This document shows, piece after piece, positions 1 through 34,506 of a stretch of DNA of 34,506 nt. This DNA comes from a virus. Lineage: Duplodnaviria > Caudoviricetes. A model generated the notes under the pieces. It saw only the letters and a list, made by a program, of their open reading frames with translations, was not told the origin of the DNA and did not search any database. The stretch is taken from IMG/VR virus record IMGVR_UViG_3300036798_000078, positions 1 through 34,506 of that record. One strand, given 5' to 3'. Numbering within the stretch: position 1 is the first letter of the stretch; every line of letters starts with the position of its first letter. Position numbers and translations under genes: made by a program.

Positions 1-388
1 ACTGCGGCCCTGTGGACTCTTGTCGTATTCTCAGGTACGTCGCGAAGTCCGCTAGTAGCTCGGCATCGTCTTCAGGCTCCGCGTAGCCTCCGTCGATGTG
101 CTCGCCGATGTACTCGTCGAGAACCTCGAGGACTATCGGATCCCACTTCTCGTGGTACGCCTTCATGCTATCGAGCGGCTCCGGAGGTGCACTTGCCGTA
201 GTCTTCCTTGATGCTCCCAGTCGCGGAACATGCCAGCGCGCACGGTGACCTGACATGGTAGCGCAGAACTCACCTGGCTTTGCTTCGCAGGTTGCGCAGT
301 ACGTATTGAGTACGCGCCTGTAGTCGTCCGGGTTGATCTGCGACTGACGCTCGAGCCAGGCAATAGCGTTCGACTCAGACTTGTTCAC
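1..388 (-). CDS. Zn-finger-containing hypothetical protein (3' end runs off window)
   Basis: Manually translated: GTG at 388 overlaps upstream TGA; MNKSESNAIAWLERQ...YCATCEAKPGEFCATMSGHRARWHVPR; frame open to window edge. Confidence 0.65.
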   Translation of the reverse strand, partial: MNKSESNAIAWLERQSQINPDDYRRVLNTYCATCEAKPGEFCATMSGHRARWHVPRLGASRKTTASAPPEPLDSMKAYHEKWDPIVLEVLDEYIGEHIDGGYAEPEDDAELLADFATYLRIRQESTGPQ

Positions 389-558
389 GTCAATACCTGA
401 ACCGACTCGAAGTCATCGTCGTCGATGTCGTCAAGCTCGACTTCCTTGACCGCGACGACGATCGGGTAGTTCTCCTGAAGATCGATCATGAGCCTGTGAA
501 TGGCTACGTCGAACTTCCCTTCGTCGCAGTCAGCGACTTGTACTGCTAGGTACCTCAT
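385..558 (-). CDS. Small acidic hypothetical protein (57 aa)
   Basis: Manual translation MRYLAVQVADCDEGKFDVAIHRLMIDLQENYPIVVAVKEVELDDIDDDDFESVQVLT; tiles between neighbours. Confidence 0.6.
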   Translation of the reverse strand: MRYLAVQVADCDEGKFDVAIHRLMIDLQENYPIVVAVKEVELDDIDDDDFESVQVLT

Positions 559-718
559 CTTCTGGACTTCTTCCTCTGCGTAGTGCGTCTCGGGCAGGTT
601 CCCAACGGAGGCCTCGTTCTGGATGGGCTGTCTCGTATCGCAGGTTGCGTACTCGGCCCTTCTCGCTCATGTTGTAGCGGCGATGGCTTTCCAATCGCCG
701 TTGCCTTGCGTCATCCAT
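530..718 (-). CDS. Basic hypothetical protein (62 aa)
   Basis: ATG at 718 preceded by GAAGGGAG SD; shorter than ORF-track call. Confidence 0.6.
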   Translation of the reverse strand: MDDARQRRLESHRRYNMSEKGRVRNLRYETAHPERGLRWEPARDALRRGRSPEDEVPSSTSR

Positions 719-800
719 AACGCTCCCTTCCGACCCAGCCTCAGGGGGAGTCCATGCCTCAGAGGCTGAGCCGCAGGGGAAGTTACTCAACCCTGCAGAC

Positions 801-938
801 CTATTCCTTCTCGTAGGGGCGCCATCCTTCGCTGCGCTTCTTGAGCACACGCTTCTCGACGTAAAAGGAGAACGCGTAGGCGCCTATGTAGTAAACGGGT
901 ATCAGACACGCCAGGAACACGAAGAGTCCCAAGCTCAT
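801..938 (-). CDS. Small membrane protein (45 aa)
   Basis: MSLGLFVFLACLIPVYYIGAYAFSFYVEKRVLKKRSEGWRPYEKE: one hydrophobic segment plus basic tail; starts 2 nt after upstream stop. Confidence 0.6.
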   Translation of the reverse strand: MSLGLFVFLACLIPVYYIGAYAFSFYVEKRVLKKRSEGWRPYEKE

Positions 939-940
939 GA

Positions 941-1231
941 CTACATCCTAGCTGTCAGAACGGACAGAATCGCCTTCGTCTCCGATGGCGTGTTGCGTGA
1001 CGACGTAATGTAGTAGTCGATGTCCTTCGGCTTGTACACCAGAATGGCATCTCTGCCATACGTCCTGAAGAGCAGCTCCAGGGTGACGTCGTACAGATCG
1101 TCAGGGTCGAGTTGCATCAGCGCCTCGACGATTTCATTTGGCGCTAGTGCCTGAACATATACTCCTTCCTCCAGCGGTTGGAGGTCGGGAATGTCCTCTT
1201 CGAGGTCGATCGACTTGACGTGCTTGGACAT
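941..1231 (-). CDS. Hypothetical protein
   Basis: 96-aa ORF with GGGAG SD, tight packing. Confidence 0.75.
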   Translation of the reverse strand: MSKHVKSIDLEEDIPDLQPLEEGVYVQALAPNEIVEALMQLDPDDLYDVTLELLFRTYGRDAILVYKPKDIDYYITSSRNTPSETKAILSVLTARM

Positions 1232-1232
1232 G

Positions 1233-1373
1233 CTACACTCCCATCCAGTTGCGGACTACTTGTCGGATACGTTCTTTCAGTGCAGCTTCCACGTCTTCGC
1301 GTGCGGTCAGCATCTCAGGACGCACCTCGTCCATGATCTGATCGACCATGCGCTCCGCTGCGTCTTTGTTCAC
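1233..1373 (-). CDS. Small helical hypothetical protein (46 aa)
   Basis: GTGA overlap with upstream gene; MNKDAAERMVDQIMDEVRPEMLTAREDVEAALKERIRQVVRNWMGV. Confidence 0.6.
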   Translation of the reverse strand: MNKDAAERMVDQIMDEVRPEMLTAREDVEAALKERIRQVVRNWMGV

Positions 1374-1804
1374 GTCTGTATGTCCTGGTTCTTGTCGATG
1401 GCCGTCTCTGCCTCGTTGATGAAGTACCAGAGCTGATACAGTGCCCAGTACAGGAACACCAAGTCCTCGTCGGCCTTGAACAGGCTGTCGTCGGGAGCGA
1501 GGGCATCGATCGACACGTTACTGCTCATGATGTCTGCTGTCGCTTGCTTGTACGTGAAGCCGCGCGTCTCGTACGAGAGAACGCGTTCCACGTCGACCTT
1601 CAAGCTGGCCGCTACGCTCCTAGCGACCTTGACGAGCTCCTTCAGCTCCTCCTCGTTGCGGAAGAACCTCTTGTCCTCGCTCTCGTACGTCGCAGGGTTG
1701 CCTGGAACAGGCTCGACGTAGATCCCGAGCCACTGCTGCATCGAGATGCCAGTAGTGATCTTGTATCCGGCTGGGGTGCGTGTTACTATTGTCGTTGTGT
1801 TCAT
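1370..1804 (-). CDS. Hypothetical protein (144 aa)
   Basis: ATG at 1804 with strong SD GGAAAGGAGGT; ORF-track extension to 1879 crosses a structured non-coding element. Confidence 0.8.
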   Translation of the reverse strand: MNTTTIVTRTPAGYKITTGISMQQWLGIYVEPVPGNPATYESEDKRFFRNEEELKELVKVARSVAASLKVDVERVLSYETRGFTYKQATADIMSSNVSIDALAPDDSLFKADEDLVFLYWALYQLWYFINEAETAIDKNQDIQT

Positions 1805-1822
1805 TTCGCACCTCCTTTCCAA

Positions 1823-1918
1823 GCCGGCCTGAAGGGGAAACGGGACCCTCTTTCGAGCGGCACTATATCGGTTTGCCATACCGACCCGCTACCTTTCCAA
1901 CTGTCCCTTCAGGCCGAC
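1823..1918 (-). ncRNA. Candidate structured intergenic/leader RNA
   Basis: 12-bp perfect IR 1825-1836/1905-1916 enclosing CGGG/CCCG stem and two hairpins, one with GAAA loop. Confidence 0.5.
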
Positions 1919-1933
1919 GTGCATAGGAGCTAC

Positions 1934-2284
1934 TTAGTAGCTGCCCCACACTCGGATGTCAACCATGAGCGTGTCGCGCACCACAACTACTCCGACGCGC
2001 AGCTCGCCCTTGGCCTCTTGCTGTCCTACAACAGCGTACGGTCGTGCCTTGTAGACCTTGCGACCGAACCTGTCCTTGAGCTCCTGCCAGTCTTCGACTT
2101 CGAGGAGCTCGTCGAGGATCTCCTTCGATTCACCTGCGTCGAGGCGATCATCGAAGATGTTGAATCCACCGACTTCGTGTATCTCGTCGAGCGCAGCTGA
2201 AATGAACGACAGAATGGCATCGTTACATACCAGGTGCGCTCCCTTCATTGGCTTGAGCGACTGATCGGACTTGAAGTCGTTCAC
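1934..2284 (-). CDS. Hypothetical protein
   Basis: 116-aa ORF, GTGA overlap with upstream gene. Confidence 0.75.
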   Translation of the reverse strand: MNDFKSDQSLKPMKGAHLVCNDAILSFISAALDEIHEVGGFNIFDDRLDAGESKEILDELLEVEDWQELKDRFGRKVYKARPYAVVGQQEAKGELRVGVVVVRDTLMVDIRVWGSY

Positions 2285-2619
2285 AACGCACCGTCCAATC
2301 GGTACAGCATGCCCTTCTCGTCGCGGACGACAATCGCGCCCGCCTGCGTAGTGCCGACCTCTTCGTACATCATCGGCGCCCTCTTCTCAGGCTCCACAGG
2401 TGCGCGGTTGTCGACGTCTGCGACGCGGAAGATGTAGAAGCCGCGAGTCGTTCGCGACACGCCGTACTCGGGGTGCGCGTTCGTCATCCGAACCATTGCA
2501 GCCGCGACCTTGTCGGGCTCGAGGTGGATGTCTGCAGCGATGTCGTTGAAATGCACGATCTCTCCCGCATGCCTATGCATGAACGCGAGTGCGTCTCGTG
2601 CCGTTTGTTGGTTGCCCAC
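2281..2619 (-). CDS. Putative winged-helix DNA-binding protein (112 aa)
   Basis: GTG at 2619 after AAGGAGTCC; ARDALAFMHRHAGEIVHFNDIAADIHLEPDKVAAAMVRM...GVSRTTRGFY resembles a wHTH. Confidence 0.6.
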   Translation of the reverse strand: MGNQQTARDALAFMHRHAGEIVHFNDIAADIHLEPDKVAAAMVRMTNAHPEYGVSRTTRGFYIFRVADVDNRAPVEPEKRAPMMYEEVGTTQAGAIVVRDEKGMLYRLDGAL

Positions 2620-2683
2620 CGGACTCCTTCCCAACTGATCAGACCGTCTGATCAAGGATCGGGTCTCAACGAGACCCTCACCT

Positions 2684-2836
2684 TCATCCTCGGTTTGATT
2701 CGAGCTGCACGACGTACAGCTCCAGCGATGCCGCGTACAGATTCGTTTCCGCAGTGTACAGCTGCAGCGCAGCCATGTAACTCTCGGTCGCGAGCCTGTA
2801 TCGCAGCTTGGCATCCTTCAGCTTGTCCGTTTTCAT
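2684..2836 (-). CDS. Small coiled-coil-like protein (50 aa)
   Basis: MKTDKLKDAKLRYRLATESYMAALQLYTAETNLYAASLELYVVQLESNRG with Tyr every 7 residues; purine-rich SD. Confidence 0.6.
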   Translation of the reverse strand: MKTDKLKDAKLRYRLATESYMAALQLYTAETNLYAASLELYVVQLESNRG

Positions 2837-2851
2837 CCTCTCTTCCTTCTC

Positions 2852-3121
2852 TCAAAGTTCTTGCCGTGATATGTAGCGGTTGCAGTTCCAGCAGAACTCG
2901 CATCCGCGATCCGGATGTGCGAACACGCCTACGTGTATGCACGCCTCGTGCCACTGCACGTACGTTCCGAGCTCTGGGCTCCAAACCATGCTACGCTGGT
3001 GCTTGCAGGGGAACGAACCGTAGTGGCCGCAGTACGGGCATGGCGGATACTGACGTGCGACTCCTTCGATCGGCACATCGGGTATGCCGATGATCGCCGA
3101 TCCTTCTTGCCTGTATGTCAT
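2852..3121 (-). CDS. Cys/His-rich putative Zn-binding protein
   Basis: TGATG overlap; CPYCGH...C..H...HEAC...CEFCWNC. Confidence 0.65.
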   Translation of the reverse strand: MTYRQEGSAIIGIPDVPIEGVARQYPPCPYCGHYGSFPCKHQRSMVWSPELGTYVQWHEACIHVGVFAHPDRGCEFCWNCNRYISRQEL

Positions 3122-3363
3122 CAGACGTTCGCCTTCCAGCCCCATCGCGGCTTCGTCATGTGCGCCATCGTGTGAATGCGCTCCCAGACGTCAGGAATGT
3201 AGAAGAAACGGTGACGTTCGTTCTTGCTGCACTCGAGGATGTACGCCTTGTTGCCTGTTCCTTGCTGGACGATCGTCTGAATGTACTTCAGCTCGTCGTC
3301 GTGTCCTCTGACAGTGCAGCCAGGAAACGTAGGTAGGTCTTGTGTTTCGACCAAGTAAGGCAT
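3121..3363 (-). CDS. Hypothetical protein
   Basis: 80-aa ORF with AAGGAGTCCAAC-ATG, directly downstream of a promoter. Confidence 0.75.
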   Translation of the reverse strand: MPYLVETQDLPTFPGCTVRGHDDELKYIQTIVQQGTGNKAYILECSKNERHRFFYIPDVWERIHTMAHMTKPRWGWKANV

Positions 3364-3401
3364 GTTGGACTCCTTGGAATTGAGATTTTTGCCTATGATT
3401 A

Positions 3402-3430
3402 ATTGTATCTGGGAATTTGTGGAATTGCAA
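3402..3430 (-). promoter_or_regulatory. Sigma-70/SigA-type promoter
   Basis: TTGCAA-17 bp-TACAAT in AT-rich intergenic gap. Confidence 0.75.
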
Positions 3431-3450
3431 GACCTCTTGAGGGTTTTTCT

Positions 3451-3900
3451 TTAGGCATTTTTGCCATTCCGGTGAGCTTCGACAATGTCGGTAATGTCTC
3501 CGCCTTCTGGGTGCTCGACGAGGAACTTGCTGATGTGCGCCATCGTTGCACGTGCCGACTCGCGCTTCTGTTCATCCATGCCGGCACCGATCCAAATAGT
3601 GCCTCCGCCTATTGCACACACGAGAAGACCTGTACCAGTGTTGAAGGCGTACGTTATGCCGCCACTCGTAAGTTCGTGGCCTGCGCGCCCAGCTGCCTTC
3701 GCCTCTGCGGCGTTGGTGACTGTGCCTTCCAGATCGTAGAGCTTGCATGTGTCGTCGTACACCTCTGTCCATCCACGCGCCGTGGTTGGCGTAATGGTGA
3801 ACTTCATGATAATTGGCGTTGCTGCACGCACTCGTGCACGCTCCGCTTCCTCTGCCGCTTCAATGTCCCGAAGCGCGGCTTGTAGTTCTGCCTTGTTCAT
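3451..3900 (-). CDS. Hypothetical protein
   Basis: 149-aa ORF with GAGGAAAG SD and ATGA overlap. Confidence 0.8.
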   Translation of the reverse strand: MNKAELQAALRDIEAAEEAERARVRAATPIIMKFTITPTTARGWTEVYDDTCKLYDLEGTVTNAAEAKAAGRAGHELTSGGITYAFNTGTGLLVCAIGGGTIWIGAGMDEQKRESARATMAHISKFLVEHPEGGDITDIVEAHRNGKNA

Positions 3901-4109
3901 GTTGCTTTCCTCTTTTTCCGGATCGTCATGTGCGTCTTGGCGAACTCGTCACTCGCGGCAACGTACATTACGTCGGTCTCGTGGACGTTGTTGGCTGCGA
4001 TGACGTCTTCGTCAAACCAACCGATCTCCAGAGTCCGCGTCTCAAAGACTGCATCACCGACGTATCGAGTGACTACGATCTTCTCACGGTACACTTCGTA
4101 CTCGCCCAT
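3897..4109 (-). CDS. Hypothetical protein (70 aa)
   Basis: ATG at 4109 in TGATG overlap; MGEYEVYREKIVVTRY... Confidence 0.65.
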   Translation of the reverse strand: MGEYEVYREKIVVTRYVGDAVFETRTLEIGWFDEDVIAANNVHETDVMYVAASDEFAKTHMTIRKKRKAT

Positions 4110-4249
4110 CAGAACCACCGCCTGAAGCGTGGGCACTCTGACTTGCAGATGCTGCACTCGCTTCCTGACCGATAGTGCTTGTGGGCTTTGTGCTTGTGTC
4201 CGCAACGTCGACAAATAGCATCGTCGTGCGGCTCCTTGAATGGCCACAT
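4109..4249 (-). CDS. Small Cys/His Zn-finger-like protein (46 aa)
   Basis: TAATG overlap; MWPFKEPHDDAICRRCGHKHKAHKHYRSGSECSICKSECPRFRRWF. Confidence 0.65.
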   Translation of the reverse strand: MWPFKEPHDDAICRRCGHKHKAHKHYRSGSECSICKSECPRFRRWF

Positions 4250-4446
4250 TACTTTGGACTCTCCAGACGTCCGACGCGGAACTCGCGCCCATCTTGCGTT
4301 CGTACGGTGTACGGCTTGAACCCCACCCGCCTCTTCTTAATGAGCACCACAGGCACTCGTTGAAGCCAAATCCGCCTCACATTGACGGCGTTGCTGTTGT
4401 CCTGATCTGGGTCAGGAATGAGGTACGTTGCGCCTACTTTAGGCAT
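4249..4446 (-). CDS. Basic hypothetical protein (65 aa)
   Basis: ATG at 4446 after GGAGAAGGA SD. Confidence 0.65.
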   Translation of the reverse strand: MPKVGATYLIPDPDQDNSNAVNVRRIWLQRVPVVLIKKRRVGFKPYTVRTQDGREFRVGRLESPK

Positions 4447-4738
4447 TTCCTTCTCCTTCTGCATGCTCGGCGAGTATCTCTGCGACACTCTTCGGACCGA
4501 GGTGCTTCCTTATTAGCTCCTCTGCCGTTTCGTTCGGTTTCGGTTCGCGCTGGATCGGTTCTGGCTTTTTCAGGTAGTAGCCTACTTCGGTCAGATACTC
4601 TGTTGCGCGTGCTTCGTGGCACTCCGTAGGGTAGTCCTTGTAGCCATCCGTGCACCGCTTTCCAGGCTCAGCTCCGCAGTCCGGGCAGTCGTAACCGCTG
4701 ACTAGGATGCCGTCTTGTATGTTGTCTGTTAGGTTCAT
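4439..4738 (-). CDS. Zn-finger-containing hypothetical protein
   Basis: CPDCGAEPGKRC...CHEAR motif. Confidence 0.7.
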   Translation of the reverse strand: MNLTDNIQDGILVSGYDCPDCGAEPGKRCTDGYKDYPTECHEARATEYLTEVGYYLKKPEPIQREPKPNETAEELIRKHLGPKSVAEILAEHAEGEGNA

Positions 4739-5028
4739 GCCGGCTGCGTCTTCTCGAACTCGAAGTCTTCTGGCGGTGCGATTGTAGGTACGAACTTGAT
4801 CTCGATGTACTCGACGCCATTCTCGACTCCTAGCAGTGTCGACGCCTTGCCGTTGTGTCGATCAGCTTGGACGTGGACTTGCGGCCTCAGTGAGGACGGT
4901 GCGATCTTGTAGTCCGTTCCGCGGTACAGTCGAACGCGCTTGTTAGGCACGAGCCACTTGTCCCACGGATACTGCTGCGGACGACCTCGTCCTGTTGGCT
5001 GCTCTTCGTCGTCTTCGACGACCCTCAT
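4735..5028 (-). CDS. Putative DNA-binding protein (AT-hook-like GRGRP, YPW motif)
   Basis: Strong SD AGGAGGT; first gene behind promoter at 5110-5139. Confidence 0.7.
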   Translation of the reverse strand: MRVVEDDEEQPTGRGRPQQYPWDKWLVPNKRVRLYRGTDYKIAPSSLRPQVHVQADRHNGKASTLLGVENGVEYIEIKFVPTIAPPEDFEFEKTQPA

Positions 5029-5109
5029 GAATTACCTCCTGCTTGTTATCGGAGTGTTCCACTCTGAAACACTCTGCTCGATCTTGCGTAAGCTGGACGC
5101 TCTGATTCT

Positions 5110-5139
5110 ATTATATAGTGAGTCAATACGGAATATCAA
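5110..5139 (-). promoter_or_regulatory. Sigma-70/SigA-type promoter
   Basis: TTGATA-18 bp-TATAAT. Confidence 0.8.
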
Positions 5140-5411
5140 GAGCACCATTTACGTGTGTAACAATAAAGCTCGCTTAACACGCAGAACGGACGAACCTAAT
5201 ACTTACAATCCCCAATGAACCTGTAAACCCAAAGGTTAATCGCGGGCGTCCGTACATGGTCCGAGCATTGCTGTTTATCTTTATGCTTTAATACTATATG
5301 ATCATTATATATCGTTAAGAGTCCAATTTTCTTCGGTCTTTACGATGTGTGCGCGCTTTTCTCTTAAGAGCCTCAAGGATTCCCGATAAGCAGATTACTC
5401 TGCTTGGACGT

Positions 5412-5720
5412 TCACGACCAATTCTTCGGTAGTCGTGTCTGCGTCGCTTTGGCCGAGAAGAATTCGTGCTTCGGCTGCGCGTTCCCGCCGAGGTTTCGCG
5501 TCCCACGCCACGATTCCGGCTTTGTCGGTGTTGCCGCGCGTTCGGACTCGGGAGTGTAGATAGCACGGACTGAATTTCTTGTCTGTCCGGCAACGCGTTG
5601 CATCCGTTTGGATAGCATCCGCGTAACACGTGGCTGACGACGCTTTGGCGGCGTTGGTGCCGCTTTCAGTTCGCGTTCGACGTTTGCAACGTACGCGAGC
5701 CAATCGGCTGGCAAAGGCAT
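5412..5720 (-). CDS. Arg/Lys-rich hypothetical protein (102 aa)
   Basis: ATG at 5720 after AAGGAGTCCAAA motif. Confidence 0.7.
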   Translation of the reverse strand: MPLPADWLAYVANVERELKAAPTPPKRRQPRVTRMLSKRMQRVAGQTRNSVRAIYTPESERAATPTKPESWRGTRNLGGNAQPKHEFFSAKATQTRLPKNWS

Positions 5721-5745
5721 TTTGGACTCCTTCCTAGTACCAATC

Positions 5746-5773
5746 GAGTGCACTCCGTTTCCGAAGTGCACTC
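5746..5773 (-). other. GAAA-tetraloop RNA hairpin
   Basis: GAGUGCACUUCG-GAAA-CGGAGUGCACUC; the DNA mismatch is a G-U pair only on the minus strand. Confidence 0.7.
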
Positions 5774-5780
5774 TCAGGCA

Positions 5781-6038
5781 CTAGGCGTGGCAGGTTGTCG
5801 ACTGCGTCTGCGTGATCTTCGGCGCGACGTACTTCACGTACCCGCCTGCCTTCTTGCTGTAGTGGTAGTACGTGGTCGTGTACTGGTTCGTCTGGTAGCA
5901 CTTCGGCGAAATGAGGACTTCGCCCTTGCTCGTCGTGCTGACGAACGGAAGCGAACCTGCGTGTGCCGAAGCTGCGCCTGCAACGCCTGCTCCAGCGAGA
6001 CCTGCAGCGATCAGACCAGCTGCGATGAGTTTCCGCAT
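5781..6038 (-). CDS. Small secreted protein (Sec signal peptide)
   Basis: MRKLIAAGLIAAGLAGAGVAGAASAHA|GSLP: basic n-region, hydrophobic h-region, AxA site; two Cys in mature part. Confidence 0.75.
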   Translation of the reverse strand: MRKLIAAGLIAAGLAGAGVAGAASAHAGSLPFVSTTSKGEVLISPKCYQTNQYTTTYYHYSKKAGGYVKYVAPKITQTQSTTCHA

Positions 6039-6061
6039 TGGGACTCCTTGTTCAGTTTTGG

Positions 6062-6117
6062 AGGACCATCCTCCGTAACCTGCCCTCTTTCGAGGGCAGG
6101 CGGACGCAAGTGGTCCT
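6062..6117 (-). other. Extended bulged hairpin with GAAA tetraloop
   Basis: CCTGCCCTC-GAAA-GAGGGCAGG (6079-6100) extended by TCCG/CGGA and AGGACCA/TGGTCCT. Confidence 0.7.
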
Positions 6118-6469
6118 ACTTGACTTCGTCCTTCACCTTCTCGACGACGATCTCGGCGACTTCCTCGTCGCTGAGCTCACCTTCCGGCAGGAACTCTGCC
6201 ATGTACTCGGCTGCGATCGCCTCGTAGTCGGTACCTGAGGTGCTTTCGCCGTTCTGCACGCGGATGACGTACTTGTCGAGCCAGGTCTTGAACGCCTCGC
6301 CCTCGAAGTACACCTTCTCGCTTCCGCGGTTGCCGTAGTTGCTGGCGATCCGCGCGTTCTTCGCGTACGCGTACAGCATCTGCGGACGAACTTCCGTGTC
6401 GGTGATACCGTTCGCCTTCAGAACCAGGTTGGTAACCTTGGCTGCAGCGAATGGGGTAATGCGGTCCAT
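6116..6469 (-). CDS. MerR/excisionase-like winged-HTH protein, paralog B (acidic tail)
   Basis: ITPFAAAKV...RPQMLYAYAKNARIAS...KVYFEGEAFKTWLDKY resembles the HTH_17/BldC pattern. Confidence 0.7.
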   Translation of the reverse strand: MDRITPFAAAKVTNLVLKANGITDTEVRPQMLYAYAKNARIASNYGNRGSEKVYFEGEAFKTWLDKYVIRVQNGESTSGTDYEAIAAEYMAEFLPEGELSDEEVAEIVVEKVKDEVK

Positions 6470-6520
6470 TTTGGACTCCTTTGGTTTTGAGCCCGCATCT
6501 CTTGCTTGGCTCTTAATTCA

Positions 6521-6550
6521 ATTATATAGCATCCACCTTTGGCAAAGCAA
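6521..6550 (-). promoter_or_regulatory. Sigma-70/SigA-type promoter
   Basis: TTGCTT-18 bp-TATAAT. Confidence 0.75.
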
Positions 6551-6607
6551 GTGCTTTCAAAGGTTTTGTTTTGGGAATTTTGATCGTGACTTTGGGCACA
6601 TAGGCGA

Positions 6608-6684
6608 AGTACGTACTACGTACGTACAACACGTAACGAAGTACGTAGTACTACGTACCAAGTACGTATTGCCTGACGCGTCAG
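6608..6684. repeat. TACGTA palindrome array
   Basis: Six TACGTA plus one CACGTA in ~60 bp, 18-bp perfect palindrome 6641-6658, 12-bp palindrome 6673-6684. Confidence 0.9.
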
Positions 6685-6724
6685 TCAACATCACACTTCC
6701 TACCGACAAAGGCGGTAATGCAGG

Positions 6725-6760
6725 GGAAAAAGAAACCTACCCTTTCGGGTAGGCTTCTCT
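6725..6760 (-). terminator. Intrinsic terminator
   Basis: CCTACCC-GAAA-GGGTAGG followed by TTTCTTTTT just after stop of 6767-7039. Confidence 0.8.
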
Positions 6761-6766
6761 TTCTGA

Positions 6767-7039
6767 CTACATGAACTGCTTCGCCAGCTCGTCGTAGTCC
6801 GTGCGTGACGTGGTGTCGCCAGTCAGTGCACGTGCGACGTACTTGTCAAGCCACAGCTTGAACGCTTCGCCGACGAACTCGACCTTCTCGTTCTCCGCTC
6901 GCGTGTCATAGTTCGACGCGATAACGTTCCGCTTAGCGTACGAGTACATCATCTGCGGGCGTAGCTCGATCGTGAGACCGTTCGCCTTGAGGACGATGTT
7001 CGCAACTTTCGCGGCGGCGAATGGGGTGAGGTTCTGCAT
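6767..7039 (-). CDS. MerR/excisionase-like winged-HTH protein, paralog A
   Basis: Clear paralog of 6116-6469 (TPFAAAKV, LKANG, RPQM, IASNY, GEAFK.WLDKYV, TDY). Confidence 0.7.
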   Translation of the reverse strand: MQNLTPFAAAKVANIVLKANGLTIELRPQMMYSYAKRNVIASNYDTRAENEKVEFVGEAFKLWLDKYVARALTGDTTSRTDYDELAKQFM

Positions 7040-7086
7040 TTTGGACTCCTGGTTTCAATCGGGAACTTGTTTCCCTCTCTAACTAT

Positions 7087-7115
7087 ATTATATAGTGGAA
7101 TACACATTTCAGCAC
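7087..7115 (-). promoter_or_regulatory. Leftward promoter
   Basis: GTGCTG-17 bp-TATAAT; shares CTATATAAT with promoters at 5110 and 6521. Confidence 0.65.
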
Positions 7116-7151
7116 GGCCCGTGGGTCTCACTGGCCTTTTCCTCTCAGATG

Positions 7152-7207
7152 GTGTGTTACTGTGTGTTACTAGCCTCGTGTGAGGCGTCATTCTTTCCGG
7201 ATATAAT
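7152..7207 (+). promoter_or_regulatory. Rightward (late) promoter, probably leaderless
   Basis: TATAAT at 7202-7207, 6 nt before ATG, no SD; upstream GTGTGTTACT x2 and GCCTC-N4-GAGGC. Confidence 0.6.
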
Positions 7208-7213
7208 AAAGTC

Positions 7214-7477
7214 ATGGCTGAAAATAAGGAACTCGAAGATCTGTTCGGCGGAGACGGCGAGACGCCCAAAGCACGTGCTTCACGTATCTTCGACGAGAAC
7301 GCACCTTTCGCTGCTATGGCGATTATCGACCTGGTGCACAACGCAGTCAACGACAACACGAAGCTACGTGCGGCGGTATATGTCGTGGACAGGGTGTTGG
7401 GACCAGTCGGCAAGGAGGAGCAGGTCGACGCTCTCGACAAGTTCCTCAAGGGCATCGAGGGGATGGCGAACCAGTGA
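7214..7477 (+). CDS. Terminase small subunit (putative)
   Basis: Helical 87-aa protein upstream of TerL; AAMAIIDLVH...KLRAAVYVVDRVLG pattern. Confidence 0.6.
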   Translation: MAENKELEDLFGGDGETPKARASRIFDENAPFAAMAIIDLVHNAVNDNTKLRAAVYVVDRVLGPVGKEEQVDALDKFLKGIEGMANQ

Positions 7478-7557
7478 TGGCGAACGAAGAAGAGATGTTC
7501 TGGGATACGGAGCCGCTCTACTTCAAGCTCCTGACGCCTGTCGAGCGGAGGTTCTAA
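7477..7557 (+). CDS. 26-aa mini-ORF in frame with TerL
   Basis: TGATG coupling; MANEEEMFWDTEPLYFKLLTPVERRF-TAA. Confidence 0.4.
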   Translation: MANEEEMFWDTEPLYFKLLTPVERRF

Positions 7558-7563
7558 GACCCT

Positions 7564-9039
7564 GTGGACCGCTTGACGGAAGCGTTCTGGCGTAAGGTTG
7601 GTTATGCGCCGCATCCGAGTCAGAGGTTGTATCACGACTCCCAGGCTCGGTTTAGAGTGCCGTGCTGCGGACGGCGGTTTGGTAAGTCGACGATGGCCGC
7701 GAGGGACGTTACTCCTCGACACCTTCTCATTCCCAATCAGATGATCTGGATTGTCGGTCCGACTTACGATCTGGCGGAGAAGGAGTTCCGGATCATCTGG
7801 AACGACCTGATCGTGAAGGAAGGTCTAGGCAAAGACAAGAGGGTGAGACGTGCGTACGCCAAAAGGTCGGGCGATATGTTCATTCAGTTTCCTTGGAACA
7901 CGCGAGTGGAGTGTCGGAGCGCCGAGCACCCTGAGTACCTTGTTGGTGAAGCTCTCGACCATGTCATCATGTCTGAAGCTGCGAAGCATAAGCGTGAAAC
8001 ATGGGAGCGATACGTACGTCCTGCTTTGGCTGACAGGCGTGGGGGCGCAGACTTTCCTACTACACCAGAGGGTTTCAATTGGCTTCACGATCTCTGGCAG
8101 CTAGGATTCCAGTCAAAGTACAAGGGTATCTTCGAGTCTTGGAGGTTTCCCAGCTGGTCAAACCCGGCTGTGTATCCCAAGGGTCGGCACGATGAAGAGA
8201 TTCTGCTCTTGGAAGATACTACTGAGCCGGAGTGGTTCCTGCAGGAAATTGGCGCTGACTTTGCCTCGTTCGTAGGGAAGATATTCCCGGAGTGGGACGA
8301 GACTCGCGGCGTTATGACCGAGGACTACAAGTTCATTCCTGGTTGGCCCAACTACATGGCGGTCGACTGGGGCTACACGAACCCACTAGCGGCGATCGAG
8401 TTCCAAATTTCGCCACAAGATGAGATTTATGTCTGGCGGGAGTACTACAAGAAGTACAAGACGCTGCCTACGGTACGGAATGAGTTGAAGGCGAGAGAAG
8501 AGCCTGACGGTTATCACCTGGACCTGATAATTGGAGACCCGGCAGACCCAGAGGCTGCGGCTTCCTTCGCAACACTCATGCAGACGGGTTGCTGGGCGCC
8601 TAAGGAGCTGAAGACCGACTTCACTTGGCGCGATGGTATCGACCTTATGGCCGGCTTTATGCGGCCGATTGAGATCGACATTGATAAGTGGGGTGCTCCG
8701 ATTGAGGCGCCGCGGTATCACGTAGCTTGGGATTGTAAGAACCACATTCGAGAGCTAAACAACTACCGCAGTCGGGAACCAGTCAAGGGGCAGAACGTTC
8801 CGGAGCTAGGCAACAAGGTCGAAGACCATACGATCGACGCTATGCGCTACGCCCTCCTAGCTACCTTCCGCATGGGCGCTCGTGGTTCTCACCTCACGTC
8901 CGAAATGGTCGATGCGGCCCCTGTGGAATCTACTCCACGGGCGCGGGCTGCGAAGCGGACGTTGCAGCAGGATTTCGCAGACCTGCTGTCGGGGACTAGT
9001 GGCTCTGCAGGCTTTTTCCACACGGGAGATGAGTTCTAG
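7564..9039 (+). CDS. terL: Terminase large subunit
   Basis: PHPSQ adenine motif, Walker A CGRRFGKS, Walker B VIMSEAA, motif III TTPEG, nuclease AVDWGYTNP and DHTIDAMRY. Confidence 0.95.
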   Translation: MDRLTEAFWRKVGYAPHPSQRLYHDSQARFRVPCCGRRFGKSTMAARDVTPRHLLIPNQMIWIVGPTYDLAEKEFRIIWNDLIVKEGLGKDKRVRRAYAKRSGDMFIQFPWNTRVECRSAEHPEYLVGEALDHVIMSEAAKHKRETWERYVRPALADRRGGADFPTTPEGFNWLHDLWQLGFQSKYKGIFESWRFPSWSNPAVYPKGRHDEEILLLEDTTEPEWFLQEIGADFASFVGKIFPEWDETRGVMTEDYKFIPGWPNYMAVDWGYTNPLAAIEFQISPQDEIYVWREYYKKYKTLPTVRNELKAREEPDGYHLDLIIGDPADPEAAASFATLMQTGCWAPKELKTDFTWRDGIDLMAGFMRPIEIDIDKWGAPIEAPRYHVAWDCKNHIRELNNYRSREPVKGQNVPELGNKVEDHTIDAMRYALLATFRMGARGSHLTSEMVDAAPVESTPRARAAKRTLQQDFADLLSGTSGSAGFFHTGDEF

Positions 9040-10928
9040 TGGACCTGAACGATCTGCCTAGGGTAGACCTGAACGAGCTGATCTTGGGCGGATATGCGCC
9101 TGTCGCGGTGTCGAACGAGCCTGGCCAAGAGTTCATTGTTATTGCGCCTGAGAGCTCGGACTTGCCGTTCTCTACCAATGCTCCCGTTGCGCGTATGACG
9201 CCGACTGAACATAGTCGGATGATGATGGAGCGTGCAGCACAGGCAACGCTTGCCGACAAGCCGCTACGTTCCAGGATCGTTGGTCTGGCGCGGCAGGGTC
9301 GGCCGCCTAACGAACCTGATATACCGTCGGGCCTGAGCTTCGATCCGCCCGAGAACATACGCAGTGGTTTCAGTCAGGAGACAGGACAGCCAATACAGCA
9401 GCCGCGTGTTACCATGTCGCGTGGTCAAGGAGTAGGATCTGTCTCTGCGGTTCCTGGTATGGGCTCAGAGATGGGGTCTTCTAGCCCCTCACCGTTCACC
9501 TCCTGGATGCGTCGGGAGTACAATAGGGACTTGATTGGTGTCAAGGGGCTCAGGGTCTACGACAGAATGCGGAAGAGCGATGGCACTGTCAGAGGAACGC
9601 TACGACTGGCTAAGACTCCTGTGCTTGCAGGTCTCTGGTCGATAAAGCCAGCGACTAGTTCGTCGCAGGACCAGATGATTGCGAACTTCGTCTGGCAGAA
9701 CATGACTGAGTGGATGTCGACTTCGTGGCCTCAGACGCTGACTGAGTCTCTGCTCATGCTCGACTTCGGATATTACATGTTCGAGCTCGTCTTCACAGCA
9801 GGCGAGATACTCACCGCAGACCCTGCAGCTCGTGGCAAGATTGTCTGGCGGAAGTGGGCTCCTCGGCACCCGATGGACGTGCGACAGTGGTTCTTCGATC
9901 TCAACGGCGGACCTATGTCGGTGGATATGTGGACCACTCCTGCGCGTGTGCCGACGTGGGAAGGTGCTACTGTACAGACGATGATGCAGTACACCAACAT
10001 TCCTATCGACAAGATGATGGTCTTCTCCTTCGACAAAGAGGCCGGCAACATCGAAGGTATCTCCTTGCTGCGTTCGGCTCACAAGCACTGGTATTACAAG
10101 GATAACTTGTACAAGATCGATGCCATTCAGAAGGAGCGGCACGGCATTGGTGTTCCTGTCATCCAGCTTCCACCAGGCTACGGTGCGCCTGACTTGCAGA
10201 TGGCTGACTCTCTGGGTCGGAACCTTAGGACCAACGATCGGGCGCATGTCGTGCTTCCGCCGAACTGGGTTCTGACCTTTGCGGAGCTCAAGGGCAATCC
10301 GGTCAATTGCATCCAAAGCATCGAACATCACGACCAGCAGATCCAGATTCAGATTCTGGGCAACTTCTTGTCGCAGAATGTCAAGACCGACGAGGCAGAC
10401 CATACGCTATTTCTTAAGGCGACTCGGTTCACTGCGGACATTGTCACTGACGTAATCAACTCTTACGGTATACCGCAGCTCGTAGACATGAACTGGGCTG
10501 GTGCTCGGTATCCGAAGCTTACCGTCAAGCGCATTGGCGAGGTCGAAGACTGGCGTACTGCTTCGTTTACCATCAGGAACTACGTGGGCGCAGGCGTGAT
10601 TGTGCCTGACCAGCCACTGGAAGACCATTTGCGTGATGAGATGGGTCTTCCGCCTGCAGATCCCAAGACGTCGAGGCTAGTATACGAGTCGTTCAACAAG
10701 AACGTTACTCAGCCTCCGCCTGCTGAGATGCCAGGGGAGCCCGGAGACATCCAAGAGGCGTTGCAGACTGGTCAGATGACTCCCCAGCAGGTTCAGCAGG
10801 CGCAGAACATTCAGCAAGCGAACGGACAGCAGGCGGGTATGCCAAGGCAAGCGAATCCGCCGACACCGACTCCGCCTACGACGGGGAAGGGCGACAACTC
10901 TGGTAGGGGTGGAAGGAGAGGTCAATGA
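9039..10928 (+). CDS. Portal protein (Mu gp29/DUF935-like)
   Basis: Follows TerL; YDRMRKSDGTV, LDFGYYMFE, GISLLRSA..HWYYK, ERHGIGVP. Confidence 0.9.
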   Translation: MDLNDLPRVDLNELILGGYAPVAVSNEPGQEFIVIAPESSDLPFSTNAPVARMTPTEHSRMMMERAAQATLADKPLRSRIVGLARQGRPPNEPDIPSGLSFDPPENIRSGFSQETGQPIQQPRVTMSRGQGVGSVSAVPGMGSEMGSSSPSPFTSWMRREYNRDLIGVKGLRVYDRMRKSDGTVRGTLRLAKTPVLAGLWSIKPATSSSQDQMIANFVWQNMTEWMSTSWPQTLTESLLMLDFGYYMFELVFTAGEILTADPAARGKIVWRKWAPRHPMDVRQWFFDLNGGPMSVDMWTTPARVPTWEGATVQTMMQYTNIPIDKMMVFSFDKEAGNIEGISLLRSAHKHWYYKDNLYKIDAIQKERHGIGVPVIQLPPGYGAPDLQMADSLGRNLRTNDRAHVVLPPNWVLTFAELKGNPVNCIQSIEHHDQQIQIQILGNFLSQNVKTDEADHTLFLKATRFTADIVTDVINSYGIPQLVDMNWAGARYPKLTVKRIGEVEDWRTASFTIRNYVGAGVIVPDQPLEDHLRDEMGLPPADPKTSRLVYESFNKNVTQPPPAEMPGEPGDIQEALQTGQMTPQQVQQAQNIQQANGQQAGMPRQANPPTPTPPTTGKGDNSGRGGRRGQ

Positions 10929-11596
10929 CGTCAGATCAAGGACGTGGTTTCGACAGGATCGGTGTAGCGGTCGGTTTGGACCTGGTCGACCATGGCCGTG
11001 TCAGGACCAGTCTTCGCGTAGAGCGCTGGGACGAGGAGCAGCGCCAGTACGCTATGCGGCATCCTCGGTTCCGGAACATCGCGTATCCAGGATGGGAGCC
11101 GGTTACTAAGCACTTCCGCGTGCTCAATGTTCGTCCGTACTCCGTGACCGAGGACCATGACTGCAACCTGATTACGTGGGCTGGCTGGGCTGCGATGATG
11201 GGCTCTATCGGTGGCACATCCATCTCTTCCAAGTTCAGTGCTACAGTCGGCCGCATCGGTATCGGAACCGGATCGCCTACAGCTGCTGGCGGAGACACAG
11301 CACTGAGCGCTGCAGCGTTCGCAGCTACGGGATCGAACTGGAAGCTGATAGGTGCTGCACCAACCATCACTGCCACCGCTACGCCGTGCACGATGGTCTG
11401 GTCGGTCGCGTTCGTCGGCGCTGACGCCGTTGGCAACTGGGGTGAGTTCGCCGTCGATATCGGAACGGCTAGCTCTACGGTAGGTACGCCAACGACAGCA
11501 GCAACGGCTCCGATGGTGAATCACGGCGTCTCTGCACAGGGCAGCAAGCTCAACACCCAGACCTGGACGCCTACTGTTACTCTCAGCTTGACCTAG
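10925..11596 (+). CDS. Virion structural protein (collar/fibre-subunit-like)
   Basis: NLIT..G...IGIGTG..TAA..DTAL...F....A.GNW.EF...MVN......K pattern recalled from phage fibre/baseplate beta-sandwich proteins. Confidence 0.6.
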   Translation: MTSDQGRGFDRIGVAVGLDLVDHGRVRTSLRVERWDEEQRQYAMRHPRFRNIAYPGWEPVTKHFRVLNVRPYSVTEDHDCNLITWAGWAAMMGSIGGTSISSKFSATVGRIGIGTGSPTAAGGDTALSAAAFAATGSNWKLIGAAPTITATATPCTMVWSVAFVGADAVGNWGEFAVDIGTASSTVGTPTTAATAPMVNHGVSAQGSKLNTQTWTPTVTLSLT

Positions 11597-11604
11597 TAGG
11601 TAAC

Positions 11605-12483
11605 ATGCCGCTCGCAATAGAGCTATTTACCAACCCTCCGACGACGGCGGTAACCGTTACCGCTGGTGGTACGACCGCGCCAACGGCAGGTACGACGGAG
11701 ACGTGGACTCTGGCTGGTGGCTATGCGCAGTTGCCACAGGTTAGCAACGCAGCTGTGCCGCCTACTCAGTTTCATTTCTACGACGCCTCGTTCCCTAGCG
11801 AGATAATGCTAGGGACTAACCTCAGTGGGGCTACTCTTAGTGTCACACGCGGAGTCGAGGGTGCTACTGTCGCGCATCCGCTTGCCACTAACCTTCCGGT
11901 ACAGACGATATCGGCCGGAGTAATGGGATTGTTTCAGCAGCAGTCTCCCTCTAAGATACCGGCCAGCCAGGGAGACGCGACAACTACTACAGTCACTACC
12001 GTCTCTACAACTACGTTCTACCCGCTTAGCAAGGCGTGGGCTATACCGGCCAACGATGCGAATGTCGCTACGATATATGAACTGACAGTGTTCGGCAATG
12101 GTACGTGGGCTTCGACAGCGTGCTCCCTCAACTTCCAGGTTAGCGCATTCGGTGTAGTTGTTGCTAAGATTCAGGTAGGCAGTACTATGCTTCCTGCATC
12201 TGCTAACTTCTGCTGGGGCCTAACTACCAAGATCGTTGTCATAAACAATACCTCGTCTGGATCGATAGCTGCCGAGTCAGATGGCGCTATATCGAACTAT
12301 GCTCAGAACCTGAGTGTGACTGGCGGTTCAAGCGCCAACTCGACCGCAGGCCTAGCTGGTCAGTCTGCTACTACATCGGCTAACGTGGCTGCTGGTGGCA
12401 CCTTGCAGCTTACCGCTCAGTGGAACACTGCTGCAGGTTCTGTCTCGTCGTTCGGTTCCTTGCTCGACCGTAAAGGTCAGTGA
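11605..12483 (+). CDS. Thr/Ala/Ser-rich virion fibre/adhesin-like protein
   Basis: EIM...LSVTRGVEG..AH motif of phage fibre N-termini; beta-rich C-terminus. Confidence 0.6.
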   Translation: MPLAIELFTNPPTTAVTVTAGGTTAPTAGTTETWTLAGGYAQLPQVSNAAVPPTQFHFYDASFPSEIMLGTNLSGATLSVTRGVEGATVAHPLATNLPVQTISAGVMGLFQQQSPSKIPASQGDATTTTVTTVSTTTFYPLSKAWAIPANDANVATIYELTVFGNGTWASTACSLNFQVSAFGVVVAKIQVGSTMLPASANFCWGLTTKIVVINNTSSGSIAAESDGAISNYAQNLSVTGGSSANSTAGLAGQSATTSANVAAGGTLQLTAQWNTAAGSVSSFGSLLDRKGQ

Positions 12484-14843
12484 TGGTAGGAGTTGCTCCC
12501 GAGCCGCTTGCTGTCACACCATATACGATTAAGACTCAGGTCAATAATACTGCGACGACTAGCTGGACCACTACGGCTGCTACTGGCCCAGCTCCTATTG
12601 GCGATGCAGTAGTTATCTTCGTTTCGTCCGGCACATCAGGCAATACTGTTACTGGTATTTCCGACAGTGTGGGTAATACATATACTCTTGGGCCTGCTCT
12701 TGCTACGTGGCCGTATCAGTGGGCATACTATTCGCTCGCCATTACTCACGCTATCACTACATCGACGACATTTACGGTCACCTTTTCTGCTGCGGCAGTT
12801 GGATCCATCATCGTACGCGGCTGCCCGAGCGTCACCGCCCTTGATGCTCATCCGGCCGTCGTAGGCGCGACCAGCGCTGCTGCGGCTTCCAACCCGACTG
12901 GGGTCTTGGCCCAGGCATCCGAGTGGGTCATCGGATGTATTGTCGACGGCGCCTCTGGCGGTTCGCCAACGGCACTGAGCATCCCTTCGTTCGTCAGCCA
13001 GCAGATTACCGGCGACCCGTGGTACACTGGGTGTGACGAGATCGTTAGCTCGACCGCCAGCCAGACGCTCAGCGCGACCCTGGCCGCCTCGATTGTCTGG
13101 TCCGCGTCTATTCTTTCGTTCACGCTGACCACAGCTGCACCGGTATATTATACTCCCGTCAGTGCTGTACCAGGCGTTGCTATACCAGGACGGTTCTCTC
13201 CCGGAAGCTACGTCAACATTCCGGTGGCGTTTGCTGACTCGGGTACTGGCTCAGATGCCATAGTCGTAGCTGAGGGCATTCCTGTCACCGACTCGGGTAC
13301 TGGTACTGACTCGATAGCTGTCAATGTCGAGGCTCTGGCCCTAGCTGACTCGGGCACCGGTACCGATTCTATAGCGGTACTGACTAGAGCTGCAGCGCTA
13401 GCTGACTCCGGAAGCGGTGCTGACTCGGTAGCAGTGCTAGCCAAGACTGCATCGTTGGCTGATGCAGGTGCTGGCGTCGACTCGATAGTAGTGTCGCAGG
13501 CAGGAACAGTTTCGCTAACTGACGCTGGTGCTGGTAGCGATTCGATTACTACGACAGTTGCTGCTCCTATCGCGGACTCTGGTTCTGGCACTGACTCGAT
13601 TTCTGTAGTTGCGACTGTTCCGCTTGCTGACGCAGGTACTGGAGCTGATTCGATAGCGCAGGCGGGGACTACTGTACTGTCCGACTCAGGTACTGGTGCA
13701 GATAGCATTTCCGTAAGCGTAACCTTGTCACTAGCAGACTCCGGTATTGGTTCAGAGTCAGTAGCCTCTGCTGTAGTTCTTAGTCTCGCCGACTCTGGTG
13801 CTGGAACGGACAGTCTAGGTGGATCGTTTACCAGATCGCTAGCTGACTCTGGCGCAGGTACAGACTCCATATCGACTGCTATATCTCCACAGCTGACGGA
13901 TGCTGGCACAGGCGTAGATGTCCTAGGCGGAAGCTTTACCAAGGCACTAGCTGACTCCGGTACTGGTGCAGACGCACTGGTGATTCCGGGTACTATAGTT
14001 CCGCTGTCTGATTCCGGTGCTGGTACTGACTCGATTACTGTAGCGGTAACCGTTAGCCTGGGAGACTCCGGTACTGGTGCCGATGTACTGGGCGGTAGCT
14101 ACACCAAGAGTCTAGGCGATACTGGTACAGCTGCGGATACTATAGTTCTTGCTCACGCAGTAGCGCTGCTGGATCAAGGCTCTGGCATTGATACCATAGT
14201 TGTAGTCAGGTCCATATCGCTCGTTAGTTCCGGTACTGCGACTGACTCCATATCGGTATCCGTCTTTACACCAACCGGCGATGTGCGTACGCCTCTCCAG
14301 CTGAGTGGAGTCTTTGCGGATGAGAACCTGCTTGGTGGCTCGATTGTTGATGCGTTGGGTCTTGGCGGCACGATTATTGATGGCAATACGTTGTCAGGTG
14401 CTATTGTTGATGGCAACGTTCTGGCTGGTATGATTGGGCGCGCTGTAATTCTGTCTGGTACTATGGTTGTACAGGTCGTCGATAGCGTTCTGGAGGAGTG
14501 GACAATGCAAGAGGTAGACATTACGCTGGCAGAGTTCAACGACGAGACTCTTGCCCTCACGATCACAGCTAGTGGCGTTCCTCTCAACATTACTGGCATG
14601 GAGATCGACATGCTCCTCAAGACTCAGTCTGGCGTCTCGGACATAGATCCGTCGACTCTCAAGCTGTCGACGACTACGGGCGAGATCACCATTACCGACG
14701 GCCCTGCAGGACAAGCTACCGTCGCTATAGCTTCCGTCAACCTACAGCCTACTCCGCCTTTCGGATTCCATCGAGTGGACATTCTAGAGGGCGGCAAGCG
14801 GAACACTGCGCTGTTTGGTACGGTCTCGATTACACCGTTGTGA
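12480..14843 (+). CDS. Large repeat-containing virion protein with C-terminal BppU-like Ig domain
   Basis: N-terminal beta domain, 19 repeats of L.D.G.G.D.I, then ~10-aa L.G.I.D repeats, then PLNITG...GEITITDG..GQATV. Confidence 0.7.
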   Translation: MMVGVAPEPLAVTPYTIKTQVNNTATTSWTTTAATGPAPIGDAVVIFVSSGTSGNTVTGISDSVGNTYTLGPALATWPYQWAYYSLAITHAITTSTTFTVTFSAAAVGSIIVRGCPSVTALDAHPAVVGATSAAAASNPTGVLAQASEWVIGCIVDGASGGSPTALSIPSFVSQQITGDPWYTGCDEIVSSTASQTLSATLAASIVWSASILSFTLTTAAPVYYTPVSAVPGVAIPGRFSPGSYVNIPVAFADSGTGSDAIVVAEGIPVTDSGTGTDSIAVNVEALALADSGTGTDSIAVLTRAAALADSGSGADSVAVLAKTASLADAGAGVDSIVVSQAGTVSLTDAGAGSDSITTTVAAPIADSGSGTDSISVVATVPLADAGTGADSIAQAGTTVLSDSGTGADSISVSVTLSLADSGIGSESVASAVVLSLADSGAGTDSLGGSFTRSLADSGAGTDSISTAISPQLTDAGTGVDVLGGSFTKALADSGTGADALVIPGTIVPLSDSGAGTDSITVAVTVSLGDSGTGADVLGGSYTKSLGDTGTAADTIVLAHAVALLDQGSGIDTIVVVRSISLVSSGTATDSISVSVFTPTGDVRTPLQLSGVFADENLLGGSIVDALGLGGTIIDGNTLSGAIVDGNVLAGMIGRAVILSGTMVVQVVDSVLEEWTMQEVDITLAEFNDETLALTITASGVPLNITGMEIDMLLKTQSGVSDIDPSTLKLSTTTGEITITDGPAGQATVAIASVNLQPTPPFGFHRVDILEGGKRNTALFGTVSITPL
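13230..14265 (+). repeat. 19 tandem 18-20-codon coding repeats (consensus LADSGTGTDSI.V)
   Basis: Counted in the translation, from FADSGTGSDAI to LVSSGTATDSI; boundaries approximate. Confidence 0.9.
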
Positions 14844-14864
14844 CACAATGTATCAGAAAGCCCT

Positions 14865-14908
14865 GGAGGCACCTGAAGACTTCATTATATAATAGACAAG
14901 ATAGGAGC
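14865..14908 (+). promoter_or_regulatory. Internal promoter and SD for head genes
   Basis: TATAAT at 14888-14893 in AT-rich gap, GAGGC 17 bp upstream, AGGAG SD. Confidence 0.55.
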
Positions 14909-14912
14909 ACGC

Positions 14913-15242
14913 ATGTCGGTATACGCACCCTCAGGGTCAGGCAACGTTCACGTCGACACAGTCATGGGCGCTGGAGGTAAGAAGAAAGTGGCTGCGAAAG
15001 GTGGCGCCGCAAAGAAGGGTGGCGCTAAGAAGGGCATGGGATTCAAGGCCGCAGCAGCCTCTGCTGCTAAGTCGGCAGGCGTATCTCCCCAGCAGGGTGC
15101 AGCGATAGTGGCTGCAGCATCGCAGAAGGCTTCACCGAAGGCCAGGAAGGCTAACCCCAACCTTGCCAAGGTGGCTCGTCCTGGTACTAAGAAGACAGCT
15201 GGCGGCAAGTTCGTCAAGAAGGCTTCAGGAGGCAAGAAGTGA
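14913..15242 (+). CDS. Lys/Ala-rich basic protein with MCP-like N-terminal peptide
   Basis: 21 Lys + 2 Arg versus 1 Asp; first 18 aa match the MCP N-terminus at 14 positions. Confidence 0.85.
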   Translation: MSVYAPSGSGNVHVDTVMGAGGKKKVAAKGGAAKKGGAKKGMGFKAAAASAAKSAGVSPQQGAAIVAAASQKASPKARKANPNLAKVARPGTKKTAGGKFVKKASGGKK

Positions 15243-16378
15243 GCCGCTATGGATACTGGGTCGATCTAGTAGGGCAGCAGCTCGGCGACAGTTCATGGGT
15301 TCACGCGCTGCCCATTGGCGAGTTCGAGCATCCGGTGTACGGCAAGATGAACTTCACACCGGAGCGTGTTCAGAAGTTCGCCGCAAGCGTCAAGGGTCGT
15401 GTTCGAGGCATCGATCTTGATGTCGACTACGACCACAAGGAGCACGGTGGTCAGGCTGCAGGATGGGTCAGAGACGCCGATGTGCGTCCCGATGGCCTGT
15501 ACCTTCAGGTGGAGTGGACCCCACGTGCATCCGAGGCGATCAAGAATCGGGAGTACAGGTACTTCAGTCCGGAGTTCGACGACACTTGGAAGGACGCTGG
15601 TGGCACCGAGCACCAGGACGTCTTGTTCGGTGGCGCCCTCACGAACCGTCCGTTCCTGAAGGACCTCCTTCCCGTCAACTTGTCGGAGATCACTACCAAC
15701 GCCAAGAAGGCAAACGAAGGAGGTCAAATGGGACCTGAGCAGATCAGGGAGCTGCTCGGTCTCGGGACGGACGCCACGGACGAGCAGGTCACGGCGAAGA
15801 TCGCGGAGCTCAAGGCCGGAGCGCCGGCGCCTCCTCCGCCATCTCCGACGCCTCCCGCTCCAACACCGCCCGAGACGGAGCCTGTACTCACAGGCGCAGC
15901 TCTGAACGAAGCTATCGCCAAGGCGCTTGGCGAGCACCCCATGCTGGTGGAGCTCAGAAGGAGCCTCGACGCCACGCGTGCTGCGCAGCAGTTCGCCGAG
16001 ACACGTCAGCGTCTCGAGCGTCTGCAGGTCAACCAGGGCGGCAGGCAGTTCGTACTACCGCCAGCCGTCATTGATGCGGTCGCAGAAGGCTCATCGCTCA
16101 GCGATCCTGTGGCGATGTCCCAGAAGTTCGTCGACGCCATCGAGGCGTTCGGCCGTGTCGGGTACGTCGAGCTCGGTGAACGTGGTCGCACGCGCAATGG
16201 GACCGAGAAGACCGCAAGCCAGCAGCTGTCCGAACTCGTCACCGCCGCTCAGACTCAGCACATGGCGGCTACGGGCAAGCAGCTCTCCACGACCAATGCG
16301 ATCGCACAGGTCGTTCGTGCTAACCCCGAGCTGTACCTGGCTTATCGCGAGGACAGCTACTCAGGAAGGGAGGAGTAG
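15239..16378 (+). CDS. Capsid maturation protease/scaffold (Mu gpI-like)
   Basis: VDYDH, AAGWV, VEWTPRA..AI...EYRYFSPEF, GGALTNRPFL. Confidence 0.9.
   Translation: MSRYGYWVDLVGQQLGDSSWVHALPIGEFEHPVYGKMNFTPERVQKFAASVKGRVRGIDLDVDYDHKEHGGQAAGWVRDADVRPDGLYLQVEWTPRASEAIKNREYRYFSPEFDDTWKDAGGTEHQDVLFGGALTNRPFLKDLLPVNLSEITTNAKKANEGGQMGPEQIRELLGLGTDATDEQVTAKIAELKAGAPAPPPPSPTPPAPTPPETEPVLTGAALNEAIAKALGEHPMLVELRRSLDATRAAQQFAETRQRLERLQVNQGGRQFVLPPAVIDAVAEGSSLSDPVAMSQKFVDAIEAFGRVGYVELGERGRTRNGTEKTASQQLSELVTAAQTQHMAATGKQLSTTNAIAQVVRANPELYLAYREDSYSGREE
15728..16378 (+). CDS. Scaffolding protein from internal in-frame start (Mu gpZ-like)
   Basis: GAAGGAGGTCAAATG inside protease gene; IRELLGLGTDATDEQV. Confidence 0.7.
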   Translation: MGPEQIRELLGLGTDATDEQVTAKIAELKAGAPAPPPPSPTPPAPTPPETEPVLTGAALNEAIAKALGEHPMLVELRRSLDATRAAQQFAETRQRLERLQVNQGGRQFVLPPAVIDAVAEGSSLSDPVAMSQKFVDAIEAFGRVGYVELGERGRTRNGTEKTASQQLSELVTAAQTQHMAATGKQLSTTNAIAQVVRANPELYLAYREDSYSGREE

Positions 16379-16381
16379 CCG

Positions 16382-16897
16382 ATGCCTGGCATGGATCAGA
16401 TTCTCTCCAAGGCCTTCCTGGCGACAGGCGGCTCCGTCTCATACCCGCAGTGGTCAGTCGTACAGCAGGTAGCAGCGGTCGGTCTTGTTCCTGCGGCCGT
16501 TCAGCTCGCACCGGTCACGGCAGGTACCGCTGCTGGCAGCGTCGGCATCATCGGAGTGTGCGCCGAGCTTCTCGACGCAACCAAGACGGTGACTGGCAAG
16601 GCCTTCGTCAACATCGCGATCGACGGCAACTGCAAGTGCATCTGGGACGGTACGACTGGTGGTGCTACTCCGTGGGCTACCGTCGGTGTCGCACCTGGAA
16701 TCGGTGTCTACGCCGTACCCTCAGCGACCACACCTGGTCGTGTCAAGTTCATTCCTGCGACAGGCAGCGGCGGTCTAGGCTACGGAGCGATCGGCATGCT
16801 GATCTCGCAGCCCGGTAGTCCGCTACCTGTGTTTGGCGCAGGAGCCGCCGCAGGCGACCTGTTCGATATCACCCTACTGGTCGGCTCGAAGGTCTGA
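16382..16897 (+). CDS. Capsid decoration/cement protein (putative)
   Basis: Gly/Ala-rich beta protein between scaffold and MCP ending AAAGDLFDITL. Confidence 0.65.
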   Translation: MPGMDQILSKAFLATGGSVSYPQWSVVQQVAAVGLVPAAVQLAPVTAGTAAGSVGIIGVCAELLDATKTVTGKAFVNIAIDGNCKCIWDGTTGGATPWATVGVAPGIGVYAVPSATTPGRVKFIPATGSGGLGYGAIGMLISQPGSPLPVFGAGAAAGDLFDITLLVGSKV

Positions 16898-16910
16898 GAG
16901 GAGGAAGCTC

Positions 16911-18038
16911 ATGGCAGTTTATGCCCCAACTGGTTCGGGCAACGTCCACGTTGATGTCGTTCTGACACAGATCAGCATTGCGTGGCCGAACGAGGGACTG
17001 GTCGGCAACGTCCTCTTCCCGCCTGTGCCCGTCGCCAAGCAGTCCAACAAGTACTACATCTTCCAAGGTCGTGAGGGCTGGTATCCGGCTCTCGACGATG
17101 CCAGAGCACCAGGTACCGAGGCCAACGAGGTGCCAGGTCTGACGGTCAGCATCGGATCGTACTACGCTCAGGAGCATGCGCTCCAGATCGCGGTCACCGA
17201 CGAAGAACGGGAGAACGCTGACAGTCCGCTGTCACCCGACGTCGACGGTACGGAGATGCTGGCGTCCAGGATCTCGCTGGGCAAGGAGTATCGCATCTAC
17301 AACCTGGTTACGACCGCAGCAAACTTCAACGCCTCGCTCACTCAGGCGCTGTCCGGCACCTCGAGCGGCGGCTACGGTGCGCAGTGGGACCTCGCGTCCA
17401 CGACGCCTGTCAGGGACATCAGGACCTGCATGCGAATGGTTCACAAGCTGGCATTCCTGCAGCCGAACCAAGCGATCATTCCCTACAAGGTCATGTCGGC
17501 CTTGGAGGACAACCAGGACCTGATCAACCGCATCCAGTACGTCGAGCGTGCCATTCTGACGCCCGACCTGGTCGCGAGCCTGCTCAGCCTGGACAACGTC
17601 GTCGTGCCCGGCTTCGGCATCGCGACTAACAACCCAGGTCAGACGCTGGCACTGTCGTACCTCTGGAACATGGAGGTCCTGCTCGCCTACGCACCTCCGC
17701 GTCCAGGTCTCAAGGTGCCTGCCTTTGCCTACCAGTTCACCTGGGGCTTCGGTGGTGGAGGCGGTGGCGGCCTGAACTTCGGGTCGGGCGCATTCTCAGG
17801 CCAGGGCATCGACGACGGCGGAGGTCCGAGTGCGCTCAACCCCTCCAGCGAGGCCGACGGCGCGTCCAACAACCTGCAGGGCGGTATCGTCGACAGGTGG
17901 CGTGAAGAGCGTCGCGCCTCCGACGTCATTCGGTTCCGGCAGCGGTACGACCTGGAGCTGATCGGACTCGACGGCAACGGGAAGTCGATCTGCGGCTTCC
18001 TATTCACCAACGTCCTGTCCGCGGCCTTCGTGGGCTAA
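16911..18038 (+). CDS. Major capsid protein (HK97 fold)
   Basis: ATG at 16911 after GAGGAGG; HVDVVLTQISI, LFPPVPVAKQS.KY, RAPGTEANEV, GFLFTNV; position and size. Confidence 0.9.
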   Translation: MAVYAPTGSGNVHVDVVLTQISIAWPNEGLVGNVLFPPVPVAKQSNKYYIFQGREGWYPALDDARAPGTEANEVPGLTVSIGSYYAQEHALQIAVTDEERENADSPLSPDVDGTEMLASRISLGKEYRIYNLVTTAANFNASLTQALSGTSSGGYGAQWDLASTTPVRDIRTCMRMVHKLAFLQPNQAIIPYKVMSALEDNQDLINRIQYVERAILTPDLVASLLSLDNVVVPGFGIATNNPGQTLALSYLWNMEVLLAYAPPRPGLKVPAFAYQFTWGFGGGGGGGLNFGSGAFSGQGIDDGGGPSALNPSSEADGASNNLQGGIVDRWREERRASDVIRFRQRYDLELIGLDGNGKSICGFLFTNVLSAAFVG

Positions 18039-18047
18039 GGAGGAAAC

Positions 18048-18425
18048 GTGCCCAGTTACGTCGCTTACACCAATGGCCTCGGCGCTACCGAGGACAACCC
18101 CGACGGTATCGAGTCCGGTGCCGCTGTCAGTCCCGGCGACTTCGACGTGGATGAGTGGACATACCACATCATGCACGGCAACGTCGTACGAGCAGGCAGT
18201 CCCAACGACCCGAACGTGCTAGCCGCCGCTGATGAGGAAGAGATTCCGGAGGATCCCAAGGACCGCCGGATCAAGGATCTCGAGGCGCAGCTCCTGCTGT
18301 TCGCTGGACGGCCAGGAACTCCCGCTCCGTCTTCGCACCTGGACGACCTCGCTCAGGTGAAGGAGAAGGCGGATGACAAGGAGAAAGCACCCGAACGGAA
18401 GCCAGCGCAGGGTCGGCCTTCGTAG
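18048..18425 (+). CDS. Head-associated hypothetical protein
   Basis: AAGGAGG SD, GTG start directly after MCP. Confidence 0.7.
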   Translation: MPSYVAYTNGLGATEDNPDGIESGAAVSPGDFDVDEWTYHIMHGNVVRAGSPNDPNVLAAADEEEIPEDPKDRRIKDLEAQLLLFAGRPGTPAPSSHLDDLAQVKEKADDKEKAPERKPAQGRPS

Positions 18426-18441
18426 CAGGACGGAGAGCTTA

Positions 18442-18924
18442 GTGACTGCTCATATCACCACCTCTGACGTACAGGCGTGGCTCGAGTCTACTAAGCTCTC
18501 CGTTACTACTATCGAGGCAGTGCTAGAGGCTGACGCCTCTACCGAGGTACTGGGTCGTCTCGACTCAACGTACGGTATGTACGTTCCGCTCTGGATCGAC
18601 TCAACTAGCACTCCACAGATCGTTCGGCAAGTCATCGCGATGTACTACGCCAGCTGGATCTACGACCGTTCTTACTCGGAGGTCGAGACCAACGAGGCAT
18701 CGGTCTCCTACGGTGCCGTTCTTCGCGCGTGGGCTATGACGTTGCTGAACGACATCATTCGTGGTGCAGTATCCATTGTTGAGATCGAACCTAGCAGTCC
18801 TGCTACTGCACCCGTGTTCTATCCTACAGATGCGAGTTCAACCGAAGATGCGTGGAGATGGAACACTGACGAAGACGACAACTCGCTCGGCCCGGCTAAG
18901 TTCGGTATGGGAAAGGTATTCTGA
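18442..18924 (+). CDS. Head-tail adaptor (Mu gp36-like)
   Basis: GTG at 18442; HITTSDV...ASTEVLGRL...PQIVRQVIAMYYA...LNDIIRG. Confidence 0.7.
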   Translation: MTAHITTSDVQAWLESTKLSVTTIEAVLEADASTEVLGRLDSTYGMYVPLWIDSTSTPQIVRQVIAMYYASWIYDRSYSEVETNEASVSYGAVLRAWAMTLLNDIIRGAVSIVEIEPSSPATAPVFYPTDASSTEDAWRWNTDEDDNSLGPAKFGMGKVF

Positions 18925-19652
18925 TGGTAACCATGACAGGCGGCGGCGTTCGCCTAGACAGTCTGGTTAACATCGGTTACGAGTTCATACCTACCATTGC
19001 AATATCTGCTAGGTCCTTTGACAAGCTCGATCTCGACATTCGCTCCTTCCGCGTTCCACTCAAGCGTTCTATCCAGCAGGTCATCGCTCCCTCGATCAGT
19101 CAGAACTTCATTTCCAACGGGCGTCCTGAGCTCTGGGTACCTTATGCTGATGATACTATCAGAGTCAAAGGTCGCGATCCTAACAACAGGTTTACGACAG
19201 AGAACATACTTCGCCGTTCTGGGCTCCTGTGGAAAACGATGCAGCAGTACAACATTTGGACGGTGACTGAGAAGCAGGCGGCCATCCTCTCGTTGCCGAA
19301 CAAGATCTGGTACGGCCAATTGCATCAAGCAGGTTACGGTTCAGGTGTAGCCGCTACGACTCAGGCGGAGGCAAGAGGTTTGGGCATGTTCGCAGGTGCC
19401 TTCGCGACACCTGAGGAGCTAGCAGCGATGGGTGGAGGAGGAGTCAACATTCCTGCTAGGCCATTTGCAATGTTCCAGACCAAGGATATGGATCGCGTCC
19501 AGGAAGTGTTTGCTGCCTGGCTCCAAGAGCGAGTTGATGCAGATCTCGCCGGCATACCTGCTAAGTCGGTGATGTTATGCCTCTGTCAGCGAGCTCTGAG
19601 ACGGTGGCTACTGCTGTTAAGGCTGCTATCGATGCGCAGGCTAGTGCCCTAG
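18924..19652 (+). CDS. Virion morphogenesis/tail completion protein (Mu gpG-like)
   Basis: NF...G.P..W, ILRRSGLL, YGQLHQAG, NIPARPF. Confidence 0.8.
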   Translation: MVTMTGGGVRLDSLVNIGYEFIPTIAISARSFDKLDLDIRSFRVPLKRSIQQVIAPSISQNFISNGRPELWVPYADDTIRVKGRDPNNRFTTENILRRSGLLWKTMQQYNIWTVTEKQAAILSLPNKIWYGQLHQAGYGSGVAATTQAEARGLGMFAGAFATPEELAAMGGGGVNIPARPFAMFQTKDMDRVQEVFAAWLQERVDADLAGIPAKSVMLCLCQRALRRWLLLLRLLSMRRLVP

Positions 19653-20011
19653 GCATCGCGGAGACGTGGTACGGTGATCAGACCATCTTGCCACAGACGC
19701 CAGCTGTCTGCGTTACGCCTGGGAATAAGTCTAGAGCGTTCGCAGGCGCATCGCTTATGACTGAAAACACGTTCGAGACCTACGTGTTCGTATACTTCGG
19801 CAAGGTCCAAGACGTGCAGCAGAACTTGCACGCGGCACAGGCTCTTGCTGATGCGATTGAGCCCGTCGTACAGACTGACATGACACTCGGCGGAATTGTC
19901 ATATGGACGTTGTGTACTCAGAACGAGCCAGGGATCATCAACAAGCAGGGTAGTCTGCTGATGGGCAATCGGATGACGTTCCAGTCCTTTAGTAAGACCA
20001 GGCTCCCGTAG
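19577..20011 (+). CDS. Tail terminator (putative)
   Basis: Size, position, PAVCV and DMTLGG.V motifs. Confidence 0.65.
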   Translation: MPLSASSETVATAVKAAIDAQASALGIAETWYGDQTILPQTPAVCVTPGNKSRAFAGASLMTENTFETYVFVYFGKVQDVQQNLHAAQALADAIEPVVQTDMTLGGIVIWTLCTQNEPGIINKQGSLLMGNRMTFQSFSKTRLP

Positions 20012-20021
20012 AGGAGGTAAG

Positions 20022-20372
20022 TTGCCATACGAAGTGAAGGTCGACAATCCCACCGCGGGAGACCAGGACGTCTACATCCACGGTCTGGGCACGTTCCGCA
20101 ATGGAACCACGACTACAGTCGACGACGAGCAGGTGATGCGGTTTCGTATCATGACTGCTACGCAGAAGATGTCTGACTTCGATGAGGAGGGGCGCTTCTC
20201 CGTCGAGCAGGAGCTAGGTCCTGAGCCTCACGATCTGAACATCTACGGCGTCACCATCAACAAGCTCGGCGGTGACGATACGGGTGACACCGTTACTGTC
20301 GAAGGTGACGTGAACGTTGCTGTCGGCGGTGACGTCGAACAGACGAACAGCAAGAGGAAGGGAAGTGCCTGA
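20022..20372 (+). CDS. Hypothetical tail-region protein
   Basis: GAGGAGGT SD, TTG start. Confidence 0.7.
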   Translation: MPYEVKVDNPTAGDQDVYIHGLGTFRNGTTTTVDDEQVMRFRIMTATQKMSDFDEEGRFSVEQELGPEPHDLNIYGVTINKLGGDDTGDTVTVEGDVNVAVGGDVEQTNSKRKGSA

Positions 20373-21307
20373 TGCCTTATGGTATGGGTGCAGGCGGCCT
20401 CTTGGGTGTCGCCTTCGAGACCGTGTCGGGAACCTATACGGCTCCGACAAAGTTCATCCCGATTCTCTCCGAGACGCTGGAGCTCAAGGAGACCAACATC
20501 TACCGTACACCGATTCGACAGTCGGCGGCACGGATAGGTGTCGTACCTGGTGACTACAGCGTTACAGGCACGATCACGATGGAAGCGGTGGAAGACTGCT
20601 GCGTCTACTTCACAGAATGCAGCAGGGCGTCAGGTGTTAAGTCCGGAACTACGCCGAACTTCATCTACACCTATACGCCGACTTCGGCTGCTGTTCCGAA
20701 CAAGACGCTGTCGATTACCGTTGTTCGTAACGGTATCATCTTCGGATACGTTGGTTGCGTCGTCGGCAAGCAGACCTTTACGGTCAACAACAACCTCCTC
20801 GAGTACGCCGTTGACATCTTCGGCCTGTCCGACTCCTCGCCGTCACCAGCTCTGGTGCCTGTCTGGCCGACCTCAGTGCCTTACGGTCCGGGTACTTGGA
20901 ACGTGCAGATCCCGTCACCGACGCAGGTGTTCGATATGGACACCTTCTCGTTCGACATCGACGATGCAGGCGCAGAGCAGTTCCGACTCAAGAGCGCACG
21001 CGGTGCACAGTTTGCATCGTTCGGAGAGCGGACTTGCCAGATGACGGCGAGTCGTGACTTCCTGACCAACGCCGACTACCTAGCGTTCAAGGCAGTGACA
21101 GGTCAAAAGATCACTGTCGCTGTCACCAACGGTACGAACAACAGTATCACGTTCGACATGTTCAACGGGATCATGGACGTGTATCAGGTTCCGCTGTCGG
21201 GCGTCGGAGACCTGATCCGTGCAGCTATCACCTACCAGTCCGTACTCGACGGTTCGGGCAACGAGTACGACATCATTTACAAGACACAGGAAGTCATCAC
21301 TCCGTAG
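20372..21307 (+). CDS. Major tail tube protein
   Basis: LGVAFETVSGTYTAPTKFIPILSETL N-terminus; upstream of chaperone and tape measure. Confidence 0.85.
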   Translation: MPYGMGAGGLLGVAFETVSGTYTAPTKFIPILSETLELKETNIYRTPIRQSAARIGVVPGDYSVTGTITMEAVEDCCVYFTECSRASGVKSGTTPNFIYTYTPTSAAVPNKTLSITVVRNGIIFGYVGCVVGKQTFTVNNNLLEYAVDIFGLSDSSPSPALVPVWPTSVPYGPGTWNVQIPSPTQVFDMDTFSFDIDDAGAEQFRLKSARGAQFASFGERTCQMTASRDFLTNADYLAFKAVTGQKITVAVTNGTNNSITFDMFNGIMDVYQVPLSGVGDLIRAAITYQSVLDGSGNEYDIIYKTQEVITP

Positions 21308-21332
21308 GGCTATCGATCCAAAGGGAGGATCA

Positions 21333-21791
21333 GTGCCACGCGCAACAGTATCGACCGAAGCCGAGATGCATGAGCTCAAGTCGTGTCCAGGTGGCTGGGT
21401 CAAGCTTCGCCGTATGTCGTACGGTGAGCGCCTGCACCGTACAGATATGGCGATGCAGATGTCTATGGAAGCCGATCAGCGCAAGCGTACTGCAAGGATG
21501 GACGTTACGCCTGCGCAGACAGCGGTGGCTGAGTTCGAGCTCAAGACCTGCATCGTCGATCACAACCTGGAAGACGAGAGCGGACGCAAGCTCAACTTCG
21601 CCAGTGAGATGGATTGCGCGATGCTCGACGGGCGCATCGGCGAAGAGATAGCACAGCTCATCGATGACATGCACAACTGGGAGGTAACGTTCCCAAACTC
21701 CGAAACGAAGTCCGAGCCCGGGTCTGGCGTAGTAATCGACCAGCGAGAGCTGACGGGACAGACGCTGCCCCTGAGCGCGACGGTGAGCTAG
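21333..21791 (+). CDS. Tail assembly chaperone (gpG-like)
   Basis: GTG at 21333 after GGGAGG; IVDHNLEDESG. Confidence 0.8.
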   Translation: MPRATVSTEAEMHELKSCPGGWVKLRRMSYGERLHRTDMAMQMSMEADQRKRTARMDVTPAQTAVAEFELKTCIVDHNLEDESGRKLNFASEMDCAMLDGRIGEEIAQLIDDMHNWEVTFPNSETKSEPGSGVVIDQRELTGQTLPLSATVS

Positions 21792-21973
21792 CTGAACAGC
21801 TGCTGTCTCTGGTACTTGCATGTCAAGAGTTTCACTGCCTGCCTAGTTCAGGCGGCTGGCTCGACCAGGACTCGTTCCTAGTGTACGGTATGGGTATGAC
21901 TCTAGAGGAGATCAGAGCGAAGGAGGCAGCTGACCAGCATCAGAGAGAGCTGAAGGCAAGCCGTGGGAGGTGA
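21692..21973 (+). CDS. Frameshifted chaperone extension (gpGT, -1 frame)
   Basis: Slippery C CCA AAC at 21692-21698; -1 frame open to TGA 21973 and encodes CQEFHCLPSSGGWLDQD. Confidence 0.75.
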   Translation, partial: PKLRNEVRARVWRSNRPARADGTDAAPERDGELAEQLLSLVLACQEFHCLPSSGGWLDQDSFLVYGMGMTLEEIRAKEAADQHQRELKASRGR

Positions 21974-21976
21974 GAA

Positions 21977-24900
21977 GTGCCGCTAGGTGTTCGGGAAGTA
22001 CTCCTCATAGTCCGTGCGCAGAACCTAGGCTCCGGTGTCCTTCGCAACCTTGCAGGCGACTTCAACAACCTAGACGCGGCGGCTAAGAAATCGGCGCAGT
22101 CCCAGATGCAGACGGGTACAGCCCTGATGGCCGTAGGCGCAGGCATTGCTGCTGCGGGTGCTGCAGGGCTGTTGTTCTTGGGCAAGGCGACAGCGGCAGC
22201 CGTCGACTACAATCGCCAGGTCGCTCTGACCAAGACTCAGACCTACGGTCTCAAGGTCACCTTGGACCAACTTAGTCAGGCGGGACTCGATGTTGCCAAG
22301 AGCATAGCTGTCCCGCTTGATCAAGTTCAGGCAGGCCTGTACGACATCTTCTCGTCGATGGATGTCAACCTCAGCCAGGCTAAGTTCCTACTGGCTAACT
22401 TCTCGAAGGAAGCTGTCGCTGGTCAGGTAGACCTCTCAACAGCCGAACGTGCAACTATTGGCATTATGAACTCGTACCAGATGAAGGTCCAGGACGTATC
22501 CAAAGTCCAGGACATCATGTTCAACCTGGTCAAGTACGGTGTCGGTACGTATGGTGACTTTGCTAGCGTCATAGGTCGTGTCACTCCTAACGCCGTTAGA
22601 GCGAATCAGACGTTTGAAGAGACCGCAGGCATGCTAGCATTCGTGACCAGAAATGGTCTGTCTGCTGCTAATGGTGCTGCGTCCGTCGGTAGGGCTCTGG
22701 ATGCTATCGGCAAGTCTCGTGACAAGATTCAGAATCTAGGCCTGACTGTTCAGGGTGCCCTGGGCAGCGCTACTGCCTCGAAGCTAGGGTTCACTGCTAG
22801 CACGATGATCAAGGTTACAGACGCTGCTGGCAAGCTTCTGCCTGTTAACCAGATCATGACCAATCTGGGAGAAGCGCTCAAGGGTCTGAACCCGACACAG
22901 CTTAACGACGTCCTGAACGAGATGTTCAAGGGCACTGGCGGTACTATCCAGGCTCAGCGCTTCTTCAGCATAGCCATCCACAACTACAGTCAGCTCAACG
23001 CGTTGACGAAGGACATGTACACGAGCAAGGGTGCTCTGCAGGCTGCGTACAATACCATGGCTGCCACTCCTGCTATGAAGATCCAACTGCTCAAGAACAA
23101 CTTCCAAGCCTTCATGATCGTTCTGGGTCAACAGCTACTTCCGATCGTTGGCAAGGTCGCAAGCTTCTTCACAGGTCTACTCAAGATACTCAGCGGATTG
23201 TCTCCGTCTACTATTCGAGTCATCGCTATTGTCATTGGCGTAACATCTGTACTGGCGGTGCTAGCGGGCATTATTATGGTTGTCGTTGGCGCTTGGATGG
23301 TCTTCTCGGTTGTGTTGGCTGCTTCGGAGGTTGCTCTCGCTCCGATACTCATTACTATCGGCCTAGTCATAGCCGCTGTCGTCGCTCTCTCCGTTGCTGC
23401 TTACTTCATCTACAAGAACTGGAGTCCTATCTCCACGTGGTTCCACAACATGTGGTTCGATATGTGGAAGTGGATCGATCACATCTGGCAGCTCATCTAC
23501 AAGTCGATTAGCAACGCATGGCTGAAGGTCAAGAACGTATTCCTCGACATCCAGAAGTTCATCGTCGGTAGCTTCGACAAGTGGTGGAAGACTCACGGCG
23601 ATGCTCTCGTATCGATCTGGAACACTACTTGGGGTCAGATCACAGGCTCGGTAACTCAGGCCTGGACAGTCATCGAAGGCGTTGTCAAGATTGCAATGGC
23701 CATTATCGAAGCCGAGATCAAAATCGGTTTGGATCTGATGATGGTCGTCTTCAAGGTTGCTTGGGACGTCATCGTAGCTATCTTCAGAGGCGCATGGGAC
23801 CTCATCTCTACAGCCTTCAAGATCTGGTTCACTGTACTCGTAGCTTCTGCGAAGATCGGTCTAGCCGTCATTGAAATGACCTTCAAGATCTTCTGGGACT
23901 TGCTCGTAGGCATATTCAGCATCTTCATTGATCTCCTCACGGGACATTGGCACCAAGCGTTTGTCGATATGCAACAGACAGCCGTACAGATCTGGAACGC
24001 GATCAAGGGCTTCCTCAGCTCCGTTTGGAACGCGATCAATAGTGCAGCGATACCGATTTGGCATGACCTAGAGAACATGATCGTCGGTGCTTGGCATAAC
24101 GTCTACAACCTTACACAGCAGGTCTGGAACGCTATCGGCAATTACCTGAAGCAAGTCTGGAACGGTATGGTCAACGGTGCAAAGACTACCGTCAGTGGTC
24201 TTAACACCGTTTGGCAAGGCATTGAAGCTATCTTCAAGACGCCAGTTAACTTTGTCATTGGTACCGTGTACGACAATGGCCTCCGTCGACTCTGGAACGA
24301 CGTTATGGGTGCTATTGGTCTAGGCAAGCTCAACATGCCTGACATTCCTACTCTCGCAGCTGGCGGCAGGATTCCTGGATGGGGTGGCGGAGATAGAATT
24401 CCGATCCTTGCGGAGGCTGGCGAGGCCATCGTTGACAAGAACCGCACTAGGAAGTACGCAGGCCTACTTGGTATGATGGGCGTTCCTGGATTTGCGCTTG
24501 GTGGCATAGTCAGCAATCCTCTCCACGCAATTGCCAGCGTCGCTAGCAAGGGTGCGAACTTCGTCAAGGGCGCCGTAGGTGCAAGTGGTGCTGTAGGCAA
24601 GATGCTAGCAGCCGCAGCTACTGGTAACCAGACAGCATTTGCTAACGCACTACTCAGCGTCACCGGCGGAGCCGGAGGAGCAGCTGCCAACCTAGCGCAG
24701 ATGATGGTAGGCCTTCCCGTTTCCATGGCCAAGGATGCGGTCTCTAGCCTGTGGAGCAAAATCACAGGGTCCGGGGGTGTGGCAGGTTCGGTCAAGTTCA
24801 ATCCTAGCGGTGGAGTGATGCAGTGGCAAGGCCTAGTCATGAAGGCTTTGGCGATGGAAGGCTTGGGTTCCTATCTCGCGTCGCAGGTACTGTACCAGAT

Positions 24901-25342
24901 GATGACCGAGTCTGGCGGCAACCCGAACGCTATCAACAACTGGGACATTAACGCTCAGCAGGGCGACCCGTCACGAGGTCTGCTTCAGGTCATCGGTTCT
25001 ACCTTCTCAGCATTCCACTGGCCTGGTACGTCTAACAACATCTACGACCCGCTAGCTAACATTGCTGCAGCTATCAACTATGCCAGAAGCACATACGGGC
25101 CGACGCTCATGCGAGGGGGCATGGGCATGGGCTCTGGGCATGGCTACGCTGCAGGAACTTCAAGCGCTTCTCCTGGGTGGTCTTGGGTAGGAGAGCAGGG
25201 GCCTGAACTAATGCGCATGCGTGGTGGCGAGCAAGTAGCACCTGTGCGTCCGGTTCAGAACTTCTACATTACCACTCAGGAAATCAATCCTAAGTACCAT
25301 GCGGCCCAGCTGGGATGGGAATTGGCAAGGAGGTCTAGCTGA
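21977..25342 (+). CDS. Tape measure protein with C-terminal lytic transglycosylase domain
   Basis: 1121 aa, hydrophobic segment, ~11-aa Trp periodicity, ESGGNPNAIN.WD...SRGLLQ...IYDPLANIAAAINY. Confidence 0.95.
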   Translation: MPLGVREVLLIVRAQNLGSGVLRNLAGDFNNLDAAAKKSAQSQMQTGTALMAVGAGIAAAGAAGLLFLGKATAAAVDYNRQVALTKTQTYGLKVTLDQLSQAGLDVAKSIAVPLDQVQAGLYDIFSSMDVNLSQAKFLLANFSKEAVAGQVDLSTAERATIGIMNSYQMKVQDVSKVQDIMFNLVKYGVGTYGDFASVIGRVTPNAVRANQTFEETAGMLAFVTRNGLSAANGAASVGRALDAIGKSRDKIQNLGLTVQGALGSATASKLGFTASTMIKVTDAAGKLLPVNQIMTNLGEALKGLNPTQLNDVLNEMFKGTGGTIQAQRFFSIAIHNYSQLNALTKDMYTSKGALQAAYNTMAATPAMKIQLLKNNFQAFMIVLGQQLLPIVGKVASFFTGLLKILSGLSPSTIRVIAIVIGVTSVLAVLAGIIMVVVGAWMVFSVVLAASEVALAPILITIGLVIAAVVALSVAAYFIYKNWSPISTWFHNMWFDMWKWIDHIWQLIYKSISNAWLKVKNVFLDIQKFIVGSFDKWWKTHGDALVSIWNTTWGQITGSVTQAWTVIEGVVKIAMAIIEAEIKIGLDLMMVVFKVAWDVIVAIFRGAWDLISTAFKIWFTVLVASAKIGLAVIEMTFKIFWDLLVGIFSIFIDLLTGHWHQAFVDMQQTAVQIWNAIKGFLSSVWNAINSAAIPIWHDLENMIVGAWHNVYNLTQQVWNAIGNYLKQVWNGMVNGAKTTVSGLNTVWQGIEAIFKTPVNFVIGTVYDNGLRRLWNDVMGAIGLGKLNMPDIPTLAAGGRIPGWGGGDRIPILAEAGEAIVDKNRTRKYAGLLGMMGVPGFALGGIVSNPLHAIASVASKGANFVKGAVGASGAVGKMLAAAATGNQTAFANALLSVTGGAGGAAANLAQMMVGLPVSMAKDAVSSLWSKITGSGGVAGSVKFNPSGGVMQWQGLVMKALAMEGLGSYLASQVLYQMMTESGGNPNAINNWDINAQQGDPSRGLLQVIGSTFSAFHWPGTSNNIYDPLANIAAAINYARSTYGPTLMRGGMGMGSGHGYAAGTSSASPGWSWVGEQGPELMRMRGGEQVAPVRPVQNFYITTQEINPKYHAAQLGWELARRSS

Positions 25343-26199
25343 TGCCTCCAGCATTGACTAACTACACCTTCGCCTTCGGCGACAACGGAACTATTCTCAA
25401 TACCGACTCTATAAGTCTTCCCTTCGTCGACGTCACGTCGGTGGCTGGTCTTGACCTTGCGCCTATACGTTCTACTACTACGGAGCGACACAACTCCGAC
25501 GGTGCACATGTCGATGCTAAGTTCCTGTCTATGAGGGTTGTCGTTATCATTGGCACTTTGTACTCCGATCCTAATGACCCCGACACATTTCTGAACTCAT
25601 TGAAAGGTGCCTACGGCAATCCTAACGTTCAGCCCTTCTACTTCCAGACTCCCGGACAGCCGCTCAAGTTCGTAAACGGGCAGGGCGGTGGCTGTCTGTA
25701 TGAGTACGATCAGAATAGGCGCCACGGCGCGACGCCTGTGCAGCTTACAGTTCTTGCAGGCGACCCCTATATCTACGACTGGCCTGCTCAAGTAGGCACT
25801 ACGATCGTTGGTACAGGTGCGGGCATAGGCACAGGTTTCAACATGGCCTTCAACACCGGCTTCGGTGGTACTATCGTTACTGCCGGTGCTACGGTAGGGA
25901 ACATCGGATCGCACACCGCTTATCCAGTCGTTACGTTGCAAGGACCTCTTACTAATCCTGTACTGGTTGACGCCTTCGGCATAACGATGGCGTTCAACAT
26001 TACCTTGGCAGCGAATGACTCGCTTGCAGTAGACTGTAGGAACAAGTCAGTCATACTCAATGGTCAGGCTAGTCGCAGGAGCTCGCTTGCAGGACTCAAC
26101 TGGTTTAGCGTCCCTGCTGGTACCAGCGAGACAATATTCCTCAGTGCTGACTCCGGCACCGGGAGCGCGACGATAACGATGAATTCGACGTACTACTAG
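25342..26199 (+). CDS. Distal tail protein (Dit-like)
   Basis: Follows TMP; DPYIY, N.G...YPV.TL.GP.TNP. Confidence 0.8.
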   Translation: MPPALTNYTFAFGDNGTILNTDSISLPFVDVTSVAGLDLAPIRSTTTERHNSDGAHVDAKFLSMRVVVIIGTLYSDPNDPDTFLNSLKGAYGNPNVQPFYFQTPGQPLKFVNGQGGGCLYEYDQNRRHGATPVQLTVLAGDPYIYDWPAQVGTTIVGTGAGIGTGFNMAFNTGFGGTIVTAGATVGNIGSHTAYPVVTLQGPLTNPVLVDAFGITMAFNITLAANDSLAVDCRNKSVILNGQASRRSSLAGLNWFSVPAGTSETIFLSADSGTGSATITMNSTYY

Positions 26200-26208
26200 G
26201 GATCTATC

Positions 26209-27252
26209 ATGGCTGCATCGAACCCGCCGTATGTGTGTCAGGGGAGGACTGATCACCCTGCCGTACTGTTCCGCATGGCCCTTGGTGGGATAGCTAGTGC
26301 TCCGTACGCTGCAGGAGGTACTAGTCCTGCAGGCGGTGTCAATCCCTCCCTAGGCAATGGCTTGGCAGTTACGGGTCTTGCTTCCATGAACGTTCAAGTA
26401 GGTACTGGTCTGGCGTACGTTCCGAGTAGTACAGCCTGGAATGGAGTCTACGCTGCCTACAACGCAGCTACGTTCAACGTAGTCATTGCTGCGTCGTCCT
26501 CCTCGCAGTACAGAAGGGACTACATCGTAGCACAGGTGACAGACCCTGGAGACGCTACGGCTAACTGGAACGCAGTAGCTGTTACTGGTGCGTTCTCCTC
26601 GTCGGCTCCTGGTGCACTTCCTGCGATACCTGCGAACTCTATTCCACTGGCTATCGTTGCCGTTACACCGAACATGACGGTCACGAATGCTGGCGGTACC
26701 GTTTCGGATGCTAGGACTCTGCTGCCTCTACAGGGCGTATGGCCAACTACGTCGAGCAATCGTCCTCCTACGACGGCGCAAGAGGGGACGATGTGGTTCG
26801 AGCAGGACACGAACCAGCTCGGGATCATCATCAACGGATCGTATAGCTACATTCCAGTATCAGGCACATCGACAGATACCTGGCATGACCTACGTCCTGC
26901 AGTAACTGGTTGGAGCGGTTCGGTATCGGGCGAGTATCCGCCTCAGTACAGGAAGTCGTCTGATGGTCAGCACGTCGAGCTGTTCGGAATGGTTCAGATA
27001 GGCAACCCTCCGTATACAGGAGTCAATGTATTCGCCAATCCGCTACCTGCAGGCTATAGGCCTAATCACAGCGTTCGTTTGCCTTGCTTCATTCAGAACA
27101 ACGGCTCTTCGAGTCTAGTGACAACGCCTTATACGTATATCCTGACTACGGGCTACATTCAGTTCTCCAACTTCCCAGCTGGCCTAGCGGGATCTGTAGT
27201 GAGCATAACTGGTCAGTTCCCGCTCGACGCTTCGGGACTGATCCAATCGTGA
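26209..27252 (+). CDS. Minor tail protein / receptor-binding candidate
   Basis: R.DYIVA.V.D, PAIPANSIPLA, EGTMWFEQDT, C-terminal LPAGYRP domain. Confidence 0.75.
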   Translation: MAASNPPYVCQGRTDHPAVLFRMALGGIASAPYAAGGTSPAGGVNPSLGNGLAVTGLASMNVQVGTGLAYVPSSTAWNGVYAAYNAATFNVVIAASSSSQYRRDYIVAQVTDPGDATANWNAVAVTGAFSSSAPGALPAIPANSIPLAIVAVTPNMTVTNAGGTVSDARTLLPLQGVWPTTSSNRPPTTAQEGTMWFEQDTNQLGIIINGSYSYIPVSGTSTDTWHDLRPAVTGWSGSVSGEYPPQYRKSSDGQHVELFGMVQIGNPPYTGVNVFANPLPAGYRPNHSVRLPCFIQNNGSSSLVTTPYTYILTTGYIQFSNFPAGLAGSVVSITGQFPLDASGLIQS

Positions 27253-28409
27253 CAATTCAGAGCCTCAAGTCTACGAGCCATGCTATAGCGGGTCTCGGTG
27301 GTGCTTCATACACGTACCTTGCTACAGACCTCATCACGGGTAGTATTCTAGGCGAGCTGCCCGTAAATAGCGTGTCACTGGATTGCCAGCTGAACAAGGC
27401 TGGAAACATGCACTGCGGTGCTAACTTGAATGATCCTAGAATCGACAACAACGAGTTCATTGCACGTACTACCCCAGGTAGGACTGCGTTTTGGGCCTAC
27501 AGGAATAACCAGATCGTTTGGGGCGGAATCATTCTGTCGCGAGAGTACCAGTCGACCGGCATGGCGCTTACGCTAACGGGTCAGACCTTCGAGTGCTATG
27601 CCGTAAGGCGCTTTCCCCGTTCGGTCCTAGGTACGGCGATTCAGACACTCAATCAGGGCCAGGCCTCGATTGTCGACTACTTGTGGAAGCAACTGCAGAG
27701 CGTTCCGGGTGGTAACATAGGTGTTCAGCCTGCCAACTTGCCCGCTTCGGATCCTGTTGTCCAGCTTACCATTAATGGATACGACCTGTCTACTAGTTAT
27801 GATGATCTGATTCAGTCAATACTGGTATCGAGCACAGGTCCCGACTACACGATCGCCTGGTATGAGGACGGTCACGGCAACCCCCAAAAGCAGCTAGTCG
27901 CAGCTACTCCTATAGGCAACCCAGTTGGCATAACGGATCTGGTCGTCGACTTTCCTGGGTCCATGGTAGACTACATATACAGTGAGAACGCATCGTCAGG
28001 CGCCAACAAGTGGTGGGCTGTTGGCGACGGTGAGGCTGCCGCCGCTACCGTAGGAACTGCTGCCGATCCTAATTCAGTAGCTTCAGGCTATCCGCTTTGG
28101 GAGGGAGTCAACAACTACTCAGGTGTTACTATTCAAACGACGATCAACGGTCACGCATCTTCGGACGTAAAGTCGCTTCCCGTTCCGATCATTACACACA
28201 ACGCCGACCTGGCAGGAGACTCTTATCCACAGTTCGGTACGTATGGCATGGGCGACTACGTGACCGCGCACGTTATCGATCCTAGGTTTCCACAGGGCTC
28301 TACCTTCAACGTACGAGCCATTGGCTGGACGATAACGCCGCCTGACTCGGGCCAGGGTGTCGAACAGATCGCGTTGGTATTCGACGAAGCTACAGGAGGT
28401 CCTGCTTAG
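27249..28409 (+). CDS. Baseplate hub/Tal-like minor tail protein
   Basis: GTGA overlap; DLITG.ILGELP, R..QIVWGGII, YGMGDYV...RAIGWTI. Confidence 0.75.
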   Translation: MTIQSLKSTSHAIAGLGGASYTYLATDLITGSILGELPVNSVSLDCQLNKAGNMHCGANLNDPRIDNNEFIARTTPGRTAFWAYRNNQIVWGGIILSREYQSTGMALTLTGQTFECYAVRRFPRSVLGTAIQTLNQGQASIVDYLWKQLQSVPGGNIGVQPANLPASDPVVQLTINGYDLSTSYDDLIQSILVSSTGPDYTIAWYEDGHGNPQKQLVAATPIGNPVGITDLVVDFPGSMVDYIYSENASSGANKWWAVGDGEAAAATVGTAADPNSVASGYPLWEGVNNYSGVTIQTTINGHASSDVKSLPVPIITHNADLAGDSYPQFGTYGMGDYVTAHVIDPRFPQGSTFNVRAIGWTITPPDSGQGVEQIALVFDEATGGPA

Positions 28410-28873
28410 TGCCTAGGTATCAGTACGCGCAGCCCTATGACCTGGTAAGATCGATCAGGGGCAACCAGACTGACATCAGAGACCTTCAAGTTCGGTCGGC
28501 TGGAGTGCCGGACATTTGGCACTACGTCGGCGATCCTACGACCGGCCTTGGAACTGCGTTCGGTTCGGGTTGGAGTAACCTTGGGTCGGGGTGGGCTAAC
28601 CTGGCCTTCAAGAAGGTAGCAGCTAACAGGATTGAGATAATTGGCGCTGTGACAGTAGGCGCTGCAGGTTCGACTGTACTCACACTGCCTACAGGGTACA
28701 TCCCTGTTAGCCAGCAGTCGCTCATGTACTTCGTGGTAGCAGGCAACACCGGCTCGACATCCAACGCACCTTTGCTAAACGTATTGACTTCAGGAGCAGT
28801 TGTACAGAACGGAAATACAACACCAGGCGCTTCAGCGGCGTGGATACATGACACGTACAGTCTGGACGTATAA
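28409..28873 (+). CDS. Minor tail protein
   Basis: Short N-terminal coiled coil, then TLPTGYIP beta domain. Confidence 0.7.
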   Translation: MPRYQYAQPYDLVRSIRGNQTDIRDLQVRSAGVPDIWHYVGDPTTGLGTAFGSGWSNLGSGWANLAFKKVAANRIEIIGAVTVGAAGSTVLTLPTGYIPVSQQSLMYFVVAGNTGSTSNAPLLNVLTSGAVVQNGNTTPGASAAWIHDTYSLDV

Positions 28874-29013
28874 TGGTGCAGTTCAGAATAGGTGGTAATG
28901 GATCAGGAAGCAAGGTCGACAAGTGGGTAGCTAACGTCGTATTTCTAGGCGTAGCAGTACTCATATACGCTCTTGCAGCGTACATAATCGACCTTACCAT
29001 TCATATCAATTAG
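28873..29013 (+). CDS. Small membrane protein, holin candidate (46 aa)
   Basis: TAATG overlap; MVQFRIGGNGSGSKVDKWVANVVFLGVAVLIYALAAYIIDLTIHIN with one TM segment near the lysin. Confidence 0.55.
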   Translation: MVQFRIGGNGSGSKVDKWVANVVFLGVAVLIYALAAYIIDLTIHIN

Positions 29014-29021
29014 GAGGCGGG

Positions 29022-29252
29022 ATGAGTGAAGAGAGGCCAGAGCCCAGACTGATCCGAGAGGAAGAGGTGTACGACCGAGAAGACGTAGAGCGCGGACTAC
29101 TACGACGTCCTAATCCGCCAGATCCTAGGCCGGAACTGCCGGTAGAGGAACAGCACGAACAATGGGCAAGGCTAGCGAGCCTACCACCGCGCAAGAAGCG
29201 GCCTGTCCTTGACTGGATCGCAGGGAGGCTAGAGCGTCGTGGCAGTGAATGA
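29022..29252 (+). CDS. Charged hypothetical protein in lysis cassette
   Basis: AGGAGG SD, 76 aa, overlaps lysin start. Confidence 0.7.
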   Translation: MSEERPEPRLIREEEVYDREDVERGLLRRPNPPDPRPELPVEEQHEQWARLASLPPRKKRPVLDWIAGRLERRGSE

Positions 29253-30102
29253 GATCCTCTGTCTTACTCCGAACTACAGCTCCCGTGGCGGAGCTCAGCC
29301 TCTCAAGTTCGCGCTGCATACCATGGAGGGCTTCACAGGACCGAACGGCGCAATGGACTGCGCCAAGTACTTCCAGGGTAACGTCGGAGCCAGTGCTCAC
29401 TGGTGCATCGACAACTTCCACCCGAACCAAGTGGTCTGTGGAGTCTACGAGCAGTACGCGGCCTGGACGCAGAGCGGAATGAATAACGTCAGCTTCGGTG
29501 TAGAGCAAGCAGGGTACGCCTCAACGTCCAGAGACACCTGGCTCAACCAGCAGGGCACACTGCTTACTACTACAGCTGCTCTAGTTCGGCAGATCTGTGA
29601 CAAGTACCAGATACCTATACGTTCGCTGAACTCGAGCGAGGCTCAGGACACCTGGACCAAGGGAGTCTGCGACCATGTAGACTTCGGCTCTAAGGGTGGC
29701 GGCCACTGGGATTGTGGCGAAGGCTACCCGATGGACAAGATCATCGAGTGGGCGAAGGCGGGAGCCTCCGTGCCGCAGCCGGTAGGAGGAGACATGACAG
29801 CATCGACAGCGTATGATCCCAACGGCAACGCGCACCACGTGTGCCTGGGAGAGAGCGACGGTTCCATTTACTACTGGCCGCCGGGATGGAGCGCCTGGGG
29901 TCAGATCGACAAGACGCAGAAGAACGCCAGGAGCGGCGTTGGTATCGCTATCAGCAAGGACTGGTGGGTTACCCTCACCTACGTCAACGCCTCAGGGAAC
30001 GTCTGCACTTACCACAAGCAGTTCAACAGCGACGATCCCTGGGTCTTTACCAACAAGGGCGGAAGCGCCAGATTACAGGAAGGAATATCATGGAAGCAGT
30101 AG
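29239..30102 (+). CDS. Endolysin, N-acetylmuramoyl-L-alanine amidase (Amidase_2)
   Basis: TPNYSSR, ALHTMEG, ASAHW, GVEQ, CDH...HWDCG Zn-amidase motifs plus C-terminal domain. Confidence 0.85.
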   Translation: MAVNEILCLTPNYSSRGGAQPLKFALHTMEGFTGPNGAMDCAKYFQGNVGASAHWCIDNFHPNQVVCGVYEQYAAWTQSGMNNVSFGVEQAGYASTSRDTWLNQQGTLLTTTAALVRQICDKYQIPIRSLNSSEAQDTWTKGVCDHVDFGSKGGGHWDCGEGYPMDKIIEWAKAGASVPQPVGGDMTASTAYDPNGNAHHVCLGESDGSIYYWPPGWSAWGQIDKTQKNARSGVGIAISKDWWVTLTYVNASGNVCTYHKQFNSDDPWVFTNKGGSARLQEGISWKQ

Positions 30103-30308
30103 TTCCAGAGACGCCAAGGCAGGGAGCATACTTCCCGGTCTACGGTCACTCCGATCAGGAGGGCGGCGGCGACCTGCACGTTCAGGTGCAGTCATGCACT
30201 ACCTGCCATGCGACCGTGGATGAGGCTCACATGGCCGACCACGAGGGCTGGCACGAGACCCTGGCAGCCGGCGAAGGCCCTGGTGGTCCGTCGGGGCCCA
30301 AGAAGTAA
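30090..30308 (+). CDS. Small C2H2 Zn-finger-like protein (72 aa)
   Basis: ATG 30090 after AGGAAGGA; CTTCHATV...HEGWH. Confidence 0.6.
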   Translation: MEAVVPETPRQGAYFPVYGHSDQEGGGDLHVQVQSCTTCHATVDEAHMADHEGWHETLAAGEGPGGPSGPKK

Positions 30309-30315
30309 CCAAGCT

Positions 30316-30373
30316 CCTAGCCGGGCCTCCTGTTACGCGCCCGCCCGTGACAGTCCCTTGAGGCCCGGCTAGG
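30316..30373. terminator. Large hairpin at convergence of the two transcription units
   Basis: 14-bp IR CCTAGCCGGGCCTC/GAGGCCCGGCTAGG plus inner CTGTTACG/CGTGACAG stem; no U-tract. Confidence 0.65.
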
Positions 30374-30542
30374 GCTTTCCCAGGTACCAGTTGTGATTGC
30401 ACATGAGGCAGGTAATGAGAATGTGGGAAGGATCATCAGTATCGAAGGTGACTATTGCAGCACCCTCGAACTTCGCCCGTCTGAGGTTCGGCCAGTAGCC
30501 GCATGCGTTGCACGGCCTATCTGCATTGTATGTCTTGATCAT
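30369..30542 (-). CDS. Zn-ribbon protein (57 aa)
   Basis: MIKTYNADRPCNACG...ITCLMCNHNW; GGAG SD, 2 nt after resolvase stop. Confidence 0.65.
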   Translation of the reverse strand: MIKTYNADRPCNACGYWPNLRRAKFEGAAIVTFDTDDPSHILITCLMCNHNWYLGKP

Positions 30543-30544
30543 AG

Positions 30545-31057
30545 CTACTCCTGCATAGCCAGTACCCTAAGCCTATCAAGTATGAAGTTGCGTACCTCTC
30601 GAAGTTCAGGTCCGGAATAGAACACGAGGTAGTAGATAAGGTGCCTCAGCGCGTCGTTGGCATGGCGCCACTTCATCAGAGGAATGCACAGCAACAGTAG
30701 TGTGCGTAGCTTCTCGTCAGTAGTCCACCCAATAGCCTGATCAGATCCTTGCCATACGATCATAACTTCAACGTGCGTCTGACCGTACATCTTGACTATA
30801 CCGATGTACTCTCTGGACACGATCCTGCTGAACTCATTACCACGGTTGTCGAACCTCTCACACACGATCACGTCCGGCTGCACTTCCGCTATCAAGCTCC
30901 ACAGGCGCAGGTGATGCTCCGTGTTGTTGCCGATTTGACCTTGTCGGACGTGGTCTCGGAGAAACGTCGAGAGCTTGGAGTTGACTACGACTGGAAGCTC
31001 GATGTCGAATAGCGTCCAACCTGTTGTGCCTCCTGGATCGAATACGAGTATCCTCAT
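30545..31057 (-). CDS. RuvC-like Holliday junction resolvase
   Basis: MRILVFDPGGTTG, VIVCERF, HANDALRH; GGGAG SD before ATG 31057. Confidence 0.85.
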   Translation of the reverse strand: MRILVFDPGGTTGWTLFDIELPVVVNSKLSTFLRDHVRQGQIGNNTEHHLRLWSLIAEVQPDVIVCERFDNRGNEFSRIVSREYIGIVKMYGQTHVEVMIVWQGSDQAIGWTTDEKLRTLLLLCIPLMKWRHANDALRHLIYYLVFYSGPELREVRNFILDRLRVLAMQE

Positions 31058-31212
31058 CGTTGTCTCCCTGCCGTCTGTAACGCGATTCTCTCGCGATCTA
31101 AACTTGTAACTTTTTAACTGACCTAACTCTACGTAAGCGATGGAAATCCATTGAGAGACTCTATTAGACTGCGGTCTCAGCGCAGTCTCTCTTGGAGAAC
31201 AAATTTGAGAAG

Positions 31213-31560
31213 TCACAAGAGGCTCCATCTCCTTTTGGGCGGGTTTTTTAGACGATGATTCCACTTGTCGAGTGCCCAGTCTGCCTTCTTGCGTTTGACT
31301 ATGAGATAGGGTCTGACGATGATTAGAAAGTTCGCTCCGATGGAAGAGTTACCATGCCAGTTGTGTATGCCGTTAGTCCACTTGTTGGGCTCACGCCATC
31401 TGACATAACCGCCGAACAAATCCTCTACGTAGTCTAGAGGCCTGCGGTCTACCTGGGCTATAGATACTTGTAGGTTGTACCTACCCTGGTACTCTATATG
31501 CCCTTCGCCGTCGAAGAAGCCTGCTACGTAGGCTATGTCGACTTTCCTAATTCGCGTTTG
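31213..31560 (-). CDS. Single-motif LAGLIDADG homing endonuclease (no canonical start)
   Basis: Frame upstream of ORF-track call reads DIAYVAGFFDGEGHI...VSIAQVD...LDYVEDLFGG...VRPYLIVKRKKA. Confidence 0.8.
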   Translation of the reverse strand, partial: QTRIRKVDIAYVAGFFDGEGHIEYQGRYNLQVSIAQVDRRPLDYVEDLFGGYVRWREPNKWTNGIHNWHGNSSIGANFLIIVRPYLIVKRKKADWALDKWNHRLKNPPKRRWSLL

Positions 31561-31867
31561 CTATTTCCTTCTTCAGTTGTTCGGCCTCTGCCTGTAGCTC
31601 TTCTATTCGTTGTTCGATTACAGCGAGCCGGGCCTGTGGAGATTTGCGATCGCCTCGGGTCCGGAGTTCGAGGTTGGCTGGGTCTAGGTTAGTCCGATCG
31701 TTGTCGATGAACTTGACAAACTCGTTCGGTTCGAGTCGTCTACCGAGCTTCTCCTCCATGAGGAGGGTGTGAGTGGCTACGAAGCCGCGACCTTCGACCT
31801 TGGTATGGTGGTAGCCGTTCTGGTTGGTAAAGGTGTCGCCTACTGCTGCTGCTTGACCTCTAGGCAT
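31547..31867 (-). CDS. Degenerate HNH-like protein with C-terminal coiled coil
   Basis: TAATG overlap; GY...H.LLME.KLGRRL...EFVKFIDNDRTNLDPANLEL. Confidence 0.75.
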   Translation of the reverse strand: MPRGQAAAVGDTFTNQNGYHHTKVEGRGFVATHTLLMEEKLGRRLEPNEFVKFIDNDRTNLDPANLELRTRGDRKSPQARLAVIEQRIEELQAEAEQLKKEIANAN

Positions 31868-34230
31868 TACAACTGTCCCCAATCTGTTCCGGTTTTGATG
31901 TCGATGTCAATGTTCACATAGTCGCCCACAACTTGTTGTCCGGACTTGATCATGTAGTAGCTGACTAGGTCGGACACTCTGTCTACGTCGGTCTTGCGAC
32001 ACTCGACTATGAGGTTGTCGTGAACGATGTTGCGTACGTACCCTAGGCCCTTGAGAGCTGGCCTGACCCACGTGAATGCTTGAAGGCAAATGTCTGAGGC
32101 AATCGATTGTGGCTGGAAGGCTAGGGCCTCGTTCATAACCTCGTGCTTGTTCTCTTTGGTGATGAGCCAGAACCTGCGATGTCTACCGAACGGTGTCGTG
32201 AGGTCTTTTCCAGCGAGGACATCTCGACGTGTTTGTTCGCGATAGTCCACGATGTTTGGTATGACGCCGAAGAACGCGCGCATAGCTCGTTGAGCTTCCG
32301 CAACGGACATCCCATGCTCTTCGGCTATGGACTTGGCTTCGCGTCCGTAGCCTAGGCCATAGAAGTAAGCTTTGACTCGAATACGTAGTTCGTACATCTG
32401 CCACTTGTCTAGCTTTGACGTATCGCCGTATAGTACTGGCGTCAGCTCATCGAACAGGTCTCGAGTAGGATCGTTAAAGATGTCTCGGAGATAGTCCTCT
32501 TGTGCTAGCCAAGTCAGAATGCGTGCTTCAATTTGCTTGTAGTCAGCGTTCACGAACACGTTGTCAGGGTGTACAGGAACGAACTGCTTCCTGATTCGCC
32601 AGCCTCGGGTGATGTTCTGGAGGTTGGGATTCCTGCTGCTGAGCCTGCCTGTAGTTGTTCCGTGGAGCAAGAACGTTGGGAAGACTCTTCCCTGGTGCGT
32701 TCGTCTGCGAATGCCTTTGACGTAGGTGCCATACGACTTAGCGTCGAGTCGGTGCTCTGCTAGTGCACATAGGAAGTCGTAGTACTCACCCCACGGCTCT
32801 TCGCATCTCGAGATCAGTAGTGCAATGACTTCCTTGTCAGTGCAAGGTCGCCATTCGCCTGACTGGTTTCTCTTTCTCGGTACTGTTATGCCAAAGCGCT
32901 TCGTAAGTACGTCTACGATCTGTAGAGGTGAGTTCGGGTTGAAGTCGCGTCTGCGAGATGTTATCTGCATGTCGCGTCGGAGCATTGCAAGTCTGCGACC
33001 GTAGAACTCTGCAAGATCGTCGTTGTACTTAAGGTCTATGCCGATACCGTTCAGCTCTACGTACATGAGCTCGTTCGACGCTCGAACTAGGAAGTCGTGT
33101 AGCGCTCGGAGGTCTGGCGTCATTAGTTGTGTGAACAGTTCATACAGCGCGAAAGTTGCTGCACAGTCGTAGGCGTTATATCTGTACAGAACGTCTCTGG
33201 GGATAACGCCGTAGCCTCTGCCTCGCTGTAGGTATCGTTTGATGTCATCGTCGTATCGTGGAGTACCTAGCAACTCGACTGCCAGGTACTTCAGACCATG
33301 GACGCCTCTCCGTTCGTCCAAGCAGTACGACGCAAGCATCGTGTCGAACCAGAGTCTGATAGCACCGATTCGATGGAACAAGCCACCAAGATCGAACTTT
33401 CCGTTCTGTGCAATGATACGGTTGTGAGAACGAAGATATTGTCCCAGACGTGACATGAAACGAGTATCGTTACATACCGCCTCACCGAAGACGACGACCT
33501 TGCCGGGAGCGTAACCAACTCCAATGCATAGTAGGTAGTGACGTGACGCATGTTCGAAGCTTACATCCTTATCTACGTCGGTCTCGATGTCTACCGTGAT
33601 TTCGGTAAGTGGTAGCTCGTCGACGACTTTGCAGGCTGTTTCTACGTCGTCGACGACTGTGATGACGGGCTCGGTCCACTCGCTCGATGGCCTTACGAGC
33701 TTGCCGAAGTCGTTAACGATGGAAGGGAAGAACGAGTCTCCCTTTGGTCTGAGACAGGCTGCCGGATGAAACGTTGGTATGACGTGAAGACCAAGTTCGT
33801 CCGACCATCGTGGCGGCCCGATCCTGAGCCGAGTGATACCATCCTTACTTCCCAGCAGCGATCGTGAGGCCGAGTTACCCAGAGCCACAACCGTATCGAC
33901 ACCTCGGTCTTGTAGCTCCTGAACGAGACGGGGCCTACAGCAATGAATCGCGTTCGCGGAGGGTGTCGCGTTGTCGGGTGGACGGCATAGGCAGGCATTT
34001 GTGAGGAGGGTATTGGCCCTAGGGATTTGGTAGTGCTCGAGTATTTTGTCGAGGAGTCTACCTGAGACCCCCACAAAAGGGTGTCCCAGTCGAGCTTCAT
34101 TTGCTCCCGGCGCTTCTCCAACCACTGCAAGATTCGTTTGCGCCGGTCCATCGGATGGGACGAATCGTCCAGCATCATACAGATCACACCTCTCGCACTC
34201 TGCGTCAGGATGCTTGCGTACTCTGTCCAT
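31867..34230 (-). CDS. DNA polymerase family A with N-terminal family-4-type uracil-DNA glycosylase domain
   Basis: CERC, GEAPGANE, HPFVG, CRPP, HPAACL (UDG); DIET, QNGKFD, YNAYD (3'-5' exo); TGRLSSRNPNLQNI, DYKQIE, KAYFYGLGYG, VHD (pol). Confidence 0.95.
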   Translation of the reverse strand: MDRVRKHPDAECERCDLYDAGRFVPSDGPAQTNLAVVGEAPGANEARLGHPFVGVSGRLLDKILEHYQIPRANTLLTNACLCRPPDNATPSANAIHCCRPRLVQELQDRGVDTVVALGNSASRSLLGSKDGITRLRIGPPRWSDELGLHVIPTFHPAACLRPKGDSFFPSIVNDFGKLVRPSSEWTEPVITVVDDVETACKVVDELPLTEITVDIETDVDKDVSFEHASRHYLLCIGVGYAPGKVVVFGEAVCNDTRFMSRLGQYLRSHNRIIAQNGKFDLGGLFHRIGAIRLWFDTMLASYCLDERRGVHGLKYLAVELLGTPRYDDDIKRYLQRGRGYGVIPRDVLYRYNAYDCAATFALYELFTQLMTPDLRALHDFLVRASNELMYVELNGIGIDLKYNDDLAEFYGRRLAMLRRDMQITSRRRDFNPNSPLQIVDVLTKRFGITVPRKRNQSGEWRPCTDKEVIALLISRCEEPWGEYYDFLCALAEHRLDAKSYGTYVKGIRRRTHQGRVFPTFLLHGTTTGRLSSRNPNLQNITRGWRIRKQFVPVHPDNVFVNADYKQIEARILTWLAQEDYLRDIFNDPTRDLFDELTPVLYGDTSKLDKWQMYELRIRVKAYFYGLGYGREAKSIAEEHGMSVAEAQRAMRAFFGVIPNIVDYREQTRRDVLAGKDLTTPFGRHRRFWLITKENKHEVMNEALAFQPQSIASDICLQAFTWVRPALKGLGYVRNIVHDNLIVECRKTDVDRVSDLVSYYMIKSGQQVVGDYVNIDIDIKTGTDWGQL

Positions 34231-34506
34231 CCGCCCATCCCCATAGGATCTCGAGGTTGCGCTCGACTAGGTCCTTCGGGAAGTGCTGCCCGTCGAGGCT
34301 GAAGTAGTTGGCTGGACGTCCTGGTCCAGGAACTTCTCCTAGCGTCACACCTTCATAGGCGTAGACGAATGGTGCTGCGGTGTCGATGCTGATTACGTAC
34401 TCGTTGTGATGCTTCATCTCTGCCGGCCACGTTCCTGATTGGCCGAACAGGTGAATCGGATGCGGGATGTGCTCTGCGATCCAGTCAGCGAGCTTGATTC
34501 TGATGC
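34205..34506 (-). CDS. Partial gene (5' end outside window), possible TGT/DpdA-like TIM-barrel C-terminus
   Basis: Frame is open to the window edge: IRIKLADWIAEHIPHPIHLFGQSGTWPAEMKHHNEYVISIDTAAPF. Confidence 0.45.
   Translation of the reverse strand, partial: IRIKLADWIAEHIPHPIHLFGQSGTWPAEMKHHNEYVISIDTAAPFVYAYEGVTLGEVPGPGRPANYFSLDGQHFPKDLVERNLEILWGWADGQSTQAS

What the first reader, a model, noticed from the sequence alone, without database searches (positions are those of the whole stretch)
10925..14843. Possible repeat-templated virion filament: 19 scaffold repeats mimic the N-terminus of a neighbouring subunit
Seen: the 787-aa protein has 19 repeats of L.D.G.G.D.I.V, mostly 18 aa apart. The 223-aa protein two genes upstream begins with the same pattern, TSDQGRGFDRIGV, and a weaker second copy LVDHGRVRTSLRV exactly 18 residues later (D4, D22); compare repeat 18, LLDQGSGIDTIVV. 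The module sits between portal and protease, away from the tail genes. Known: donor-strand complementation builds chaperone-usher pili. Inference: each repeat is a donor beta-strand that captures one subunit or nucleates a chain, giving a ruler-defined or branched head/neck appendage with a BppU-like anchor and 11605-12483 as tip. I know of no description of this arrangement.
Basis: partly seen in the sequence, partly recalled or inferred. Interest (0 to 1): 0.85.

Follow-up and report, generated by a model that had tools for sequence, protein, structure and literature searches.

The report
Rope-and-bead phage fibre with rope-mimicking beads
This uncultured soil phage encodes a long protein with 19 copies of a short motif next to a small protein that begins with the same motif; they most likely build a "beads on a string" fibre of a kind already seen by cryo-EM in other phages, and the new twist is that the bead carries its own spare copy of the string.

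Summary
In detail: 19 repeats in the 787-aa protein, and the 223-aa protein starts with the same motif, which is conserved in 58 of 74 relatives. The two genes travel together (52 of 56 loci with enough sequence; 7 of 7 bacterial genomes). The small protein's predicted fold matches the dimeric beads of known chain-like fibres (GP4 fibre I, phage 812 arm segment, Sf14 neck protein). The big protein ends in a T5 p132/BppU-like collar domain. In syntenic relatives the same slot holds other subunit/repeat pairs, one a homologue of the A1002 fibre bead. Best reading (0.72): collar + rope + beads, as described for Bas63, GP4 and A1002, so the arrangement is not undescribed, and this scan noted such cassettes on other DNA. 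Against it: AlphaFold folds the repeats alone as a generic beta-solenoid, and the complex could not be predicted. The possibly new part is the bead's optional free rope copy, whose spacing tracks the rope's period. It would cap the bead or link beads without rope. Branching is unsupported. New variant of a known kind.

The parts
10925..11596 (+). A, 223 aa: predicted bead (whisker / arm-segment / T4 gp8-like fold), probably a dimer
   Evidence: AF2 pLDDT 78; VIA hits 9h4p_BD Z 9.8, 8jou_a Z 7.9, 9euf_b Z 7.9; phrog_23653/5417, unknown function; 1309 family representatives at E<=0.001
10925..10993 (+). A residues 1-23: free copy of the rope repeat (D4...D22), disordered in the monomer model, optional in the family
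   Evidence: pLDDT <50; 53 of 74 relatives in the 18-aa register, 58 of 74 in any register; background 0.45% per position
10994..11032 (+). A residues 24-36: second, degenerate repeat copy, predicted as an integral beta-strand of the bead
   Evidence: strand E26-35; weak couplings R34-T75, V26-I83, L30-P216, R34-Q212
11605..12483 (+). B, 292 aa: two-domain protein, possible accessory receptor-binding protein; not a fixed part of the module
   Evidence: no Pfam/PHROG hit; Atlas hits are unnamed viral proteins; full-length homologue in 1 of 82 loci (L033), partial matches in L020 and L034
12480..13133 (+). C residues 1-218: N-terminal beta-rich domain, probable distal tip; exchanged among relatives
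   Evidence: homologues at the start of ropes L006, L019, L023, L025, L028; other ropes carry LamG3, DUF4082 or Gly_rich_2 (9 of 59 scanned)
13230..14264 (+). C residues 251-595: 19 repeats L.D.G.G.D.I.V, the probable rope
   Evidence: family statistics
14292..14474 (+). C residues ~605-665: about six imperfect 10-aa G-G-x-I-V repeats, kept in all syntenic relatives whatever their rope; role unknown
   Evidence: sequence; L087, L088, L089, L092; pLDDT <50
14492..14507 (+). GGAGGAG six bases before an in-frame ATG (M676): possible internal start that would give a rope-less collar subunit
   Evidence: Met kept in 7 of 7 syntenic loci; separate gene in L094 and L014; translation not shown
14505..14843 (+). 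C residues 676-787: Ig-like domain related to T5 p132 / BppU N-terminus, probable collar anchor
   Evidence: profile A5 vs PDB: T5 p132 E 0.0025, 8HQZ_Q E 0.0077; BppU_N E 0.011; phrog_1084 E 2.5e-4

Best explanation
The 787-aa protein is most likely the string of a beads-on-a-string virion fibre: its C-terminal Ig-like domain would ring the neck or tail, its 19 repeats would each be captured as an extended beta-strand by the 223-aa protein, and its N-terminal domain would hang at the far end as a host-binding tip. Shown: repeats, shared motif, gene linkage, module exchange in relatives. Predicted: bead fold and collar fold. Inferred by analogy: A dimerises through its first helix, the rope completes or augments its beta-sheet, and repeat number sets fibre length (about 10 dimers if one repeat per monomer, about 19 if one per dimer; roughly 50-110 nm). 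The bead's free N-terminal copy of the repeat (residues 1-23) probably occupies the same site as the rope, as a placeholder before assembly or as a filler for sites the rope leaves empty; it is optional. Attachment site: neck about 50%, tail-tip collar about 35%, capsid about 15% (judgement).
For: Linkage: rope gene in 64 of 80 IMG/VR A loci (the best 80 of 151 found), 52 of the 56 with >=5 kb downstream, 60 of 64 within 2 kb; 7 of 7 actinobacterial genome loci and Rhodococcus phages REQ1, Madraxi, Jflix2, Shagrat; archaeal virus PhiF1 has two A genes beside an 18-aa-period protein. Fold: top VIA hits are one bead family; Foldseek ranks A511 gp105 2nd-4th, weakly. Strand signature: 827 of 890 spacings of 15-22 aa are even; strict two-residue alternation over the whole period in 653 repeats, Pro absent at positions 2-7 and 42% at 15. 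Slot swap: 7 syntenic loci (4 phage types) keep rope architecture and collar but have other repeats and other subunits (L090 is cut before its subunit gene); the L092 subunit is a homologue of 44NX_B, the 147-aa A1002 bead (E 3.7e-8), and 9RKV_A (E 0.0015). Period match: the only loci with 16-aa-dominant ropes (L005, L010; 81% identical, one event) are the only ones whose subunit copies are 16 apart; 41 of 47 are 18/18. Collar: T5 p132 hit. Precedent passages: Bas63, A1002, 812, Milano.
Against: AlphaFold2 on C alone folds repeats 251-510 as a two-strand-per-repeat solenoid with block pLDDT 74-85 over 251-400 (whole model 61.6, pTM 0.37), and only repeats 517-596 as long strands. Window repeats match the Ca-binding beta-helical antifreeze protein 3P4G at E 7.7e-9. 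Bead matches are middling (Z 7.9-9.8; the tool warns that Z under 8 may be a common arrangement) and there is no sequence hit to any solved bead. A's own second copy seems to sit on the C-terminal strand where the 812 scaffold binds, so the rope's site on A is not identified. 4 of 56 well-covered loci lack a strict rope (L034 has a degenerate one). Residue-level G/A co-variation (p 0.001 raw) vanished under a tree control. 4 of 47 loci mismatch in period. 4 of the window's 18 spacings are odd.
Confidence: 0.72

Rival explanations
1. The repeats fold by themselves into a beta-solenoid stalk (RTX/antifreeze-protein-like, perhaps Ca-bound) between tip and anchor; A binds elsewhere or coats the stalk, and its N-terminal copies merely cap or mimic a coil.
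For: AF2 solenoid, pLDDT 74-85 over residues 251-400; VIA Z 15.3-9.6 to beta-helices, 3P4G Z 14.0; phmmer 3P4G E 7.7e-9.
Against: The fold hits are generic (rmsd mostly 4-7 A, no standout). The family profile drops the 3P4G match to E 0.66. 37% of 963 distinct repeats have no Gly at either turn position, which fits poorly with an RTX-type Ca turn (own knowledge). It does not explain near-obligate linkage to a bead-fold gene, the slot swap or the period match.
Confidence: 0.13
2. One reading: each repeat nucleates a pilus-like chain of A that grows by N-terminal donor strands, giving a branched brush.
For: Free copy conserved in 58 of 74 relatives, disordered in the monomer; A511 beads chain up in crystals by donating His-tags to each other (PMC10811340 passage); loci with the free copy have longer ropes (median 15 vs 8.5 repeats, p 0.001, no tree control).
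Against: Short variants without the free copy still have ropes of 5-12 repeats, including isolated Rhodococcus phages; all solved relatives read here are unbranched strings; no coupling between residues 1-23 and the core stood out (weak test).
Confidence: 0.12
3. Same rope-and-bead mechanism, but anchored at the tail tip (T5 p132/BppU-like) rather than the neck. This differs from the best reading only in site.
For: Best sequence hit of the anchor is T5 p132, a dodecameric collar near the tail tip; A lies after tape measure/Dit genes in 17 of 80 loci; ropes are fused to a large hub-like protein in L007, L013, L026, L036, L040, L045 (Sipho_Gp37 E 0.022 for L013, below cut-off); SP-15's A follows a baseplate protein with degenerate repeats.
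Against: The window and its syntenic relatives keep the module after the portal; Bas63 whisker gp5 is numbered between portal gp3 and capsid gp8; the rope gene directly precedes the head-tail adaptor in 9 of 28 loci whose neighbours were scanned.
Confidence: 0.3

Closest known systems
Bas63 / Sf14 collar-whisker (PMC12609058, passages read)
   Same: Ig-like collar whose long N-terminal extension is a rope; dimeric whiskers wrap it like beads, the rope completing incomplete beta-sandwiches; whisker gene numbered between portal and capsid; Sf14 neck chain 9c39_K matches A at Z 4.9.
   Different: Two dimers per rope against 19 repeats here; myophage; 110-aa whisker without A's N-terminal hairpin; no tip domain and no rope copy on the bead described in the passages read.
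Chain-like fibres of podophages A1002 (PMC13730344, sections 9, 11, 12 read), GP4 and VP1 (known only through that paper and Bas63's)
   Same: Rope protein with tandem sites for fibre dimers bound by beta-sheet augmentation; GP4 chain 8jou_a matches A residues 82-221 at Z 7.9; the A1002 bead's homologue fills this slot in relative L092.
   Different: 5-11 dimers; the word 'repeat' does not occur in the A1002 text; beads are 140-171 aa. A1002 gp41 has ~30 unresolved N-terminal residues, a possible parallel that was not tested.
Phage 812 baseplate arm / A511 BW3-gp105 (PMC13433997 and PMC10811340, passages)
   Same: Scaffold linkers fill gaps between arm-segment dimers to make seven-stranded sheets; 9euf_b matches A at Z 7.9; SP-15 and LIS04 carry an A homologue right after a baseplate protein.
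   Different: Baseplate arm of myophages, 3-6 dimers, irregular linkers with folded domains between.
T5 p132 collar / TP901-1 BppU N-terminal domain (PMC10038345, passages)
   Same: Ig-like structural ring that anchors fibres; profile hit E 0.0025.
   Different: Stand-alone protein anchoring trimeric L-shaped fibres; no rope.
Marinomonas antifreeze protein region IV (3P4G) / RTX beta-rolls
   Same: D.GTG.D-like motif at 18-19 aa period; AF2 builds a similar solenoid from C.
   Different: Gly freely replaced by Ala in this family, even-numbered spacing, linkage to a bead gene.
Chaperone-usher pilus donor-strand exchange (recalled)
   Same: A disordered N-terminal extension that copies a strand completing the fold.
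   Different: Unrelated fold, no chaperone or usher, separate scaffold present, extension optional.

Membership tests
Rope-and-bead (chain-like fibre / collar-whisker) assemblies | Small subunit with T4 gp8 / GP4 gp80 / arm-segment fold | tested here: met
   VIA Z 7.9-9.8, rmsd 3.3-4.5 A over 115-132 residues on a pLDDT 78 model; middling scores, no sequence hit
Rope-and-bead (chain-like fibre / collar-whisker) assemblies | Linked scaffold with tandem strand-like sites | tested here: met
   52 of 56, 7 of 7; alternation and even spacing
Rope-and-bead (chain-like fibre / collar-whisker) assemblies | Ig-like collar or other virion anchor on or beside the rope | tested here: met
   T5 p132 E 0.0025, BppU_N E 0.011; weak but concordant
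Rope-and-bead (chain-like fibre / collar-whisker) assemblies | Scaffold extended rather than self-folded | tested here: inconclusive
   AF2 gives a solenoid for 14 repeats and long strands for the last 5; sequence statistics favour extended strands
Rope-and-bead (chain-like fibre / collar-whisker) assemblies | Subunit dimerises and binds the rope by beta-augmentation | not tested
Rope-and-bead (chain-like fibre / collar-whisker) assemblies | Present on the virion as a fibre | not testable with these tools
   uncultured phage; needs proteomics or EM of an isolated relative
RTX / MpAFP Ca-binding beta-solenoid | Conserved Gly-Gly/Gly-x-Gly Ca-binding turn | tested here: not met
   37% of 963 repeats lack Gly at both turn positions, 26% have both; family profile vs 3P4G E 0.66. 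The window's own repeats are Gly-rich.
RTX / MpAFP Ca-binding beta-solenoid | Repeats fold alone as a solenoid | tested here: inconclusive
   predicted so by AF2 at moderate confidence; generic matches only
DUF3751 tail-collar fibre N-terminal domain (PF12571) | Pfam match | tested here: inconclusive
   no Pfam hit at E<=1; BFVD rows named tail-collar fibre at E 0.007-0.012
Chaperone-usher-type donor-strand polymer | Subunit polymerises through its own N-terminal extension | not tested
   extension present and disordered but absent in roped short variants; binding not modelled

The most novel reading that the evidence does not exclude
This bead family has captured its own rope repeat as an N-terminal donor strand. 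Free beads self-cap or link to each other with it, and the rope displaces it by donor-strand exchange, so the fibre assembles like a chaperone-free pilus on a ruler and can grow past or branch off the rope. The same bead/18-aa-rope pair spans actinobacterial siphophages, Bacillus myophages and an archaeal virus, and is swapped as a matched cassette in a fixed tip-rope-collar chassis.
Probability: 0.3. Interest if true: 0.72.

Novelty: new variant of a known kind. Interest (0 to 1): 0.45.

Why it matters
It gives a likely function to a large unannotated family (1309 clusters at 50% identity; PHROGs 'unknown') and a sequence rule for reading fibre length from a genome: ropes here run from 5 to 42 repeats, against 2-11 dimers in the solved fibres read here. 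Isolated phages (REQ1, Madraxi, Shagrat, SP-15, PhiF1) make it testable. If the bead's spare strand works by donor-strand exchange, it is a natural version of the His-tag chaining seen in A511 crystals and a simple system for length-programmed filaments.

Tried and rejected
The reverse test (do such repeats occur without a bead gene?) was not run on the large collections; alignment A3 had no searchable stretch. The only reverse data are (4 records: REQ1, which has A, and MalagasyRose, which has related repeats and no A-family gene; its next gene has no PDB sequence hit). Single-sequence scans with A found nothing in viral contigs or GenBank phages; the C N-terminal region found no homologue among 432-1378-aa proteins. 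G/A co-variation between subunit and rope: p 0.001 raw at one of two positions, nothing with 4-6 independent pairs; rejected as evidence. A two-repeat (dimer) periodicity in ropes was sought and not found (lag 2 > lag 1 in 33 of 64). The 158-aa subunit of L087 has no PDB sequence relative. The A3 hit to 9e5c_0q is an Ala-rich 18-aa eukaryotic repeat without the Asp pattern; set aside. No RNA holder listed. LIS04 was fetched but not scanned for repeats. The Jabs preprint held no text; the ribosome-profiling preprint's 'donor strand' concerns host fimbriae. Paper searches that found no bead with its own rope copy: (open-access library only; the GP4, VP1, Sf14 and Bxb1 papers were not read, and no supplements were opened).
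Full report
Setting. The window is a 34.5-kb virus record, about 53% complete, with terminase, portal, protease, capsid, neck, tail tube, tape measure, Dit, Tal-like, amidase and PolA genes: a siphophage layout. The one run that holds it is a soil metagenome. Prophage relatives of the subunit are in Streptosporangiaceae and Jiangellaceae genomes, so an actinobacterial host is likely but not shown.

Observation. Between portal and protease lie A (223 aa), B (292 aa), C (787 aa) and a 109-aa basic ORF. C has 19 repeats, 13 of 18 intervals being 18 aa. A's N-terminus ranks 2nd of 7028 windows under the repeat profile, and its second copy is weak. Shuffles of A never put the pattern in the first ten residues (0 of 200,000). 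In 74 distinct A N-termini the family rope profile peaks at just two offsets, 18 apart. The first copy is present in 53 of 74 at that register and 58 of 74 allowing small shifts, against 0.45% per position in other ORFs.

The pair is linked. A profile scan found 151 A relatives in viral contigs and returned the best 80. A rope is present in 64 of 80, and in 52 of the 56 with at least 5 kb downstream; of the four misses, L034 has degenerate repeats. All 7 bacterial genome loci have one. Isolated Rhodococcus phages REQ1, Madraxi, Jflix2 and Shagrat carry a short A and one or two ropes just before the terminase. The archaeal virus PhiF1 has two A genes next to a protein with an 18-aa period. Bacillus phage SP-15 has an A homologue (HHalign 99.8%) after a baseplate protein ending in a few degenerate repeats. 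Ropes hold 5-42 repeats.

What A is. AlphaFold gives pLDDT 78 with residues 1-23 disordered and 26-35 as a strand. The best structural matches are a domain of the HFTV1 tail protein (Z 9.8, rmsd 4.5, 132 aligned), GP4 fibre I (Z 7.9, 3.3, 118), the 812 baseplate chain 9euf_b (Z 7.9, 3.4, 115) and a KP1 baseplate protein (Z 7.0); Sf14 neck, Bxb1 tail tip and 7-7-1 chains follow at Z 4.2-4.9. Foldseek gives the same family weakly, with A511 gp105 at ranks 2-4. These scores are middling, and no sequence link to a solved bead exists, but the hits agree. A weak coupling analysis on 248 sequences places strand 26-35 between strand 73-83 and the C-terminal strand, so the second copy is built into the fold and only the first is free.

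What C is. It has a variable N-terminal domain of about 210 aa (relatives swap in LamG3, DUF4082 or Gly_rich_2 in 9 of 59 scanned), the repeats, a short 10-aa repeat stretch, and a 112-aa Ig-like domain whose profile hits the T5 collar p132 (E 0.0025), which that paper links to BppU and describes as a fibre-anchoring dodecamer (PMC10038345 passages). A GGAGGAG precedes the Met that starts this domain; the Met is kept in 7 of 7 syntenic loci and the domain is a separate gene in L094 and L014, so a rope-less collar subunit may also be made (inference). Family repeats look like one long amphipathic strand: 827 of 890 spacings are even, conserved and hydrophobic residues fall on every second position through the whole period, and Pro is confined to the end of the unit.

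Slot swap. Searching with the collar domain returned 11 loci, 7 of them syntenic with the window (4 phage types). They keep repeat region, 10-aa repeats and collar, and mostly a tip domain on the same chain, but none has A or the Asp/Gly repeat (L090 is cut short). L092 has a 136-aa subunit homologous to 44NX_B, the 147-aa chain of the A1002 fibre entry (E 3.7e-8), with a different repeat of about 21 aa; L087, L088 and L089 have a 158-aa subunit with Pro-rich repeats. Subunit and repeat type change together. Within the A family, the one lineage with 16-aa ropes (L005, L010) also has its two subunit copies 16 apart, while 41 of 47 loci are 18/18 and 4 mismatch.

Precedent. In Bas63 a dodecamer of Ig-like collar proteins extends N-terminal ropes on which whisker dimers sit like beads, the rope completing their incomplete sandwiches; portal is gp3, whisker gp5, capsid gp8 (PMC12609058 passages). 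A1002 strings 11 dimers on a 300-A rope, GP4 five (PMC13730344 sections 9, 11, 12). In 812, scaffold linkers bridge arm-segment dimers into seven-stranded sheets (PMC13433997 passages). A511 beads chain up in crystals by exchanging His-tags (PMC10811340 passage). The 7-7-1 garland is described in PMC12796354 (passages). The arrangement is therefore known, and earlier notes of this scan reached the same reading on other genomes; my reading was set down before I saw them.

Against. The solenoid matches beta-helices in general, with no standout. The match to antifreeze protein 3P4G (E 7.7e-9) falls to E 0.66 with the family profile, and 37% of 963 repeats have no turn glycine. I read the solenoid as a default for a partnerless repeat, but it is not excluded. 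No complex could be predicted, the rope's site on A is unknown, residue-level co-variation failed a tree control, and no dimer periodicity was found.

Site. The family's position varies: after tape measure/Dit in 17 of 80 loci, directly before the head-tail adaptor in 9 of 28 scanned, before terminase, or after portal as here. The neck is the likeliest site by the Bas63 analogy, and the tail tip is a serious alternative. B has a full-length homologue in only 1 of 82 loci and is probably an accessory binding protein.

What may be new. Three searches found no bead described with its own rope copy (open-access texts only). The free copy is optional: 12 roped relatives lack it in any register, with ropes of 5-12 repeats, and loci that have it tend to have longer ropes (median 15 vs 8.5, uncorrected for ancestry). 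It most likely fills the rope site, as placeholder or linker. Verdict: new variant of a known kind, interest 0.45; the donor-strand-exchange reading has about 0.3 probability and would merit 0.72.

Noticed in passing
window 14913-15242 (+) and 16911 onward: The 109-aa Lys/Ala-rich ORF starts with nearly the same 16 residues as the major capsid protein (M.VYAP.GSGNVHVD). The same duplication is seen in L088, L089/90/91/93 and L092 (K+R 21-23%). It could be an internal DNA-binding protein tethered by a capsid N-arm mimic.
   Followed up: partly
window 14492-14507: Shine-Dalgarno-like GGAGGAG before an in-frame ATG that starts the collar domain; the Met is conserved in syntenic relatives, suggesting a nested product.
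   Followed up: partly
protein P0119 (538 aa): An A-family protein interrupted in its conserved FAWAEF motif by a ~330-aa insert with intein-like ends; Pfam gave no hit.
   Followed up: partly
L004, L006, L037, L043, L048, L049, L066: Glycosyltransferase, nucleotide-sugar epimerase or methyltransferase genes next to the bead/rope module; the Ser/Thr-rich fibre might be glycosylated.
   Followed up: no
L066 and L067 (three ropes), L082, L103 and L109 (two ropes): Several ropes with different tip domains share a single bead gene.
   Followed up: partly
L087 5256-5732 and 6189-8342; L088; L089: A third subunit/repeat pair (158-aa protein without PDB relative, Pro-rich repeats) in the same chassis: possibly a rope-and-bead system with an unrelated bead.
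   Followed up: partly
L108 6887-7435, 7776-8309, 8317-11814 (archaeal virus PhiF1): Two A paralogues beside a protein with two flavours of 18-aa-period repeat, recalling the two bead types of A1002.
   Followed up: partly
L106 1421-2182 (Rhodococcus phage Jflix2 gene 3): The A homologue leaves the family sequence after about residue 174 and matches in two places, suggesting a frameshift in the record or gene.
   Followed up: no
window 31867-34230 (-): DNA polymerase A with an N-terminal uracil-DNA glycosylase domain.
   Followed up: no

What the first reader, a model, noticed from the sequence alone, without database searches (positions are those of the whole stretch)
14913..15242. Histone-like basic protein carrying a selected copy of the major capsid protein N-terminus
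Seen: MSVYAPSGSGNVHVDTVM versus MCP (16911) MAVYAPTGSGNVHVDVVL, 14/18 identical. Of the 13 identical non-Met residues, 10 use different codons, so the match is kept at protein level and is not a fresh DNA duplication. The rest is Lys/Ala/Gly-rich (21 K, 2 R, no acidic residue) around a short helical core. The gene heads the protease-capsid unit behind its own TATAAT. Inference: the MCP N-arm mimic is a capsid-addressing tag that occupies vacant N-arm sites (portal vertex or symmetry mismatches) or binds scaffold/protease, placing a DNA-neutralising tail inside the head. It could alternatively regulate assembly. It may be usable as a cargo-loading tag.
Basis: partly seen in the sequence, partly recalled or inferred. 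Interest (0 to 1): 0.9.

Follow-up and report, generated by a model that had tools for sequence, protein, structure and literature searches.

The report
Capsid-arm tag on rare protein isoform
A small, very basic phage protein begins with a conserved copy of the first 18 residues of the phage's own capsid protein, and a conserved second start signal just behind the copy predicts that only a minority of molecules carry it, so it likely acts as a 'dock onto the capsid' label for a few copies of a likely DNA-binding head protein.

Summary
Observation confirmed: 14/18 identity with the MCP N-terminus, 10 of 13 shared residues recoded; the next best window scores 8/18. The tag is in 23 of 23 close relatives whose contig covers the slot, is under purifying selection (pN 0.13, pS 0.80) and is portable: it heads 23 clusters of basic tails and, in one lineage, the head protease. 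It is optional (2 of 11 near-complete records). A Shine-Dalgarno plus GTG/ATG sits right behind the tag in 29 of 33 genes (0 of 67 MCP genes) and pairs more strongly than the first start in 28 of 33. The gene therefore likely makes a minor tagged and a major tagless form; the protease fusion is built the same way. Best reading (0.5): the copy docks a few molecules in scarce MCP N-arm sites, probably at the portal vertex. No paper found. This scan has reported the same tag on at least six other genomes, one note already proposing the rare long form.

The parts
14838..14848 (+). Conserved upstream element (GT...ACA), about 45 nt before the -10 box; possible activator site (inferred)
   Evidence: Sequence; consensus line over 26 tagged genes aligned on TATAAT
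14888..14893 (+). TATAAT, putative -10 box; no consensus -35
   Evidence: within 60 nt of the start in 22 of 28 tagged genes
14903..14907 (+). First, weaker Shine-Dalgarno (AGGAG), -6.5 kcal/mol
14913..15242 (+). Long, tagged form of the basic protein, 109 aa; predicted minority product
   Evidence: no Pfam or PHROG family
14913..14966 (+). The tag: copy of MCP residues 1-18
14973..14978 (+). Second, stronger Shine-Dalgarno (GGAGGT) hidden in the Gly-Gly linker codons, -10.6 kcal/mol
14988..15242 (+). Short, tagless form from GTG (Val26), 84 aa; predicted majority product
   Evidence: Nested start conserved in 29 of 33 tagged genes
15024..15182 (+). Small helical core (residues 38-90), also a widespread stand-alone 52-65 aa phage protein
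15239..16378 (+). Mu-like head protease I; its GTG overlaps the stop of the small gene
   Evidence: PF10123 E 3e-32, phrog_328
15728..16378 (+). Predicted nested scaffold product of the protease gene (strong SD plus ATG)
   Evidence: -12.8 kcal/mol; the likeness to Mu I/Z is recalled
16382..16897 (+). 171-aa gene before MCP, probable decoration/cement protein (inferred from position only)
   Evidence: No family
16911..18038 (+). Major capsid protein, HK97 fold; residues 1-18 (16911-16964) are the source of the tag
   Evidence: phrog_1005 E 2.4e-58; 3bjq by sequence and fold; residues 1-25 unplaced in the monomer model, pLDDT under 50

Best explanation
The gene encodes a Lys-rich protein whose first 18 residues copy the capsid protein's N-terminal arm; two nested start signals are predicted to give a minor tagged and a major tagless form, and the tagged form likely docks in a scarce binding site for the MCP N-arm, which would anchor a few copies of a likely DNA-binding tail to the head. 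Shown: the copy, its selection at protein level, its portability, and the conservation of both start signals. Inferred: (1) both starts are used, the second more; (2) the tip of the arm (Tyr4, Pro6, Gly8, Gly10; a 10-residue version exists) plugs into the pocket that an MCP arm would fill; (3) the free pockets are those left where the portal replaces a penton, five per head, which would explain why a weak start is enough and why the tag is optional; (4) the basic tail contacts DNA near the shell or portal, while the tagless form goes with the DNA unanchored; (5) in the lineage with the protease fusion the same device anchors a few protease molecules.
For: Tag in 23 of 23 loci with MCP at 72% identity or more whose contig covers the slot (4 more are cut). 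pN 0.13 against pS 0.80 over codons 3-15 of 28 tags. A 19-position profile over 1.84 billion representatives gives 28 hits: 23 tag plus basic tail (net +0.17 to +0.38 per residue; only 4 with the helical core), 4 MCP pieces, 1 unrelated repeat. A 27-residue copy heads the protease in G001-G003. Nested SD plus start in 29 of 33 tagged genes, against 5 of 154 control windows and 0 of 67 MCP genes; the first Val after the tag is GTG in 26 of 27 against 44 of 144 elsewhere. The second SD is the stronger in 28 of 33. The protease fusion has -4.9 at the tag and -12.3 at its normal start. Some tagged forms begin at TTG or ATC. In every gene from our loci the tag stands at the N-terminus, and five MCP variants with an extra leader join it through Gly-Gly exactly before the arm, so the position of the mature N-terminus seems to matter. 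Tags score higher against their own MCP than shuffled (0 of 20,000). Precedents for extra proteins that make up for the missing penton and touch DNA: P74-26 PVP (PMC12407722, passages) and HFTV1 PIP (10.1101/2024.12.09.627619, passages).
Against: No binding, virion or expression data. No capsid structure of this MCP family exists to show where the arm binds (only the crystal 3bjq), so 'portal vertex' is a guess from stoichiometry. In T4 the N-arm moves to the outer surface on expansion (PMC9958956, passages), so the tail need not end up inside. The tag is absent from 9 of 11 near-complete records and from 5 of 5 cultured distant relatives (within up to 12 kb). Tagless basic genes fill the same slot in 7 of 34 loci, and the core stands alone in unrelated phages. 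Co-variation is not significant on independent pairs (position 5: 4 pairs, p 0.125-0.25; position 7: none), and L009 and L468 disagree. SD pairing energy is only a proxy for initiation rate.
Confidence: 0.5

Rival explanations
1. Loading signal read by the scaffold or protease core: the copy is bound by the scaffold as MCP arms are, and carries cargo into the forming procapsid in the manner of the T4 capsid targeting sequence, without a final site on the shell.
For: Scaffold binds the MCP N-arm in 80alpha and phi29 procapsids (PMC5744158, PMC11922011, passages). The tag is fused to the protease in one lineage, and the gene abuts the protease-scaffold gene. T4 CTS is an N-terminal address on basic internal proteins (PMC3012670, PMC9958956, passages).
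Against: Scaffold is abundant, so a bulk loading signal would not need to be confined to a weakly started form. In 80alpha the scaffold binds the arm helix, while the shortest tag here keeps only the 10-residue tip.
Confidence: 0.2
2. Assembly regulator: the tagged form competes with MCP arms to delay nucleation or expansion, or to block aberrant shells, and is kept scarce because it is dominant-negative; it need not remain in the virion.
For: Weak first start throughout; first gene of the head unit in most relatives; competition between peptides for one capsid pocket has a precedent in adenovirus VI/VII (10.1101/857581, abstract).
Against: A regulator does not need a long basic tail, yet 23 of 23 non-MCP tag clusters have one; the tag is dispensable in sister phages.
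Confidence: 0.12
3. Outer-surface or neck-side decoration: the copy binds an exterior arm site after expansion and displays a basic tail that sticks to cell walls or soil particles.
For: N-arms move outward on expansion in T4 and phi29; in P74-26 the arm pairs with the decoration protein outside.
Against: The same tag sits on the head protease, which by established knowledge works inside; tagless forms and tagless homologues could not attach this way.
Confidence: 0.08
4. Decoy or shared recognition motif for a host factor (protease, chaperone or capsid-sensing defence protein), like the Prp motif shared by 80alpha capsid, scaffold and ribosomal L27.
For: A shared N-terminal motif on capsid and scaffold, read by a host protease, is known (PMC5744158, passages).
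Against: No host protein begins with the motif: 46 of 47 pattern matches in 185,579 genomes are unrelated frames and 1 is a phage MCP; none among the 28 profile hits. The second half of the tag (VHxDxxL) is conserved in MCPs of cultured phages of Arthrobacter, Rhizobium, Roseobacter and Brevibacillus, as expected of a structural arm and not of a host-specific leader. A decoy should be abundant, not minor.
Confidence: 0.07
5. Relic of a duplicated MCP gene start, kept for RNA-level reasons or by drift.
For: A stronger start lies downstream, so the basic protein can be made without the tag; one shortened tag exists.
Against: Synonymous sites are near saturation while residues are held (pS 0.80, pN 0.13); Tyr4, Gly8, Gly10, Val12 and His13 are invariant in 28 of 28 tags.
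Confidence: 0.03

Closest known systems
Phage T4 capsid targeting sequence (CTS) of internal proteins IPII/IPIII (PMC3012670, PMC9958956; passages read)
   Same: Short conserved N-terminal peptide on otherwise diverse small basic proteins; candidate address for the head; lysines of T4 internal proteins contact packaged DNA.
   Different: CTS is described as conserved in IPII/IPIII and not in other core proteins, and it targets the scaffolding core. Here the peptide is a copy of the shell protein's own arm, is confined to a predicted minority form by nested starts, and its targeting is untested.
Staphylococcus phage 80alpha shared N-terminal Prp motif on capsid and scaffold (PMC5744158; passages read)
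   Same: The same N-terminal motif on the capsid protein and on a second head protein.
   Different: That motif is a removable leader shared with host L27 and cut by a host protease. Here the motif runs into a family-wide N-arm segment, no host carrier was found, and the second carriers are basic tails or a long form of the protease.
Portal-vertex accessory proteins: P74-26 PVP and HFTV1 PIP (PMC12407722; 10.1101/2024.12.09.627619; passages read)
   Same: Five-copy proteins that make up for contacts lost with the penton; PVP's N-arm joins an MCP sheet inside and a lysine contacts DNA.
   Different: They are folded proteins not reported as copies of MCP; this protein is mostly low-complexity and its location is only inferred.
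Actinophage capsid accessory proteins Patience/Adjutor gp4 and Douge gp113 (PMC11965321 passages; PMC13033339 passages and section 8)
   Same: Small proteins that bind between MCP subunits; gp4 is disordered alone and folds on the capsid.
   Different: Present in many copies over the lattice, not described as copies of the MCP arm; no sequence match to any PDB chain.
Adenovirus core protein VII and protein VI in the hexon cavity (10.1101/857581; abstract read)
   Same: A genome-condensing protein occupies a capsid pocket in competition with another protein.
   Different: Unrelated virus and fold; the competitors are two minor proteins, not the capsid protein's own arm.

Membership tests
T4-type CTS internal proteins | Conserved N-terminal peptide on diverse small basic proteins | tested here: met
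   23 clusters of tag plus basic tail
T4-type CTS internal proteins | Peptide private to the cargo proteins, not shared with other head proteins | tested here: not met
   The peptide is the MCP's own N-terminus; CTS description from PMC9958956
T4-type CTS internal proteins | Directs foreign proteins into the prohead and is removed by the head protease | not testable with these tools
   Needs fusion and virion analysis
Prp-type shared host-cleaved leader (80alpha) | Motif shared with a host protein N-terminus | tested here: inconclusive
   No host carrier among 47 exact pattern matches or 28 profile hits; a diverged host motif would be missed
Prp-type shared host-cleaved leader (80alpha) | Leader lies before the structural arm and is removed | tested here: inconclusive
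   Residues 12-25 match a motif kept in 5 of 5 cultured distant MCPs, which argues for a structural arm; cleavage itself was not testable
Portal-vertex accessory proteins (PVP, PIP) | Five copies at the portal aperture | not testable with these tools
   Only a predicted low copy number
Portal-vertex accessory proteins (PVP, PIP) | Sequence or fold homology | tested here: inconclusive
   No such chain listed
Histones, HU/IHF or HMG-box DNA-binding proteins | Family profile or fold match | tested here: inconclusive
   No Pfam hit; HMG boxes at Z 3.6 or less (rmsd 3.0, 46 aligned) and IHF at Z 3.2, all under the trust level; HU rows under the bar
HK97-fold major capsid protein (source gene 16911) | Profile and fold match to HK97-type capsid proteins | tested here: met
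   phrog_1005; Foldseek 3bjq E 2e-17, then YSD1, HFTV1, Chi, P23-45 capsids
Mu-like protease I (gene 15239) | PF10123 above the curated cut-off | tested here: met
   112.9 bits against 25.2

The most novel reading that the evidence does not exclude
These phages have built a general anchoring device from their own capsid arm: a 10-27 residue copy placed before the normal start of any head protein, behind a deliberately weak start, yields just enough tagged molecules to fill the arm sites left empty at the portal vertex, tethering a DNA-binding tail or the maturation protease there. It would be a natural, site-specific, copy-number-limited cargo tag for HK97-type capsids and a new answer to how the portal vertex is completed.
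Probability: 0.3. Interest if true: 0.9.

Novelty: new variant of a known kind. Interest (0 to 1): 0.74.

Why it matters
How tailed phages place minor proteins inside the head, and how the shell makes up for the penton lost at the portal, are answered for only a few phages. Here a peptide of 10-18 residues with a known natural counterpart (the MCP arm), natural fusions to two kinds of cargo and a built-in dose control makes both questions directly testable with a four-gene head operon in a laboratory strain. If it works as inferred it is also a short genetic handle for loading a few copies of a protein at one vertex of a capsid. It also points to a large unannotated class of small basic phage head proteins that occur with or without the tag.

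Tried and rejected
Complex prediction of the tag with arm-less MCP was not available (queue full; nothing was folded), so binding is untested. The MCP monomer model leaves residues 1-25 unplaced and says nothing on where the arm binds. No Pfam or PHROG family for the small protein or its core; no meaningful PDB sequence match; Foldseek none; VIA-align best Z 3.6; Atlas feature hits 0.87, under its bar. No match for the small protein or the stand-alone core among 50,697 cultured phage records (the low-complexity filter is on), and no copy of the own MCP N-terminus within up to 12 kb in 5 of 5 cultured distant relatives (one record had only about 4 kb downstream). The genome scan gave no prophage or host. 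Sequencing runs: no RNA holder listed; one DNA run that may be the source. Start at Met18 rejected (no SD). Fresh DNA duplication or ongoing gene conversion rejected (tag against own MCP pS 0.76, against others 0.79). Strict co-evolution not established. The careful MCP tree did not finish; quick trees were used. My first reading of L405 as tagless was wrong: it has a 10-residue tag. Literature: ten searches found no description of an MCP-arm copy on another protein, aimed at it, returned 0 papers. The library lacks most subscription papers, and no supplements were opened.

Full report
Setting. The window is a 34.5-kb linear virus record, estimated 53% complete, of a tailed phage with terminase, Mu-like portal, Mu-like protease I, an HK97-fold MCP (phrog_1005; nearest structure 3bjq), tail tube, tape measure and endolysin. 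No cultured phage is closer than about 33% in the MCP and no host was identified.

The 109-aa ORF at 14913 shares 14 of its first 18 residues with the MCP at 16911; 10 of 13 shared non-Met residues are recoded; third codon positions agree in 4 of 17; the best of the other six-frame windows reaches 8 of 18. Residues 19-109 have 21 K, 2 R and no acidic residue. TATAAT and AGGAG precede the start, and the stop overlaps the protease GTG.

It is conserved and selected. Of 80 MCP loci fetched, 27 have 72% identity or more; 4 are cut before the slot and 23 of the other 23 (18 distinct proteins) carry the tagged gene just before the protease. Tagged genes also occur in the distant clade (MCP about 48% identical), before the protease or moved upstream of the terminase. 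Over 28 tag-MCP pairs, codons 3-15 of the tags give pS 0.80 and pN 0.13, and Tyr4, Gly8, Gly10, Val12 and His13 are invariant. TATAAT lies within 60 nt in 22 of 28.

It is modular and optional. A 19-position profile over 1.84 billion representatives gave 28 hits: 23 tag-plus-basic-tail proteins of 47-192 aa (five are proteins from my own loci; only 4 have the helical core), 4 MCP pieces and 1 unrelated repeat protein. In G001-G003, three near-identical records and so one lineage, a 27-residue copy plus a small two-cysteine module heads the protease. G024 has only the first 10 residues before a Lys-rich tail. Conversely the helical core is a stand-alone 52-65 aa protein in unrelated phages (240 stretches); of 16 such loci whose chosen neighbours (36 proteins) were scanned, 13 have a capsid, portal or terminase gene within about 4 kb. 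In 34 MCP loci without a tag in the locus, 7 by my reading have a tagless Lys-rich gene in the same slot (the script's looser count, which admits Arg-rich frames, was 9). Of 40 records searched whole, 7 have a second match, 4 of them known positives put in as controls; among the 11 at least 90% complete, 2 do, one being a control. Five cultured distant relatives have no copy nearby, though all keep the VHxD/NxxLT(N)ISV-type segment in their MCP or most of it.

A nested start sits behind the tag. Of 34 rows, one (L534, an MCP piece) was dropped; 29 of the remaining 33 have a Shine-Dalgarno plus in-frame GTG/ATG at codons 22-27, against 5 of 154 control windows in the same genes and 0 of 67 MCP genes. 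The first Val after the tag is GTG in 26 of 27 (the exception is the dropped row) against 44 of 144 other Val codons, and the Gly-Gly linker is spelled GGAGG or AGGAG in 29 of 56 pairs against 15 of 99 further down. These genes are kin, so the p-values printed there overstate independence, but third positions in the adjacent tag are near saturation. The second site pairs more strongly with the anti-SD in 28 of 33; in the window -10.6 against -6.5 kcal/mol, and Met18 has none. The protease fusion repeats the design: -4.9 at the tag, -12.3 at Met74. Inference: the tag is carried by a minority long form.

Does the tag track its own MCP? Tags score higher against their own MCP than in shuffles (1739 against 1688 +/- 13; 0 of 20,000; within clades p 0.007 and 0.026). 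Position 5 is Asn in both in 10, in neither in 17, and discordant in 1; L364 shares a rare Ala9 with its MCP. With kinship counted there are only 4 independent pairs (3.5 same way, 0 opposite, p 0.125-0.25), position 7 shows nothing, and L468, found later, disagrees at both positions. This fits two peptides constrained by one site, but does not prove it.

Structure. The MCP model (pTM 0.72) leaves residues 1-25 unplaced, as expected for an arm that folds on neighbours, though the alignment was shallow. The core is predicted as four short helices without a trustworthy fold match. No complex could be predicted. Five MCP variants carry an extra leader joined by Gly-Gly exactly before the arm; if it is cut there (inferred), the mature N-terminus equals that of the leaderless MCPs and of the tag.

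Mechanism. The best reading (0.5) is that the copy docks where an MCP arm docks, at scarce sites, most simply the five left empty where the portal replaces a penton, and anchors a few basic tails, or a few protease molecules, while the tagless form goes with the DNA. Rivals: scaffold-read loading signal (0.2), assembly regulator (0.12), outer decoration (0.08), host-factor motif or decoy (0.07), relic (0.03). Shown are the sequence facts above; use of the starts, binding, location and DNA contact are all inferred.

Comparison. It works like the T4 capsid targeting sequence but is not a member: CTS is private to internal proteins (PMC9958956, PMC3012670; passages). The 80alpha motif is a host-cut leader (PMC5744158; passages). 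P74-26 PVP and HFTV1 PIP complete the portal vertex with folded proteins (passages). Patience gp4 and Douge gp113 bind across the lattice (passages; section 8). Adenovirus VII competes for a hexon pocket (abstract). Phi29 N-arm behaviour is from passages. The Mu I/Z parallel is recalled. No supplements were opened. Ten searches found no report of an MCP-arm copy on another protein. Earlier notes of this scan describe the same tag on at least six other genomes; they are leads, not support.

Verdict. A real, selected, portable copy of the capsid arm on a predicted minority isoform; new variant of a capsid-addressing peptide; interest 0.74.

Noticed in passing
L041/L042, L044, L049 (L406:8088-8190), L213, L439: MCP N-termini: Five MCP variants carry an extra leader of about 25-35 residues with a conserved Gly-x-Arg-x-Asp/Asn-Gly-x-Pro-Ile motif ending in Gly-Gly exactly before the normal arm; looks like a cleavable double-glycine leader; no Pfam or PHROG hit.
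   Followed up: partly
L361:6359-6502 (-); Thermobifida phage P1312, L540:6001-6141: The two-cysteine module between tag and protease (phrog_3684, E 1.6e-4) matches an unannotated gap between two genes of the cultured phage P1312 (45% identity, E 1e-3).
   Followed up: partly
L111, L112, L117, L129, L140, L155 around the core gene: Runs of 4-10 adjacent 40-130 aa very basic genes (phrog_2423, 4689, 7595, 34011, 6437, 14910) in structural regions of unrelated phages; possibly a broad class of virion DNA-binding proteins.
   Followed up: partly
window 17754-17873 (MCP residues 282-321): Gly-rich, low-confidence insertion of about 40 residues in the MCP, present in the close clade (372-396 aa) and absent from the distant ones (319-336 aa).
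   Followed up: no
window 14838-14848: A GT...ACA element about 37-48 nt before the TATAAT is conserved among relatives in place of a -35 box; candidate late-activator site.
   Followed up: partly
window 12480-14843: 787-aa protein between portal and head operon with many tandem 19-20 residue repeats built on Asp-Ser-Gly-Thr-Gly; weak phrog_1696 and phrog_1084 hits.
   Followed up: no
window 31867-34230 (-): Family A DNA polymerase with an N-terminal uracil-DNA-glycosylase-superfamily domain and a 3'-5' exonuclease.
   Followed up: no
L366 (G007), L365, L367: The tagged form appears to start at ATC or TTG in this subclade while the nested GTG has a strong SD.
   Followed up: partly
L404:4323-6779: Terminase large subunit of 819 aa whose match to the window's terminase is split by about 330 residues; possible intein.
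   Followed up: no
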